DNA of 59,864 bases, filler included, from Sphacelaria rigidula (lineage: Eukaryota), in the NCBI GenBank assembly GCA_964200075.2. It is 9 parts of 9 records of this genome, joined end to end, with 100 filler letters (N's around TTAATTAATTAA, not from the genome) between each part and the next. Parts side by side here need not be neighbours in the genome. Positions count along the whole stretch, not along the records: positions 6,664 to 13,226 come from CAXNAA020019327.1; 8 more parts are not named here. One strand, written 5' to 3'. Of this stretch, positions 1-59,864 are shown in pieces. Position 1 is the first letter of the stretch; the number at the start of each line of letters is the position of its first letter. The translations under genes and the position numbers were made by a program. The notes under the pieces are model-generated. The model did not search any database, was not told the origin of the DNA, and saw only the letters and a list, made by a program, of their open reading frames with translations.

Positions 1-11
1 CGAAGGAGGTA

Positions 12-1043
12 ATGGTGGACATACGAAACAAGCGGTGCTCGCGCAAGGGCTGCTCGACTAAGCCTTGTTTTGGGCTCGAGGGCACCCGAACGGCCGAGTT
101 CTGCTCGCAGCATGCAAAGGATGGGATGGTGGACGTGTTGACCAGGCGATGTCGTCACGACGGTTGCTCTAAGCACCCTGCGTTCGGTTTGCGAGGTGGA
201 GGTAAGGCGCTCTACTGTCGAAAGCACGCCACGGATGGGATGAGAGCCGTGAAGCAAAGGTGTTACCACGAGGGCTGCTGGAAGTCACGGACCCACGGAT
301 GGAAAGGGTCCAAATCGCCGCGATTCTGTGCACAGCATGCCGAGGAGGGCATGTCTAATGTGGTGGCCAAAAAGTGCCTCCACGACGGTTGCTCCGTCCT
401 TCCTACGTTTGGACTCCCGGGCACCCGACAACGGCAGTTCTGCACCCGGCACGCCCTAGACGGTATGGTTCACATGGCGCAACGAAGATGTTCTCACGAG
501 GGCTGCAGTAAGTTCCCGTCGCTGGGGATCAAAGGAAGCAGAAAAGCGGAGTTTTGCGCACAGCACGCCAAGGACGGCATGGTGAGCGTGAGTGGTACGA
601 TCTGTTCCCACCCCGGCTGTTCCACACGTGCGCGTTTTGTTGCAACGGATGGCCGGAAGGGCAAATTTTGCAGTCTGCACAGACAGGACAGGAAGAGTGA
701 CGTAGGGGCGCGGACGACGCGCGCTCCCGGGCTCGGCCGTCATTCGGAGGAGCCGAAGACGCGTGCGGAGAAGGTGAAGCTGGAGATTGCTTCGCCGGAT
801 TCCGTAGAGAACGGTGAAGATTCAGGCGCTTTTGCCGGGATCAGAAAGCGTAAATCCGACCCGGCTGCGCCTGTAACGAGCGTCACCGTTGACGTACTCG
901 AGAGCCTTACTACGAAGCGAGTCCGCACGGCTCGTGCGTCTAGGGTGTCGGCGCGACTCGCCGCTCGGTCTCCCGAGGTTGGTGTCTCCCTTGCTGAGGG
1001 CAGAGCCAGCGTAAAGAGAGAGGTTTCTGTTTCGCGTCATTAG
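12..1043 (+). CDS. EsV-1-7 cysteine-rich repeat protein (six C-x4-C...C-x2-H repeats plus a basic low-complexity C-terminus); frame is open back to the window edge, so possibly 5'-partial
   Basis: 343-aa ORF with six ~38-aa repeats such as RCSHEGCSKFPSLGIKGSRKAEFCAQHAKDGMV, matching the EsV-1-7 repeat of phaeoviruses and brown algae. RKRK and KRVR are NLS-like. Confidence 0.9.
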   Translation: MVDIRNKRCSRKGCSTKPCFGLEGTRTAEFCSQHAKDGMVDVLTRRCRHDGCSKHPAFGLRGGGKALYCRKHATDGMRAVKQRCYHEGCWKSRTHGWKGSKSPRFCAQHAEEGMSNVVAKKCLHDGCSVLPTFGLPGTRQRQFCTRHALDGMVHMAQRRCSHEGCSKFPSLGIKGSRKAEFCAQHAKDGMVSVSGTICSHPGCSTRARFVATDGRKGKFCSLHRQDRKSDVGARTTRAPGLGRHSEEPKTRAEKVKLEIASPDSVENGEDSGAFAGIRKRKSDPAAPVTSVTVDVLESLTTKRVRTARASRVSARLAARSPEVGVSLAEGRASVKREVSVSRH

Positions 1044-1492
1044 GCAGAAGACGGCTCGTTATACAGCAGTATCATGGAGAGCGAGGGGCCCCATATCGGG
1101 AAATCCATGAGCTACCCCCTCACCCCCCCCCTTCCCAGCCGCGGTCGAGAATGAGGAGAATGCCAAATCCATTTGGGAAAAACCTCACTCTTCCTATTTC
1201 TCCACTAGGATACGGAATTGAACGATCATTTAGATATCTCCAGGTTCGCCTCAACGTGAGCAGTCCAAAACCGAGGAGTTTTGGTGTGTCAGTTGTCATT
1301 GTGGCGATCGGGGAGCAATGTGCCGGCTTGAAAATGACTTTGGGGTCGTGGTGATCACTGGATAATGAATGCCGAGTCCCGCTGGCTTTTGCAAGACCGG
1401 TTGTTATTACCGACTTGACACTATCCGATCGCAGTGATACAGCCGCCATGTTAAGGAGGGCGATGTACGACGAACAGTTCTGTACTGCCACT

Positions 1493-1855
1493 GTGTTTTG
1501 TTGTGTGTACTATTTCATATATTCTCGGCGCCGGTCAACATATATCGGTATATGTGGGCGCACCAGCCGGGGTCACACAGGAAGGTGAACACAGGAGCTT
1601 TTTCTTTTTCATTTGTTTTTAGTACCCCACCGTCTTTCTGCGGTGCATGCCTTTATTTTTTATTGCGAGAGGAGTTCAGCAGTCCCTTCCCCTGGTCGAC
1701 CGTGAGGTCGAATTTTGTATACCCACGACATGGTCGCTCTCCACTGTTGGACATTGTGTGAAAACAAATCTCAGATCGCTCCGAGAATTGAATCCACGAC
1801 CCAACTTTCAGAAGGTTCCGAGGTTACCAACTGAGCAACTTAGGCGACCGGGTTT
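1493..1855 (-). mobile_element. tRNA-derived SINE, family 1 (near full length)
   Basis: Minus-strand 5' head has A-box-like TTGCTCAGTTGG and B-box-like GGATTCAATTCTC. The body core GTGTGACCCCGGCTGGTGCGCCC recurs at ~2420, ~33840 and ~36390. CA-rich 3' tail. Confidence 0.65.
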
Positions 1856-2419
1856 ACTGAATGACTGGAACGTACATGCAGCACTCGTAAGTTGACTGTG
1901 TGGTGTTACCAGCCGATACGAAAATGTTCTGATATTACGGACGTGCACAATGTGCGAGTTGCAGAGAATGACGTACTTGACCCGCGTTTGGGCAGACAGC
2001 CGTGTTCGTACAACGCCTGTATCTACATATCGCAATTGATACTGCACTGCGATACACGAGAGGGAGAAGTTGCGAAGAGGAATGTTATGGCCGTGGCGTT
2101 GCAAAAAAGAATATCCAACATCGGGTTAGCGGCAGCTCCAATTTTCAAATTGGTTGTTGTCTCAGGCTATTCCAGATTCGGCTGTAGATTTCTGTGACAG
2201 AAAACACTCTCGTGTTTTTCGGCACACTTTTGACAAACAAGCAGAACTTTTTGAAAAACTGCTAGAACCATGACCTCAATGTCTTGAGTGCAGGCCAGTA
2301 GATTCAATACAAGATACTTTTGCAGTGGTGTATGGAGCAAAGACTACTACACTCAACGCCAGACAACGCGGCAGTATGCAGTGTTTTTTAGTTTCAGAAC
2401 CTGAACACGGACCTGCTGT

Positions 2420-2510
2420 GTGTGTGACCCCGGCTGGTGCGCCCACATATACCAAAATGTCTAGACCGGCGTCCAGGATGGATGAGTCGAGAACATACAC
2501 ACACGCACAG
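2420..2510 (+). mobile_element. SINE family 1, 3' fragment
   Basis: gtgtgaccccggctggtgcgcccacatatacc matches the reverse complement of ~1545-1580; ends in an ACAC tail. Confidence 0.55.
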
Positions 2511-2965
2511 TGTGCATACAAATGCCGCACAGCAGACAGCAGACAACCTGTAGCCTGCCGATGTGGGGGGGGGTGGTGTTGCTCTATTGCAGCGGAAGCT
2601 TCGAAACTCAACAACAAAGGAAAGAGGCAGATGTCCGCAACAGCAGCTGCCCAAAGTGGAGATGACTGACTAGTACCGGAAACAGAGCGCACACTACTGA
2701 CGGCCCGGAGCGGAAGGAAGAGATCGTTGATCGGGGTGGGGATGGGGTTATGGGCAGAGACGATCGGCTGCGTACATTTAGTCGGGGTGAGCCGCACGCA
2801 GCATGGTCTTACTCTGTGGTGTTTATGGTCTATGTTACCGTGCCTTCGTCGTTCGGATGGGATATCAGCCCGTACAACATGTTTATATACCATACTTTTC
2901 TCCGTTACATTGCAGTTTTGAGTACGTGTTCTTCGAAGTGAATTGAACTTAGTACAGCCTTGACC

Positions 2966-3485
2966 CTCGCGGGTTGTCAGCGTGTTGCTTCATTGTCCTT
3001 CGCTCGGCAGTATCATGGTAGCTCTTTACCCCATGAGAACAGCACAGGGCAGGGTCGATGGCGAGTGCGTTAAACTGTGTGTATTTTGCACAGACAGCGT
3101 TATCGCTCGCATTTCAGGTCTATGCATGCAGCGTGATGCGAGCAACACTCGCGATGCAGTACAGACTGCCCACGCACCCAAGACTTGAAGAGACAGGACC
3201 GTACTGACCGTACACACAAGATCACAAAATAAGCAGTAGTGCTACTGCTGTAGTATCTACAGGGCTTGGGAGCCTGGGCAGTCTGTACTGTATTCGAGTG
3301 CTGTTTGCAACATGCATGCAGACATGAACTGAGCTACATTGCTGCGCAGCCAACCTATATACAGAGTGTCTGTCAGCACTCGTCATGGACACTGCCCTAT
3401 TTTGTTCTCATGGGGGTAAGGGGTAAGAGCCATCACGCTACTGGCGAGCGAAGGATAATGAAGCAAAACGCTGACTGCCCGCGAG
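2966..3485. repeat. Degenerate long inverted repeat (arms ~2966-3182 and ~3265-3485)
   Basis: ctcgcgggttgtcagcgtgttgcttcattgtccttcgctc pairs with gagcgaaggataatgaagcaaaacgctgactgcccgcgag; gcagtacagactgccc pairs with gggcagtctgtactg. Confidence 0.75.
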
Positions 3486-3531
3486 CACCAGCAACGGCAG
3501 TGATGATGGCAGCCAAGCTATCACTACAAAC

Positions 3532-3830
3532 AGGGTTTTTGTGAGATTGAGGGTAGAGGATACGATTGAGAGTGAACAGCGGTCAATTAGTGCATTAACC
3601 GTTTCAGTTCCGGAATGCCCTTCCACGAGATCCAGTATGCTTTCTGTAGTGGCTTAGCTTGCCACTGAGGCCCTTGATATCCTTGAGTGTGATATTGATG
3701 TGCAGCTTGTAGCACACGCCAGTGATGGAGGGGAGAAAAAGCGCATACAGAATGAATAATTGGCTGGGTTGAAGCGAACGAATAAAGCCACTCCCAATCA
3801 GCGCTCACTCTCAATCTCATGAAAAAGTTT
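3532..3830 (-). mobile_element. Diverged MITE copy, same family as 5714-6019, opposite orientation
   Basis: Starts gtgagattgagggtagaggatacgattgagagtga and ends actctcaatctcatgaaaa; internal sequence is a diverged reverse complement of 5800-6000. Confidence 0.7.
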
Positions 3831-4429
3831 ACAGCCAATGAATACAATACAGTACTGTTTCGTGTACTCTTGTCCGTGCTTTCCTTTCAGTCAAGTACTA
3901 CCGTGCAGTGAAAAGCACAACCGTCACTTCTACAGTTAGTTACTAGTACAGCAAGGCGGTGTTCGTATCGATCGTCTTCCGTCACGCAGCCCACCATNNN
4001 NNNNNNNACGGACCGTACACCACGACACGACAGCAGAGTGCTGCGTCGATCTCGCGCGCCCCAGAATTTGAAATTATGCCTGTACACCTTATAGAAAACG
4101 ATGAGCACCGCGTTTCCAATTTTGACAGCGCGTCGATATCGTGACAAAGGCTACTTTGAAAATTCATGTGGAAAATCGCGCTGTTGAGAAACTGCTTTTC
4201 TGACAGCGTGTTTTTTATACATATGTAGCCTTGAATGTGGTCGAGATGATAATGATGTTGTGAATGTGACGTGTGGTGGGGAGAGCGCGAAGTTTTTGCA
4301 TTAGTACCATACTTATATACCATGGTCCTTCAAACTCACTAGTGTTTATTGCATCACCATCTTCCAGGATTTTCGAATTCATTGCATACTTGAAGTTTCA
4401 CCACTGTATGTGACGTGTTCATGACCTTT

Positions 4430-4720
4430 CATGTAACGTGTAACGTAACACATAACGTAACGTGTAACGTGTAATGGTCCATTACACGTTACATAAAACG
4501 TTTTATGTTACGTGATTTGAACGTTTGGGCAATTAAACGTTCACGTTACGCTACGTATGTCACGTGGAAAAAAAGTAGTGTTACGTGAACGTTTCACTTA
4601 AAAATTTAACGTTACGTTCACGTTACGTTCATCACGTTAGAAAAAAATTACGTTCACGTTACGTTTCGGCCAAAACGTAATGTGAACGTTACGTGTAACG
4701 CTGTGGCACGTGTAACGTGT
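4430..4720. repeat. Low-complexity array of quasi-palindromic GTAACGT/ACGTTAC motifs
   Basis: Many interspersed gtaacgtg, acgttac and gaacgtt motifs on both strands. Confidence 0.7.
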
Positions 4721-4874
4721 AGACCCCAAAAAAAAATTAACCTGACCCACAATCTTTTGTTAATTATGCCTTAGAGAGCGCCTACATAAGATTTCAATAC
4801 ACAAACACCAAACGGGGGCCAGTAACTGGTCTTCACAATACTGTTCCGAATTTCTTTTGACCCTGTCACTAAAC

Positions 4875-5144
4875 GGCCCATTATACGGTCAATACTTGGA
4901 ATTGGACCCTGAGATTTGGTACGGACAATGAGTAGGGCATAATAAAAAATATTACTGGCGTACACAAGTTTTTGTTTTTTTTCATGAGTTAAGGGTAATA
5001 ATCAGTTTTCAGATATCGGTAAAAGGCCCCTGACTCATGAAAAAAAAAACTCTCGTGTACGCCAGCATTTTTTTTTATTATGCTCTACTCATTGTCTATA
5101 CCAAATTTCAGGGTCCAACTCCAAGTATTGCCGTATAATGGGCC
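4875..5144. repeat. Hairpin-forming inverted repeat (~120-bp arms, ~30-bp loop)
   Basis: ggcccattatacggtcaatacttggaattggaccctgagatttgg pairs with ccaaatttcagggtccaactccaagtattgccgtataatgggcc. Confidence 0.85.
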
Positions 5145-5259
5145 TGCAAACTGCAGCATCGTTTTTCGGCTGGCCCAGCTCCTAAGTAAATACTCATAAA
5201 CGATTGTTTTTTTTAATTCCACCTAGTCGCTGCGCTAAAGCAGGAACACCATGACACCC

Positions 5260-5700
5260 TCCTGATAAACGGGGTCTTTACCCGGTATCGCCTCCACTAC
5301 ACCAACTTGGGCGATTGTGATTTGAGCACGGTTTGCCTATTTTGCCGAAATTATCGACGCTAGCACTTTCGAGTGCTCATGGAAATTGTTATGCGAAAAC
5401 AAAACGAAATTAGGCCATCCGCAGAAAATGCCAGACTGAGGTCTGTGCAGTATAGGAGGGAAACACGGTCTCGATCGTTATTGTGAAGACATTTTCACGT
5501 CTTCATTTATCTGAATATATGCCGTTTCGTCGCTGAAGAACGGGAAAACTGCTTATATTGGACCAAGAACGGTTAATAACACCGTCCTGATAAACGGGGT
5601 ATCAAGTCCGTAGCGCCCCCAAAACACCAACTTGAGCGCTGCAGTTTGAGCGCGGCCTACGCTTTCTCCCCAAATCTACCGGCGCTAGCACTTTCAAGTA
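5260..5700 (+). repeat. Diverged ~115-bp direct repeat (5260-5375 and 5586-5700)
   Basis: Both copies read cctgataaacgggg...acaccaacttg...cgctagcactttc. Confidence 0.65.
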
Positions 5701-5713
5701 GTAGTGAACAATG

Positions 5714-6019
5714 AACAACGTTTTCGTGAGATTGAGAGTAGAGTACTGATTGAGAGTGACCCCGGTAATTCGCTTTAACCTACGAGTAGCAAATTTTTCG
5801 TTCCGTATGTGCTTTTCTTTGCCTCTATCACTAGCGTGTGCTCACAGCTACACGTCGATATCCTACTCAGGGCTACCAAGGGCCTCAGTGGCGAGCTGCT
5901 ACAGAAAGCATATCAGGCCTCGTGGAGAGGCATTTCGGAACTGAAACGACTCATTCACTCATTGACCGCTTTTCACTCTCATTCGTATCCTCTACTCTCA
6001 ATCTCACGAAAACGTTGTT
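5714..6019. mobile_element. ~306-bp MITE with ~30-bp perfect terminal inverted repeats
   Basis: AACAACGTTTTCGTGAGATTGAGAGTAGAG at the left end, CTCTACTCTCAATCTCACGAAAACGTTGTT at the right end; non-coding; second copy at 3532-3830. Confidence 0.85.
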
Positions 6020-6563
6020 AATAGTACTCCAGCAAAACTAAAAAAAAAAAAAAAACTACGAGTTCTGAAAACTTCTGATGCTGACTACTGTACACTTGAA
6101 CACCCAGTTAATATGATGTTGTCCATGCCGCAGCAACAGCCATCAACTATCAACATATTTTTGTTCAAGAAATAGCCCCGAAGAAGTACCCCAAGAAGAA
6201 ATAAATTCACGATTCCCTGTAGTTTGAAGCAAAAAACTTATCGCCGCCTACGTTTACAGCATCCTGCCTTATAGAGTACAGTACAACAAAAGAAGTGTGA
6301 TCGGTGTTGGACTCACTTTTTATGGCAACGAATCTCGAGTTGTAAAAATATGGGGATTTCATTCCGTCTACAAGCGATTTTCTGCCGTGGATTGATTTTT
6401 CGGACTCCAGTCGGTTGGGCGCAGTGTTTCCAGGGATCTGCACGGATTAAGAATAAATCCGCGGAGCGGATTATTACGGTGCGGTTTGTCAATCCGCACC
6501 GCTCCGTGGCACTTGTAGGGGGCGGATATCCGCTCCGTGACAATTAAAAAAAAACGCTCCGCT

Positions 6564-6663
6564 NNNNNNNNNNNNNNNNNNNNNNNNNNNNNNNNNNNNN
6601 NNNNNNNTTAATTAATTAANNNNNNNNNNNNNNNNNNNNNNNNNNNNNNNNNNNNNNNNNNNN
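6564..6663. other. Artificial 100-nt linker (N44-TTAATTAATTAA-N44); same linker at 13227, 19890, 26553, 33216, 39879, 46541 and 53203
   Basis: Stop-in-all-frames linker recurring at 6662-6663-bp spacing. Confidence 0.97.
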
Positions 6664-6962
6664 AAGCTCAGAAGGCTTGGCTAGCAAGCTAGTCCCGGGC
6701 TACGTGCGATCGACGCTAGCATGAGCAGCCGCCTGCGTCAGGGTTTGAAAGAAAGACGGACGGTAGTTTTACGACTATGTCAAGATTATCGTGGACTGAA
6801 CCAACTTCTTGAGTCGTACAGCGGCAGCTGGAGGGATATGTAGACCATGTATAGTGGGCTAGCAGAATCCAAGTACTCTAGGAGTGTTGATTTAGCGAAT
6901 GGGGTTTTCAGTTGAAGTTGGAGGAAGTATTTTGGAAGCCAAAGAGTTCGTAGAAGTGATAC

Positions 6963-7750
6963 GCTGATGCGGACTGGACGGCGTTGGATTGTGTTGGAGT
7001 ATATCAGATTGGAGAGGGAGTCAGGCTGGTACATACGAGTCCGGGGCACGGTTCTTTCCACAACCTTGTGGAAGAAGTGCAGCCACAAGTGTTGGTAGGG
7101 GATTCAAGTCGGGTTGCACCATTCGAATGGGCCGAGCCGGAGTCAGCATCAGCCAGTGCCGTCAAAAAGTTGGTCGAGTCATTCCTCTCACCAACCTCTG
7201 TGACAACGCTGATCTTTGAGAGTACTGCTGTGATGGTGCGCTCTCCTGGTGAGAACGAGCTCGTTGCTCCGTGTTGAGCGGAGCTGGGGGTCTCACTGAG
7301 CAGGCCTCAGTATCAGCCGTGCAGGTGGGCGCACCGTATCGGAAAAGGCGGACCTATGTGGTCGCCTTGAAAGCTGATCGTCGGAGGGAAGGACAACTGC
7401 GAGCGTGGAAGCAGCGAGTGAAAACGTACACCGTCGTCTGCCCCACGTTGGGTTAGCGATTAGGGCGGACAGGAATTTATTTTTCTGGTGCCGACAGGAC
7501 AGGGAGAGGCGATTCACACTTCCGAGAATCCGATGCCCATATTATTTCGTTCTCAGCTGACGAAGGGAAACCCAAGGCGCGAGGAATCCAGACCCCGTGG
7601 AGCGGACGAAGGTGGATACGAAGAAGCAGTCGAGCTGAAAAGAGACGATTTCGTGAAAGTTGCGACTACTCTCGACTGTTACGAGATACCACCCCGTGAA
7701 TTAACGACACCATACCAAAGGTTGTGGCTAATTTCGTTCACCCGTAGATG
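6963..7750 (+). pseudogene. C5 cytosine-DNA-methyltransferase-like domain remnant inside Ty3/Gypsy pol
   Basis: Ordered motif-like blocks: ADADWTALDC (II/III-like), QPQVLVGD (IV-like, no PC), LIFEST (VI-like), LSGAG.LTEQASVSAVQVGAPYRKRRTYVVAL (VII/VIII-like), ELKRDDFVKVATTLDCYEIP (IX-like). Frameshifted; recognised by eye only. Confidence 0.5.
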
Positions 7751-8043
7751 ATGAAGGCGGTTCCATCAAGTGGAAGCGGAAGTTTTGTTCAGCCTGACTC
7801 ATATCCAGGGTGAGGTTGAGGATTTGAACACGCTCGCTACGATGTAGCCTCGTGACGAAGCAGAGTTACCAGAGGCTTGGGGAGCCGCTGTAACTCGTTC
7901 GTCGGTTCAAGAGGCAGAACGGGAGTCAGACCAAGACCCTTGTGGGGGGGAGGCTCCACCTGAGGAGCCACGGATACCAGGTAAAGGTAGCCCTCAGACT
8001 GTTTTCGAGCAGGCGAGAGCGATTCTGATGAAGAGCAATGCTA

Positions 8044-8279
8044 CGGTAGGGGGTGCACTTTTTTCGCGAAATTTGGTCTGGTTCAGGGGCTCCTTACGAC
8101 TCTAGATGCACAAGAATACGGGTCAGGGTATCCCCGTTTGCAGATTTATTCGGGATATCCCCAGCACATTGGAATAGTAATCCTGGTGTACTCTCGCATA
8201 TTTTTTTCACTCGTGTTTTGGATGAGATAAGGGGCTCCTAACAATTATAATCTCAGAATTTATTTCTCTACCACTACCG
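8044..8279. mobile_element. 236-bp Tc1/mariner-type MITE inserted into the family A pol
   Basis: TA|CGGTAGGGG...CCACTACCG|TA: short TIR with a TA duplication. Removing it restores the pol frame ILMKSNASITLNKQRL. Confidence 0.65.
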
Positions 8280-9759
8280 TAGCATCACTCTGAACAAGCA
8301 GCGACTAGCTGCAAGAGCGGGACTCCCGGCTTGAGGCTATCAGGGATAGGTAAATGTTGGAGAAAAGGCCGAAGGTACAGGTAGGAGGCAGGAAGCGTAC
8401 GTTCCAAAATGATGTTCTTGTATGGTATACCTCACCTAGGGCGCCAGGTAAGTTGGATACTAAGTAAGTTGGCTATTCCACGCAGTCTAGTGCCTTGCCT
8501 GCTCGCGTAGGTGCACACTACGCATGGGTACGCCGGAGTGATGAAAACGACTGTAGGGGTCAACGCACGCTATGAGTGCCCCGGTCTTTTCGCCGATACT
8601 CGCACACACGTGCTGTCTTGTGGATGTCACCGACGCAAACGTACTAATAGTCGCACCATAATGGTGCGACCCGCCCGCTTCTTGTAGTTCTGGGAGATGA
8701 TGTAGATGAACATATCGGACATAAAGCAGACTTCTACTTCTGGTAAAACGTACTTGTTGGTTGTTATGGATCGAGCAACCAAGTTCTCTTTGCTCTTTCA
8801 CTAGCAGCCCAAGGTTACTGAGCACGTAGTTAAGGGTCTGCTGGAACTGTTCTTGATGCTCGAAACGCCCTATTTCCTTTGAAGTGACGCTGGGGGGGAG
8901 TTCGGTTTAGCCGAGCTATGTGAGCCGTGTCTATAATGGGATGACGAGTATGTGTATCCTGCTGTATGGATTCACCATACTACTTCCGACCAGTCACTGC
9001 CGCATAGCTCAACGCGATTAATGCTGCTTTTGAGCGTGTGCCTGGCACCCAAGTCGACTCTGTGTCACCTGAAGCAGAATCCCTACCGTTGAATAACACG
9101 GTAGAGCAACAGCGACAAACATTGAAGGACTTTCATGAGCTGTTAACCCAAAGCCACCGGGGTAGGGAAGAGGTATAAAATATGATGCTAGTCAAAGAGT
9201 CTGACAGCTCCCTTCTGAACGAAGATGTACCGGCCAAATTTGTACATGACTTATAGACTGGGCCGGGGACGGTGCAGCAGGGGGTGGTACCAGGTCTCAA
9301 TCTTGAGGTCAAAATGCAGGTGCGTAAAGTACAAGAGCGAACGGTATTCGCGGCCAACGTGGAGAAATTTCATGTACACCTAGAACAGCTGCAGCATTCA
9401 GGTCCAGGCGAGGTCTGTTAGCTAGCTTGGGAGGGCACATTTAGGGTCGGCTGAGGACATCACGTCCACACCTCTACTATATACTCTGACGGATGGGAAA
9501 GCAGTGCTGAGCCCAGGATCGTCGTGAGTGTGGGAACATCAACGATTGTTTCACGACGGAGCTGAACCACGCTGGCTTTCAGAGGAGAGGTTTTGGACAG
9601 TTTCATTGAGTTACAGTTGGACGTGTTTCATGTCTTGTGGGAATTATATCAACCGCAGACCAGGCCCCGTCCATCCGATACACCATCTCGAGCAGAGAGG
9701 GGCTTAATTGCGCGGTAGATTCCCCGATGTACCAAGATCCGCAAACGGTTTACGGACAG

Positions 9760-10130
9760 CCTAGAGCGGTCAACAAGACCAGGGACTTCTCCGGATTGGA
9801 TGGGGTCGTTTCTGTACGGTGTTTAAATTCCCTACGTGGTCTAACCCGGCAGAGCGGTCAACAACATCAAGGACTTCTCCAGACTGGATGGGATAGTGTC
9901 TGTACGTTGTTTAAATTCCCTACGTGGTCTGACCCGACAGAGCGGTCAACAACATCAAGGACTTCTCTAGACTGGATGGGATCGTTTCTGTACGGTGTTT
10001 AAATTCCCTACGTGGTCTAACCCGGCAGAGCGGTCGACAAGATAAAGGACCCCGCTCCTGGGCGGGATAGAATCGTTCTTGCGCGGTGTTGAAATGCCCT
10101 ATGCGGTATAACCCAGCAGAACGATTTTCA
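9760..10130 (+). repeat. 88-bp tandem array (~4 units) between pol and the PPT of family A
   Basis: aaattccctacgtggtct recurs at 9825, 9913 and 10001, with a diverged unit at ~10092. Confidence 0.9.
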
Positions 10131-10248
10131 AGATCGACGGCTACACCAAGACGCTGAGTACTCGGGAAGAGGGACATGGTAACGCGGCGATCCATCGTGT
10201 GAACCACGTTCAGTCCGAGGGTTTTTCAACCCTAGGACTGAGTGGGGG

Positions 10249-10853
10249 TGTTACGGATCGCGGCGTGGCGTGGTGGTAAGGGTAGTACGATGATGGGCCG
10301 TCGATTCAAAACGACTTAAACGCCCGGAGGGCTGACTGCGGGAGCTGGCTAGTACCGCAGTCAGGGGTGAGGCGTTATGTAAATCCGTCGAGAGACGGAA
10401 TACATAAACATGCCTCTTTACATCTGGTTGTATCCGGTTCTTTCCGAGGACCGACCCAATCGGGTGCACCCTGGCGTCCACTCCTTTTCGGAAGTGCGAA
10501 GTCTCGACACCACCAATGAGAGAAAGAGAAAAGAAATCGGCCTTGATCTGTGACCAGGCATATCGTGACGTTCGTCCTGTATCATTCTACGTTGGACTTA
10601 CCCACATGCTGTGAGCTTAAGATTGTTTCAAGAGTAACGGTGAGACAGTAAGATGTTTGATTCCAGCAGCGAGCAGATGCTAGAAGGTTGACATGATAGT
10701 AAATTTGAACTGTGCCAAATGGAATGGTGCAATGTGTAACCATATATAATAGTAAAAGAAAGTCATATTTGCATGAGCTAGCAAAACCTCGTAACCTGCA
10801 TGGCCGAAATGCTATTGTTGTTCGCTCTAGTACTCGACTTGTACAGTAGAGAC
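10249..10853 (+). mobile_element. 3' LTR of family A (right boundary approximate)
   Basis: Starts TG directly after a G-rich PPT; aligns along its length with 18149-18769. Confidence 0.75.
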
Positions 10854-10869
10854 ACGCATGTGGACGACC

Positions 10870-13105
10870 ACTGTGGACAACACTATTCCGTTTGTATCAT
10901 AGCCTCTTGCACATGTGGTACCAGCTGCCGCCACACATGCGCGACATCAATTTTGACCTTCATGGGCCCGGCTGGGAACCGGCAGTCATCCAAGAACTCA
11001 GTGATGTCCTGCTATAGTACCAAGACCGATTTTCCCGATCCAAGACGGATCTTGGGCATTGCAAAACACTGCTCTTTGAAGCTACCCTCCAACCCGGCGT
11101 CTCGCCGATTTCTTCTCGGCCATACCGTACCAACCCAATCCTCACCAAGAAAGTTAACGTCATCTTGGATGCGTTTTTGGGAGCGGGACTAATGCAACAT
11201 TCCTCCTCTCCTTGGGCCTCGCCGCTTGTGGTCGTCCCCAAAAGGATGGAAACATACGCATCACCGTGAATTATCCACGGTTGAACCGCGTCACTGTCAT
11301 CGGTAAACTTCCGATTCCCCGCATTGATGAAGTCTTCGACTCCTTAGGCGAGGGCAAAATATTCAGCACCTTCGACCTCGCTTCTGGATTTTTTCAGAAT
11401 GCTATACACCCTGACACAGTCTCACTGACGACTTTTTGCACCTCGTCCAGACTCTATGAGTGGCTTCGCATGCCACGAGGCGCCACCACTGCCCCGGGAT
11501 GCTTTCAACGCTTAATGCAACGCGTCACCGAGGGCCTCGAGCACATCATCATGTACTTGGATGACGCTATCGCTTTCGATGCCTCACCTTTTGCACATAT
11601 ACGCACTCTACAAGAATTTCTCTCTCGCCTACGTACGCACGATTTGAAACTGTCTCCATCCAAAGCTCACCTTGGCGCGACTGACTTGGATTTCTTGGGA
11701 TATTCCATTTCGCCAGCAGGTATGCATCCGGATACGAACAAAGTCAAGGTGATGACTGATTTGCCGATGCCAACTAACATTTCTCAACTTCGCTCATTGT
11801 TGGGTGGGCGTTCCTACTACCGCAAATGTTTGCCGAATTTATCGCGACGGATTCGCTCCCTTACTGAGCTACTCAAGGAAGGAGCCGTGTTTTCTTTCAC
11901 CACCGAAATGGAGACTATCACCCGCGAATTACTCAAGACGCTTACCGAAAAGCCCGTACTACGCTTTCCTGATTGGGAGGCAGTACAAGATGGCTCCCGC
12001 CTTTTCCAACTCCATACTGACGCCAGCACAAATGGATTTGGAGGAGTTTTGAATCAATCTCAGCTTGATGGCTCTGTCCGACCCATCCTATATATCAGCC
12101 GCGCTACCCTGCCCAACGAGGCCAATTGGAGCCCGCTAGAACTGGAAGGCGGAGTAATCACTTGGGCCATTAAGCACCTTCGACAATATCTGTTTCACGT
12201 GCCCTTCGAGATCTATACGGATCACGGAGCACTTGAACACCTCGCTAAGGTTGGTGAACACAACCCTCGTGTACAACGATGGTTGGAGTTTCTAACAGCA
12301 TACCAGTATACCATTAAGCACCGTCCAGGCAAAACCAACGGGAACGCGAATCTTTTTTCCCGCCTGCCTCTGACGCCTACGGCCGCAGATTCCAGCCCAG
12401 CTTGCCGTTTAACGGAACCCGATGAACCCGGAATGTACGCGGTCCGACGTGTTTCAACGCCCCTTTACGCCCTCGACGTCCAGTGCCCGGAAACAGGTGT
12501 GCATATGGGAGGACCTCGCCCTCTACCATATGACGCCGTCTTGGGTGGGTTAAAACCCACTACCCCCGATTCTGTTGATTTTCGCACTTTCGGTACTCGC
12601 GCGAAACTCTTCGCGGAGACACCCCCAGTCACCCACATTATCTCCGACAACACGCCCTCCCGGTCCGCCACCCGCACCACACCGAGTGCCCCGCCGCCAC
12701 CAACAACACCTTCAACCTCTATGAGCCACCCAGCACAAGTTCCACGGACCAACACGCAAAGCTCCGCAAAGACTTCAGCACCGTGCGCCACGCGCCGCGA
12801 GAAATCTCCGCCGCGCATTGATACAACCCCGCCGCCTATTATGGCGCCGCAAACGTCTTCTGCTCCCGAGACAGATATTGACGACGGCATTTCTGCCCCG
12901 TCGCCTGTTCCCCCGCCGCCTGCCCTACCATGTTTGGTCGGCTCGCCAGCGGAAGGCCAACTACGCGAGTTTCTCGCCAGCTACTCCCACCGTGATTGGG
13001 CTCGCGAACAAAACGCAGAACCGCTATGTCGCGCAGCCATTCGGTACATACAACTTGACTGTCCAGTCCCTTTTCCGTCCACACTTCTGGCCCCGGTTGG
13101 GAGTC
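10870..13105 (+). mobile_element. Ty3/Gypsy pol fragment, family B (RT, RNase H, Pro/Thr-rich linker)
   Basis: Frameshifted upstream part SSRPYRTNP...SSSPWASPLVVVPK leads into ORF 11212-13185. Truncated at ~13105 by unrelated sequence. Confidence 0.93.
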
Positions 13106-13185
13106 GTGCTACGATAGGGTTGCACTTTTCTGTTCACGTGATGCCAAAACTGGATTTAACAGCCGATTCTCGAAAATGGGGTTGA
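11212..13185 (+). CDS. pol: Retrotransposon reverse transcriptase-RNase H ORF (partial, probably non-functional; last ~25 aa unrelated)
   Basis: RT motifs FDLASGFFQ, YEWLRMP.G and YLDD; RNase H motifs LHTDAS, LELE, IYTDH and RPGKTNGNANLFSR. Confidence 0.9.
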   Translation: MGLAACGRPQKDGNIRITVNYPRLNRVTVIGKLPIPRIDEVFDSLGEGKIFSTFDLASGFFQNAIHPDTVSLTTFCTSSRLYEWLRMPRGATTAPGCFQRLMQRVTEGLEHIIMYLDDAIAFDASPFAHIRTLQEFLSRLRTHDLKLSPSKAHLGATDLDFLGYSISPAGMHPDTNKVKVMTDLPMPTNISQLRSLLGGRSYYRKCLPNLSRRIRSLTELLKEGAVFSFTTEMETITRELLKTLTEKPVLRFPDWEAVQDGSRLFQLHTDASTNGFGGVLNQSQLDGSVRPILYISRATLPNEANWSPLELEGGVITWAIKHLRQYLFHVPFEIYTDHGALEHLAKVGEHNPRVQRWLEFLTAYQYTIKHRPGKTNGNANLFSRLPLTPTAADSSPACRLTEPDEPGMYAVRRVSTPLYALDVQCPETGVHMGGPRPLPYDAVLGGLKPTTPDSVDFRTFGTRAKLFAETPPVTHIISDNTPSRSATRTTPSAPPPPTTPSTSMSHPAQVPRTNTQSSAKTSAPCATRREKSPPRIDTTPPPIMAPQTSSAPETDIDDGISAPSPVPPPPALPCLVGSPAEGQLREFLASYSHRDWAREQNAEPLCRAAIRYIQLDCPVPFPSTLLAPVGSRATIGLHFSVHVMPKLDLTADSRKWG

Positions 13186-14660
13186 AAAAAAAAATGAGGT
13201 TCAACTCAAAAGCCGCGCTTTCCCTGNNNNNNNNNNNNNNNNNNNNNNNNNNNNNNNNNNNNNNNNNNNNTTAATTAATTAANNNNNNNNNNNNNNNNNN
13301 NNNNNNNNNNNNNNNNNNNNNNNNNNGTATGGCCATTTTTTCGGTGACACTTTTAGCTGGTTTTGGGGGGGGGCTATCGTAGAAGGTGTCTTGAAACAAA
13401 AACTTGCCCTCACGGGTGAGTGCACAGGATCGAAATGTGAAAGCCGATCGTGCAAGGAACTGTGAGATGAGACAGCTTCATGCTTGCTTTATAGCCGTGA
13501 CAGGTCGAATCTTGTCGTGTAGACCTGAATGAGTAGAGTCACGGTGGATGCTAGGATTGCATGACTCTCTAAACTGCTTTGCTAAATCTTTCCATGCAAC
13601 AGCTGCTGTGTGCTTCCTGCTATGTGATGTAGCTGAAAATAGCAACACAACACTATGCCGTCTTCACCCATCAATCTTGTACTTACTGTATTTACCATAC
13701 GGGAGTTTTCATCACGTTTGCACACCAGAAACGGCATGGTGCATGCACACGAGGTTGACAGTAAATATCAGTTGAACTCTTACTAATTCGAGTATAATAT
13801 ATCTTCGTGCGCCGCTGGACGGACTAACGTTAGACTTGTTCACAACTGACGCTGCTGTTGCTGTACGCTATGATTTTTGGAGTTTCATACAGCCCAAATG
13901 AGTCGCGTCGTGCAGCACGAAACCAGCTCTAACGGCATTTACAATCATCGCCTCAATGCTCTTTTTTGGCCGGTTCGGGGGGGGCTATCTCGGCAGCAAT
14001 CTACAGCTGACTGAAATGGAACCACGGTACAATAATATATATGCTGCTCCACACATACTCAAACTCGACAAGACCAGCCGAATTCAAAATCGCTTGTGTC
14101 TCCACACATTGAGTTGCGATAACACCCTTGGGTTGTACGACATGCTACCGTTTTATTTATTGTGATGCTGTTACAATATGGCTGTACGAGATGACGGTAC
14201 TGACTGATTGCGGCCTGCACCATCTCCTCGATGAAATCGTTCACTTTGTACTCAGTCTAACAGTACATGAGTAATGTTCTTTCACTGTGGGAACAAAACT
14301 GTTCCGAATCACCATCGAATATCAAATGTCGGACTATGCATGCGGAAGAACCTCTGCCGTGTACTGTCTATTCGAGACTACATACTGTAGGGACACATGA
14401 GGTAGTAATGGCCGTGTTGCCTGAGTGAAACTACTCAACGCGATATCAACCAGCAGATGGGAGTTAACGAACTACCTGCAGAAAAGATACATAGGAGCTA
14501 TCGAGATGTTGTTGGCTACAACTAGTAACGAGTACAGCATATACTTTCAGGAACACGAACCACTTGCTAGAGTATCTCATGCATGGCCACGGATGCAACG
14601 GTGAAAGAATGTCATTTTCACTCTCTATATACTTCGCAAATTCACGAAACTGCTCGTGCG

Positions 14661-15515
14661 ACCGTAATGCCATACTGGTTGTGCATACATGCTACAAGGC
14701 ACGATACCATATGAGCCGATTTGTCGTGAACGGATTTTGAAAACCTTGAATCAACATGGGGTATTTACCCTACCCCGGTCAGGGGGGGGGGGGGCAGGTC
14801 ATTGATGCGATAATGTGTGTTATTATCATGGAAGTTGCATGTAACTTCAACGTGGTTCCCCCTGATTGATAGTTTTGCCTTTGCTGGATGGCTCCAATGG
14901 GTGTGGGTGAGCCATACATGCTTGAGAACTTCGGGGCTATGTGATGTCTGCTCCGATTTTGAAGAAATCAGACCCAACCATGTACTTTGACTTTACCTCA
15001 CGACTTTCAGTACATGGGTGATCGTTTCCATGTGCACCTAATAACCGCACCTCATACATGACCGTGTATGCAACTGATAGAGAATGACATTGTTACGCTG
15101 CCGTCCGCTAATGCACGAAAATCTGTTTGTGTAACCGTAATGTCAAACTGGTTGTGCATACATGTTACCAGGCACGGTACTATGTAAGCCGATTAGCCGT
15201 GAACAGAAATTGCGAGGCTTGAATGAACGAGACATGAGGTATTTACCCTACCACCTGGTCAGGGGGGCAAATCATCAATGCTCGAAATAAATGCTATTTT
15301 GTTATGGAAAATGGATAAAAGCTCCACGTGATTCCCCTGTTTGATCGTTTGCGCCCTTGGTAGATATCTTCAAAGAGTATGAACGAGCCATGCATGCGTA
15401 AAACAAATGGAGAGTTCTGTGAAGTTGTTTCGATTCTAAGAGATCAAACCCCAACCATGTAGTTATAGTTATACTTCGACTGTGAATACGTGGGTGGTTG
15501 TTTACAGGTCCACTG
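14661..15515 (+). repeat. Diverged tandem duplication, period ~473 bp
   Basis: accgtaatg.ca.actggttgtgcatacatg...gtatttaccctacc...ggtcagggggg begins at 14661 and again at 15134. Confidence 0.75.
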
Positions 15516-15749
15516 CTGAACATACCATTATTTGATCAATATTACCCGCAGCGGTGGATCACAGGACTGCATGAAGCCTGCAACAGTTGCTCGTCAACAA
15601 TTATTGTTGGTGCCAGCCTGACAAATTTCATGTAGCTACTCATGAGTGTGATAATCAACTCAGATCCACAACGATTGAGCGGCTATGAGTGAAGCTGCAG
15701 GCTAATGTGTTTGCATGCGGCCGGCAGACGGATGCTCCGTCAGTTCCCG

Positions 15750-15897
15750 TTGACCGTCTGTACTCGTGCACGCTCCGACAATCAATTCAAAGATGACCGT
15801 CTACTTGTGCACGCTCCGACAATCCATTCGAAGATGGCCGTCTACGTGCGTGCTCCGACGATCAATTCGAAGATGACCGTCTACCTGTGCGCGCTAT
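15750..15897 (+). repeat. ~40-bp minisatellite, ~4 units
   Basis: gatgaccgtctac.tgtgcacgctccgacaatc.attcgaa repeated. Confidence 0.8.
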
Positions 15898-16207
15898 GAT
15901 CGTCCCGGGGGCAGGGCTACATTCTTCTGGTCCTGAGAGTCCATGGGTTCCACACATTCCTTTGCCGGATTTACACTGGAAATAATCTAATGGAAGTCGT
16001 TGGCTTGGAATGAACGACTAGTGTGTTTATCGTGGAGACTATGCAAGTTGCCAACATACAAGCCGGACATCGAATGAATGAACGAGAAAGTTGTATGAAC
16101 CATATATATATATATATATGCTTGCACCATGCAGCGAACAAGCAGGATTCGATGGCATGCAAGAAAATGAGCGAGGACGAAGGCTCAAGATGTCGAGACC
16201 TTGCTTG

Positions 16208-17096
16208 TCGAACGGTTGACAGGGGAGCCAGGATTTCCCATGTGTTTTCGAACAGGTTGGCAGGGAGCCAGGATTTCCCATGTGTTTTCGAACAAGTTGA
16301 CAGGGGGCCAGGAGTTTCCCTTGTGCGTGCGAACGGTTGACAGGGGAGCCAGGATTTCCCATATGTTTTCGAACAGGTTGACAGGCGAGTCAGGATTTTC
16401 CCATGTGTTTTCGAGTAGGTTGACAGGGGGCCAGGAGTTTTCCTTGTGCGTGCGAACGGTTGACAGGGAGCCAGGATTTCCCATGTGTTTTCGAGCAGGT
16501 TGACAGGGAAGCCAGGATTTTCCCAAGTGTTTTCGAGCAGGTTAACAGGGGGCCAGGATTTCCCATGTGTTTTCGAACAGGTTGACAGGGGCCAGGAGCT
16601 TCCCTTGTGCGTGCGAACAGGTTGACAGGGAGCCAGGATTTCCCATGTGTTTTCGATCAGGTTGATAGGGGGCCAGGAGTTTCCCTTGTGCGTGCGAACA
16701 GGTTGACAGAGATCCAGGATTTCCCATATGTTTTCGAACAGGTTGACAGGGGAGCCAGGAGTTTCCCATGTGTTTTCGAGCAGGTTGACAGGGATCCAGG
16801 ACTTCACATGTGTTTTCGAGCAGGTTGACAGGAAGCCAGGATTTCCCATGTGTTTTCGAACAGGTTGACAAGGGAGCCAGGAGTTTCCCATGTGTTTTCG
16901 ATCAGGTTGACAGGGGGCCAGGAGTTTCCCTTGTGCGTGCGAACAGGTTGACAGAGATCCAGGATTTCCCTTGTGCGTGCGAACGGTTGACAGGGGAGCC
17001 AGGATTTCCCATATGTTTTCGAACAGGTTGACAGGGGAGCCAGGAGTTTCCCATGTGTTTTCGATCAGATTGACAGGGGGCCAGGAGTTTCCCATG
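16208..17096 (+). repeat. ~39-bp minisatellite, ~23 units, two unit variants
   Basis: cgaacaggttgacaggggagccaggatttccc followed by either atgtgtttt or ttgtgcgtg. Explains the repetitive ORFs at 15971-17258. Confidence 0.95.
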
Positions 17097-17149
17097 CGTC
17101 TTAGAACAGCGCGATCGCCAATTTAGCCGAAGCGAGTAGGAACGATGCA

Positions 17150-18769
17150 CAACAGTTGTGGGTACAAGCTGAAGTTTGGCACCACAGCAAGAGTAGCCAC
17201 CGCTCACCAGTAACGGTTTTGCTGGACACCGGGGCAGGGGGGGGAAGCTATGCATCAAAGCAGTGGTGGAAGTCTTTGGTGATTTGGGGGAATATGTCGG
17301 GCAAACTACAGCGGCAAGGAGCAGGATTCCTGAGGGGCAGCAAACCCTAGTGACAGCAGGACGCCGCCGATAAAGATTGTGGGGTTAGCTGAGGAGATCA
17401 TGACCGTTCCGCAACTGTATACAATGACAGATAAGAAAGTGGTGTTAGGATCAGGATCGTCCTGGGAGTGGGCCTATCGGGAGTTGTTTCATGACGGAAC
17501 CGAGCCCCACTGGCTTTCAGAGAAGGAAGTTTTGGACAGTTTCACTGGGCTACAGTTGGACGTGTTTCATGCTTTGTGGGAACTATAGAACCCGCAAACC
17601 AAACCGCGCCCATCCGTTAACCCATCTCGACCGGAAAGAGACTCTTTCGCTCGGGATGAAGCTTTGCGACTCATTCCTCGAGGGACCAGAACACGTAAAC
17701 AGTTTGTGGACAACCAAGGTGAGCGGCAGGACTTCAACGGGGAAGTATTCGACTTCCGTCAGCCGTATTACCGTATCAAGAATGAGGATGGGGATTGGGA
17801 AGAGATGACGCCGTCGGAGGTGCGGGAAAATGCGGTGAAGGAACAGGGTACCAGGGCCGCTCCAGGATCTAAATAATGGGGAAAAGGGATCGTTCTGCAC
17901 GGTGTTTAAATTCCCTACGTGGTCTAACCCGGCAGAGCAGTCAACAAGATCAAGGACGCCTCCGGACTGGAAGGGATAATCCTGCACGATGTTTTATTTC
18001 CCTTCGTGGTCTAACCCGGCAGAACGATTATCAAGATCGACGGCTACACCCCGACGCTGAGCACTCGGAAGAGGGACATGGTAACGCGGCGATCCATCGT
18101 GTGAATCACGTCAGTCCCAGGGTTTTCAATCCTAGGACTGAGGGGGGGTGTTACGGATCGCGGCGTGATACGGTGGAAAGGGGGACAGTACAATGATGGG
18201 CCATTGATTCGGAACGAAGATACGCGCCCGGAGGGCTGATCACGGGAACTGGCTAGTACCTGCGGTCAGGGGTGAGGATGTTGAGTAATCCGTCAAGATA
18301 CGGAGTACATAAACATGCCTCTTACATCTGGTTGAATCCGATTCTTTCTAAGAATCGGTGCAATGCTATGGTGCCCTGGTGTTCAGAGCTTCTCGAGAAG
18401 GCTCTGGCTATCAACACCACCAAGGAACGAAAAGAAATCGAATCACCTGAAGCTGTGAATAAGGATATCCTGACGATCGACGTGTACTGTACTGCGTTGG
18501 ACTGTCTCCCCACGTGCTGTGAGCTTACGATTGTTACAAGATTAACGGTGAGACGGTTTGGAGCTTGAGTACTTTATGAACAGATGTGAAAGGATCGACC
18601 TGTAGTAAATGAATATGAACGAACTCGTGCACAAATGGATGGCGGTTAAATAATAAGTAGAGTGGAAGGTCCCACCCGAAATAGTGAAATTTCGTACTCG
18701 TTGACCGAAGTTTTGTTATTTGCCTAGGTCAGCGATCAACCTGTACTGTAGAGTCAAGAAACGTTGACA
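17150..18769 (+). mobile_element. Internally deleted family A Ty3/Gypsy copy: protease joined to integrase C-terminus (chromo-like plus Tudor-like), two 88-bp units, PPT, 3' LTR 18149-18769
   Basis: Aspartic protease VTVLLDTGAGGGSY (~17210-17250). WEWAYRELFHDGTEPHWLSEKEVLDSF is homologous to 9525-9650. PPT ggactgaggggggg then TGTTACGG; the LTR ends cgttgaCA. Confidence 0.85.
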
Positions 18770-20490
18770 ACAGTTGGAGACTGTCGTTCGCTTGCATCAT
18801 GGCGCTTCTCACCGGGACTATTGTGTTCGATCACATCATCTGCGGTGCGGCTGAAGCCAGGAGAGGTAAAATGTTCAGGAAGATGTTCACTGAGATATTC
18901 AATTTTCACCACCCCGCCATAAGTTAGCAAGGGTTTCACGTGACAAAGCAAACGATCAGCCATCATAATGCGCGCTAGGTGATGCGCGCTGGGAGCGACG
19001 CGCTCGTGCTCACGCTTACGACGTCACAAAGGTAATCAAGATACGGAGACCACTATAATGGTTCCCACCGCGCTTGGGTAAGGTGAAGAGACGCAAGCAG
19101 TCTAATCATTCAAAATAGTCAATGTACTCTTGACCATGACAGATACCCCGCAAAAATAACTGCGAGATACAATGCTGGTCAGGCGAAGATTTCAATTCTG
19201 CCGCGTACGTACGGAATGAGTGAAGTGTAATTCGTTGCCTCAAGCAACAGCGGGCAAGAGCTTTGCTTTTATCATGAAACGCGTGCAGAACTCCACATGC
19301 CATAACATCAATTAACGAGATTATCATCCCAGGATCATAAACCGAACAACGCACAATAGAGCAAGAGAAATGATAGCCTGAACCGGAAGCCACAAAAAAA
19401 AATGCACTTGCGAAAAAGATGCTTCAAGATAAGACAGCTGCTCAGGCGGGAGTTTACGTTCGTCGTGCGTACTGCTGTAATGAGCGGAGATTGTAAATAC
19501 CCGCCAATGACTCGAATCAGTGGGCCCATATCCATATAAATAACAGTACGGTTTCAGGATAGTGTATGTCGACTGAGACTCAACCGAAATATGAATTTAT
19601 ACATGAGCTGAGGCTACGAGATGAACCTCAAGACTAAGGTCCGGCCCGGGGTGCTTGCACCGCTTGAAGATGCGTGTCCACAACGTTAGCGTAGCGATAT
19701 CGCTCACAGCGTGACTTCGGAGGTGGCTATGCGCTAGTTCTGTGCGCGATGCCATCTGAGTAAAGTAAAACGGCGTGCCGCCCACGCAGTTCGATTCGAT
19801 GCTCTTACAGTTCAGAGTCAGAATCTTCAGCTATTAACAGGGTTGCCAGAAAAATGAGAACGTATTTTGAAATGAGAATCAACCGCTCCNNNNNNNNNNN
19901 NNNNNNNNNNNNNNNNNNNNNNNNNNNNNNNNNTTAATTAATTAANNNNNNNNNNNNNNNNNNNNNNNNNNNNNNNNNNNNNNNNNNNNCCACAAGCGCA
20001 ATGTGGCGTTTCTCAGGCCTCGCCGCCACGATCAGTGGATCGACAGCCAAGGTATATGAGCACCGGTGATAGCTGTGTGCGTTGTGTAAGCTCATGGACT
20101 GAGCACGGTAAAAAATCTGGATCATGGACACTTTTATTTAGTGAAATTGATGCCACGTCAACAGATTGCCTAATTTTCGCTGTCAAATGGTTGATGGAAA
20201 GCGGCGAGAGAAAATTGTCGTGCCTTCTGACTGTTTCATGAGCATGATGCCGGTTCGATTTTCAAAAAAACTTCTTGTTTGTTTCGTTTTCAGCCCGAAG
20301 AGCAACATGGATGATGAGTACGTACGAAGGCTCAAAACAACGCATCACAATCAAAAGTGAACCTGAGGAACTGACCGCCCCCGCAAACCAAGAACCCATA
20401 TAGTGGCAACGAATTTGACCATTTGACCGCCATGATGGGTCATCTGTTGTTAAATCGGCATCAGTTACTTGGACGGTGAAAGGGTCACAA

Positions 20491-21215
20491 AGAGACCCCG
20501 TTTCACCGTATTCTAAAAGCAAGTGAAAAAGTGCACCTGTCTCAGAGCCTCTGGGAACGATTCTGACAGTCCTGTGTGCGGTGACATGGGCGCACGAAGG
20601 GTCTACCGCCATGGCGAGGAAAGAAAGCGGAAAACACCATGCAGAGCACAACCGTGGGAGCGATGCTCCCGAAACCTCCTGAAGGGGAATCATGCAATGC
20701 TGCTTTGTCGGAGCTTGAGAGAACGAAATTACCCTGTTCGCTGTAAGTAAGAGCAAATGCTCGCCTCTCCGAGCTTTTGAGAACGACCGAATGACACCGT
20801 GTCGTCGTACTCTAAAATCAAGTGTGAGCAAATGCTGGCCTCTCAGAGACCCCGTTTCACCGTATTCTGAAAGCAAGTGAAAAAGTGCACCTATCTCAGA
20901 GCCTCTGGGAACGATTCTGATAGTCCTGTGTGCGGTGTGACATGGGCGCACGAAGGGTCTACCGCTATGGCGAGGAAAGAAGGCGGAGAACACCATGCAG
21001 AGCACTGCCGTGGAAGCGATGCTCCCGAAACCTCCTGAAGGGGAATCATGCAACGCTGCTTTGTCGGAGCTTGAGAGAACGAAATTACCCCGTTCGCTGT
21101 ACTATAAATTCGAGTAAGAGCAAATGCTCGCCTCTCTGAGCTTCTGAGAACGACCGAATGACACCAGGTCGCCGTACTCTAAAATCAAGTGTGAGCAAAT
21201 GCTGGCCTCTCAGAG
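20491..21215 (+). repeat. Near-identical tandem duplication, unit ~355-370 bp
   Basis: agagaccccgtttcaccgtattct at 20491 and 20845; both copies end aatcaagtgtgagcaaatgctggcctctcag. Confidence 0.92.
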
Positions 21216-24200
21216 CTTGTGGGAACGCCGTTTAGCCGTACTCTAAAACCAAGTGAAAAAGATGAAAAAAAGTGCACCTGCATCCAAGGCTCTTCAACGG
21301 CGAAAAAGTTAAATGAGGCAATTGTTGTATATATTGATGGCACCGGGATCATGTGCGGTGGTAGGCATGCCAAAACAAGAGTGTAGAGCGCAAATTGTTC
21401 TTGGTTGACCGGAGTTGTAACCTGGTAAACTGACCAAAATGTGCGCGGGCATGCCCACACAACATGGATAAACAAGTGTGTAACTGGAAGCGCGGATGCG
21501 TGAAGATACAGATGACTGTTGAGATGCGACTCTTTGTGGAAAAATACTTTTTTTATGTTTGATTATAACGGTCGGTGGAGTGAGATATCCCTATATAGAT
21601 GAGATCTGGTCACTAATACGATTCTGGATATTTCCCCAATTTTCACTGTGTCGCTTCGAGCCTCACTCCCCGGTGAGGCTCGATATCTGAAATTGTTTCT
21701 CCTGCGATAGGTGGCAAGCTAATGTTGGGTGGGCGCCAACCGGCAACGAGCACAACTCCCGCTGCGTGGATCTCTCGATGAACATCGGTGGAGAGAGGAA
21801 ACAATGCTCCACGATGCAGACGCCCTCCCCATCGCCGTAGCCCGGAACGAGGGGGGCAAGAGAGAGACGCAGACTGTTTGAAAGCAAAAAAATGAGGGGG
21901 GAGGCAGGATGTGATGTCATGTGCTTTTGATTGCGCGTGTTGGAAACAGTTGAGCAAAATTTCGCTCTGCCGGTTCGCTAAGTAGAATTTCGGTACACGA
22001 TTGATTATACGCTTGAGTGACAGTATGTGTCGAGGATTATTGCTCCGCCGAATCGCAATGTAAGCGTTGCATAGTCCTTGACTGAAATAGTTTTTTTTGT
22101 TTTTCTGTTTGGAAGATTGATATCTCGAAGATTTGAAAAATAGGGCATGTGCCCTTGATGATGCGCACGCTGTACTGCAAGATGGGCGTAAAATAAACCT
22201 CACCTGAGGGTCTTGATTTTGTACTATGCTGCAGAGTTGGATGCATGTCTGAACCGATACTTGGTGTGCACTGTATTGCTTACACCATGGGAAAGCGCAA
22301 AACGTGAGAGTTTGTTTGCAAATTTCCAAGTGCGGATATCGTTATTATTCTAGTTTCGAGAGAGCTTGGTTTTGGATCTTGGTACGGTGATCTGGATCTT
22401 TGAGCGCAAGAATTTGAATGAGGTACAGAGGATTTTGACGTAACTTTTCGAAAGAAGGGGCGCACGTATGATTCTGGTATATATTGTCTCTGGGGGCAGG
22501 TGCGATTTTTTTCCGAAAGTACCTGTTCAGTGACGTGTGTAGTTTGGAGAGATATCCCTGCTCACACGATGAATTGTTGTCTTGAATGGTTTCCCGTGAG
22601 CCTACTACTGAAATGACCGTGCAAGGGGGGTGTTGAAGTGAACAGCATTCTCAGTGTAGTCTACAGTACTGACAAACCACGGTACAGAGGTACCTGCCTT
22701 CACTGGTATTGACAGTTACATGCGGGGGGATTTGATATCATGGTAGGCGTATGTCTTGTACTCACGTACGCAATGTCTGACTGGAAGGCTCCGCTTGTCA
22801 CGGTATAGAATGGCCACACCAGCTCACTCCCTTCTCTTTGCTTCGTCTGGCAGCATGATATTACTCTTCTACAACCTGATCGGCTCTGCCGTGTCCTTTG
22901 ATCGACTTCATCAATCGTGTCCATCTGTTCCGGTGTACGGATCACGAATCACTGAACAGACAGGGTTCAGCTACAGCTACTTCTTGGGCGCAAAACCCCT
23001 CAGACGAACTTTAATTGAATCACCGGAGACTCGTGGGAACACAGTCATTCTGGTTGAATAAGTGCATCACTAAAGGGTTTGGGACGCGGGAGAGACACCG
23101 AATGTTGTCGTTGTGGGGTGGTGCTCGCAAGTAAAGGGCTTCTAATTTGCTATAGCTTGGGATTGCCGGCGTGGAAAAGAGCAATCGATGAAAATATTTC
23201 CGAGAAGAGGATTTGCGCCCAAGGAGTCTTGAGAAACTGTAGCGTAAGTAATCGAAAATCAGATGGGAACACTTGCGGGACAGTTACCCAAGAGTTCGGT
23301 CCAGTCAGTCTCAGGCAGGTAACTGGACGGTATTCTTCCTTCATCTCATCACTTATGGGGCCGGTTCGTACAGCTGTAAAAATGTGCGGCGAGATTTGTT
23401 GTGTGGTCGTTAAAACGTTCAGGGCCTCGCGGCCTGCTGCGAGTCTTGCCAGCTCCGTCGAGGATGACGGTATCGTAGATAAAAAATGCCTAGCAAGACG
23501 TTCGGGCGCTAAAAACGATTTCGTGTTTTTCACTCGATCGATCGATAGCATCGCAGCAAACTAACATGGTTGAGCAGCCGGAAGTGGGGATATTGTTGCA
23601 GTCTAGCTAGGCTTCTACTTATTATGCCATCACGGTTTTACGGAATGGCGACTCATCATGATTTTCAAGATAAATCAAATCTTCAAAACCGTGCTAGCAT
23701 GATAAGTAGAAGCCGAAGTCTAGCTTGTGTTATGCAACGCGGACAGCGAGCGAGATGGATGCGTCCTGTACACGCTCGTCTCCTGCTGGCGTTCCTATTG
23801 ATACCTGCGACATCGGAAATGCATATGCGATTGCCAAGTAGCTGTTGATGGTGTGCAGCCATCAGCAGGAGACAGCACGGGCTGTGTCCGTGTCAATAAC
23901 CTAGCGGACTCGGACTCCCTTGTTTGCGTGAAGGCGTTGTCTCTTCCGCCCAAACAAAACGATTCCGAACGACCTCCACGGAAACGAAACAAAAGCGACC
24001 TGCTGGCGCATTGGCGCCCAAGGGGCTACTACGCCATCCTAGGACTCACAGAGGTGTCAAGTATGCGACGGGCCTTGGCTCTTGTCGTTATAGTATTTGA
24101 CGAAGTTCAAGTGAGTCAGGCCAATTCCGACCTCTTTGAAATTCTTCATCTCTTGGAATCGTTAAATTATACATTGCGCAGCAGACGGCCAGCATACGCC

Positions 24201-26736
24201 CACACTCTAGCATGGCCTTTCTCGTGGGCGCTACGCGACATTTCAACCTGTAATACCTCCCGATGCTGGACCCAAGGGCTGCATTGCTCTCACTCCTCTG
24301 TGTAAAGAGGAATTGTGATTTCTGTTTTCATCCATTTGAAAGGCTTGTATCCTCAGAAAAAAAGCAGCACACACTAGTGATGTGGAGGCGTTTCCAACCG
24401 GTCGAAGGACGGTGATACAAAAACGAACGGTCAAAATGCCAGGGATGCCCCCTGCAAAGACCACCTTCACAGGATTACAAAACAGTTTCAAAAGGTGGTG
24501 GTACCATTTGCCCAGAGCTTGCCCTGAAGCTGCAACCCTTCATATGGCGGAAAGCTCGTGATCCTGCAACCCTTCATAGACGGAAAGCTCGTCTACGGAT
24601 GAGTATCCATCAAGATGAGCATCTGCCAACAAGCAGCATCTAAGACCGGCGCCACTTGAGTGGCTTTCCGTCGTATTTACCTAACTTTTGTTGTGTTCTT
24701 GGACAGTGAAGCGGTCCCCCTCTCTGAACCCCATACATGTTTCATAGATGTTATGTTACCTGTTACCTGTTCAGGATTGTGAACAACTCCGCATCTATAT
24801 ATCTATATATCTACATATCTATATATATATAGATATATGCGTGTGTACACTGTAGTTTGTTTACACATTGCGATTCACGTTTCCACCCATCCAACTGTAA
24901 GGATTGAAGGCGCGTGCCCGCGTGGTTTTGGCCTTTCCAACGAACACGGATTTCCAGTCCCAATGGGATTCTGGGCAATCCTTACCATCCCCTATTCGCA
25001 TTATTCCATCAATGATGGGGTCTGACGAATCGAAAAGTGGCGTAGCATGGTCTCAAAGTGGTCCAAGATTGGTCACAAACGGAGTCAAAATGGTCTGACA
25101 TCGAATGATCGCAATCAGTTTGGTCGGCTACCATGTTGGCTAAAATATGGGCCGCCTGGTCATGTATCATTTCTGCTCCGAAACGAGGTTTCATACATGA
25201 TGCTCCTCCTGAGACCGGCCCCTTCAAGGAAGCGGTGGCGAATTTTAGCCCACTTTACCCGCGCCGACAAACGGATTGCTGATGCAGTTCATACGGATCA
25301 TGTCTTCATCGGTGAAGGCGAAAACCATTGTTGTCAATCAATTCCATGCATCGAAAAAGACACACAGTTGCAGTGCTACCCTTTACTATCAAAGACACGC
25401 AAAACAACGGACAAGAAACAACGTTCGATATCTCACAAAAAAAATGGTGGCAGTGCTGTTGGCATCCACCATCATCCACCATCGACTGCATGATACTGCG
25501 GTGATCCGCGAATCCTGTAATTCTAGCGTGAAATGGGATACGGAGAATATCACCCGGGGCGATGGGAAACGCGCACAACCTCATTCTTCTTCATTACTCT
25601 TACTTTTCAACCCCTCCTCTCTCTTCTTGAAGAGTCCGTAGTTTCAATATTTCAACATATTTTCTCCAGTAGGGTATCTACCTGAAATTTTGGTATCCCG
25701 TATCGTATCAACGCTCGCCGCGTCGACTCCAAGTCGGGTTGAGTTGTCAATAGCGTCATAACGTTTCAACGACGGGGATTACCCCTAAACTAAGGCGGTC
25801 ACTGAGCCGAACGTTCTGTCGCCTTTAAGGTCCTGCTGAGTTTTACGTAATACTCCGATGCCTGGTATTTTTACCATGCTTGAAGTCGCACACGAAGCGT
25901 ATTGCTTGGCGCGAGCGGAGAACACACAACTTCCATGTTTATCGTGAACGGCACCGGCCAGGTCGCCGAACGCCCCGTCTCAGGAATGTTATCGTTCGAA
26001 GTACTTCGGGAACACGGAATCTTACATGCAACAGAGAGCTAGGATGTCTTGTTTTATTGCAGGGAATGAGCTTGATAATCATTTTATATCGCGCGCGGGT
26101 GTCGTGATGTCGGTAGCAGCACCTGACAGACGCCGTGTACGCGAGAGATTCCGCAGTCAAGGCGTTCGGACCGTCTGCCTCGGAATCGCTGACGGAGTCT
26201 CCGTGCGCTCCTCCTGTCTCCGCCCTTGCTCCTGCTTTTTCTGGAAAGGCCCACGTACCCTCAGGAGAATGGCCCTGAGGCCGACCGAAAAAAGAAAAGA
26301 GTCAAGTTGCTGGGCCGTTTAGTCGATACGCGACGACTGCGCTGTCCAGTATCGATAAGTCAACATTCAGTCCCGATTTTTCCCAACGATCCCTTATTTT
26401 TTATTACTGAATATGAGCGTGGTTTATGCGCACGACCTTCTCCACCGAAGCAACGTGGTAAAGGCCGGCCATTTCTGATATATATATATATATACAAGGG
26501 GTTCGGCGGCTTCCGCCGCCACGCTCAATGAGATCGATAGCCAAGGTACATGNNNNNNNNNNNNNNNNNNNNNNNNNNNNNNNNNNNNNNNNNNNNTTAA
26601 TTAATTAANNNNNNNNNNNNNNNNNNNNNNNNNNNNNNNNNNNNNNNNNNNNGCGGCCGGCCCCATCCTCACACGACTAAGCCAAGCAACGAATGAGTAC
26701 GCCCCCCCCCCTCCCCCCGTTTTTCTACGATGCCAG

Positions 26737-27068
26737 GTTTTGCTCTTCGCCAACAAGTATCGCGGAGGCATTTCGTCGAAACGCGTCATCAAAGCCTTCG
26801 AATTTCTCGGACAGCGATCAAAAGAGGCCGCCGCGGCGGCACAACGAGAAGCTGCGGCCCGGTTACAAGAACAAGAAGAAGCTTCCCCAGTGGGAGTCAA
26901 ACCGCAGGAAAATTCTGCGGGTGCCTCCGAACCGGGAGGGCAACGGCAGGATGATACCGACGGGGAGATACAAGGAGGGGCCGGGCTTGTGGCTTTAATG
27001 GGGGATGTGAATAGCCTTGGATCTAGAGTTTCGGGAGAGTGGTGCTTGGCGATCAAAGCTGTGGGCAG
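26737..27068 (+). CDS. Internal exon of a probable PAP/fibrillin-like (lipocalin-fold) protein; 5' exons not in this fragment
   Basis: Pyrimidine tract plus tgccag| acceptor; open frame VLLFANKYRGG...SGEWCLAIKAVG; AG|gtgggt donor, phase 2, compatible with the next exon. Confidence 0.7.
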
Positions 27069-27719
27069 GTGGGTCGGATCGTCTGTCCATTCCGTGGAAT
27101 TGTTCTGAAACGGTTGCTTGAAAATGTAGTATTTCACCGCGTTCGCGAAACGGAACTGTAAGCGTATAGCGTACCGCGCCCGTCCTGGTGGGCCGCGTTA
27201 AGGAGGGGAGGGGGGGGGGGGTTGCCTTGTGAAGTCTGGTTGGATAGTGTCTTGCATGCCTTGGCTATATGGTTGCTGCCGATGAAGGTTGGGGTGTATT
27301 AGTTCGAATTTTTTTGTGCTGCGTGGGACCAGTTTTTGTAGGTGTTGGCATTCACAGGAGAAAATTCTTCAATTGGCCGTCGTTTCTTGTTTGTTGAATC
27401 TATTGACCGCATATTGTCATCATCCAGCGTGTGAAGTTGTGCCTGACCAATTTCACAGAGAGTTTTGGCGTCTGTGTGCTGCTAGCCTTCTGTGGAGAGT
27501 CAGCACATTTTGACAAATATTCATCAAGTACCCTGTCGATGTACGCGGTCGACACGACGATACTGGGAAGTTGAGGTGCATTAAATTCTACACGACTCAG
27601 GCGCTCACCTTTCGCCTTACAAATTGTACTCATTAGATATCTACTCCGTATGTATCGCAGTTTTCGATCCATGCATTTCATCAACTGAGGCAAAAAAAGT
27701 CAAAAGTCTCATCACACGG

Positions 27720-28070
27720 TTGTTCTTACTATTCTTATTATGTTCTTGTTGTTGTCCTTCTCCTTATTATTTGTCGCACTTTGAACCCCTCCGCTTTCGG
27801 AACGAGTCCGTGGTCTCAAGGGATCATCCCATTTCCCCCCCGGTACACGCCTTACATTTTCGTCTCGCGGATTGGATCATGACCAACACTCCCGCACGAC
27901 GTCAACTCACGTCAAACAAACTCGGGCAACTACTTTGTTTACTCACGTTCCTACGCATTCCACGGTGGAAGTCAGATACTACGAAACAAAAAAACCCAAC
28001 GCATCGGGAGTCGAACCCTCGTTCTCTCCACCCTATTGGCGATAATCGGACCATTACACCACCGGGGCGC
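27720..28070 (-). mobile_element. tRNA-derived SINE, family 2 (intronic)
   Basis: A box TGGTGTAATGG, B box GGTTCGACTCC, ~250-bp body shared with 35891-36199 and 37140-37502, and an AAT/AAG/AAC simple-repeat tail. Confidence 0.8.
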
Positions 28071-28232
28071 GGCGGCTACACACGGTGCAATTACAAAAAT
28101 CAAAAGGCGAAGGGAGAACAGCGCTGAAGATATAAAAAGTGATTGAAAAAATGTTCCAGTTTTTCGCGTATTATAATAACATCGACCTACACTACTTCGT
28201 TCTCCCTCTTCACTCACCGCGCCGATGCGCAG

Positions 28233-28385
28233 CAAGGTAGATCTGGTGCGTGGAGAGGGCATACTCAACCTCGGAGGAGGCGGTGTACTGAATGCCGTTG
28301 AGCCGGCTGGGCCGGTTTCCGTATCGAAACAAGGCGAATGGGAGCTGAATGCACGGGAGCGGAGGATTAAGCTCACGTACAATAG
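28233..28385 (+). CDS. Next exon of the PAP/fibrillin-like gene
   Basis: gcgcag| acceptor and AG|gtgagg donor; 153 nt, phase 2 to phase 2; KVDLVRGEGILNLGGGGVLNAVEPAGPVSVSKQGEWELNARERRIKLTYN. Confidence 0.75.
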
Positions 28386-29344
28386 GTGAGGCGTTTTTTG
28401 TACGAGAGGAAGCGGGGATTACGTGGGACCTGATGCGAAGGCTTGTGCGATCGAAGGTGGGGTGATGGGGAGGGAAACGTCTAAGGGTGGTACGGATCAA
28501 TGATTCGTCTGGAAATTACTTGATCCTAGTGTCATTGATTTGTACCGTACGAATCAATCCAGTTTTTAGCGTTGCAACCTAGGCATGCACGCGCAGCTCA
28601 GGCCCGTGGAATAGCACACAAAATTTCGTGGAGACCTCTTTGATCAGCGGTCAACTTTGTTGCTCGCTTTCGAGCAATCAGGCCTGAAAAATCGTGGATT
28701 TGGTGATTCAAACCGGCAATGATTTGTCCGAACCGTGGAGATGTCTGCACGAGGCGAAGGGCTTCATTCGGGCGTTGCTGATTTTTGTTCTTGTGTAGGG
28801 TCGAATAAAATATCGCGTTGACCGGTGGGATGGGCTCATGTTGCCTCATGCCGCATCATGTGCGAAATCCAGTCTCTCGGAGACGAAGGAGGAAGGATCT
28901 TGAACCTTACTGGTTTTGCCACGTGTTTATCCTCGGGGCATGAAAGCTGACCTTGTTTTTTTTTCGTCGTTGCCTTTTTATTTTATTTTATTGAAAGGTT
29001 TCCTTGGTGTCTGGTTGCTGCCTCCCTGAATCGTTCCCGCTATAGGTTGGAGTTCGCGGTATCCCGTATCCAACTCCGTCTTGTTCACCTAATTTTTTCA
29101 GGAATTCCAACACACCCACGTCTTGACATACATCAATTCACCGCAAGCTGCTGGGAGGAAGCACCGCACATACGGAAATGAAAATGGCTGGCCGATCGAG
29201 TGATGGTCGGAAGTTGAGTTGCAGTTCTTGACGAAGCAGACATTAAGAAAATTTCGCCGTATGTGTTTTTTTCTATTACTTAAAAAATAGTTTTTATCCC
29301 GGAACGAAATTATTCGGAGACAACAGTCACAAAGTCAAAACGCT

Positions 29345-29760
29345 AAGGAGAACGTGCCTGCCTGCATTCCTCATTATTGAACGTGCATTGGAACCCCCCC
29401 TCATGTGAACTATGCAAGGAGGAACGGGGCATGCTAGAGGGGGAAGTGCGGGACGTGAACGAAGATGACATGAAATCGTTTGATGCATTGGACAGCAGGG
29501 AAAAAACGATGGCTATACTCCGAGAGAGATGGTGGCCACACACGGCGAAACATGGCGGGGATAAGATATGTAAAAGGTTTTTGTGTATTTTATCGAAGAA
29601 AGGTGATGGGCGCCGGGATGTTGAAGGTGTCTCTATTAGGAGTAGGAACGGTGCTCCGTTTCGAAAGGGATGCGTGGTCAATGGTCAAACAACTAAGGCA
29701 AGCAGCAAATGAGTCCCCCCCGCCCCCTCCCCCCCCCCCCAACTCCTCCCTCCCCCCCAC
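29345..29760 (+). mobile_element. 5'-truncated non-LTR retrotransposon (LINE-like) 3' end with poly-C tail
   Basis: Intronic ORF remnant CELCKEER...AILRERWWP...GCVVNGQTTKASSK* followed directly by a C-rich tract; resembles the C-terminus of brown-algal LINE-like ORFs. Confidence 0.55.
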
Positions 29761-29844
29761 ACACCGATTTCTGTTAGATGTTCTTGAAATTGTGTCTTTC
29801 TCAGTATTACCGTAACTCAATCGTAAAACATTGCGCAGGCATCG

Positions 29845-30275
29845 TAGGTGAGGTAGGTACCCGGTACCGATATTTGGGACATCTCGTACCCTACCGATAC
29901 CGACCCAATCGAATATTTTCGAATGTTATACCTACGATACCTACAATACCACGGTATTTCGAGAAGTAAATACCTACCGTACCCGCCCGATCGAGTATTT
30001 TCAAAACTCATACCCACGATACCCACGATTCCACGGTATCTCAAAGTTTCTATACCTACCGTACCCGCCCAATCGGGTATTTTCAAAAGTCGCACCCACG
30101 ATACCTACGATACCACGGTATTTCGAGATTTCAATACCTACCGTACCCCGCTCAGTCAGGTATTTTCAAATGTCAAACCTACGATACCCACGCATACCAC
30201 GGTATGGGATACCCTGGTAAATACCGGGGGTACCCTCGGTACAGTACCTTATGTACAGTTCCCGTGAAACAGTGT
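29845..30275. repeat. Internally repetitive element: ~70-bp period of tacc(t/c)acgatacc...cggtattt motifs; probable non-autonomous DNA transposon
   Basis: Repeated atacctacgatacc, tacctaccgtaccc and ggtattttc blocks. Confidence 0.7.
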
Positions 30276-31367
30276 GTGACTCCTGAGAAAATACCGCAGC
30301 TCGTTCGTACGTGAAATGATTTTGGAAAAAAAATCCCGTCTTGTGTCATTTTCTAGTTGTCTTTGCAGCTGCATCATGTGCCATGTGCCACCTCAACAAG
30401 CACACCACAAGTGCAGTCTGTACTGTTCCTTCCTCACCCCCCTTTACGGTAGAGTAGATTTCGTCACTCGTCATTATTGATCGCAAGATTCGAAATATTG
30501 TTGTATCTCTTGAGCGTCCCGCACTTTTGGAACACAAGTCGTCCTCGATGGACGCAGGGGCATCACTCCTCACCAGCCTATTCGAGCTAGCTCCCCGTGC
30601 TGCCTCTTGCGCAGTAGATCGTGTTGCTTTCCGGCACTCAAATCATCGGTTTTTCGTTCATGAGCATATCGCGGCATTTCACAGGTGGGGAAGTCGATGA
30701 TTTGACTGATTGCTCGATTGATTGCTGCACTTTAACTGACCCCCTGAGCTGCCTAACATATCTAATTGAAGAGAACTCTCAAGTCCCTCGTTCAATTGAC
30801 AACAAATTCGTGACGGCGGGATCCGAGAACCCATAGCTCTGCCCTTACGCTACTCTGCGTGCGCAGCGTCCAGCGCTGTTGGGTGCAAATATGGAGAAAG
30901 GGGGCCAATCGAGCTAGCTCATAATCGCGATCAGTACACGAAGAAAGAAGTAAAATTCAGCTAGCCCATGAGCTGTCGGACCCGTGTCAATAATACTCGA
31001 AATGACGACGCTATGCCGCATAGAAGACAGGTGATCGAGGATATGCTGGCTGCTCTCTTGTTGTAGGATCGGGGATCATGGCTGTACAGTAATGCGTGGC
31101 ACACACAAGTTGGTCGTCGTCGGGAGAGTGAAAGTATCGTTGGGATCGGACAGCTTCAACACCAGCGGTTGGTCGTAGGAAATGATTATCGTGGCTGTTG
31201 TCTCAGGGAATCGGAAATGGGAACCCCAGGGACGTCAGGAACGGGCTCTCCACAAAAACATATCTCGAAATTTCATGTTTAGCAACTTGGTTCTGACCTA
31301 GTGAATGTCATGTAACGTCCCCCCCCTTCCCATTATCACATCCTGTGCCGTGCTCACCGTTGCTTAG

Positions 31368-31530
31368 CTCCAAGCTGGTGGGACTCGTGGACATTGGTCG
31401 GGGGAAGGAAGAGCTTGACTTGGTCGCTCTGGACGACCAGCTTCTTGTGGCGTCAACCGGGCGGGGGGGGGTGCCTGTGCTGAAGTACAGGTTATTCGTG
31501 CGAAAGAACGCGGCGCCGAGCGTTCTTTGA
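31368..31530 (+). CDS. Terminal exon of the PAP/fibrillin-like gene
   Basis: gcttag| acceptor, phase 2; SKLVGLVDIGRGKEELDLVALDDQLLVASTGRGGVPVLKYRLFVRK..L* resembles the fibrillin C-terminal L-D-x-x-Y/A-L-D-D-x-L...G-x-G motif. Confidence 0.72.
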
Positions 31531-33432
31531 CGCGCAATCTCGCGAAGCTACATCTCGGTGCAAGTCGGATGCGCTTTGGGTTTTTGAAGTGTGGAGGTAG
31601 GGGTAGATATGCCTTGGGGAACAATAGCTAGGCTGCTCTTAACACGCTCGGAAACGTTGTTCGTTGTTCGCAGGACACGTACACGTGGAGCATGTCGTGT
31701 GTATGATGTTCCCCACGCCGGCAACAGTGGATGATGACTTCGATGTATGAAATTGTTGTATGTACAGTGAATCCTTGGAGAGAATGAAGAAGAAATTTTG
31801 TACATAAAAGAAGAAAGCGAAAAAAAGGACTCCTGGTTTTCGAACTACTCAACTTGTTTTCCCTGGAGTGTGATTGCCAGATGCCTGGAGAGACGTCATG
31901 CGTGTGCTCTTTGTTCGTTTTTCGGGAGGGAGGGAGGGAGGGAGGGTGGGGGGGATGCCTAGTGAGGTAAACGTGGGGGGGAATAGGTTGCTCGGACATG
32001 AATTTCGGAACGAAGGGTTTTTTACGTACGATTTGCCCCATCGTATGCTGAGGGGTGGAGTAGTTCTCATCCGCGTGACTGGCTGGCTTGATGTGAAAAG
32101 CACCGAGTGCTTGAGAGGGGGTCTGCGATTACGGTCGGGAATTTCACCGGCGACAGTCCATTTGTTTGTGTGGCTCGGTAAGAACGTGTCTGCATGTGGA
32201 CGACTGCAGCAAGATCTGGAGTGACTAACATTTTCTCTTTCGCCGGCAATGCATGTTCATTTTTGCCGTCTCGTGACCCGCCATGCATTGCGGGTCGTTC
32301 GTGCGCACTATCGGAGTTAAAGAAACAAATAATTTGATGTTTTCGTTTTTTTCTCGAGCTTCCTTCAGCGATCATTTTCGTGTAATGGCCTTGCGTACAT
32401 CCATATCCAACGCCGCGGTTTGGGTTCGGAGCCGATTTAGAGTTAGTTCGTGTGACAGTCGATCCATCAATCCATTAGTGAGGAGGTGTATGGAGAAGGT
32501 CCCCAATGAAGATGATATACATGAAATATATCCTTTGGAGTCATGCTACGATAGGGGGGTGGGGGGCGGGGGGGGATGTTTGATCCCACCAAAAAAAGGG
32601 TCCATTGTTGTGTCGGACGACGCAATACACTCGCGGTGCGCTGTTGTTGTCGGGTAGAAACGGTGTCAAGCTGTGTGAAACGAGTGTTATATTCATCGGT
32701 AACGAGCGCATTCGAACAACTGTTGTTGCTTTCAATGACGATTTGAAGTGGAATCTCGTCGACGAAATTGCCCCAACACCCCCGCACCCTGTCGTGACAT
32801 GACACGTTGATGAATTCAAAAGGAAGCCGATATATACGTGAACGCTCCGGTACGCTACCGTGCGCCTCAACTCTATTTCCTTATACCGCAAACTCCCCCG
32901 TCCGTGCAATCGTTCGAGTGGGAGAGAGCTCCCGAGACTTCATTCCCCATGGCCCACTCGACGCCAACTGATGTGAAGTGAGCAACATTTTACTGTAAGT
33001 GTTTGATCGATGTCACAGTATAGAGAGTGACTACCTTTGCGATTAGCGGTGGCGTGACTCAATTAATAATTATCACTCGAAGAAACTTCTACAATTATAT
33101 CATCAGCGAAGCTGATGGTCGCCTCGTCCCACCAGCCACAGTCCTGATGGGATTGAGGCGTATAACGGGGGGGGGGGGGGGGGGGAAACACCTCTTTGCG
33201 GTGAAATAGAAGAAANNNNNNNNNNNNNNNNNNNNNNNNNNNNNNNNNNNNNNNNNNNNTTAATTAATTAANNNNNNNNNNNNNNNNNNNNNNNNNNNNN
33301 NNNNNNNNNNNNNNNGGGGTGATCGATCCCTCAACACTACGGACTCATCCCGAGGAGGGAGGGGGAGGGGAGTGTTAAACAAAGTACGATCGAGGGAGAA
33401 TGAAGGGGAAAAAATGAAACCGTAGACCGCAC

Positions 33433-33516
33433 CTGGTGGTCTTCACGGACGCCACTTGGTTCAGGGGTGTCTCCGTTCCATACGCCTCCACCATCACCCG
33501 GTCCAAGACTTTGGGG
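33433..33516 (-). CDS. frr: Plastid ribosome recycling factor, exon 4 (later exons not in this fragment)
   Basis: ttgcag|C then PKVLDRVMVEAYGTETPLNQVASVKTT, then AG|gtgcgg; RRF signature; phase matches exon 3. Confidence 0.9.
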
Positions 33517-33764
33517 CTGCAACGAGAGCATCGTGGGGAGCAAAAGTGGAATGTAAACAAGTGCACGAGTGTGATGATGGACGAAATCAACACTTTCGTG
33601 CTGTAAATAAGGACAGCGGCACCGGCGGAACGTTGGTTCGGGCTTCCCGAAGCAAAGATATATGCCAAGCACGCACACTGAACTTTTCATACGTAGGCCA
33701 GATCATGATCCATCTCAAAATTACTTTTCCTCAGTATACTGATCCGGATGGTTTACCCCCCCCT

Positions 33765-34000
33765 TTTCCATGTGTGTGTGTTGTCGTCCTATTTATTCTG
33801 GGCGCCAGTCTACCCCTTTCGGGATATGTTGGCACATCAGCCGGGGTCACACAGGAAGAAGGTCAACACAGGAGCTCTTCCTTTTTTATTTGTTTTTAGA
33901 ACTCCACCTTCCTTTTGCGGTGCTTGCCTTTTCTTTTATCGCGATAGGGGTTCAGCAGTCCCAATCCCTCGTCGACTGTGAAGTCGAATTTTGTACGTCT
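33765..34000 (-). mobile_element. SINE family 1, 5'-truncated copy in an RRF intron
   Basis: Aligns with 1500-1720 (cagccggggtcacacaggaag...acacaggagct...tcgac.gtga.gtcgaattttgta). Confidence 0.7.
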
Positions 34001-35130
34001 CTGACTCCGCGGTTGCATATTTTTGTTTTTGGACCAACGAATTCGAGACTCTTCTTCAATCCTTTTGGAACCCTCCCCTCTTGTCTGTCCCTGGGCCAAA
34101 CGCCTCATTATAAGAAGCCCTGACGAAGAGGAAAAGATGAAGGCAGAAAAGGTCGACGGCAACCATTTCATTATGGAAGAGACCGAAGGAAAATCCAGAA
34201 GCATACGCGGCGGGTGCAGGAAAAATGTCACACCCTAGACTGTAGATTATATTGTCAAAAAATGTACTGCGTACAATATGGAATCCATTGTCTATTGCAA
34301 TAGGCGTGATAGTCGATACTCTACGCAGTACACACTTCTTGACTGTGAATTCTATTGTCCACGGTATGAAAAATGTCCTTCCTGGAGAGGTCAGGTGGGG
34401 TTTATCGAATCATACCACGCAACCCACGGATGAAGTGTGTCCAATTGTATCCATCGACGATACTCAACAAAAACACTGTGAAACATTCCATTTAAAAAAA
34501 AACAGCAATGGGCTCCAGGGTCTGATACGGCATATCGGTAAATAGGAAAAACCTTCTTTTGTTCCACTTGTCACTCGTACGGGTCTGAAATACGCATTGC
34601 GTGAATGTTGTTGCGTCTGAGCTTCAAACCATCAACCATATCTTGCTCAAACACCGTCAATTGCAAATGATCAATTTTCCATTGTGAGTTCCAGAAGGGG
34701 TAATTAGGTATGTCAGACAGATCATCTCTCCGACGCGTGAAACCATTGGGGACCGGACTTGACATTCTATCTGATAGCCCCCCCAAAACCAGTCGAAAAC
34801 TGCCACGAAGAAAATGGTCATACAGCGCCTGAGGTTTGGTTTCGAGCTGTGCATGAAGCGCCTCATATGGGCGACATCGGCAAAAAGGAACCCAAGCGTG
34901 GGAATTCCCAGCTGCTCGTTGTGCTCCGCTTTTTCATTCCGATTTATGGGTGGATTTTGTCTCCCCAAACCAGCCATTTTTCGGGAGGGAGGAGGAGGGG
35001 GGGGGGGGGGGGGGGCCATCGTAAAAAATGTTACTTCCAGAAACAGGGTCCTTGCANNNNNNNNNNTTGGTTCTTTTTTTCCGTTTTTTTTTTTTTGTGT
35101 GTGGGGGGTTTTTTGTCCGAGCAACCGGGT

Positions 35131-35178
<48 letters not shown>

Positions 35179-35890
35179 ATCGTAAAAAATGTTACTTCCA
35201 GAAACATGGTCCTTGCACGCAGAGGCCTTTTTGTGAATCGGCATCATTTTTACTTGAAAACGACTGAAAACGATACCGATTTACGAAAAGGTCCCTGCGT
35301 GTAAACACCATGATTCTGGGAGTCTAGTCGCAAAAGGGTGAAGTGATCCTCGAGAAAGCCAGGCGTGGTCATCATATACAAGATAGACGTTCTCAAGGTA
35401 TACGAAACGCAAACACTCTCTGAAGGAAACTGCAGTGAACAGCAGGGTAAAAGAGACAAAGTAGAGTACACTGAGAAAAAAACAAACAAACAGGGGTATA
35501 CGGAGATACATGGTGATAGCTTTCCGGGCTGTGAGCAACAGCAACAATACGAGCACATAACAAAATAATGCGCTTCGACGAGACAAAAGTACCCATGCTT
35601 GACTTTTCTAGATCGATCTCATGTCTCGGTTTTTTGAGCTGTCGATTTGCCATATCCGTTTTTATATCCGTGGGTCCCCCATGTCGAACTGACAACACAA
35701 CATGTATGCATACTTTAGTTCGAAAAAATATTTCTACATGTAGTCTACAGAATGCAGACTGCACACCGCATACATAAGTCGGCTTCAGGAAGCTGAGACA
35801 TTTGTGGATGGGGAGTTAATTCAGCCTGTTGAGCTACTTCGGGATAATTCACACGTCAGCTCATGAGCTATCAACCTACTACTTATCAGA

Positions 35891-36199
35891 GTCCCAGTGG
35901 TGTAATGGTCCGCCTGTCGCCGTCAGGATGGAGAGAATGAGGGTTTGATTCCCGATGCGTTGGGTTTTTTCTTCGTAATGTCTGATTTCCACCGTGGAAA
36001 GCATGAGAACGTGAGTAAACAAAATCGTTGACTGAGTTTGTTCGACGTGAGTTGACACGGTGCGGGAGTGCTGATAGTCATTACCCAGCCCGCGAGACCA
36101 AAATGCAAGACGTGTACCGGGGAAAGGTGAGATGATCCCTTGAGACCACGGATTCATCCCGAGGAAGAGGAGGGGTTTAAAGTGCGACAAGAAAAAAAT
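35891..36199 (+). mobile_element. SINE family 2 copy in an RRF intron
   Basis: gtggtgtaatggtcc...gggtttgattcccgatgcgttggg...aaagtgcgacaagaaaaaaa, colinear with the 27720-28070 copy. Confidence 0.8.
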
Positions 36200-36640
36200 G
36201 TACTGATCCGGATTATGAACTAGCTCATTTCATCCCCTTTTCCCACATTTTCTCCCTACAGCGCTGGACGCCGAGCACGCGGAGCAGCACAGAGGTGGCG
36301 CTTTGGTTTCTCGGACCCGCTGTCACGTGTTTTGGGTTCTTGGTGAACGGATCTGACATTCTTCGAAAAAATCTGTGTTGGCCTTACTCTTGTGTGACCC
36401 CGGCTGGTGTGCCCTCATGTACCAAAAGGTGTAGACCGCCGTCCAGAACAGATGGGACAGCACAACTCTCACGTACAGACGTGCAGCAACGCATCATCGA
36501 AGCTGTGCAAGTTTCGGCATACGATACGTACAAACGCGCAGCATGCTCATCGCCATCATCGTATCGTACCGTACGTGAGCTAGTGAAGAGGGTACAAGTG
36601 CTACTTGTCTGGGTTCCTCGCCTGCGGTACAGTACAGTAC

Positions 36641-36753
36641 CTTGCCCTGCCGGTCCGAATAGTCTCCAGATTGCCCTGCACATTATCGATGGTCTTATCC
36701 ATACGCTTTTCTGCATCCGACAGGGTTCCCTTCACATCAAATTCGTCCGCTGC
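36641..36753 (-). CDS. frr: Plastid ribosome recycling factor, exon 3
   Basis: gtgcag|AADEFDVKGTLSDAEKRMDKTIDNVQGNLETIRTGRA then AG|gtac; carries the conserved RRF RM.K....L..IRTGRA motif. Confidence 0.92.
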
Positions 36754-37139
36754 CTGCACAGACGAGAAAAAAAACAGAAAACTATAAAAAAAAAACGTCG
36801 AGAGCCTCGAAGGGGGCAAGGGGGACAGAGAAGGAAAATCCTGCCACCATCGTCAACTCTTTTCCCAAGCGAAAGTGATACTCGTTCAACATATGATCCA
36901 TCATGGCGAAAAGGTCAACCCCCGAGAAGCCACACATGGCGTCTATACGATGGATCGACACTATGTTCGCTTGATAAATGTGGGTACTACTACGCGAACC
37001 GGTCGACAATTTCCGTTGCTGAATATACTTGGTGTCTGTCAAACCTCAAAGCTGACCCCAACCCTGACCCTAAACCGAATATCCTTGGGCGAGGGTGGCG
37101 AACATGATGTTCAAGGCAAAGGGTGCGTTATATTCTTCC

Positions 37140-37502
37140 TTCGTCACGCTTGCAGCCTCTCCCCTTTTTCGGGACGAATCTGTGGTCTCATTGTCTAGAG
37201 GTCTAATGGTCTTAAGGTCTCAAGCGATTTACCCATTCCATCGCGGTACATGCCATGCAGTTTGGTCTCGCGGATTGGATCATGGATTATGAAACTCAGC
37301 ACTCCCGCGAGGCATCGATCCTCGTCCATCAAACTCAGTCGAGCAAACAATTTTGCTACTCAAGTCCTCAAGCTTCCAACGACGGAAATCAAATACTATA
37401 CTTCTCATAAAAAAACGCAAGTCCATCTGGCAAGAATCGAACCCGCGTTCTTTCCCATCTTGATGGTGTGAGTTGGATCATGACCACTACACGACCGCAG
37501 CG
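37140..37502 (-). mobile_element. Diverged SINE family 2 copy
   Basis: A box cgtgtagtgg and B box ggttcgattct on the minus strand; body blocks tctcgcggattggatcatg and cactcccgc shared with the other copies. Confidence 0.65.
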
Positions 37503-38203
37503 CGGCATCAGTTGAATGAGAGCTCAAGTCGGAGCCATGAGCGAAAACGTGTCCTACGCAAGCTGCGCGAGTCAGCGCCCAAAATATCTGAATGGCATAG
37601 TCTACAGTATTTCCTTAGCCATGGATTTTGTCCACCAGTTTACCTTCTACTCTTCTGGATAAAAGGGATCACCACCTTCGGTTATGAAGTTACCAATTTG
37701 TGCCTATATCTTCTCGCCGCAGACATCTCTCACAACTTCGCTTTCATGCATCAGTAGCTCCTTGATAAAAATCCCATGCACACGTCATATTCAACGAGTT
37801 GATTGCGCCATCATATCACCATCCCGTTGCGAAAGGTGGCCTCGGCCAATATCTTGGTATTGCCAAGGCGATGCTAGGAAGACGCAAGAGCATGTGCAGA
37901 ATACGTCATGCAAGAACCGCACCTCTCCACGCATTGGCACAATCCCTTCGCGCGCTCTATATACAGCAGCTGTGCACATGTCGAATGATACCACTGTAGA
38001 CCACAAGTGGCAGGGGGGTTCGATGTTGGATCATGACGTTGGTCATTCTGATGGAGGGAATGGGCCTCTTTTTTTGCGCAATTGATTTTTCAATGTAGGT
38101 ATCACTTACAGTAGTTCATCTCGGGGTCTTCGTTTGGGATATCAAGACGTTATCATTACGAACAGGTTGTCTTCCTTAGGTACAGTAAAAGCGACGTCCT
38201 CAC

Positions 38204-38290
38204 CATCATGAGCCTGGAACATGTTCTGCCCCGCACGTGCCCGATGCTTGCCGAAGACGTGGCCGAGGCATGTGTGGAGAAATGGCGGGA
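38204..38290 (-). CDS. frr: Plastid ribosome recycling factor, exon 2 (transit peptide)
   Basis: tgacag|SRHFSTHASATSSASIGHVRGRTCSRLMM|gtgagg; 87 nt, phase 0 to 0; S/T/R-rich with no acidic residues. Confidence 0.8.
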
Positions 38291-39402
38291 CTGTCAATTT
38301 TTTAACCGGATGCATACGCGAAGGACGTGACGGGCATGCGTGTGAGAGGAGCGGAGATGAAGCTGTGGGCAAACAGCAATGAAAAAAACGTTTTCCTTCA
38401 ACACACACGCGTCGTAATCTACCGCGTTTAGGGATGCTGTACGTACCCACTTCATCCTCCTCCCCTCCCGCCTTTCAAGACACGTGAAAATTCGAAATCG
38501 GGACCTGGCGGTGACCAAGTAATTAGGAGGCAGATCCCTCGCGTCGCTGGGTACGGAACGGATATGCATCCTCGATACACACCTGCCACATTTCCCCACT
38601 CTAGTCTTCACAATAAGTAAGCTACTGTGCCTGATTATGGACAGGGTGGTAACTACCGTATGTGTCATCGATTACAAGATGCCCGTGCTGTGAAAAAACT
38701 GTTCCGAAACTTGTCAAAATGTCGCCAGCTGAGAAGCGGACACCCGTCATTAGCAGCTCTATACACCCGTGCTCTGTACTGTACTATACCTTAGCGGTTG
38801 CGCTTACCGCACGGTAACGTACTGTTACTCTACTGCTTCGTTGGGTGCTTCATCTATGTTTGGTGATTCATGCAATGTTCACGAACCGTAGAGTTACTTT
38901 GGATTGATGAGAGGCGCCACCACCCGTACATCTACAGACGGCACCACGGCAATTGAAACGTGATCATGACATGTACGACTTGGGGGTTGATCTCAATAGT
39001 TTTGAAAAGTGCCACAAAGGGTGATAGGCACACAAGGCAAGGGCTGCAGCAGACGTTTAGATCCCATAAACGCGTCCTTGCGTTTGAGGCATCGTCAAGG
39101 TCTGTCCCGAGTCTGAAAGTTCATGTGCGCACGACCTAGCATGTTGTCGGGTGTGACCGTAATGCGGTGTACTTATATGCTGTACTTGGGTATTGATCTG
39201 AGATAGAAGGCTTCAGGGCACTTAATGCCAGTGATCAACAAAACGTCTGATCAGAGGAGCGTCGCAGCGCTGCAGAGCAGCGCTACATGAGCATACATGG
39301 ATGAACTGTACCGCCCTGTCTCGTCAAGGCATGTTCATGAAACCGCTTACTGACTGTACGATGTTGCCATAGTTTGCCTATCCAAAACGTTTTCAGTCTC
39401 AC

Positions 39403-39498
39403 CGTTGCACCTAAAGACGGCGCAAAGACGAATCCCGAGGCTGACGAGCAGAAGGCTACCGCCACTACGGCCGACGTCACGAATACTGCTGCCTTCAT
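39403..39498 (-). CDS. frr: Plastid ribosome recycling factor, exon 1 (signal peptide with ASAFAP-like cleavage motif)
   Basis: MKAAVFVTSAVVAVAFCSSASG-FVFAPSLGAT|gtgaga; 96 nt, phase 0. Confidence 0.82.
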
Positions 39499-39807
39499 CT
39501 TCTTATCTGCCTGTGACCGCCTATCTATCGGTGGGATCGTGATCAAGATGTTTTACTTTTGAACATATGTTTCATCCAGGTTCGTCAGACCCGCGGTGCT
39601 ATCGTCTCCAGACTTCAGACTGCACTACAGTACTGATTAGTGGCACATTGATTGCTGTGGCACATTGAATGATCTGCTACAAAACTAATAGCCGTGGCCA
39701 TGATATAGACATGCCCATAGTAAACAAATGGAACACTTGGTAAGGAAGCTCGAGACTGGGGAGGAGTATCATGATCGAAAAAAAAATGAAAACCAGCAGG
39801 ACACAGA

Positions 39808-39878
39808 TATTATTATGATTATTATGATTATTATGATTATGATTATGATTATGATTATGATTATTATGATTATGATTA
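39808..39878 (+). repeat. (ATGATT)n/(ATT)n microsatellite
   Basis: Seen directly; runs to the fragment end. Confidence 0.95.
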
Positions 39879-42800
39879 NNNNNNNNNNNNNNNNNNNNNN
39901 NNNNNNNNNNNNNNNNNNNNNNTTAATTAATTAANNNNNNNNNNNNNNNNNNNNNNNNNNNNNNNNNNNNNNNNNNNNAGAGTAGGGCGGGGAAATCTAC
40001 CCCTGATGGATGAATGACACTCTGGAACACCCCGGCATGCTGCTGGCGGCTCACTCCCCCCCCCCCCCGTCGCTCCCACATGTTCGTGCTGAGTATCATG
40101 ATGACACCCCCCTCTGCCTTCTGCCATGCGGTACTGAAGGTGAATTTGGTGATGATCTTCGTCACCACAGCGATGCGTCCGCAGCTCTCGATTCGAACCG
40201 TTCTGAACGGCTCGGAGCGAAAGTTAAAACCAGCACCCAGGGTGAACAGCAATTACTAGTTCTAGGAGCAAACAGCCTAGGCTTTTCCGGAGAGGCAGCC
40301 CATGCGCCCGACACACGTTACCGTCTGATGAATCTAACGATCCCATCACCTGTCCGTTCTGGACTGCTGGCGACACCGACTCTTGCACAAAAGCAAACAT
40401 CCTGGGTATAACGAATCCAATGAATACACCACCACGACGAACACAGTCACGAGAAAAACAGTCGGCATATATGTCCATATGTCCAAGGAGATCTCACAAA
40501 GGCCACCATTCAGAGGTGTGCACTGTAATTACTTCCCCTATACGCCAAAGCGTACTATACCATGCCATGGTTGAGGTTGGAGCAAGGTCGGCAGCAGCGC
40601 AACTCAGAGCGATTTCCGAAAAGCCCTCGGAATTTCTCTCACCTGACCCCCACAGAACACTTGATGTCCCTTCATTTTCGCTTGTCGCTACCCAGAGATA
40701 TCAGTCACGTTAGGCTCGCTGTCTGCTGGGTCCCGAAATACTAGTTGGAATTTCAGCCAAATGAAGCTTGAATATACAGTATTCTTGTTCTTAGCACCGA
40801 TACGTGTTGGGGCACAAAAAACGAACGACTAATTGACGTGCTTCTGACATAATTCTACGGTGAGTTCAAGTGCACCGTCCCACTTACATAAGCTCTCATG
40901 CCCAGCAAGTGCTTGAAACAGATCTGACAACACCGACGACGCAGTTCGGTAGTGATCCAACATTACAACCAGATCTTGTCGGTCTGCTCAACAGAATGCC
41001 CAACAGTCTCCGCCGTCCGCACACGAGCAGCACCCACCAACAGCACGCCATACCCCGCCCTCGTCGAGACCACGCCATGTTCACCGCGACTACCCTGTGT
41101 CACTCGCCATCGGCTGCGCGAACAAGGGGAAGAACGAACATCAGGACAGGCCCTCAGCTTCTGAACCGATGAGGACAGACTTCCTTTCCACATCGGGAAT
41201 CATCTTGGCTACATGGTACAACCACTTGTGATGCAAAAGGCACTGGTCTAGTATCTTTAGATTTACCGTCATATGTGTACGAGATGTGGAGTCTGTGGCA
41301 GCCCCTGCGGCATTTCTACCGACAGCTTTTTTCGCTCAGTCGTCAGAGTCACTCAACGAACTACAAGCAGAAAATACTTCGCAGCGGGAGTCAGGCGTGC
41401 TTTCGACTGGGGGATCAAAGATAATAAAAGCGGTTACTCTCGCGTGGGGAGATGTGCGTTGGGTCACTTTTCACTTTCTCGCTGCCTGTCGCATGTTCTG
41501 AAGCGTCGTCGAGACAGCTCCAACCGTTTAAAGGGTCAACACTACAGCCTCATTTCCTCCACCCTTGTTCGGCAGACACATGGAGAAAATAGGCCACATT
41601 GACACAGGCGTCAGTCACACTGTCTAATCTACCGGTGAAGAACACAGTTGGCTTCAACGGGTGTCCAATCACCTGATGGTTCTGCGTGTAGCTGCAGCAG
41701 CCGAGTATCGCCCATTTTCGAGCTTCGACCGACCACATAGCATTCAGACGACTAAGGGTTTGGACAAACTGTAGAGAACAAGAGACAAAAGGATTCTAAG
41801 CTTCCGGACAGAGTGGCTCTCAAATTAACATGCGTCCTGAGAAAAATAGCAATCGCTAACACCCTGTTCCGGGATGTTCGTTTCATTGGTTGCCGGTACG
41901 TGCTTTTGGAACGCACGACGAACGACTTCGGATATTTTAGTCGCAACCCTCAGATTTCCAGCGATACTAGTTATGTCTACTTTTCATTTGTATCCCACCC
42001 GTCCACCTAACGTTCGAACTCCAAATATGTGACGCACCAACGAAAGTAACGGAGCCGTATTACTGTTCCAAAATATGTGGTCCCGAACGTTTCGTACCAG
42101 TACCACCCTATGGTACATGGTACCGCAGAAGGGAATTAATTTCACTTCATATTTCACCGGAATGCGTTGACCGTTTCACCTCCGATAGCCCGTCGAGGAT
42201 CATCAACCATCAAGGACAGCGAAACAACGGAGACACTTCAACCCAAAGAGAAGTTTTGTACATGCACCTCAACTAATAGGGCCCAAGAGAGCCGTTCGCT
42301 TTGCTCCAAGAGTTGTGCTCGAGAATAATGTAATGATTTACAAATCATGACACCAGCGAGGGAAGACAATTTGTTTCCTCCCAGGTCGTGAGAGCCTGGT
42401 CCGGCGAAAACCCGGCGTGTTCCGTCCTGACTTTGTAGAGATGCAAGGTCAACAGCCATGTGACCACGGCATGCAAGATCATGAGTACACCCCTCCCTAA
42501 GGTGCATTTTCTGGTCAAAACCAAAGGTTGTTCGAAGAGACTGCCGCGTCCACACCACCGAAATTTGTCTCGCTCAATTGATATCTCGACGACAAGCGGA
42601 GATTGCGGTAGTGCACGATCTTGTCGGTGGGGGACATCGACAGCGAAAATTGCGCCACCCGGCGGTGCTACATTGCGTCGCGTAGTAACGTACGATGGTA
42701 ACCTGGAGGCTTAGGGCCTTCTGTCCACAAATACCGCATACGGCCCATTACCGGCGACTCAAGAACTACGGCGATACAATCGAGCACTGATCGATCCACT

Positions 42801-45800
42801 AGAATGCGTACAATGCATACCCAAAATGAAGAAACCACAGTGTCACAATGGAACCGTCGCCCAAATCAAGAGAAACGCGGCCAAGGCGAGAGCGTGACGA
42901 AACAGCAATTCCCTCAGGCGCCAAGCTATGGAAACATACACACATCGGGGAGATGAGAACAACAACCAATCAAAATAAAAAGAATCGCCAGGACAAACGG
43001 CAACAAACGGAAGCACAACAAGCTGAATCAACAAACATCGTGACAAGGGAAGAAGAAAATAAAACAGCAACTAACGCAACCCTATCTTCCGTACAACAAA
43101 AACGAAAACCTGAACAAACTCAGTCACCTCCTCGACATAGCCCTCCACCGCCGCCGCAGTGATTGCCGAGCAAAAGCGTCCCGCCGCTCCGAGCGTGGCG
43201 GCCCGGGTAATGGTCCGCCAGACGCCTGCCACAGACTTCGCCAGTGAACACGTAGCAGTTTGGCGCTGACTGCATGATTTTGCCTCTTGTCAGGACTCGT
43301 GCGGAATTGATCTCCTGCATTTGGTCTGATGTCGAGGGAGGAAGGGAAGGGGTCGGTATGCTGTAACACGTGACGAACGTCAACTTGACTTCGACCGAAA
43401 ATCAAGGTACCGTGCTTTCCTTCATATTCTGCACGGAGCGTTCGGACCTTACTACCTGGTTCGATATGCTCGGAGCAGTCCATTTCGATCCGACGCAGCA
43501 TGAAGGATATGTAAGTTTCGAGAAAAAGCAAGTACATGCTCAAGCCCTTCGGTGCCACAACAGTGAAGTGACATTCGGCTTTTCTCACCGTGCACCGAAA
43601 GCTGACTCTACAAAAACAATGTTTTGTCTTTAGACAGACACTGAACCACCCCGAGACAACGGTCGACTTGGAGCCTGTACTTTTAAGTAAGTATGTACTT
43701 CGGGAACGAAGGGGGAAATCCGACCGAACCCTCCGATTGACTGGCGGCTCTCACGCTGAGCTGTTCGATGTTGAGGTGCAATCGAACATACCCTTGACTC
43801 CCGTGATCTCAAGCAATTCGGAACTAGGGATACCGGCCGATTGGGGACTTTCGTCAAAGAGGGTTCCGCCACTCCCCCAAACCCTGGCCTGAGATTTTCA
43901 GGTCAAACATCGAAATGCCGATCTGGGGGGATACAGGTGAAGAAAAAAAAGTCACGGAGACGTTTCATGCAAGCGCGTGATACTCTGAAATATATTGCAT
44001 TTGGATTCACTCAAGGTGTCGGAAAGGTTTGAAGGCGGGAAAATATCGCGCCGCTCGTCATCATTTACGGCATGGATATGATAACGTGCGTACTTGGTGG
44101 CTGGAGCATTTCCAAGTGTTGTATGTAACTATTATACTTACGTAGGCACAAAGCGAAGGAATACCGCTGCATTGTGCCTCGAACATGTAGTTCATATCCC
44201 AGCATGGAGCAGTACGCCAAAACCACCATGGGGTCACGACGCTGGGGTCGTCCCGATATCAACACCAAGTGGATGTGTTCAATGCTGAGCGTTATCTCTC
44301 AAATTCTCGAATGGAGTTGGGGTGAACGGGCGACGTGCTTCTTCGTGGAACCAGCTTGTGCGGTATGTTGCGGTCAAGCGTAGATCGAAGCACGCACAAA
44401 GCAGATCTTTGCGTTCCCCAGCTCGGCTGCTGCTGGCTCCAGAATGACCGAACAAAGTGCTCACCTCTACGCATGTCGTTCATCATGGAAACGCCCTTGC
44501 TCTCACAGCCTTGTCTCCAAACTGTGGCCTGTATCCCCTGCCATGGCAACGCGTCTGCCTCATCCCCTCACTTCCTCGCCTCCTGGTTGCAAGCCATGCT
44601 TTCTGCCGGAGCCGCCGTAGCATGCAGTCGCCGGTGATTGTCGCCCCCCACCCCACCCCGCACCCTCTGCGCCCTGCCGTGCCCTGTACATCATTCTACC
44701 TCATTCTACCTCTCTGGCCCGTCAGCAATTCGCACAATACCCACACCTCGCCCGGCTAAAAAGCAACACATGCCCATGAACCTCGAGGAGAAGAACAAAA
44801 ACCCGACCACGTCTCCCTGTACCATTAGAACATGACCTGTCCCTTCCCGTACGACAAGAAATATACCCAAGTTGTTCATCTATGCCCGCGTTGTATTACG
44901 TGCCTCTCCTCCCATCTGCCGTGCCTCCGAGTCCGAGTCCTGCTTCGTTGATTTCTTCCGTTCGTTTTTCGCTCAAGCTTTTCCCCACCCGCCCGTCTCT
45001 CGCATGTTTCTAGTTTCTGCCTGTAGTCTCTACGGTCTGTTTCATCTTTTTGTTTCTTGTGTGCCAGCACTGTTTTTCCTCTTTTTATCTACCTACACCA
45101 TATCATACACCTATCTAAGACCAGGCAGGGCCTTTTGGCTGGCCATCGCATCCAGAGAGCTGTTCAGCCTGCAGGGTTACACAAGTCAGTCGATGAGACG
45201 CAAGCCCAACACAACAACGCCGGCAACGGACGCCACGAGATCAAAATATGTGCTAGCTCACAGAACGGCGCCGAATGCCGTCCAGCAGTAAGGCATCAAC
45301 CACGGTCGATTGACCTTTTCACAGGTTTTCCCTCCCACCTCGGGACAAACGCCTCATCATGTGAGGGTTCGGGAGAGACTCGCGGGGAAACGTCCGAGCT
45401 CAAACGACAGTTGGGTGCAGAGGAAAAATTGAGATATGCACACAAACATTCCCGGCACAAGTCAACTCCGCCGTCCGAAGGTAAACCTATTTCATCACTC
45501 GTCATTAGCCATTGTTCAAACAGACATTGAAAAGCACTCAGGTTCGAGCGATCCAGTCCCTTAGTACAACGCATCACATTGCCGTGTGAGCCTTAGCACC
45601 ACGACGAAGTCATACATCATATATCATATACCGTATATTATGGCACACAACATCAACTAGGAGTCTCTGCTATACACGACGCATGGGAGCAATGGGCAGT
45701 GACTCATCAAGTGCCCCTCTCTCCGCATTTGCGTCGCGCCACGAAAATACTCTGCTGTGCACACCGCAGTCTGTCATCACATGCACCGGTAAAAAACGCG

Positions 45801-46640
45801 TCTGCTCTGCTCTCCACACGCGCACTGTCACGAGCGAATTACACGGTCAGCCAGTCGTGGGTTTCTGAGTCGAGGCACTCTTGGTGTCTTGTGTCTTGGT
45901 CGATGTCACACGCAGGTTGTGTGGTTGCTTACGCATCGACCCTCGTTTGAAAAAGAGAAATACGAGGAGATGTAAATTTTAGTAGCAAGCAGTGTTGGCC
46001 TGTCCGAAACAAAATGCGAGCAGTTGATATTCTTTGCCCGACAGTCGTTTTTCTTCGATCTATTTCAAAACACGAAAGAGGTGGAGAACACGAGGCACCG
46101 CGCACCACGACTGCTTCAGCATAGCACCACTTGCGGGCTGTATATTTCCGGCCCCGACCACGGTGTGTGATGCTACTGCTGGGTCCTCGCCCGAAAGTAA
46201 ACGACCAGTGCACGGCCTGTATTGCTGTCTGCTGAGTCCATACTACCACACCCACGTACGTGAACAACTATCCCCCGAAATCATGGCCGCGGAGGACATA
46301 GCAGGTCCTGCTGCGCCTGAGCGGGTTCGAGGATTCGCATTCGGCCAAACGTGACATACGAAAAGATGGAGGAAGGTCGACCATGCCCGTGTAGCACTCA
46401 CCAAAGCCCCTCGAACAGTATCGAGTGCCTTCCACATCCAAACAGATGGCATGACAACAAAAGTGTGTTAGAAATATGCACAGACTGGCTGCTTGCATTG
46501 TGTGAGTTTTTACTCTGTAGCAAATTAGCGGGACAACTAGNNNNNNNNNNNNNNNNNNNNNNNNNNNNNNNNNNNNNNNNNNNNTTAATTAATTAANNNN
46601 NNNNNNNNNNNNNNNNNNNNNNNNNNNNNNNNNNNNNNNN

Positions 46641-49200
46641 AGGCTACACAGCAAGGGTCATCATCCACAGGATGTCCTTGTCTCCTGGTCATCATCCAGG
46701 ATCCTACACATGCTATATCTACTACGCCTTGGTGTATTCTGGCTACAAGACGGAGGTCATTCGCGTACGCCTCGAAGACTCCAGGTCTGAGCATGAGTGG
46801 GCTGACACCTTCTGCCCCGAAAACGGCGCCCGCTGGCTTGCCCCCTCGATTCCTCCTCTTGCTTTCTAGGGATGCCAACACCAATGTAAGAACCGTATGT
46901 AGATAGGGCCTTTCCCGTGTGACGGGCCCCCGCAAAAATGTTGCCGCCGCACCGGAGCTCACCGCCCCCCCATTTGTTTTGATTGTAGAAGTACGCGATC
47001 TCATTCCTAGTAGAACGAGAGTAAACGAAAATGAAAATTACGTTTTGTTTTTTCTTTCCCGCCAAGATAAGGCGCGAGAACAATTAGCTGAGCCTACGTG
47101 CCGCGCAGTAATACTTCACCTGTTCCAGAATGGCTCACTTGTATTCCCCTCTGCGGATATCCTCGAACCCGTCGGACGGCGCCGGGCACCCATACAGGAT
47201 AAAGTTGTTGAGCTGGCCGCAAAAGCAGACTGCACATGGATGGTGACGGCACTGCACTTTTAATCCGCAAACCCACGCGGACACCTCAGTCAGACCGTTC
47301 TCCCGGTAAATATGTTCGACTACTCGGTCAAGAACCACTTTGCACGTACGTGTCGATGCTGCTGCGAACATGGGTCCTGCACGAGTGCAATTCCAACATT
47401 TCGACCGATATGGTACCAATTCGGACGACCTAGTTCATCGAGCGATTCTACTGGTGGGTAGATATCGACTACAGTGTCCGTTGGTGGGTACGTCGTTGTT
47501 TGATTTGTCAGGCCCGCAAGACGTCTCCCCAGACTGTGCGTTGACCAATCATGTCCACATCGCTCCCCAATGGGCCCGGTGAAGTTATATCTTGGGACTA
47601 TGTTGAACCGTTGCCGCTCATGAAGAGTAGCAACAAGTGCTTTTTTTTTATGACTGATCGATCCAGTTGTCACTCCGTCATGCATGCCGGACCTCCGGAA
47701 GTGTTGTCCGTCAATGGCAAAAATTTTCCCGGCAAACTTTCTACTGCGGTCAGTACACCACTGGGTTCCCACCATCGCATCTTTGTAAGTCCGTACCACC
47801 CCCAAACGAACGATGGAACGGAACGTGTCAACCATACGGTGGCGCAAATGCTGTCAATCGTCATAAACGGACGGCAAACAGATTGGAATCTGCATCTGCC
47901 TTTATTCCAACTGAACTACGACATATCGGTCCACACCGCCACCGGCCTTGCACCAAATGAAATCCACATTGGTCGCATGCCGCGGCTGCCGTTGACCATA
48001 CTCGAGCACCGCAACGTGGGCGATCACCAGAGTTTGGACCGGGATATCAGGGAGAAGGCTTTTTGAGTCATCGTCTGCGGTTGGCATATGATTTGGTACG
48101 CGAGAAAAACCAAATGAATTTGGCAAAAGCGATCAGTGCCAATACCACGTTGGATGCGGTGATGCATGAGCGCCCAGTGTGGAAGGTAGGTGCGTGGGCG
48201 TGGGTGTACAACGATGTACAGACAATTCGCCAAGGAGCCAGCGGGGGTAAAGATTCGACGGATAAGGTGTTGAAGGCCAGGCTATCCCTCACTTGGGCCG
48301 GGCCGGGGAAACGTTTGGGCATTGGGCCAAGTGCTACTGCACCGGATGATCGACCCATCGGGGAAAACCTTGTGTACCTCGATTTCCCCAGGCATGAGGC
48401 TGGGCCTTCGCAGAAACACCGCGTGTCTGTCTGGCGCTGGAAACCTTGCATCGCCCGGCACGAAACCATTGATATGCCCAAACAATTGTCGTTAGGACTC
48501 AGCCAGTACGTATTGACGAGGCACGCCACCAAGTCGCCGCCTTTTCACGTCACGGCTAAAGACGTTCACGCCCCTGTGGAACGCGTGGTAGGCGATCATA
48601 TCAGCGGACATCAACTGGCCCGCGGTCGTGGTGGTAAAATAGCAGTGACGTATCAGACGCACTGGAAAGGATTGATGCGGGTCACGTGGGAACGGGAATT
48701 TCACTTGCGGCATATCCGTAGACAAACTTTGTTGTACTGGGTAGGCGATGTTGCGCAACAACGCCCGTTGAACCGAAGATACAGGTCCATGCGGAAGGGC
48801 GCGGTGGCTCGGGAGCTAGCCCAGGAGCATTCGGCCCGGTTCGTCATGGCTGACGATAGCCTTGTTTCGCGTGCACAGTACTTGCTTTCTTTTCGCAGGA
48901 AACGTCTACCGAAAGGCGCGTACTTCTGGTACAAGGAGGAGGACTCACTCTGGTGCCTGGGCAAGATTCACTCACCAGCACCCGACTCCGACAACTCCTA
49001 CTACATCCGCTTCCTCGATGACCCCGGCCCCCTGTAGCTCATTTCAGACGATGCTTACTACACTGAAGCGCCGTCCGCTCGCCGCGGGTCCTGGTGTCTC
49101 CAGCGTCATGACGACGGCAAAATAGACGACGCTTTTCTCCGGAATACCGACAATTCGTGGAAGGAAGACGAGTTTTGATGCGTTCTGTCCTACTTCCCCC
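46641..49200 (+). mobile_element. Degenerate Ty3/Gypsy integrase region related to family B, with chromo-like and SH3/Tudor-like C-terminal segments
   Basis: AREQLAEPTCRA resembles AREQNAEPLCRA at ~13000. YWW...VRRCLICQARKT zinc finger; ISWDYVEPLP; SPYHPQTNDGTERVNHT; LSLTWAGP (GPY/F); YQTHWKGLMRVTWERE (chromo-like). Confidence 0.9.
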
Positions 49201-49454
49201 GTACAGCGTTGCCTAGCTGCTTCGACACCATGGCCGCAAACCTCCCCTTCCTTTTTGTTGCTGTGTGTATATGAATGTATGTGTGTGTATGCGCATATGT
49301 ATGTGCGTGTATGCGTGTATGTGTATTTCGGTGTATGTGTGCGCATACGTGTGTATGCGTGTGCGTGTATGTGTGTGTGAGTGCCTGGTCGCGTTTCCAT
49401 GCCATTTTGGAGTTGTGGCATGTTGTAGGTCGGGTTGATCTGGTTCTGGAAGTG

Positions 49455-50810
49455 TGGTGCCCTTGTTCGAACACATTTATGTCCCCAGACAAGGTGACCC
49501 AAGCGCATTGGAACGAGCGTTTTCTTTTTCCGTTTCGACAGTTGGCCCGACCAACTGTCACAGCCCGCCGTACGGTATTTGTGAAAACCCCACATTGAGG
49601 TTTTACATCCAAGAACCCACCTGGAATTGGTGACCGGATGAATTACTTGAGGACGTGTGTATCTTCATCGTATGGAGTTGTGAGTTGCGAATATTTTGCA
49701 GCTTCACCTTTCCGTCCTCGTTTGGCTCGACATTTCTGGAGAACTGAGACCACGTTGTAGTCTTTTCCTCCGCTGTCATCCATTCTGCGCTGAGGTACTC
49801 ACTGAAAATTTCTCCTTGCTAGCTGTAAGGGTCTCAGCCACCTTCTCCTGTTGTTCGTTGTTTTGGTTTTTCTTGTTTCTGTTCCTCCTTCTCTCCGACC
49901 GTCACGGAAGCCACCGTCACAGGCGGTTCTAGTGGTCTGTGGGACCCGAGATGACCCGTCCCTTTTTTCCAGCCCAACATTTGCGAAAACAGATGGCCGA
50001 TACCCCAAGGCTTCCTCAGTAAATCTCATTTACGTAACCGGCTGTGTGTTCGACATTTGTGCCAACGGATGACCGATACCCCAAGGGCTTCCTCAGCAAA
50101 TTGTCATGTCGGTGTCCATTATACTTTTTCTGTCTCTCGTTTCTTTTGTGTTTCTCGTTTTTTTTCCTGCGTCTCCACGATCTTCACTCCCTCGTGAATC
50201 GTTGGATCCGAGACACCCCGTCTCTTCTCCTCAACCGAACATTTGCAAAAACGGAGGACCGATTCCCCGAGGGCTTTTTTGGTGACTGTCCTTTCATTTT
50301 GCCGGCTGAGTGTTCGACATTTGTGCCAACGGATGACCGATACCTCAAGGGCTTCCTCAGCAAACTGTCACGTGTTTCTGGGTATGACAACTGTGGATTT
50401 TGTTTGTCGACATGTGCGAAAACGGACGACTGATCCCCCGGGCTTTCTCAGTACGTGTCGCGCGGCGACAATCGTTGCACGATCCTGGAGCTTCAATCGA
50501 CCACTGCTGCCGCTCCAAGATCCTATACGGCGAGCCCTCCCGCTGGTCTTTCCACCGGTATGAGGTTTTGCATGCACCACCTCAATGTTGAAAGTGATGT
50601 CTTCTTGATCGTTATGCCTTGGCGGCCCCCCTTGAAACCGATTAACGTGAAATCCTACCGCGAGTTCCGCGTTCCCCCTCATGTTCGTTCGTCGGTGGGT
50701 ACTACAGCTCCCGTCGCCCGAGGAATGCCTGGTTTGTATGGGTTTCCAGAGTGTTTGATCGTGAGACCATCCGGGTAACGCGCTGATTTTTTCAGACCAT
50801 CCGGGTGACA
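49455..50810 (+). mobile_element. Putative 3' LTR of the 46641 element, with internal repeats
   Basis: Downstream of pol and a (GT)-rich tract; candidate TGTGG start and GGTGACA end. No second copy to confirm boundaries. Confidence 0.35.
49970..50455 (+). repeat. Five copies of a ~50-bp motif in a ~265-bp higher-order repeat
   Basis: acatttgtgccaacggatgaccgatacc.caagggcttcctcagcaaa and variants at ~49975, 50050, 50238, 50315 and 50408. Confidence 0.8.
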
Positions 50811-52613
50811 TCCTTATATTTTAGGTCGTGATTAGCAGGCCAGGCGCCTCCTTTGTGTGTACCAGAGACTGGCTGATCGCGTAAACGCATGGATCCTGCG
50901 CCGAAGCTGGAATTCCGTTGCTTCATCTTACCCCTTTTTGTGGTGTGGGAGATGATGGTGAAAAGTGAGCCTTCGAAGCTCTTCGAGCGTCTGTATGCTC
51001 ACATTTCAGAGTGGGCTATTGTTATGGTATTTGAAAGGACCGGCGTTGATAAGGTACCGCAACATTTTAGACATACAGATCTTGGAGTATGTCAACGTTT
51101 GGATATGAATCTTCACTAGCCGTCGAGAGATATCAGCTTGTTGGAAGATCCAATTTGATGTTCTGAATAGTCGATGAGAGATATAATATGGTTGATGTCT
51201 GCTGCACATCGAATAGTCATGTGCACAACGGATAGTGTTCCCGGAACGTTCGTTGGATGGAGGAAATTTCTGCTCTTTGGCTATTGTATCATGATTAGAT
51301 ACGGATATAATTCCTACGTAAGGTAGTAACACGGCCCTCCCGAGCGCCCACCATGAGCGCTCTATCTCGCGCCCAGGACATCATCGGCATTTGCCACCGT
51401 TGCTCTGAGTCTCATGTAAGTCCTCACCAGTACGCTTTATAGTTTGGAGGAGCTATTGACTCTGGTTCGTATTGTAAACTACAAGGAGATAATCTATTTA
51501 TGTGAACATCTGGATTTGAACTGCTTCTGTGGTTGGATCTGGGTTGAGTTGTTACTGCGCAGCTGTGCACTGCACGGGCACATACGAGTCGAGTCCCTGT
51601 TCGTGAGAACATAACAGGACAAAGGTGTACTGAGGCTGTTCTCTCGAGGGCGACTAGGCTAAAGTACATAATAACTACCTGATCAAGCTGACGTTTTATT
51701 ATGTGTCTTGCGCAGTACAGTCAGACATTTTAGACATATACAGCGACGTGGTCCAAAGAAAACTCTAGCCCGAAGAAAACAGAGACGCTATTCTTGCGTT
51801 GTGGTGTCTCCTGTGTTCATCCTGTATGCATGTAGAGTTGAAATTTCCGATTTTCAAAATAAAACAGCGGATCCTGAAAAATGAGCTGCATCTCGAAAAT
51901 GAGGTTCAAGTGGCATATCGTTTTTGCAGGGACGACCCGAAACAGTAGCACAGAGCAAAACCATATTTCCCACCAAAACTCCGCAAATGGGAATCATCAG
52001 TTGTGGCTAAGTGCACCGAACGACTACGGTGTACACGCGTGTCGATGACGATATCACCAGAGAGAGAAGCAACGACAGAGAGGAAGCTCCTCGCCCGTGT
52101 CCTTTGTGTGCTCTTGCTGGGCGATTACCAATCGCTCGAGAGACTGGCGTCATGCATGTTACCAGCACGTACCGAATTTCTCATGTGCCTGTAGGTATCC
52201 CCAAAGCACATCGAGCTGTGGAGAGATTTCGTTTCTTTGTAGAGATCACCAATACGAAGGTCGATCTCTCTCTGCCTCTCTTTTTGGACAGGGCGCGCTT
52301 CTGTGCGCTAAAAAACTGGGCAATGTTCCCGTCACCGCTACTACTGTTCTCTGCCACACACATGCCAGCAAGGATAGTGCGCTGCGCGGCAAAAATAACA
52401 GATGATCCAATTTGAACTTGGGGGGTGTTATTTGTCGTCGATTTTATCCGACATGAGCACAAGAGCCTGCCACAGGTCAGTTGGTGTGTGTGTGAGAGAG
52501 AGATCAAAAACTTGTGGAGACCTTCTTGACATGCGGAGTGACAGAAGATACCTATGGTGGTGACCTAACTGTTGCTAGCGTGGTGCAGAGGGGTGCGTCA
52601 GCTGCAACCTGGA

Positions 52614-53202
52614 GCTTTCGTTGCTCTACTCTACTGGCTTCTGTCTGCACAGCTAGTAAAAGCATGTTACTATATACCCAAATTCGGAACAGCTACTGTA
52701 TGAGATCAAAACAGTTCGGTTTTCGAAACTACGTCGGGATCATTGCAATTGCTCTTCTTACCCGAGATACCGCGGCTTCCTCGTTCCCCCGTGAGGTATG
52801 AAACAAGGGCAACAGAGGTTTTGGAAGTGCATGTAAGTTCCATGGGGGAACGCAGAGTTTCTCGTGTATAAAAAACTCCGTTTTCCCACCCGCAAAACCT
52901 TTCATGCCCGTTGCTTTTTATTAAGAACGTCAAACAGTCGATGTGTATTCCGTACGATATTCATCTGCGGATGCCGATGGCAGCAAGTTTGATGGTGTTA
53001 TTCGAAAGTATCTTCGAACGTTTGAACGGACCCCAAGCGGATACGTTTCCTCGGGTAAGAAGAGCAATTGCAATGATCCCGACGCAGTTTCGAAAACCGA
53101 ACTGTTTTGATCTCATACAGTAGCTGTTCCGAATTTGGGTATATAGTAACATGCTTTTACTAGCTGTGCAGACAGAAGCCAGTAGAGTAGAGCAACGAAA
53201 GC
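52614..53202. repeat. Near-perfect long inverted repeat (153-bp arms at 52614-52766 and 53050-53202, ~283-bp spacer); foldback or long-TIR MITE
   Basis: gctttcgttgctctactctactgg...cttacccgag and its reverse complement; one mismatch seen. The right arm runs into the linker. Confidence 0.92.
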
Positions 53203-54849
53203 NNNNNNNNNNNNNNNNNNNNNNNNNNNNNNNNNNNNNNNNNNNNTTAATTAATTAANNNNNNNNNNNNNNNNNNNNNNNNNNNNNNNNNNNNNNNNNN
53301 NNGAGATCCCGCGACAAACCCCACCCCTCAGATTCTCAGCGATACACACTCTGCATGATCCCAAACAAAGGATTCGAAGTGCGATACGCATTCTGTTTGG
53401 CATGCCATGCCCGTTTTCTTCGAAACTTCCGCGTCGCGACTAGAAGGGTGGGAGGTGACAAGACGACCCCCGAGTGATGGTCTTCTCACACGCCCGTCCC
53501 ATAATTTAGGGCACTGAAGGGCAATAATACGTTGTCTGGGTATAATGGTCGTTGTGACGGCTTTACAGATGGGTTCGTTACGAAGTTAGAGGGCAGACAC
53601 AGCCGACGTAAAGATAGAATAACGAGTTCTTTACTTGAAATGGGCCGGAATATACCCGAGCATCGCACTTATCCTACTATTTCGAAGCACACGTGGAAGG
53701 TTTTGGCCGTTGTCGAGCCGAACAGCGCTGGTTTTACCAGCAAGGTTTGTCAGTGAAGAAGGCAGTGGGATCCAACACACGGTAATACGTAAAACTAGTG
53801 GTTGATTCGCGATTGTGATTATCGTTCGTTGTTTTTTTATAATGTTTCTTCTCTCTGGAGTTTAGAAAGCGGGGTGCGCGGCCATTTTCGGGCTCGAGTA
53901 TTTGTTTTCATTCGTTCGAAGCGAACACCGAATGTAGACAAGATATGTTTTTAACCGGAAATATAGTACAAATATACAAAGCCAAAATCCGGGCAAGGTG
54001 ATGGGCCCGTACAGTTAGAGTATCCTCTTGTATGGTGCAGAGAGACTATATTTAACTCGCAAATGCGTCAAGAAATTTGGGAAAAGAACAAAACTGGTGC
54101 GTAGGTGCCCGCTAGCCGGATCACCACCTTGTCCTCACTGTGCGACCCTCGGACGGCCAAGAAGAAAGTAAACAAGACTCGATATGAACACTGTTCCGGT
54201 CGCCCGAGGCACTCTTACCTCGACTGTGTATCCGAACGGCTGCACGGCGGTTTTCATGACCTCTTCAGCAGAAGCACCGGCGGCAGGAGTCAACAATGCC
54301 GGCGGGATCGTGTCGGCCGGCCTCTTCGATGGGAGCAACCCTGGGCCCAGATACACTGCGCCGCCGATATCGTGCGGTCGAGAAATAGAGGGTGAAAACG
54401 AGCCCGGCGGCAGTTGGAAAGATTGGTGAGAGTTCATGACACCTCGCACAAACGAAAACCCGTTACACCTGCATAGAGACCCGCCGCTACGGCAATCAGG
54501 AATCACGACCTTCATTTCCGCTTGTATACAGGCGGTGATGTTTTATACTCCTCAATCAGTACTACAGGAAAAGATACAGTTGACTTCCGTGCCTGAGCAT
54601 CGAGGCCGGTCACCGATCAGCTCGCGACAGCGAATATATGTCTCAGCTTTCCTAGAAAAAAGTCAACTATCGATGGGGAGTAACGCACCAGCCCCAAGGG
54701 CCGTGGACGTCTTCACTTGTAGACCGCCTCGAATTCCTTCATGGCATCGCCTTCCTGTTCTTCAGCCGGCAGGCTTTCTCCCGTCTCTGATATTGTCTTG
54801 TCCACGGACGATATATAGCCCCCCCAAACAGCTGGAGATCTTCCAACCC

Positions 54850-57100
54850 GTACGTACCGTCTATCATTTTGTGCACGCCGCTGTTCACAGAAATCGGAAT
54901 CGGAAACATGAAACGTCGCACCACACGTCGCACCACATTCCGTGACAGGTCGACTAGTGTGCAGTGATATTTACGCACGCGGCGGCACATTCTTACGTGG
55001 TCTCGATATAGACGGAGCACCTTGGCTCGGGCGGCGGCCGGGCTACAGATTAACGGCACTCACTCCTCAAACCTGTCCATCCAAGCAAGACGAGGCGCCA
55101 CCCTCTCCATTCTCTCCACCAGGTCGTGCTCGATGCGGGCGTTTTTGGTGATCCGATCGCAATCTTTCGGTGTGGGTGTCATCTTGTTCTCCCTCGAATG
55201 TCTGTCGTGGTACGGTCGAAAATCGAGGATGAATGTTGTTTGGGTACCGTCCTTGAGATCTTTCGTAGAAAGCGCGATACCGTCGGATGAAGACACATCT
55301 GCACTCTACGCCTGTGAAATGTGGCCTCGCTCATCCTCGAAAACAGCCATCTGCAATTCGTGACCTCTGGTGTTTACACGGAACGATATCGCCCTCCAGT
55401 GATTCTGGTACAAAACACTACGATGAGATGAGGGAGGTCGCACATCACAGCCGGAGAATGCTTTTGTATTTCAATTTCGAAACCTTTTGGATGTTCATGA
55501 AGGTTCCCGAGGTTCGTCCTCTACCAAAAATACTATCTTCAATTTTGAAAATAGACTGCTTCGAGCGGAGGGGGGGGGGGCATGTGTAGTGAAACCTTGG
55601 ATAATTGGTCCTGACGTTCCATCAAACAGGATACATACCACATGACACACTCTTGTCATCTTTCGGTGCGGCTAATTAATGAAAGATAACTCGAGATCAT
55701 CACAACAAGCGACTGGATGTACCGGCGGTGCATACCTTACGAGCATATTGACGGCGATCGATTGCGCTGCGGGTTCGGCGTGTAGATCGCCGTAAGCCTT
55801 GCTCTTTAGGTACGTCAGCGAAATACATTCGATACCGGGGTCCGACGTCTGGAACGCCCAGGGTTGCTTCCGGTGTAGTGACGAAGCAGGCCTTTCGCCA
55901 GTGCCGCATCGTCACTAGCGACAGAGAATTCAAACCCACCTGTTTTCGGTGACGGGGGGACAACAACGGGCCGTGGAGAAAAACATATAGCAGATGCGAT
56001 GAAATCGAGTCGGCCATTTCAGCGTCCGTGGAAGTTCGAAATGATCCATAGTACCATGCACAACTTCTCCCGACTGAACAGAATATCGGTACCGGCTCCC
56101 ACATCGAATCGCCGCCCCCCCGCTCCAGAGCGGTAACTTCACCGCGACCGTCGTGCGTGCTGCATTACATACGTGGTCGAGGTCTGTCGTGTTCGCTGCA
56201 CGCTGGGTTGTTTCTCGGCGTATGAGCGGGTGGGAGATGCAGTACCCGCGTCGTAAACCCTCCGGCAACTAGTTTACAACAATACAAGCGGACTTGACTC
56301 GGTGCCGAGATGTAACATGAATGACCCGCGGTGCACATGTGATACAATACGAATTTAGACTTCACCCAATGCCCATTACCGTCCCCGTGTAATGCAGACC
56401 CGGATTTGTAGTACCCCGTCTTTCACGTTCCATTACTCACGTTCGTGAACTCCTTTGCTGTTTGTTCCCCCGTAACGGCATCACTCCCCGTTCTCTCCTG
56501 GACCGACGTTATGATCCCAACGTACATGTAAAGCTTATCGTACGTGTTGCGGGGAGACAGAGTCTCGCCGAAATCGTTTAAAGCTGTTCGAAGGCAGGCG
56601 GGCAGCAGCACGCCTGCTTCTTCACTGTTGTGGTATGCAGGCTGCAGGCGGCGGTGCAGTGGATTGTGTGAGGGAGGGGTGGGGGGGTGGGGGGGGGGGA
56701 AGAGAGCGAGGGCCAGCGACAACACCCTAATATTGCGGTTAGTTGAAGGTCACGATCGGTACATGTTACCCACAAAGCCACCTGTACTCGTAGTTCGACC
56801 ACGTATCTGGGTCATATCACTCTCGCAAAAGTACTGACAAGCCATGTTTTTCGATAACACCTAACTTTGTAGCTAGTACAATGGTATCTTTCTTTCGAGC
56901 TCCACTTTCGGTATAATGGTGACCAATTTGCCCCGTGTCGGGTGCTATACCGCTGAAACAACCCCACCAGTCAGGCAGGTGCAAATACCTAAATATTCCG
57001 GTATTTGTCGACATGTGTCCCATTCTCTGATCACGCTTCGGGTGCACATGGTCACTTGCACTTAGGATCACAGGATATGTGTCGCGATATTCTGACGGTC
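54850..57100 (-). mobile_element. Possible highly decayed LTR retrotransposon pol
   Basis: HVHPKRDQRMGHMSTNTGIFRYLHLP (~57050-56975) is RT-like; VPLICSPAAARAKVLRLYRDH (~55059-54995) resembles the lead-in to an integrase zinc finger. Order is right for Ty3/Gypsy, but similarity is weak. Confidence 0.3.
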
Positions 57101-59864
57101 AGGGCATGTTGATTTGTGGTCTCCTAAAGAGTGATCCAAACGCGGAACAACGCCAACTTCATCGTTGCTGTCCAAACATGACCAGCCCGCCCATGCTGTC
57201 ATAAACGTATTTGGCATCGCCTACTCTCAAACACCCACTTGCCAGAGGAATTAGTGTGGGGGGTGCGCTTATGCCTATTACAGAGGCGGGCCGTCTCGTG
57301 TTCGCGACCTCGGTTGAACCCACGGAGCGGAGCATCGAATCATGTGGGCATACGGGCGGCTTGACTCCAAAAAGAACGAGAGCGCGTGCCGTACCAGAAA
57401 CCAGGTAAAACATGGGGTTGATGTATATTTCTGACAGCTTGTTGTGTAATCGTTTTTTCACAAGAGCGTTTGCTGTGTCGAAGAACCTCGTTGAGAACGC
57501 CAAGAGGAACCCGGTGCTCCATCGATGTCGATAACAACGTGAGTACAGTATCTTATATCTCGTCGCCAAGTTGGGGCAGATGTGTGACGACCGCTGTCGT
57601 GTAGCAAAGCGAACATATTATCATGTAGATTTCACAATACACGGCGGTTCTGTACTAGGCGAGCGCGACGTCAAAATAACCCTCATGTGTGCTACCACAG
57701 CCCGCTGTAACTGTGCTTTACTGTAGCGCCGGCCAACACATACCTGCCCACTGCTTCTTGCCGTCGTACCCAGCGAAAACAACAGGCCCAGGTTTGAATA
57801 TTGAAATCTACTACTGTATCCAGGTTTACTGTAATGCGATCGTGGTCCGCCTCGGGACAGTTTAATCGGCTGACAGTCCAGAAACATTCGCGGGAATCCA
57901 GATATCAGGGGAGGTTATACGAACAGCCGGAGAGCTCAAGAAGTGAACCATTTGTTTTTGGAAGTAAAGACTCAGCTCGAAGTCGTTCGGGTGTACCTGG
58001 CCCTTCTCGCGTTGCCAGAATAGCTTCACACTGTCTGTAGTGTAGTTGGGAAACACGAAGCAGAGACATCAACAGCCTGCATGCAACTACGGAAACTGAA
58101 AAGTACTCGTCAAAGACATACTGTTCCATACTATACTGACTTTGCGTGCACTTGACTGCGGGCGCAAAACCGGTCAGGGACGTTCCTATATTATTGTTGT
58201 CTATACATGGGTCCTACATTCACGTGTCGCAAAAAATTATATCCACGGATGTAGGTGTATCCTTGTTTCCAGTATCCTTTTATCATGACCGATCCCGCGT
58301 TGTTTTTTTAAACTCGGGAGTCCACATGTTTTTATTCAGTTGCCCGTTACGCATGTGTGCAGACAAAGTGAAGCCTTCACGTGTAGTACCGTGGTGCAGG
58401 CAGTAGTCAGTAGCCATATCCTTTGCATCTGCATCCACTGCCATGGATGTGCAGCTGCATATGAAGACGATTAGTACTGTGTTGTATTGGCAAAGCACAG
58501 CTACCTACTGTGCTCGCGAGTACAACCCGTGCTGTAACCTGGCAGAGTACAGCCTGTACTCGGACATGGACTACAGCTCTACCGTGTTTGCGAAGTATAG
58601 CCTATGGTTGTAATGTCGTGCTGCTCGCAAAATCAACGGCCTGTATCGTGAATACTCTTGTCTGCTGCAACACCCTGGCACTGATCGTACTACTTTTATA
58701 CCGTCGAGTCTACATCGTACAGAATGTATCATGCCCATCATCTCGAGAAAAAAAATGTCATCATTCACGGCACCACCGGAGGATAACAAATCAAAGTGGG
58801 AGTTTTCCGTCGTGCTCAACGTTGACTCGTGCTGGCTGGACTTTGATACTCCGTCGGTCCTTTTTATGGTTGTTTCTGCTGTATACACTCATTTAATTCG
58901 TCTTGTCTGCTACGTACTTACCGTTTCCTTTGAATTGTGCTATCATTTGTAGTGGACGTTCAGAGTGGGAGGGGGGTTGGCGGTTGCCATTCCGGCCCAG
59001 ATGTCAATCATCGAGGGATTGAAGTTAGGACCGATAGATTGATGAAGGTAAGACATCTCAGGTGCATTCTTTGCCCACGGTGGCGTGCTCACCCGCATTT
59101 TGTTTAGTTGGGTTTTGGACGGGAGGCCCTGATCCCAACATATTTCATTGAAGGAATGTCTAACATACATGGCATTATCCAACCCAGTCTACATGCGGTT
59201 TTTTCGTGCCACATAGACACATGGAACACCTCTAAGGGAATCTGCACAGTGGCCGCAGGCGGCGCAAAGGCAATATGCGCAATTTATGCGCATGATATGC
59301 CCACTAGGTCTTTCACAACCCAAAATAAGCGTCTTTAAAAACACAGAATGTAGGCGCAAAAATCGGAATTACGCGAAGCCTTAGGCGCACACGAGAGGCG
59401 AAAGCCAAAATATTATTGCTGAATTGGGTTTCCCCCCGTGATGCGCTCGGAACATCCTATTCTTGAGATCCAGAGGGTAGTTTGAGATTCCAAGTGGATG
59501 ATCTAGCGTTCCGAACAGGGAACGTTTTTTCCTTTTTGTTTTGCTTGAGCAAATGTGCTGTGCATGCAGCTACCGTACAGTGCCCCATTCGAGGCGGTCT
59601 GGTCGGTGAGATGCTTCACAAAGCATTTTTACGCCTGGGGGGGGGCATTTCGGAAATGAAACTGTTTCAGGCACCAATCGGTTTTTCCTGAAGGAGGGTA
59701 TTTTTTGTTGTAATGGACTGACTACATAGTTGCGATCAAGCGATATAGGTGACTGCTTTCTTCGAAGTCACCGCTTCACCAGCTGGGCGACAGGGATCCT
59801 GTTCACCGAAACAAAATGCTCGCGTTCCTCGACAGATACGCAGAGAAGTACGGGTAAAACATGC

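Follow-up and report, generated by a model that had tools for sequence, protein, structure and literature searches.

Retrotransposons carrying active cytosine DNA methyltransferases (DNMTs), in dinoflagellates and a charophyte, are taken as mobile elements that write host epigenetic marks. DNMT3L and Dnmt3b3 are catalytically inactive DNMT paralogues. Published DNMT domains in retrotransposons are from Symbiodinium (in LINE and DIRS elements) and Klebsormidium (in Gypsy elements) (PMC5890265). KnitGypsy-Dnmt3 of Klebsormidium nitens (de Mendoza et al., 2018; PMC5890265) is like the family considered here in having a DNMT-type domain in the Pol of an algal LTR Gypsy element, under purifying selection. 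According to the accessible sections of that article it is a clear Dnmt3 by both Pfam and phylogeny, with key residues conserved and Ka/Ks < 0.2, while the present family has no profile match, no catalytic residues, and a DNMT-like signal over ~80 codons. SymbioLINE-Dnmt and SymbioDIRS-Dnmt3 of Symbiodinium are likewise retrotransposon-borne C5-DNMTs, present in hundreds of copies, but belong to other element classes (in a LINE ORF1 and in a DIRS element with a tyrosine recombinase, respectively); as described in the same sections, their catalytic positions are conserved, de novo CG methylation has been demonstrated, and the host is heavily methylated (PMC5890265). Of the two properties by which the retrotransposon DNMTs in that article can be recognized, position inside Pol is found here and conserved catalytic residues are not.

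Other non-canonical domains fused to Pol have been described in a stramenopile alga. The chromodomain, Tudor, and NADAR domains of Ectocarpus Gypsy elements are located at the integrase C-terminus or the Pol N-terminus, in contrast to the position between RT/RNase H and integrase considered here, and their suggested roles are in directing integration or in contacts with chromatin (PMC12477816). The accessible text of that article mentions no cytosine-methyltransferase-like domain in Gypsy elements, and an N4/N6 methyltransferase gene only in a Sola1 DNA transposon. From the portions available, a 2025 survey reports DNMT3 from elements of the LTR Copia and DIRS kinds, along with DNMT1 from early-branching brown algae (PMC12344493), and a 2019 opinion paper refers in general terms to methylase-encoding retrotransposons in stramenopiles (PMC6338049). 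The accessible full-text literature, supplementary files excepted, yielded no description of a Gypsy Pol with a DNMT-like domain that is catalytically dead.

The DNA analyzed here, referred to below as the window, is a stretch of 59,864 bases from Sphacelaria rigidula consisting of nine 6563-base pieces, with spacers (N44-TTAATTAATTAA-N44) between them. The domain under discussion is in piece 2 (6664-13226), and because the window is nine joined pieces and not one locus, its neighborhood is limited to these positions. Searches of the remaining eight pieces with blastn, tblastn, and hmmsearch turned up no further copies; the sole cross-piece similarity is between 9978-10649 and 17886-18557 in piece 3, which are 80% identical, in 3' non-coding sequence. 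The stretch appears to be the middle of a decayed pol from a very abundant family of Ty3/Gypsy-type LTR retrotransposons, with RT fingers (6685-6912) upstream of an integrase (8385-9100) on the + strand (Table 1). The table includes a candidate 3' LTR put forward in the original prediction, for which no second LTR was found within the 6.5-kb piece 2. A better preserved RT-RNase H, identified by Pfam at 11158-13185, is part of a different element.

Table 1. Features of the decayed pol and its surroundings in piece 2, with the peptide blocks read from it.
Feature	Position	Strand	Frame or basis
RT N-terminus remnant (fingers, RxCxDYRxLN to motif A DLxxG)	6685..6912	+	frame 1, in-frame stop 6844-6846
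Accessory domain, N segment	6896..7160	+	frame 2 (6896-6964, G-rich ..VGGSIL..), then frame 3 from 6960
Accessory domain, middle segment	7161..7403	+	frame 3 to frame 2 at about 7253-7277
Accessory domain, distal (C) segment	7404..7790	+	frame 2 to 7453, frame 3 7464-7696, frame 2 7700-7810
Peptide blocks ADADWTALDC, QPQVLVGDSSR, TLIFESTAVM (frame-3 ORF)	6960..7274	+	translation
Peptide block LSGAGGLTEQASVSAVQVGAPYRKRRTYVVAL (frame-2 ORF)	7253..7453	+	translation
Peptide block ELKRDDFVKVATTLDCYEIP (frame-3 ORF)	7464..7748	+	translation
Linker to integrase, interrupted by small very-high-copy insert	7791..8384	+	
MITE-like insert, about 260 bp	8032..8291	.	21-nt terminal inverted repeats
Decayed integrase (N-terminal extension, H2C2 zinc finger, catalytic core)	8385..9100	+	Pfam, read-through frame
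Candidate 3' LTR	10249..10853	+	TG...CA ends, from sequence

That there is a non-RT coding stretch within a Ty3/Gypsy-type pol, upstream of the integrase, was borne out, as was its frame-shifted reading. The five peptide blocks on which the original prediction was built were all found in the + strand translations, in the positions and frames where they had been placed, and the reconstruction by frameshifts from frame 3 to 2 and back to 3 is correct, being confirmed by 11 relatives in different assemblies: one of them, P0001 (226 aa, E 4e-25), is unbroken through all three ORFs in a single open frame. The first frame change is crossed by P0009 and P0011, the second by P0002 and P0006, and the third by P0005-7. 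Contigs from other copies pass the frame-change sites ungapped (X1 record 5; X3 records 12 and 13; X4 record 18), and among the indels listed from contig mapping with a share of at least 10%, none is at any of the three sites. The proposed extent of ~260 codons was too short, since the domain runs from about 6896 to about 7790 (frame 2 at both ends), some 290 codons. Motif I had been thought deleted; because the domain begins earlier, with a G-rich frame-2 stretch at ~6896, this is not simply the case. The C segment has a stop codon at 7745-7747.

With the read-through of 6960-7751 as query, phmmer identified 11 proteins at E <= 0.001 among 1.84 billion cluster representatives, five of them at E <= 1e-10. 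All 11 are short (73-226 aa) and come from small Logan or ENA contigs; nine of ten clusters hold the query alone, and that of P0010 has three members. No long polyprotein relatives were found in homologue searches with the middle block and P0001, the near-length search returning P0001 only, and no related loci for alignment A3 were found in metagenome contigs or in viral contigs. P0001, P0002, and P0005-7 are homologous to the C segment, and two of these, P0006 and P0007, continue from it into the linker. A more distant relative was found by a metagenome scan with the N-segment alignment (A5). This is L008, a contig of 1893 bases that, where it aligns, matches the window at about 50% of nucleotides. 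Its order is N segment, C segment (homologous to that of the window), and integrase, the middle segment having been lost in this copy specifically; its N segment is 50% identical to P0010 and includes LDCGGGGS, DQDWRALEC, and GDACRW.

The abundance of the family is apparent from Logan contigs of four runs ("algae metagenome" among their labels), which were mapped on 6664-9100 at 80% identity or more. These contributed 11448, 8298, 9879, and 3526 contigs, respectively, and covered all 30 bins. The junction between RT and domain at 6912 is bridged by at least seven contig pieces (seven of the 32 listed, with 33545 more), among them 6671-7045, 6706-6990, and 6747-7047, and other listed pieces tile 7111-7413, 7277-7634, 7376-7732, 7702-7982, and 7899-8030, the last joined to 8370-8657. 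With thousands of contigs, the 11 relatives, and L008, the stretch is common to the whole family and is not a private insertion of this copy. The linker has an insertion of its own. Summed depth in bins 7976-8303 exceeds that in the flanks by a factor of ~10 to 100, contigs from other copies join 8030/8032 to 8308, skipping 275-277 bases, and the ends at 8032-8052 and 8271-8291 form an inverted repeat (86% complementary). The excess depth, skipping joints, and inverted ends together indicate a MITE-like insert, absent in other copies of the family.

Downstream, the combination of H2C2 and rve that serves as the Ty3/Gypsy criterion is weak in the window and clear in L008. The window's Integrase_H2C2 (E 0.0028, about 8475-8639) and rve (E 0.11, about 8721-8906, with the core at about 8700-8906) are below the Pfam cut-offs; in L008 both are above them, at 7e-14 (52.1 bits) and 4.7e-9 (36.9 bits), respectively. 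The two integrase parts that could be compared are 51% and 35% identical between window and L008.

The window copy itself is dead, with everything from the RT palm to RNase H apparently deleted so that motif A abuts the domain, three frameshifts common to other copies, in-frame stops, and the MITE-like insert. P0003 and L008 have a common non-RT sequence upstream of the G-rich start, where the window has RT motif A, as would be expected if the window's subfamily had undergone a deletion. The bulk of that subfamily probably shares both the RT deletion and the frameshifts, in which case it would have spread non-autonomously, with proteins supplied by other elements.

There is good support for a non-RT domain ahead of the integrase that is conserved and under selection. 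What it derives from is a harder question. The evidence leans modestly towards an integral, non-catalytic Pol domain that is old and under selection, with its central 80 codons (7161-7403) a remote derivative of a C5-DNMT, in a copy which is itself dead. The lineage would then carry an accessory domain of ~290 codons (6896-7790) between RT and integrase that is neither RT nor RNase H, and its center would come from the catalytic domain of a C5 cytosine DNA methyltransferase, from the helix preceding motif VI to motif VIII.

All of the standard homology and fold tests were blank in this respect or, in the case of the structure models, unusable. With Pfam, PF00145 was absent from nine window pieces, 11 relatives, and four L008 ORFs at E up to 10, and from six read-through frames at E up to 1. 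A family profile run against 177,635 PDB sequences found no DNMT at E <= 10 (the top match was DDB1, at E 0.067). Single-sequence PDB searches found no DNMT either; for the L008 N segment the matches were a flavoprotein, the Spo0A receiver domain, and carbamate kinase. In profile-profile comparison, hhalign gave probabilities of 0.1-0.4% against E. coli Dcm and against Dcm with six phage DNMTs, and favored other registers, also non-significant. The AlphaFold2 models, built from shallow alignments, were poor (pLDDT 57.5 for P0001 and 43.3 for P0011), and Foldseek found no match in the PDB at E <= 0.001 for the P0001 model. For 7464-7600 there was a weak PDB match to a retroviral protease (E 0.2), which was regarded as accidental.

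Two more targeted comparisons gave a signal, confined to the center of the domain. A features search of the ESM Atlas with P0001 returned PF00145 clusters in 30 of 30 matches and no RT cluster among them. The top score was 0.93 (recognition 3142), at a level where a first match of 0.9 or more arises in 4-10% of shuffled proteins, and 155 of 256 features were shared, which is low, as true family members usually share 170 or more. What gives the result weight is that PF00145 had already been proposed before the search. Residues 1-125 of P0006, representing the C segment, gave no usable match.

The second comparison was a custom-written profile-profile Smith-Waterman alignment with an HHsearch-type column score and column permutation as the null, against seven DNMTs (Dcm and six from phages), thus bacterial and phage sequences only. 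Rows for 6896-6964 and 7748-7810 of the window, misplaced by MAFFT, were dropped beforehand; the first seven residues of P0005 and the tails of P0001, P0002, and P0006-P0011, judged to be frame-shifted, were trimmed, and P0012 was left out as 99% identical to P0010. The family profile gave 3.8 (2/300) at gap 4/0.5 and 2.4 (8/300) at gap 3/0.3, with no signal at three looser gap settings. When L008 was added, the values were 4.2 (0/500) and 3.05 (4/500), respectively. The signal is confined to one segment, the limits of which were set after the alignment had been seen. The optimal path puts the helix before motif VI on its DNMT counterpart, ..LI.E.. on ..LLENV.., and G.PYRKRR.YVVA on GVPQNRER.FIVG, with two small gaps, and so arrives at the pairing of motifs VI and VIII already read by eye (TLIFES for ENV and G-A-P-Y-R-K-R-R for motif VIII), with near-identical spacing. 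Individually, four of the seven DNMTs scored 13.6-17.9 bits, and the other three 9.2-11.9, like controls; forty further E. coli proteins reached at most 13.5 bits, and in all, 47 unrelated controls and RT had background scores. With hmmsearch --max, a DNMT profile placed motif VIII on the same residues, at E 0.009 for a search space of one sequence, or about 0.1 once 13 sequences are allowed for.

Outside the center, the proposed motifs II/III, IV, and IX are by-eye resemblances only. The N segment, where frame 3 carries DADW.., GVRLV, and QPQVLVGDSSR, can be read as motifs I, II/III, and IV without Pro-Cys, and the C segment, through ELKRDDFVKVATTLDCYEIP and VANFVHP, as motifs IX and X; the order and spacing of the G-rich loop, D.D..A...V..N, ..VLVGD.., and ..VANFVHP.. 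resemble those of motifs I-IV and IX-X. However, both segments score like permuted columns (Z -1.2 to -0.6 for C against the DNMT profile), and neither has a DNMT signal even when the comparison is restricted to motifs I-IV or IX-X. This reading of the flanks carries no weight, since RT motifs can be fitted by eye to some of the same residues.

The most serious competitor accepts a real, conserved domain but puts its resemblance to DNMTs down to chance or convergence; the domain would then be specific to this Pol lineage, with possibly any Rossmann-like alpha/beta fold. This is unlikely, though it has a good deal in its favor: the uniformly blank standard tests, with hhalign choosing different registers and the L008 N segment drawing matches from three other kinds of protein; a signal in only ~80 of 290 codons, obtained with custom scoring and at the stricter gap costs; and the flexibility of motifs assigned by eye. 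Against it, a family named in advance, among thousands, was returned by every one of the language-model matches, the permutation test recovered the motif VI and VIII pairing, and the unrelated controls and RT stayed at background. Derivation from a C5-DNMT, as judged from the sequence of the central 80 codons, is considered probable.

What normally lies between RT motif A and integrase is the RT palm and thumb, followed by RNase H. A strongly diverged version of these would be expected just here, immediately downstream of motif A on the same strand, and at roughly this length; by eye, TSPG..SF.NLV and VLVGD can pass for RT motifs B and C. Assignments of this kind, extended by eye to motifs B-E and RNase H, were rejected, as there was no profile match to the RT-RNase H at 11158-13185. 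The family profile for everything downstream of 6912 did not match it, and the Z scores were -1.05, -0.72, and -0.19 for the N, middle, and distal segments. RT homology accordingly ends at motif A. The "RT/RNase H remnant" of the original prediction holds for the RT fingers, but no RT palm, thumb, or RNase H was detected, and their presence here in diverged form is quite improbable.

The age of the domain bears on how it came to be in Pol. Comparison of the window with L008 gave a pN/pS of 0.54 over 49 codons of the N segment and of 0.56 over 74 codons of the C segment, close to the 0.45 and 0.47 of the two integrase parts; these ratios are rough, as protein-guided alignment biases pN downward. 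Identities at codon positions 1/2/3 are 0.51/0.67/0.37 for N and 0.55/0.55/0.34 for C, and 0.56/0.67/0.30 and 0.53/0.60/0.26 for the integrase parts, with the third position least conserved throughout. In neutral simulations at the same nucleotide identity as observed, the observed protein score was reached in 0/300 for N, 9/300 for C, and 0/300 for each integrase part. The N and C flanks have evolved under purifying selection much like the integrase; the estimates cover these two segments, the middle one being missing in L008. Synonymous sites are saturated (pS 0.75-0.88), and similarity that has outlasted them indicates long constraint at the protein level. The domain would thus be old, kept by purifying selection along with the integrase, and a part of Pol and not recent cargo.

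Given the age of the domain, it is unlikely that this LTR family "captured a DNMT" recently. A fragment of a host or viral DNMT gene, recently captured and carried as neutral cargo by a non-autonomous element, would agree with the non-autonomous, pseudogenized state of the window's subfamily and with a DNMT-like core that is only fragment-sized. However, relatives at 25-50% amino-acid identity, from two other collections, keep the order N-middle-C, the codon-position bias and pN/pS of the flanks resemble those of integrase, and the catalytic residues are gone in all lineages, not in this copy alone. Such a capture has very little probability, a shade below that of a diverged RT.

Catalytic residues have been replaced in every member seen. 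The absence of the catalytic Pro-Cys, expected from the window, extends to all nine sequences covering the motif IV place as assigned by eye (GDSSR in the window; GDAS, GDTS, GDAT, EDAS, and RDAS in relatives); only L008 (GDACR) and P0011 (GNGCR) have Cys there, without Pro. ENV is intact in none of the five sequences covering motif VI, which read FES in the window and LEC, VED, or LEF in relatives; Glu is kept and Asn-Val is not. In motif VIII, G-A-P-Y-R-K-R-R aligns with G-V-P-Q-N-R-E-R, with Pro and the last Arg kept, Gln lost, and Lys for the first Arg. Pro-Cys, ENV, and QxRxR are thus intact in no member seen, and methylation of DNA is not to be expected. Of the two explanations offered originally, decay of this copy fits less well than a catalytically dead fold throughout the family, with residues lost in every relative and flanks under selection. 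That intact members encode a highly divergent yet active cytosine methyltransferase is the least credible of the readings considered: the Glu of ENV and one Arg of motif VIII are kept, there is a Cys at the motif IV place in L008 and P0011, and L008 has its G-rich LDCGGGGS at the by-eye motif I place, but Pro-Cys and intact ENV are missing from all sequences that cover them, and retrotransposon DNMTs shown to be active keep their key residues, going by the accessible sections of PMC5890265.

If the domain is an integral, non-catalytic part of Pol, by analogy with the Ectocarpus chromodomain, Tudor, and NADAR fusions described above it may be a DNA- or chromatin-binding module placed before the integrase, for example for choice of target. 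Among host proteins, DNMT3L and Dnmt3b3 are alike in having a DNMT fold without catalytic residues and a non-enzymatic role. They differ in being host genes that partner active DNMT3; we know of no active DNMT3 partner for the domain in the window. In its widest form, the proposal is of a lineage of Ty3/Gypsy elements in stramenopile algae, this alga and the organisms behind the metagenome relatives among them, with a complete but dead C5-DNMT fold before the integrase, selected over tens to hundreds of millions of years, which binds DNA or chromatin to steer integration or blunt silencing, a fossil methyltransferase in hosts that have perhaps lost 5mC. This is put forward tentatively, as a possibility that may well prove too broad.

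Nothing functional is left at the locus in the window, which is of value for pointing to the family. If the DNMT derivation is true, the domain could help to date cytosine methyltransferases in a lineage reported to have little or no 5mC. It would form a new class beside the chromodomain, Tudor, and NADAR domains of algal Gypsy elements, one invisible to routine annotation. Unlike the elements with active DNMTs, this family would have a repurposed enzyme fold serving the element's own integration or survival.

The window joins nine pieces of 6563 bases each, parted by spacers of the form N44-TTAATTAATTAA-N44, and genomic neighbourhood does not hold between features of separate pieces.

In the 1893-base metagenome contig L008, a distant relative of the first Ty3/Gypsy-type element of piece 2, the whole middle (DNMT-like) segment of the accessory domain is missing, at about 425-490 of the contig. 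The N segment runs as far as GDACRW; beyond it the reading frame changes and the distal segment picks up from its start, a loss of about 110 codons that is specific to this copy. The first element itself carries a MITE-like insert whose summed contig depth exceeds that of the retrotransposon around it by a factor of roughly 10 to 100. The insert is missing from other copies of the element, whose contigs join 8030/8032 to 8308.

Features mapped in the window
Feature	Position	Strand	Details
Spacers	6564-6663, 13227-13326, 19890-19989, with five more		eight places
MITE-like insert	8032-8291		~260 bp; 21-nt terminal inverted repeats
Tandem array	9763-10120		88-bp unit, ~4 copies, 84-90% matches
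Second Ty3/Gypsy RT-RNase H	11018-13185	+	Pfam RVT_1 8.6e-19, RT_RNaseH 1.5e-27

The tandem array sits between the integrase of the first element and its candidate 3' LTR. From 9444 to 10649, across the 3' non-coding region and a portion of this LTR, the sequence is 75-80% identical to 17382-18557 in piece 3. No pol-like coding similarity was found upstream of the piece 3 stretch, which may therefore represent a solo LTR or a truncated copy.

The RT-RNase H of the second element is the better preserved one, and is followed by a proline/serine/threonine-rich linker of about 200 codons and then the start of an integrase. A weak RT-like ORF in piece 8 (46907-47260, + strand) matches the RT at 11158-13185 with a phmmer E of 6.9e-06. 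The second element is 5'-truncated and lies directly against the first element's candidate LTR, an arrangement suggestive of a nested insertion.
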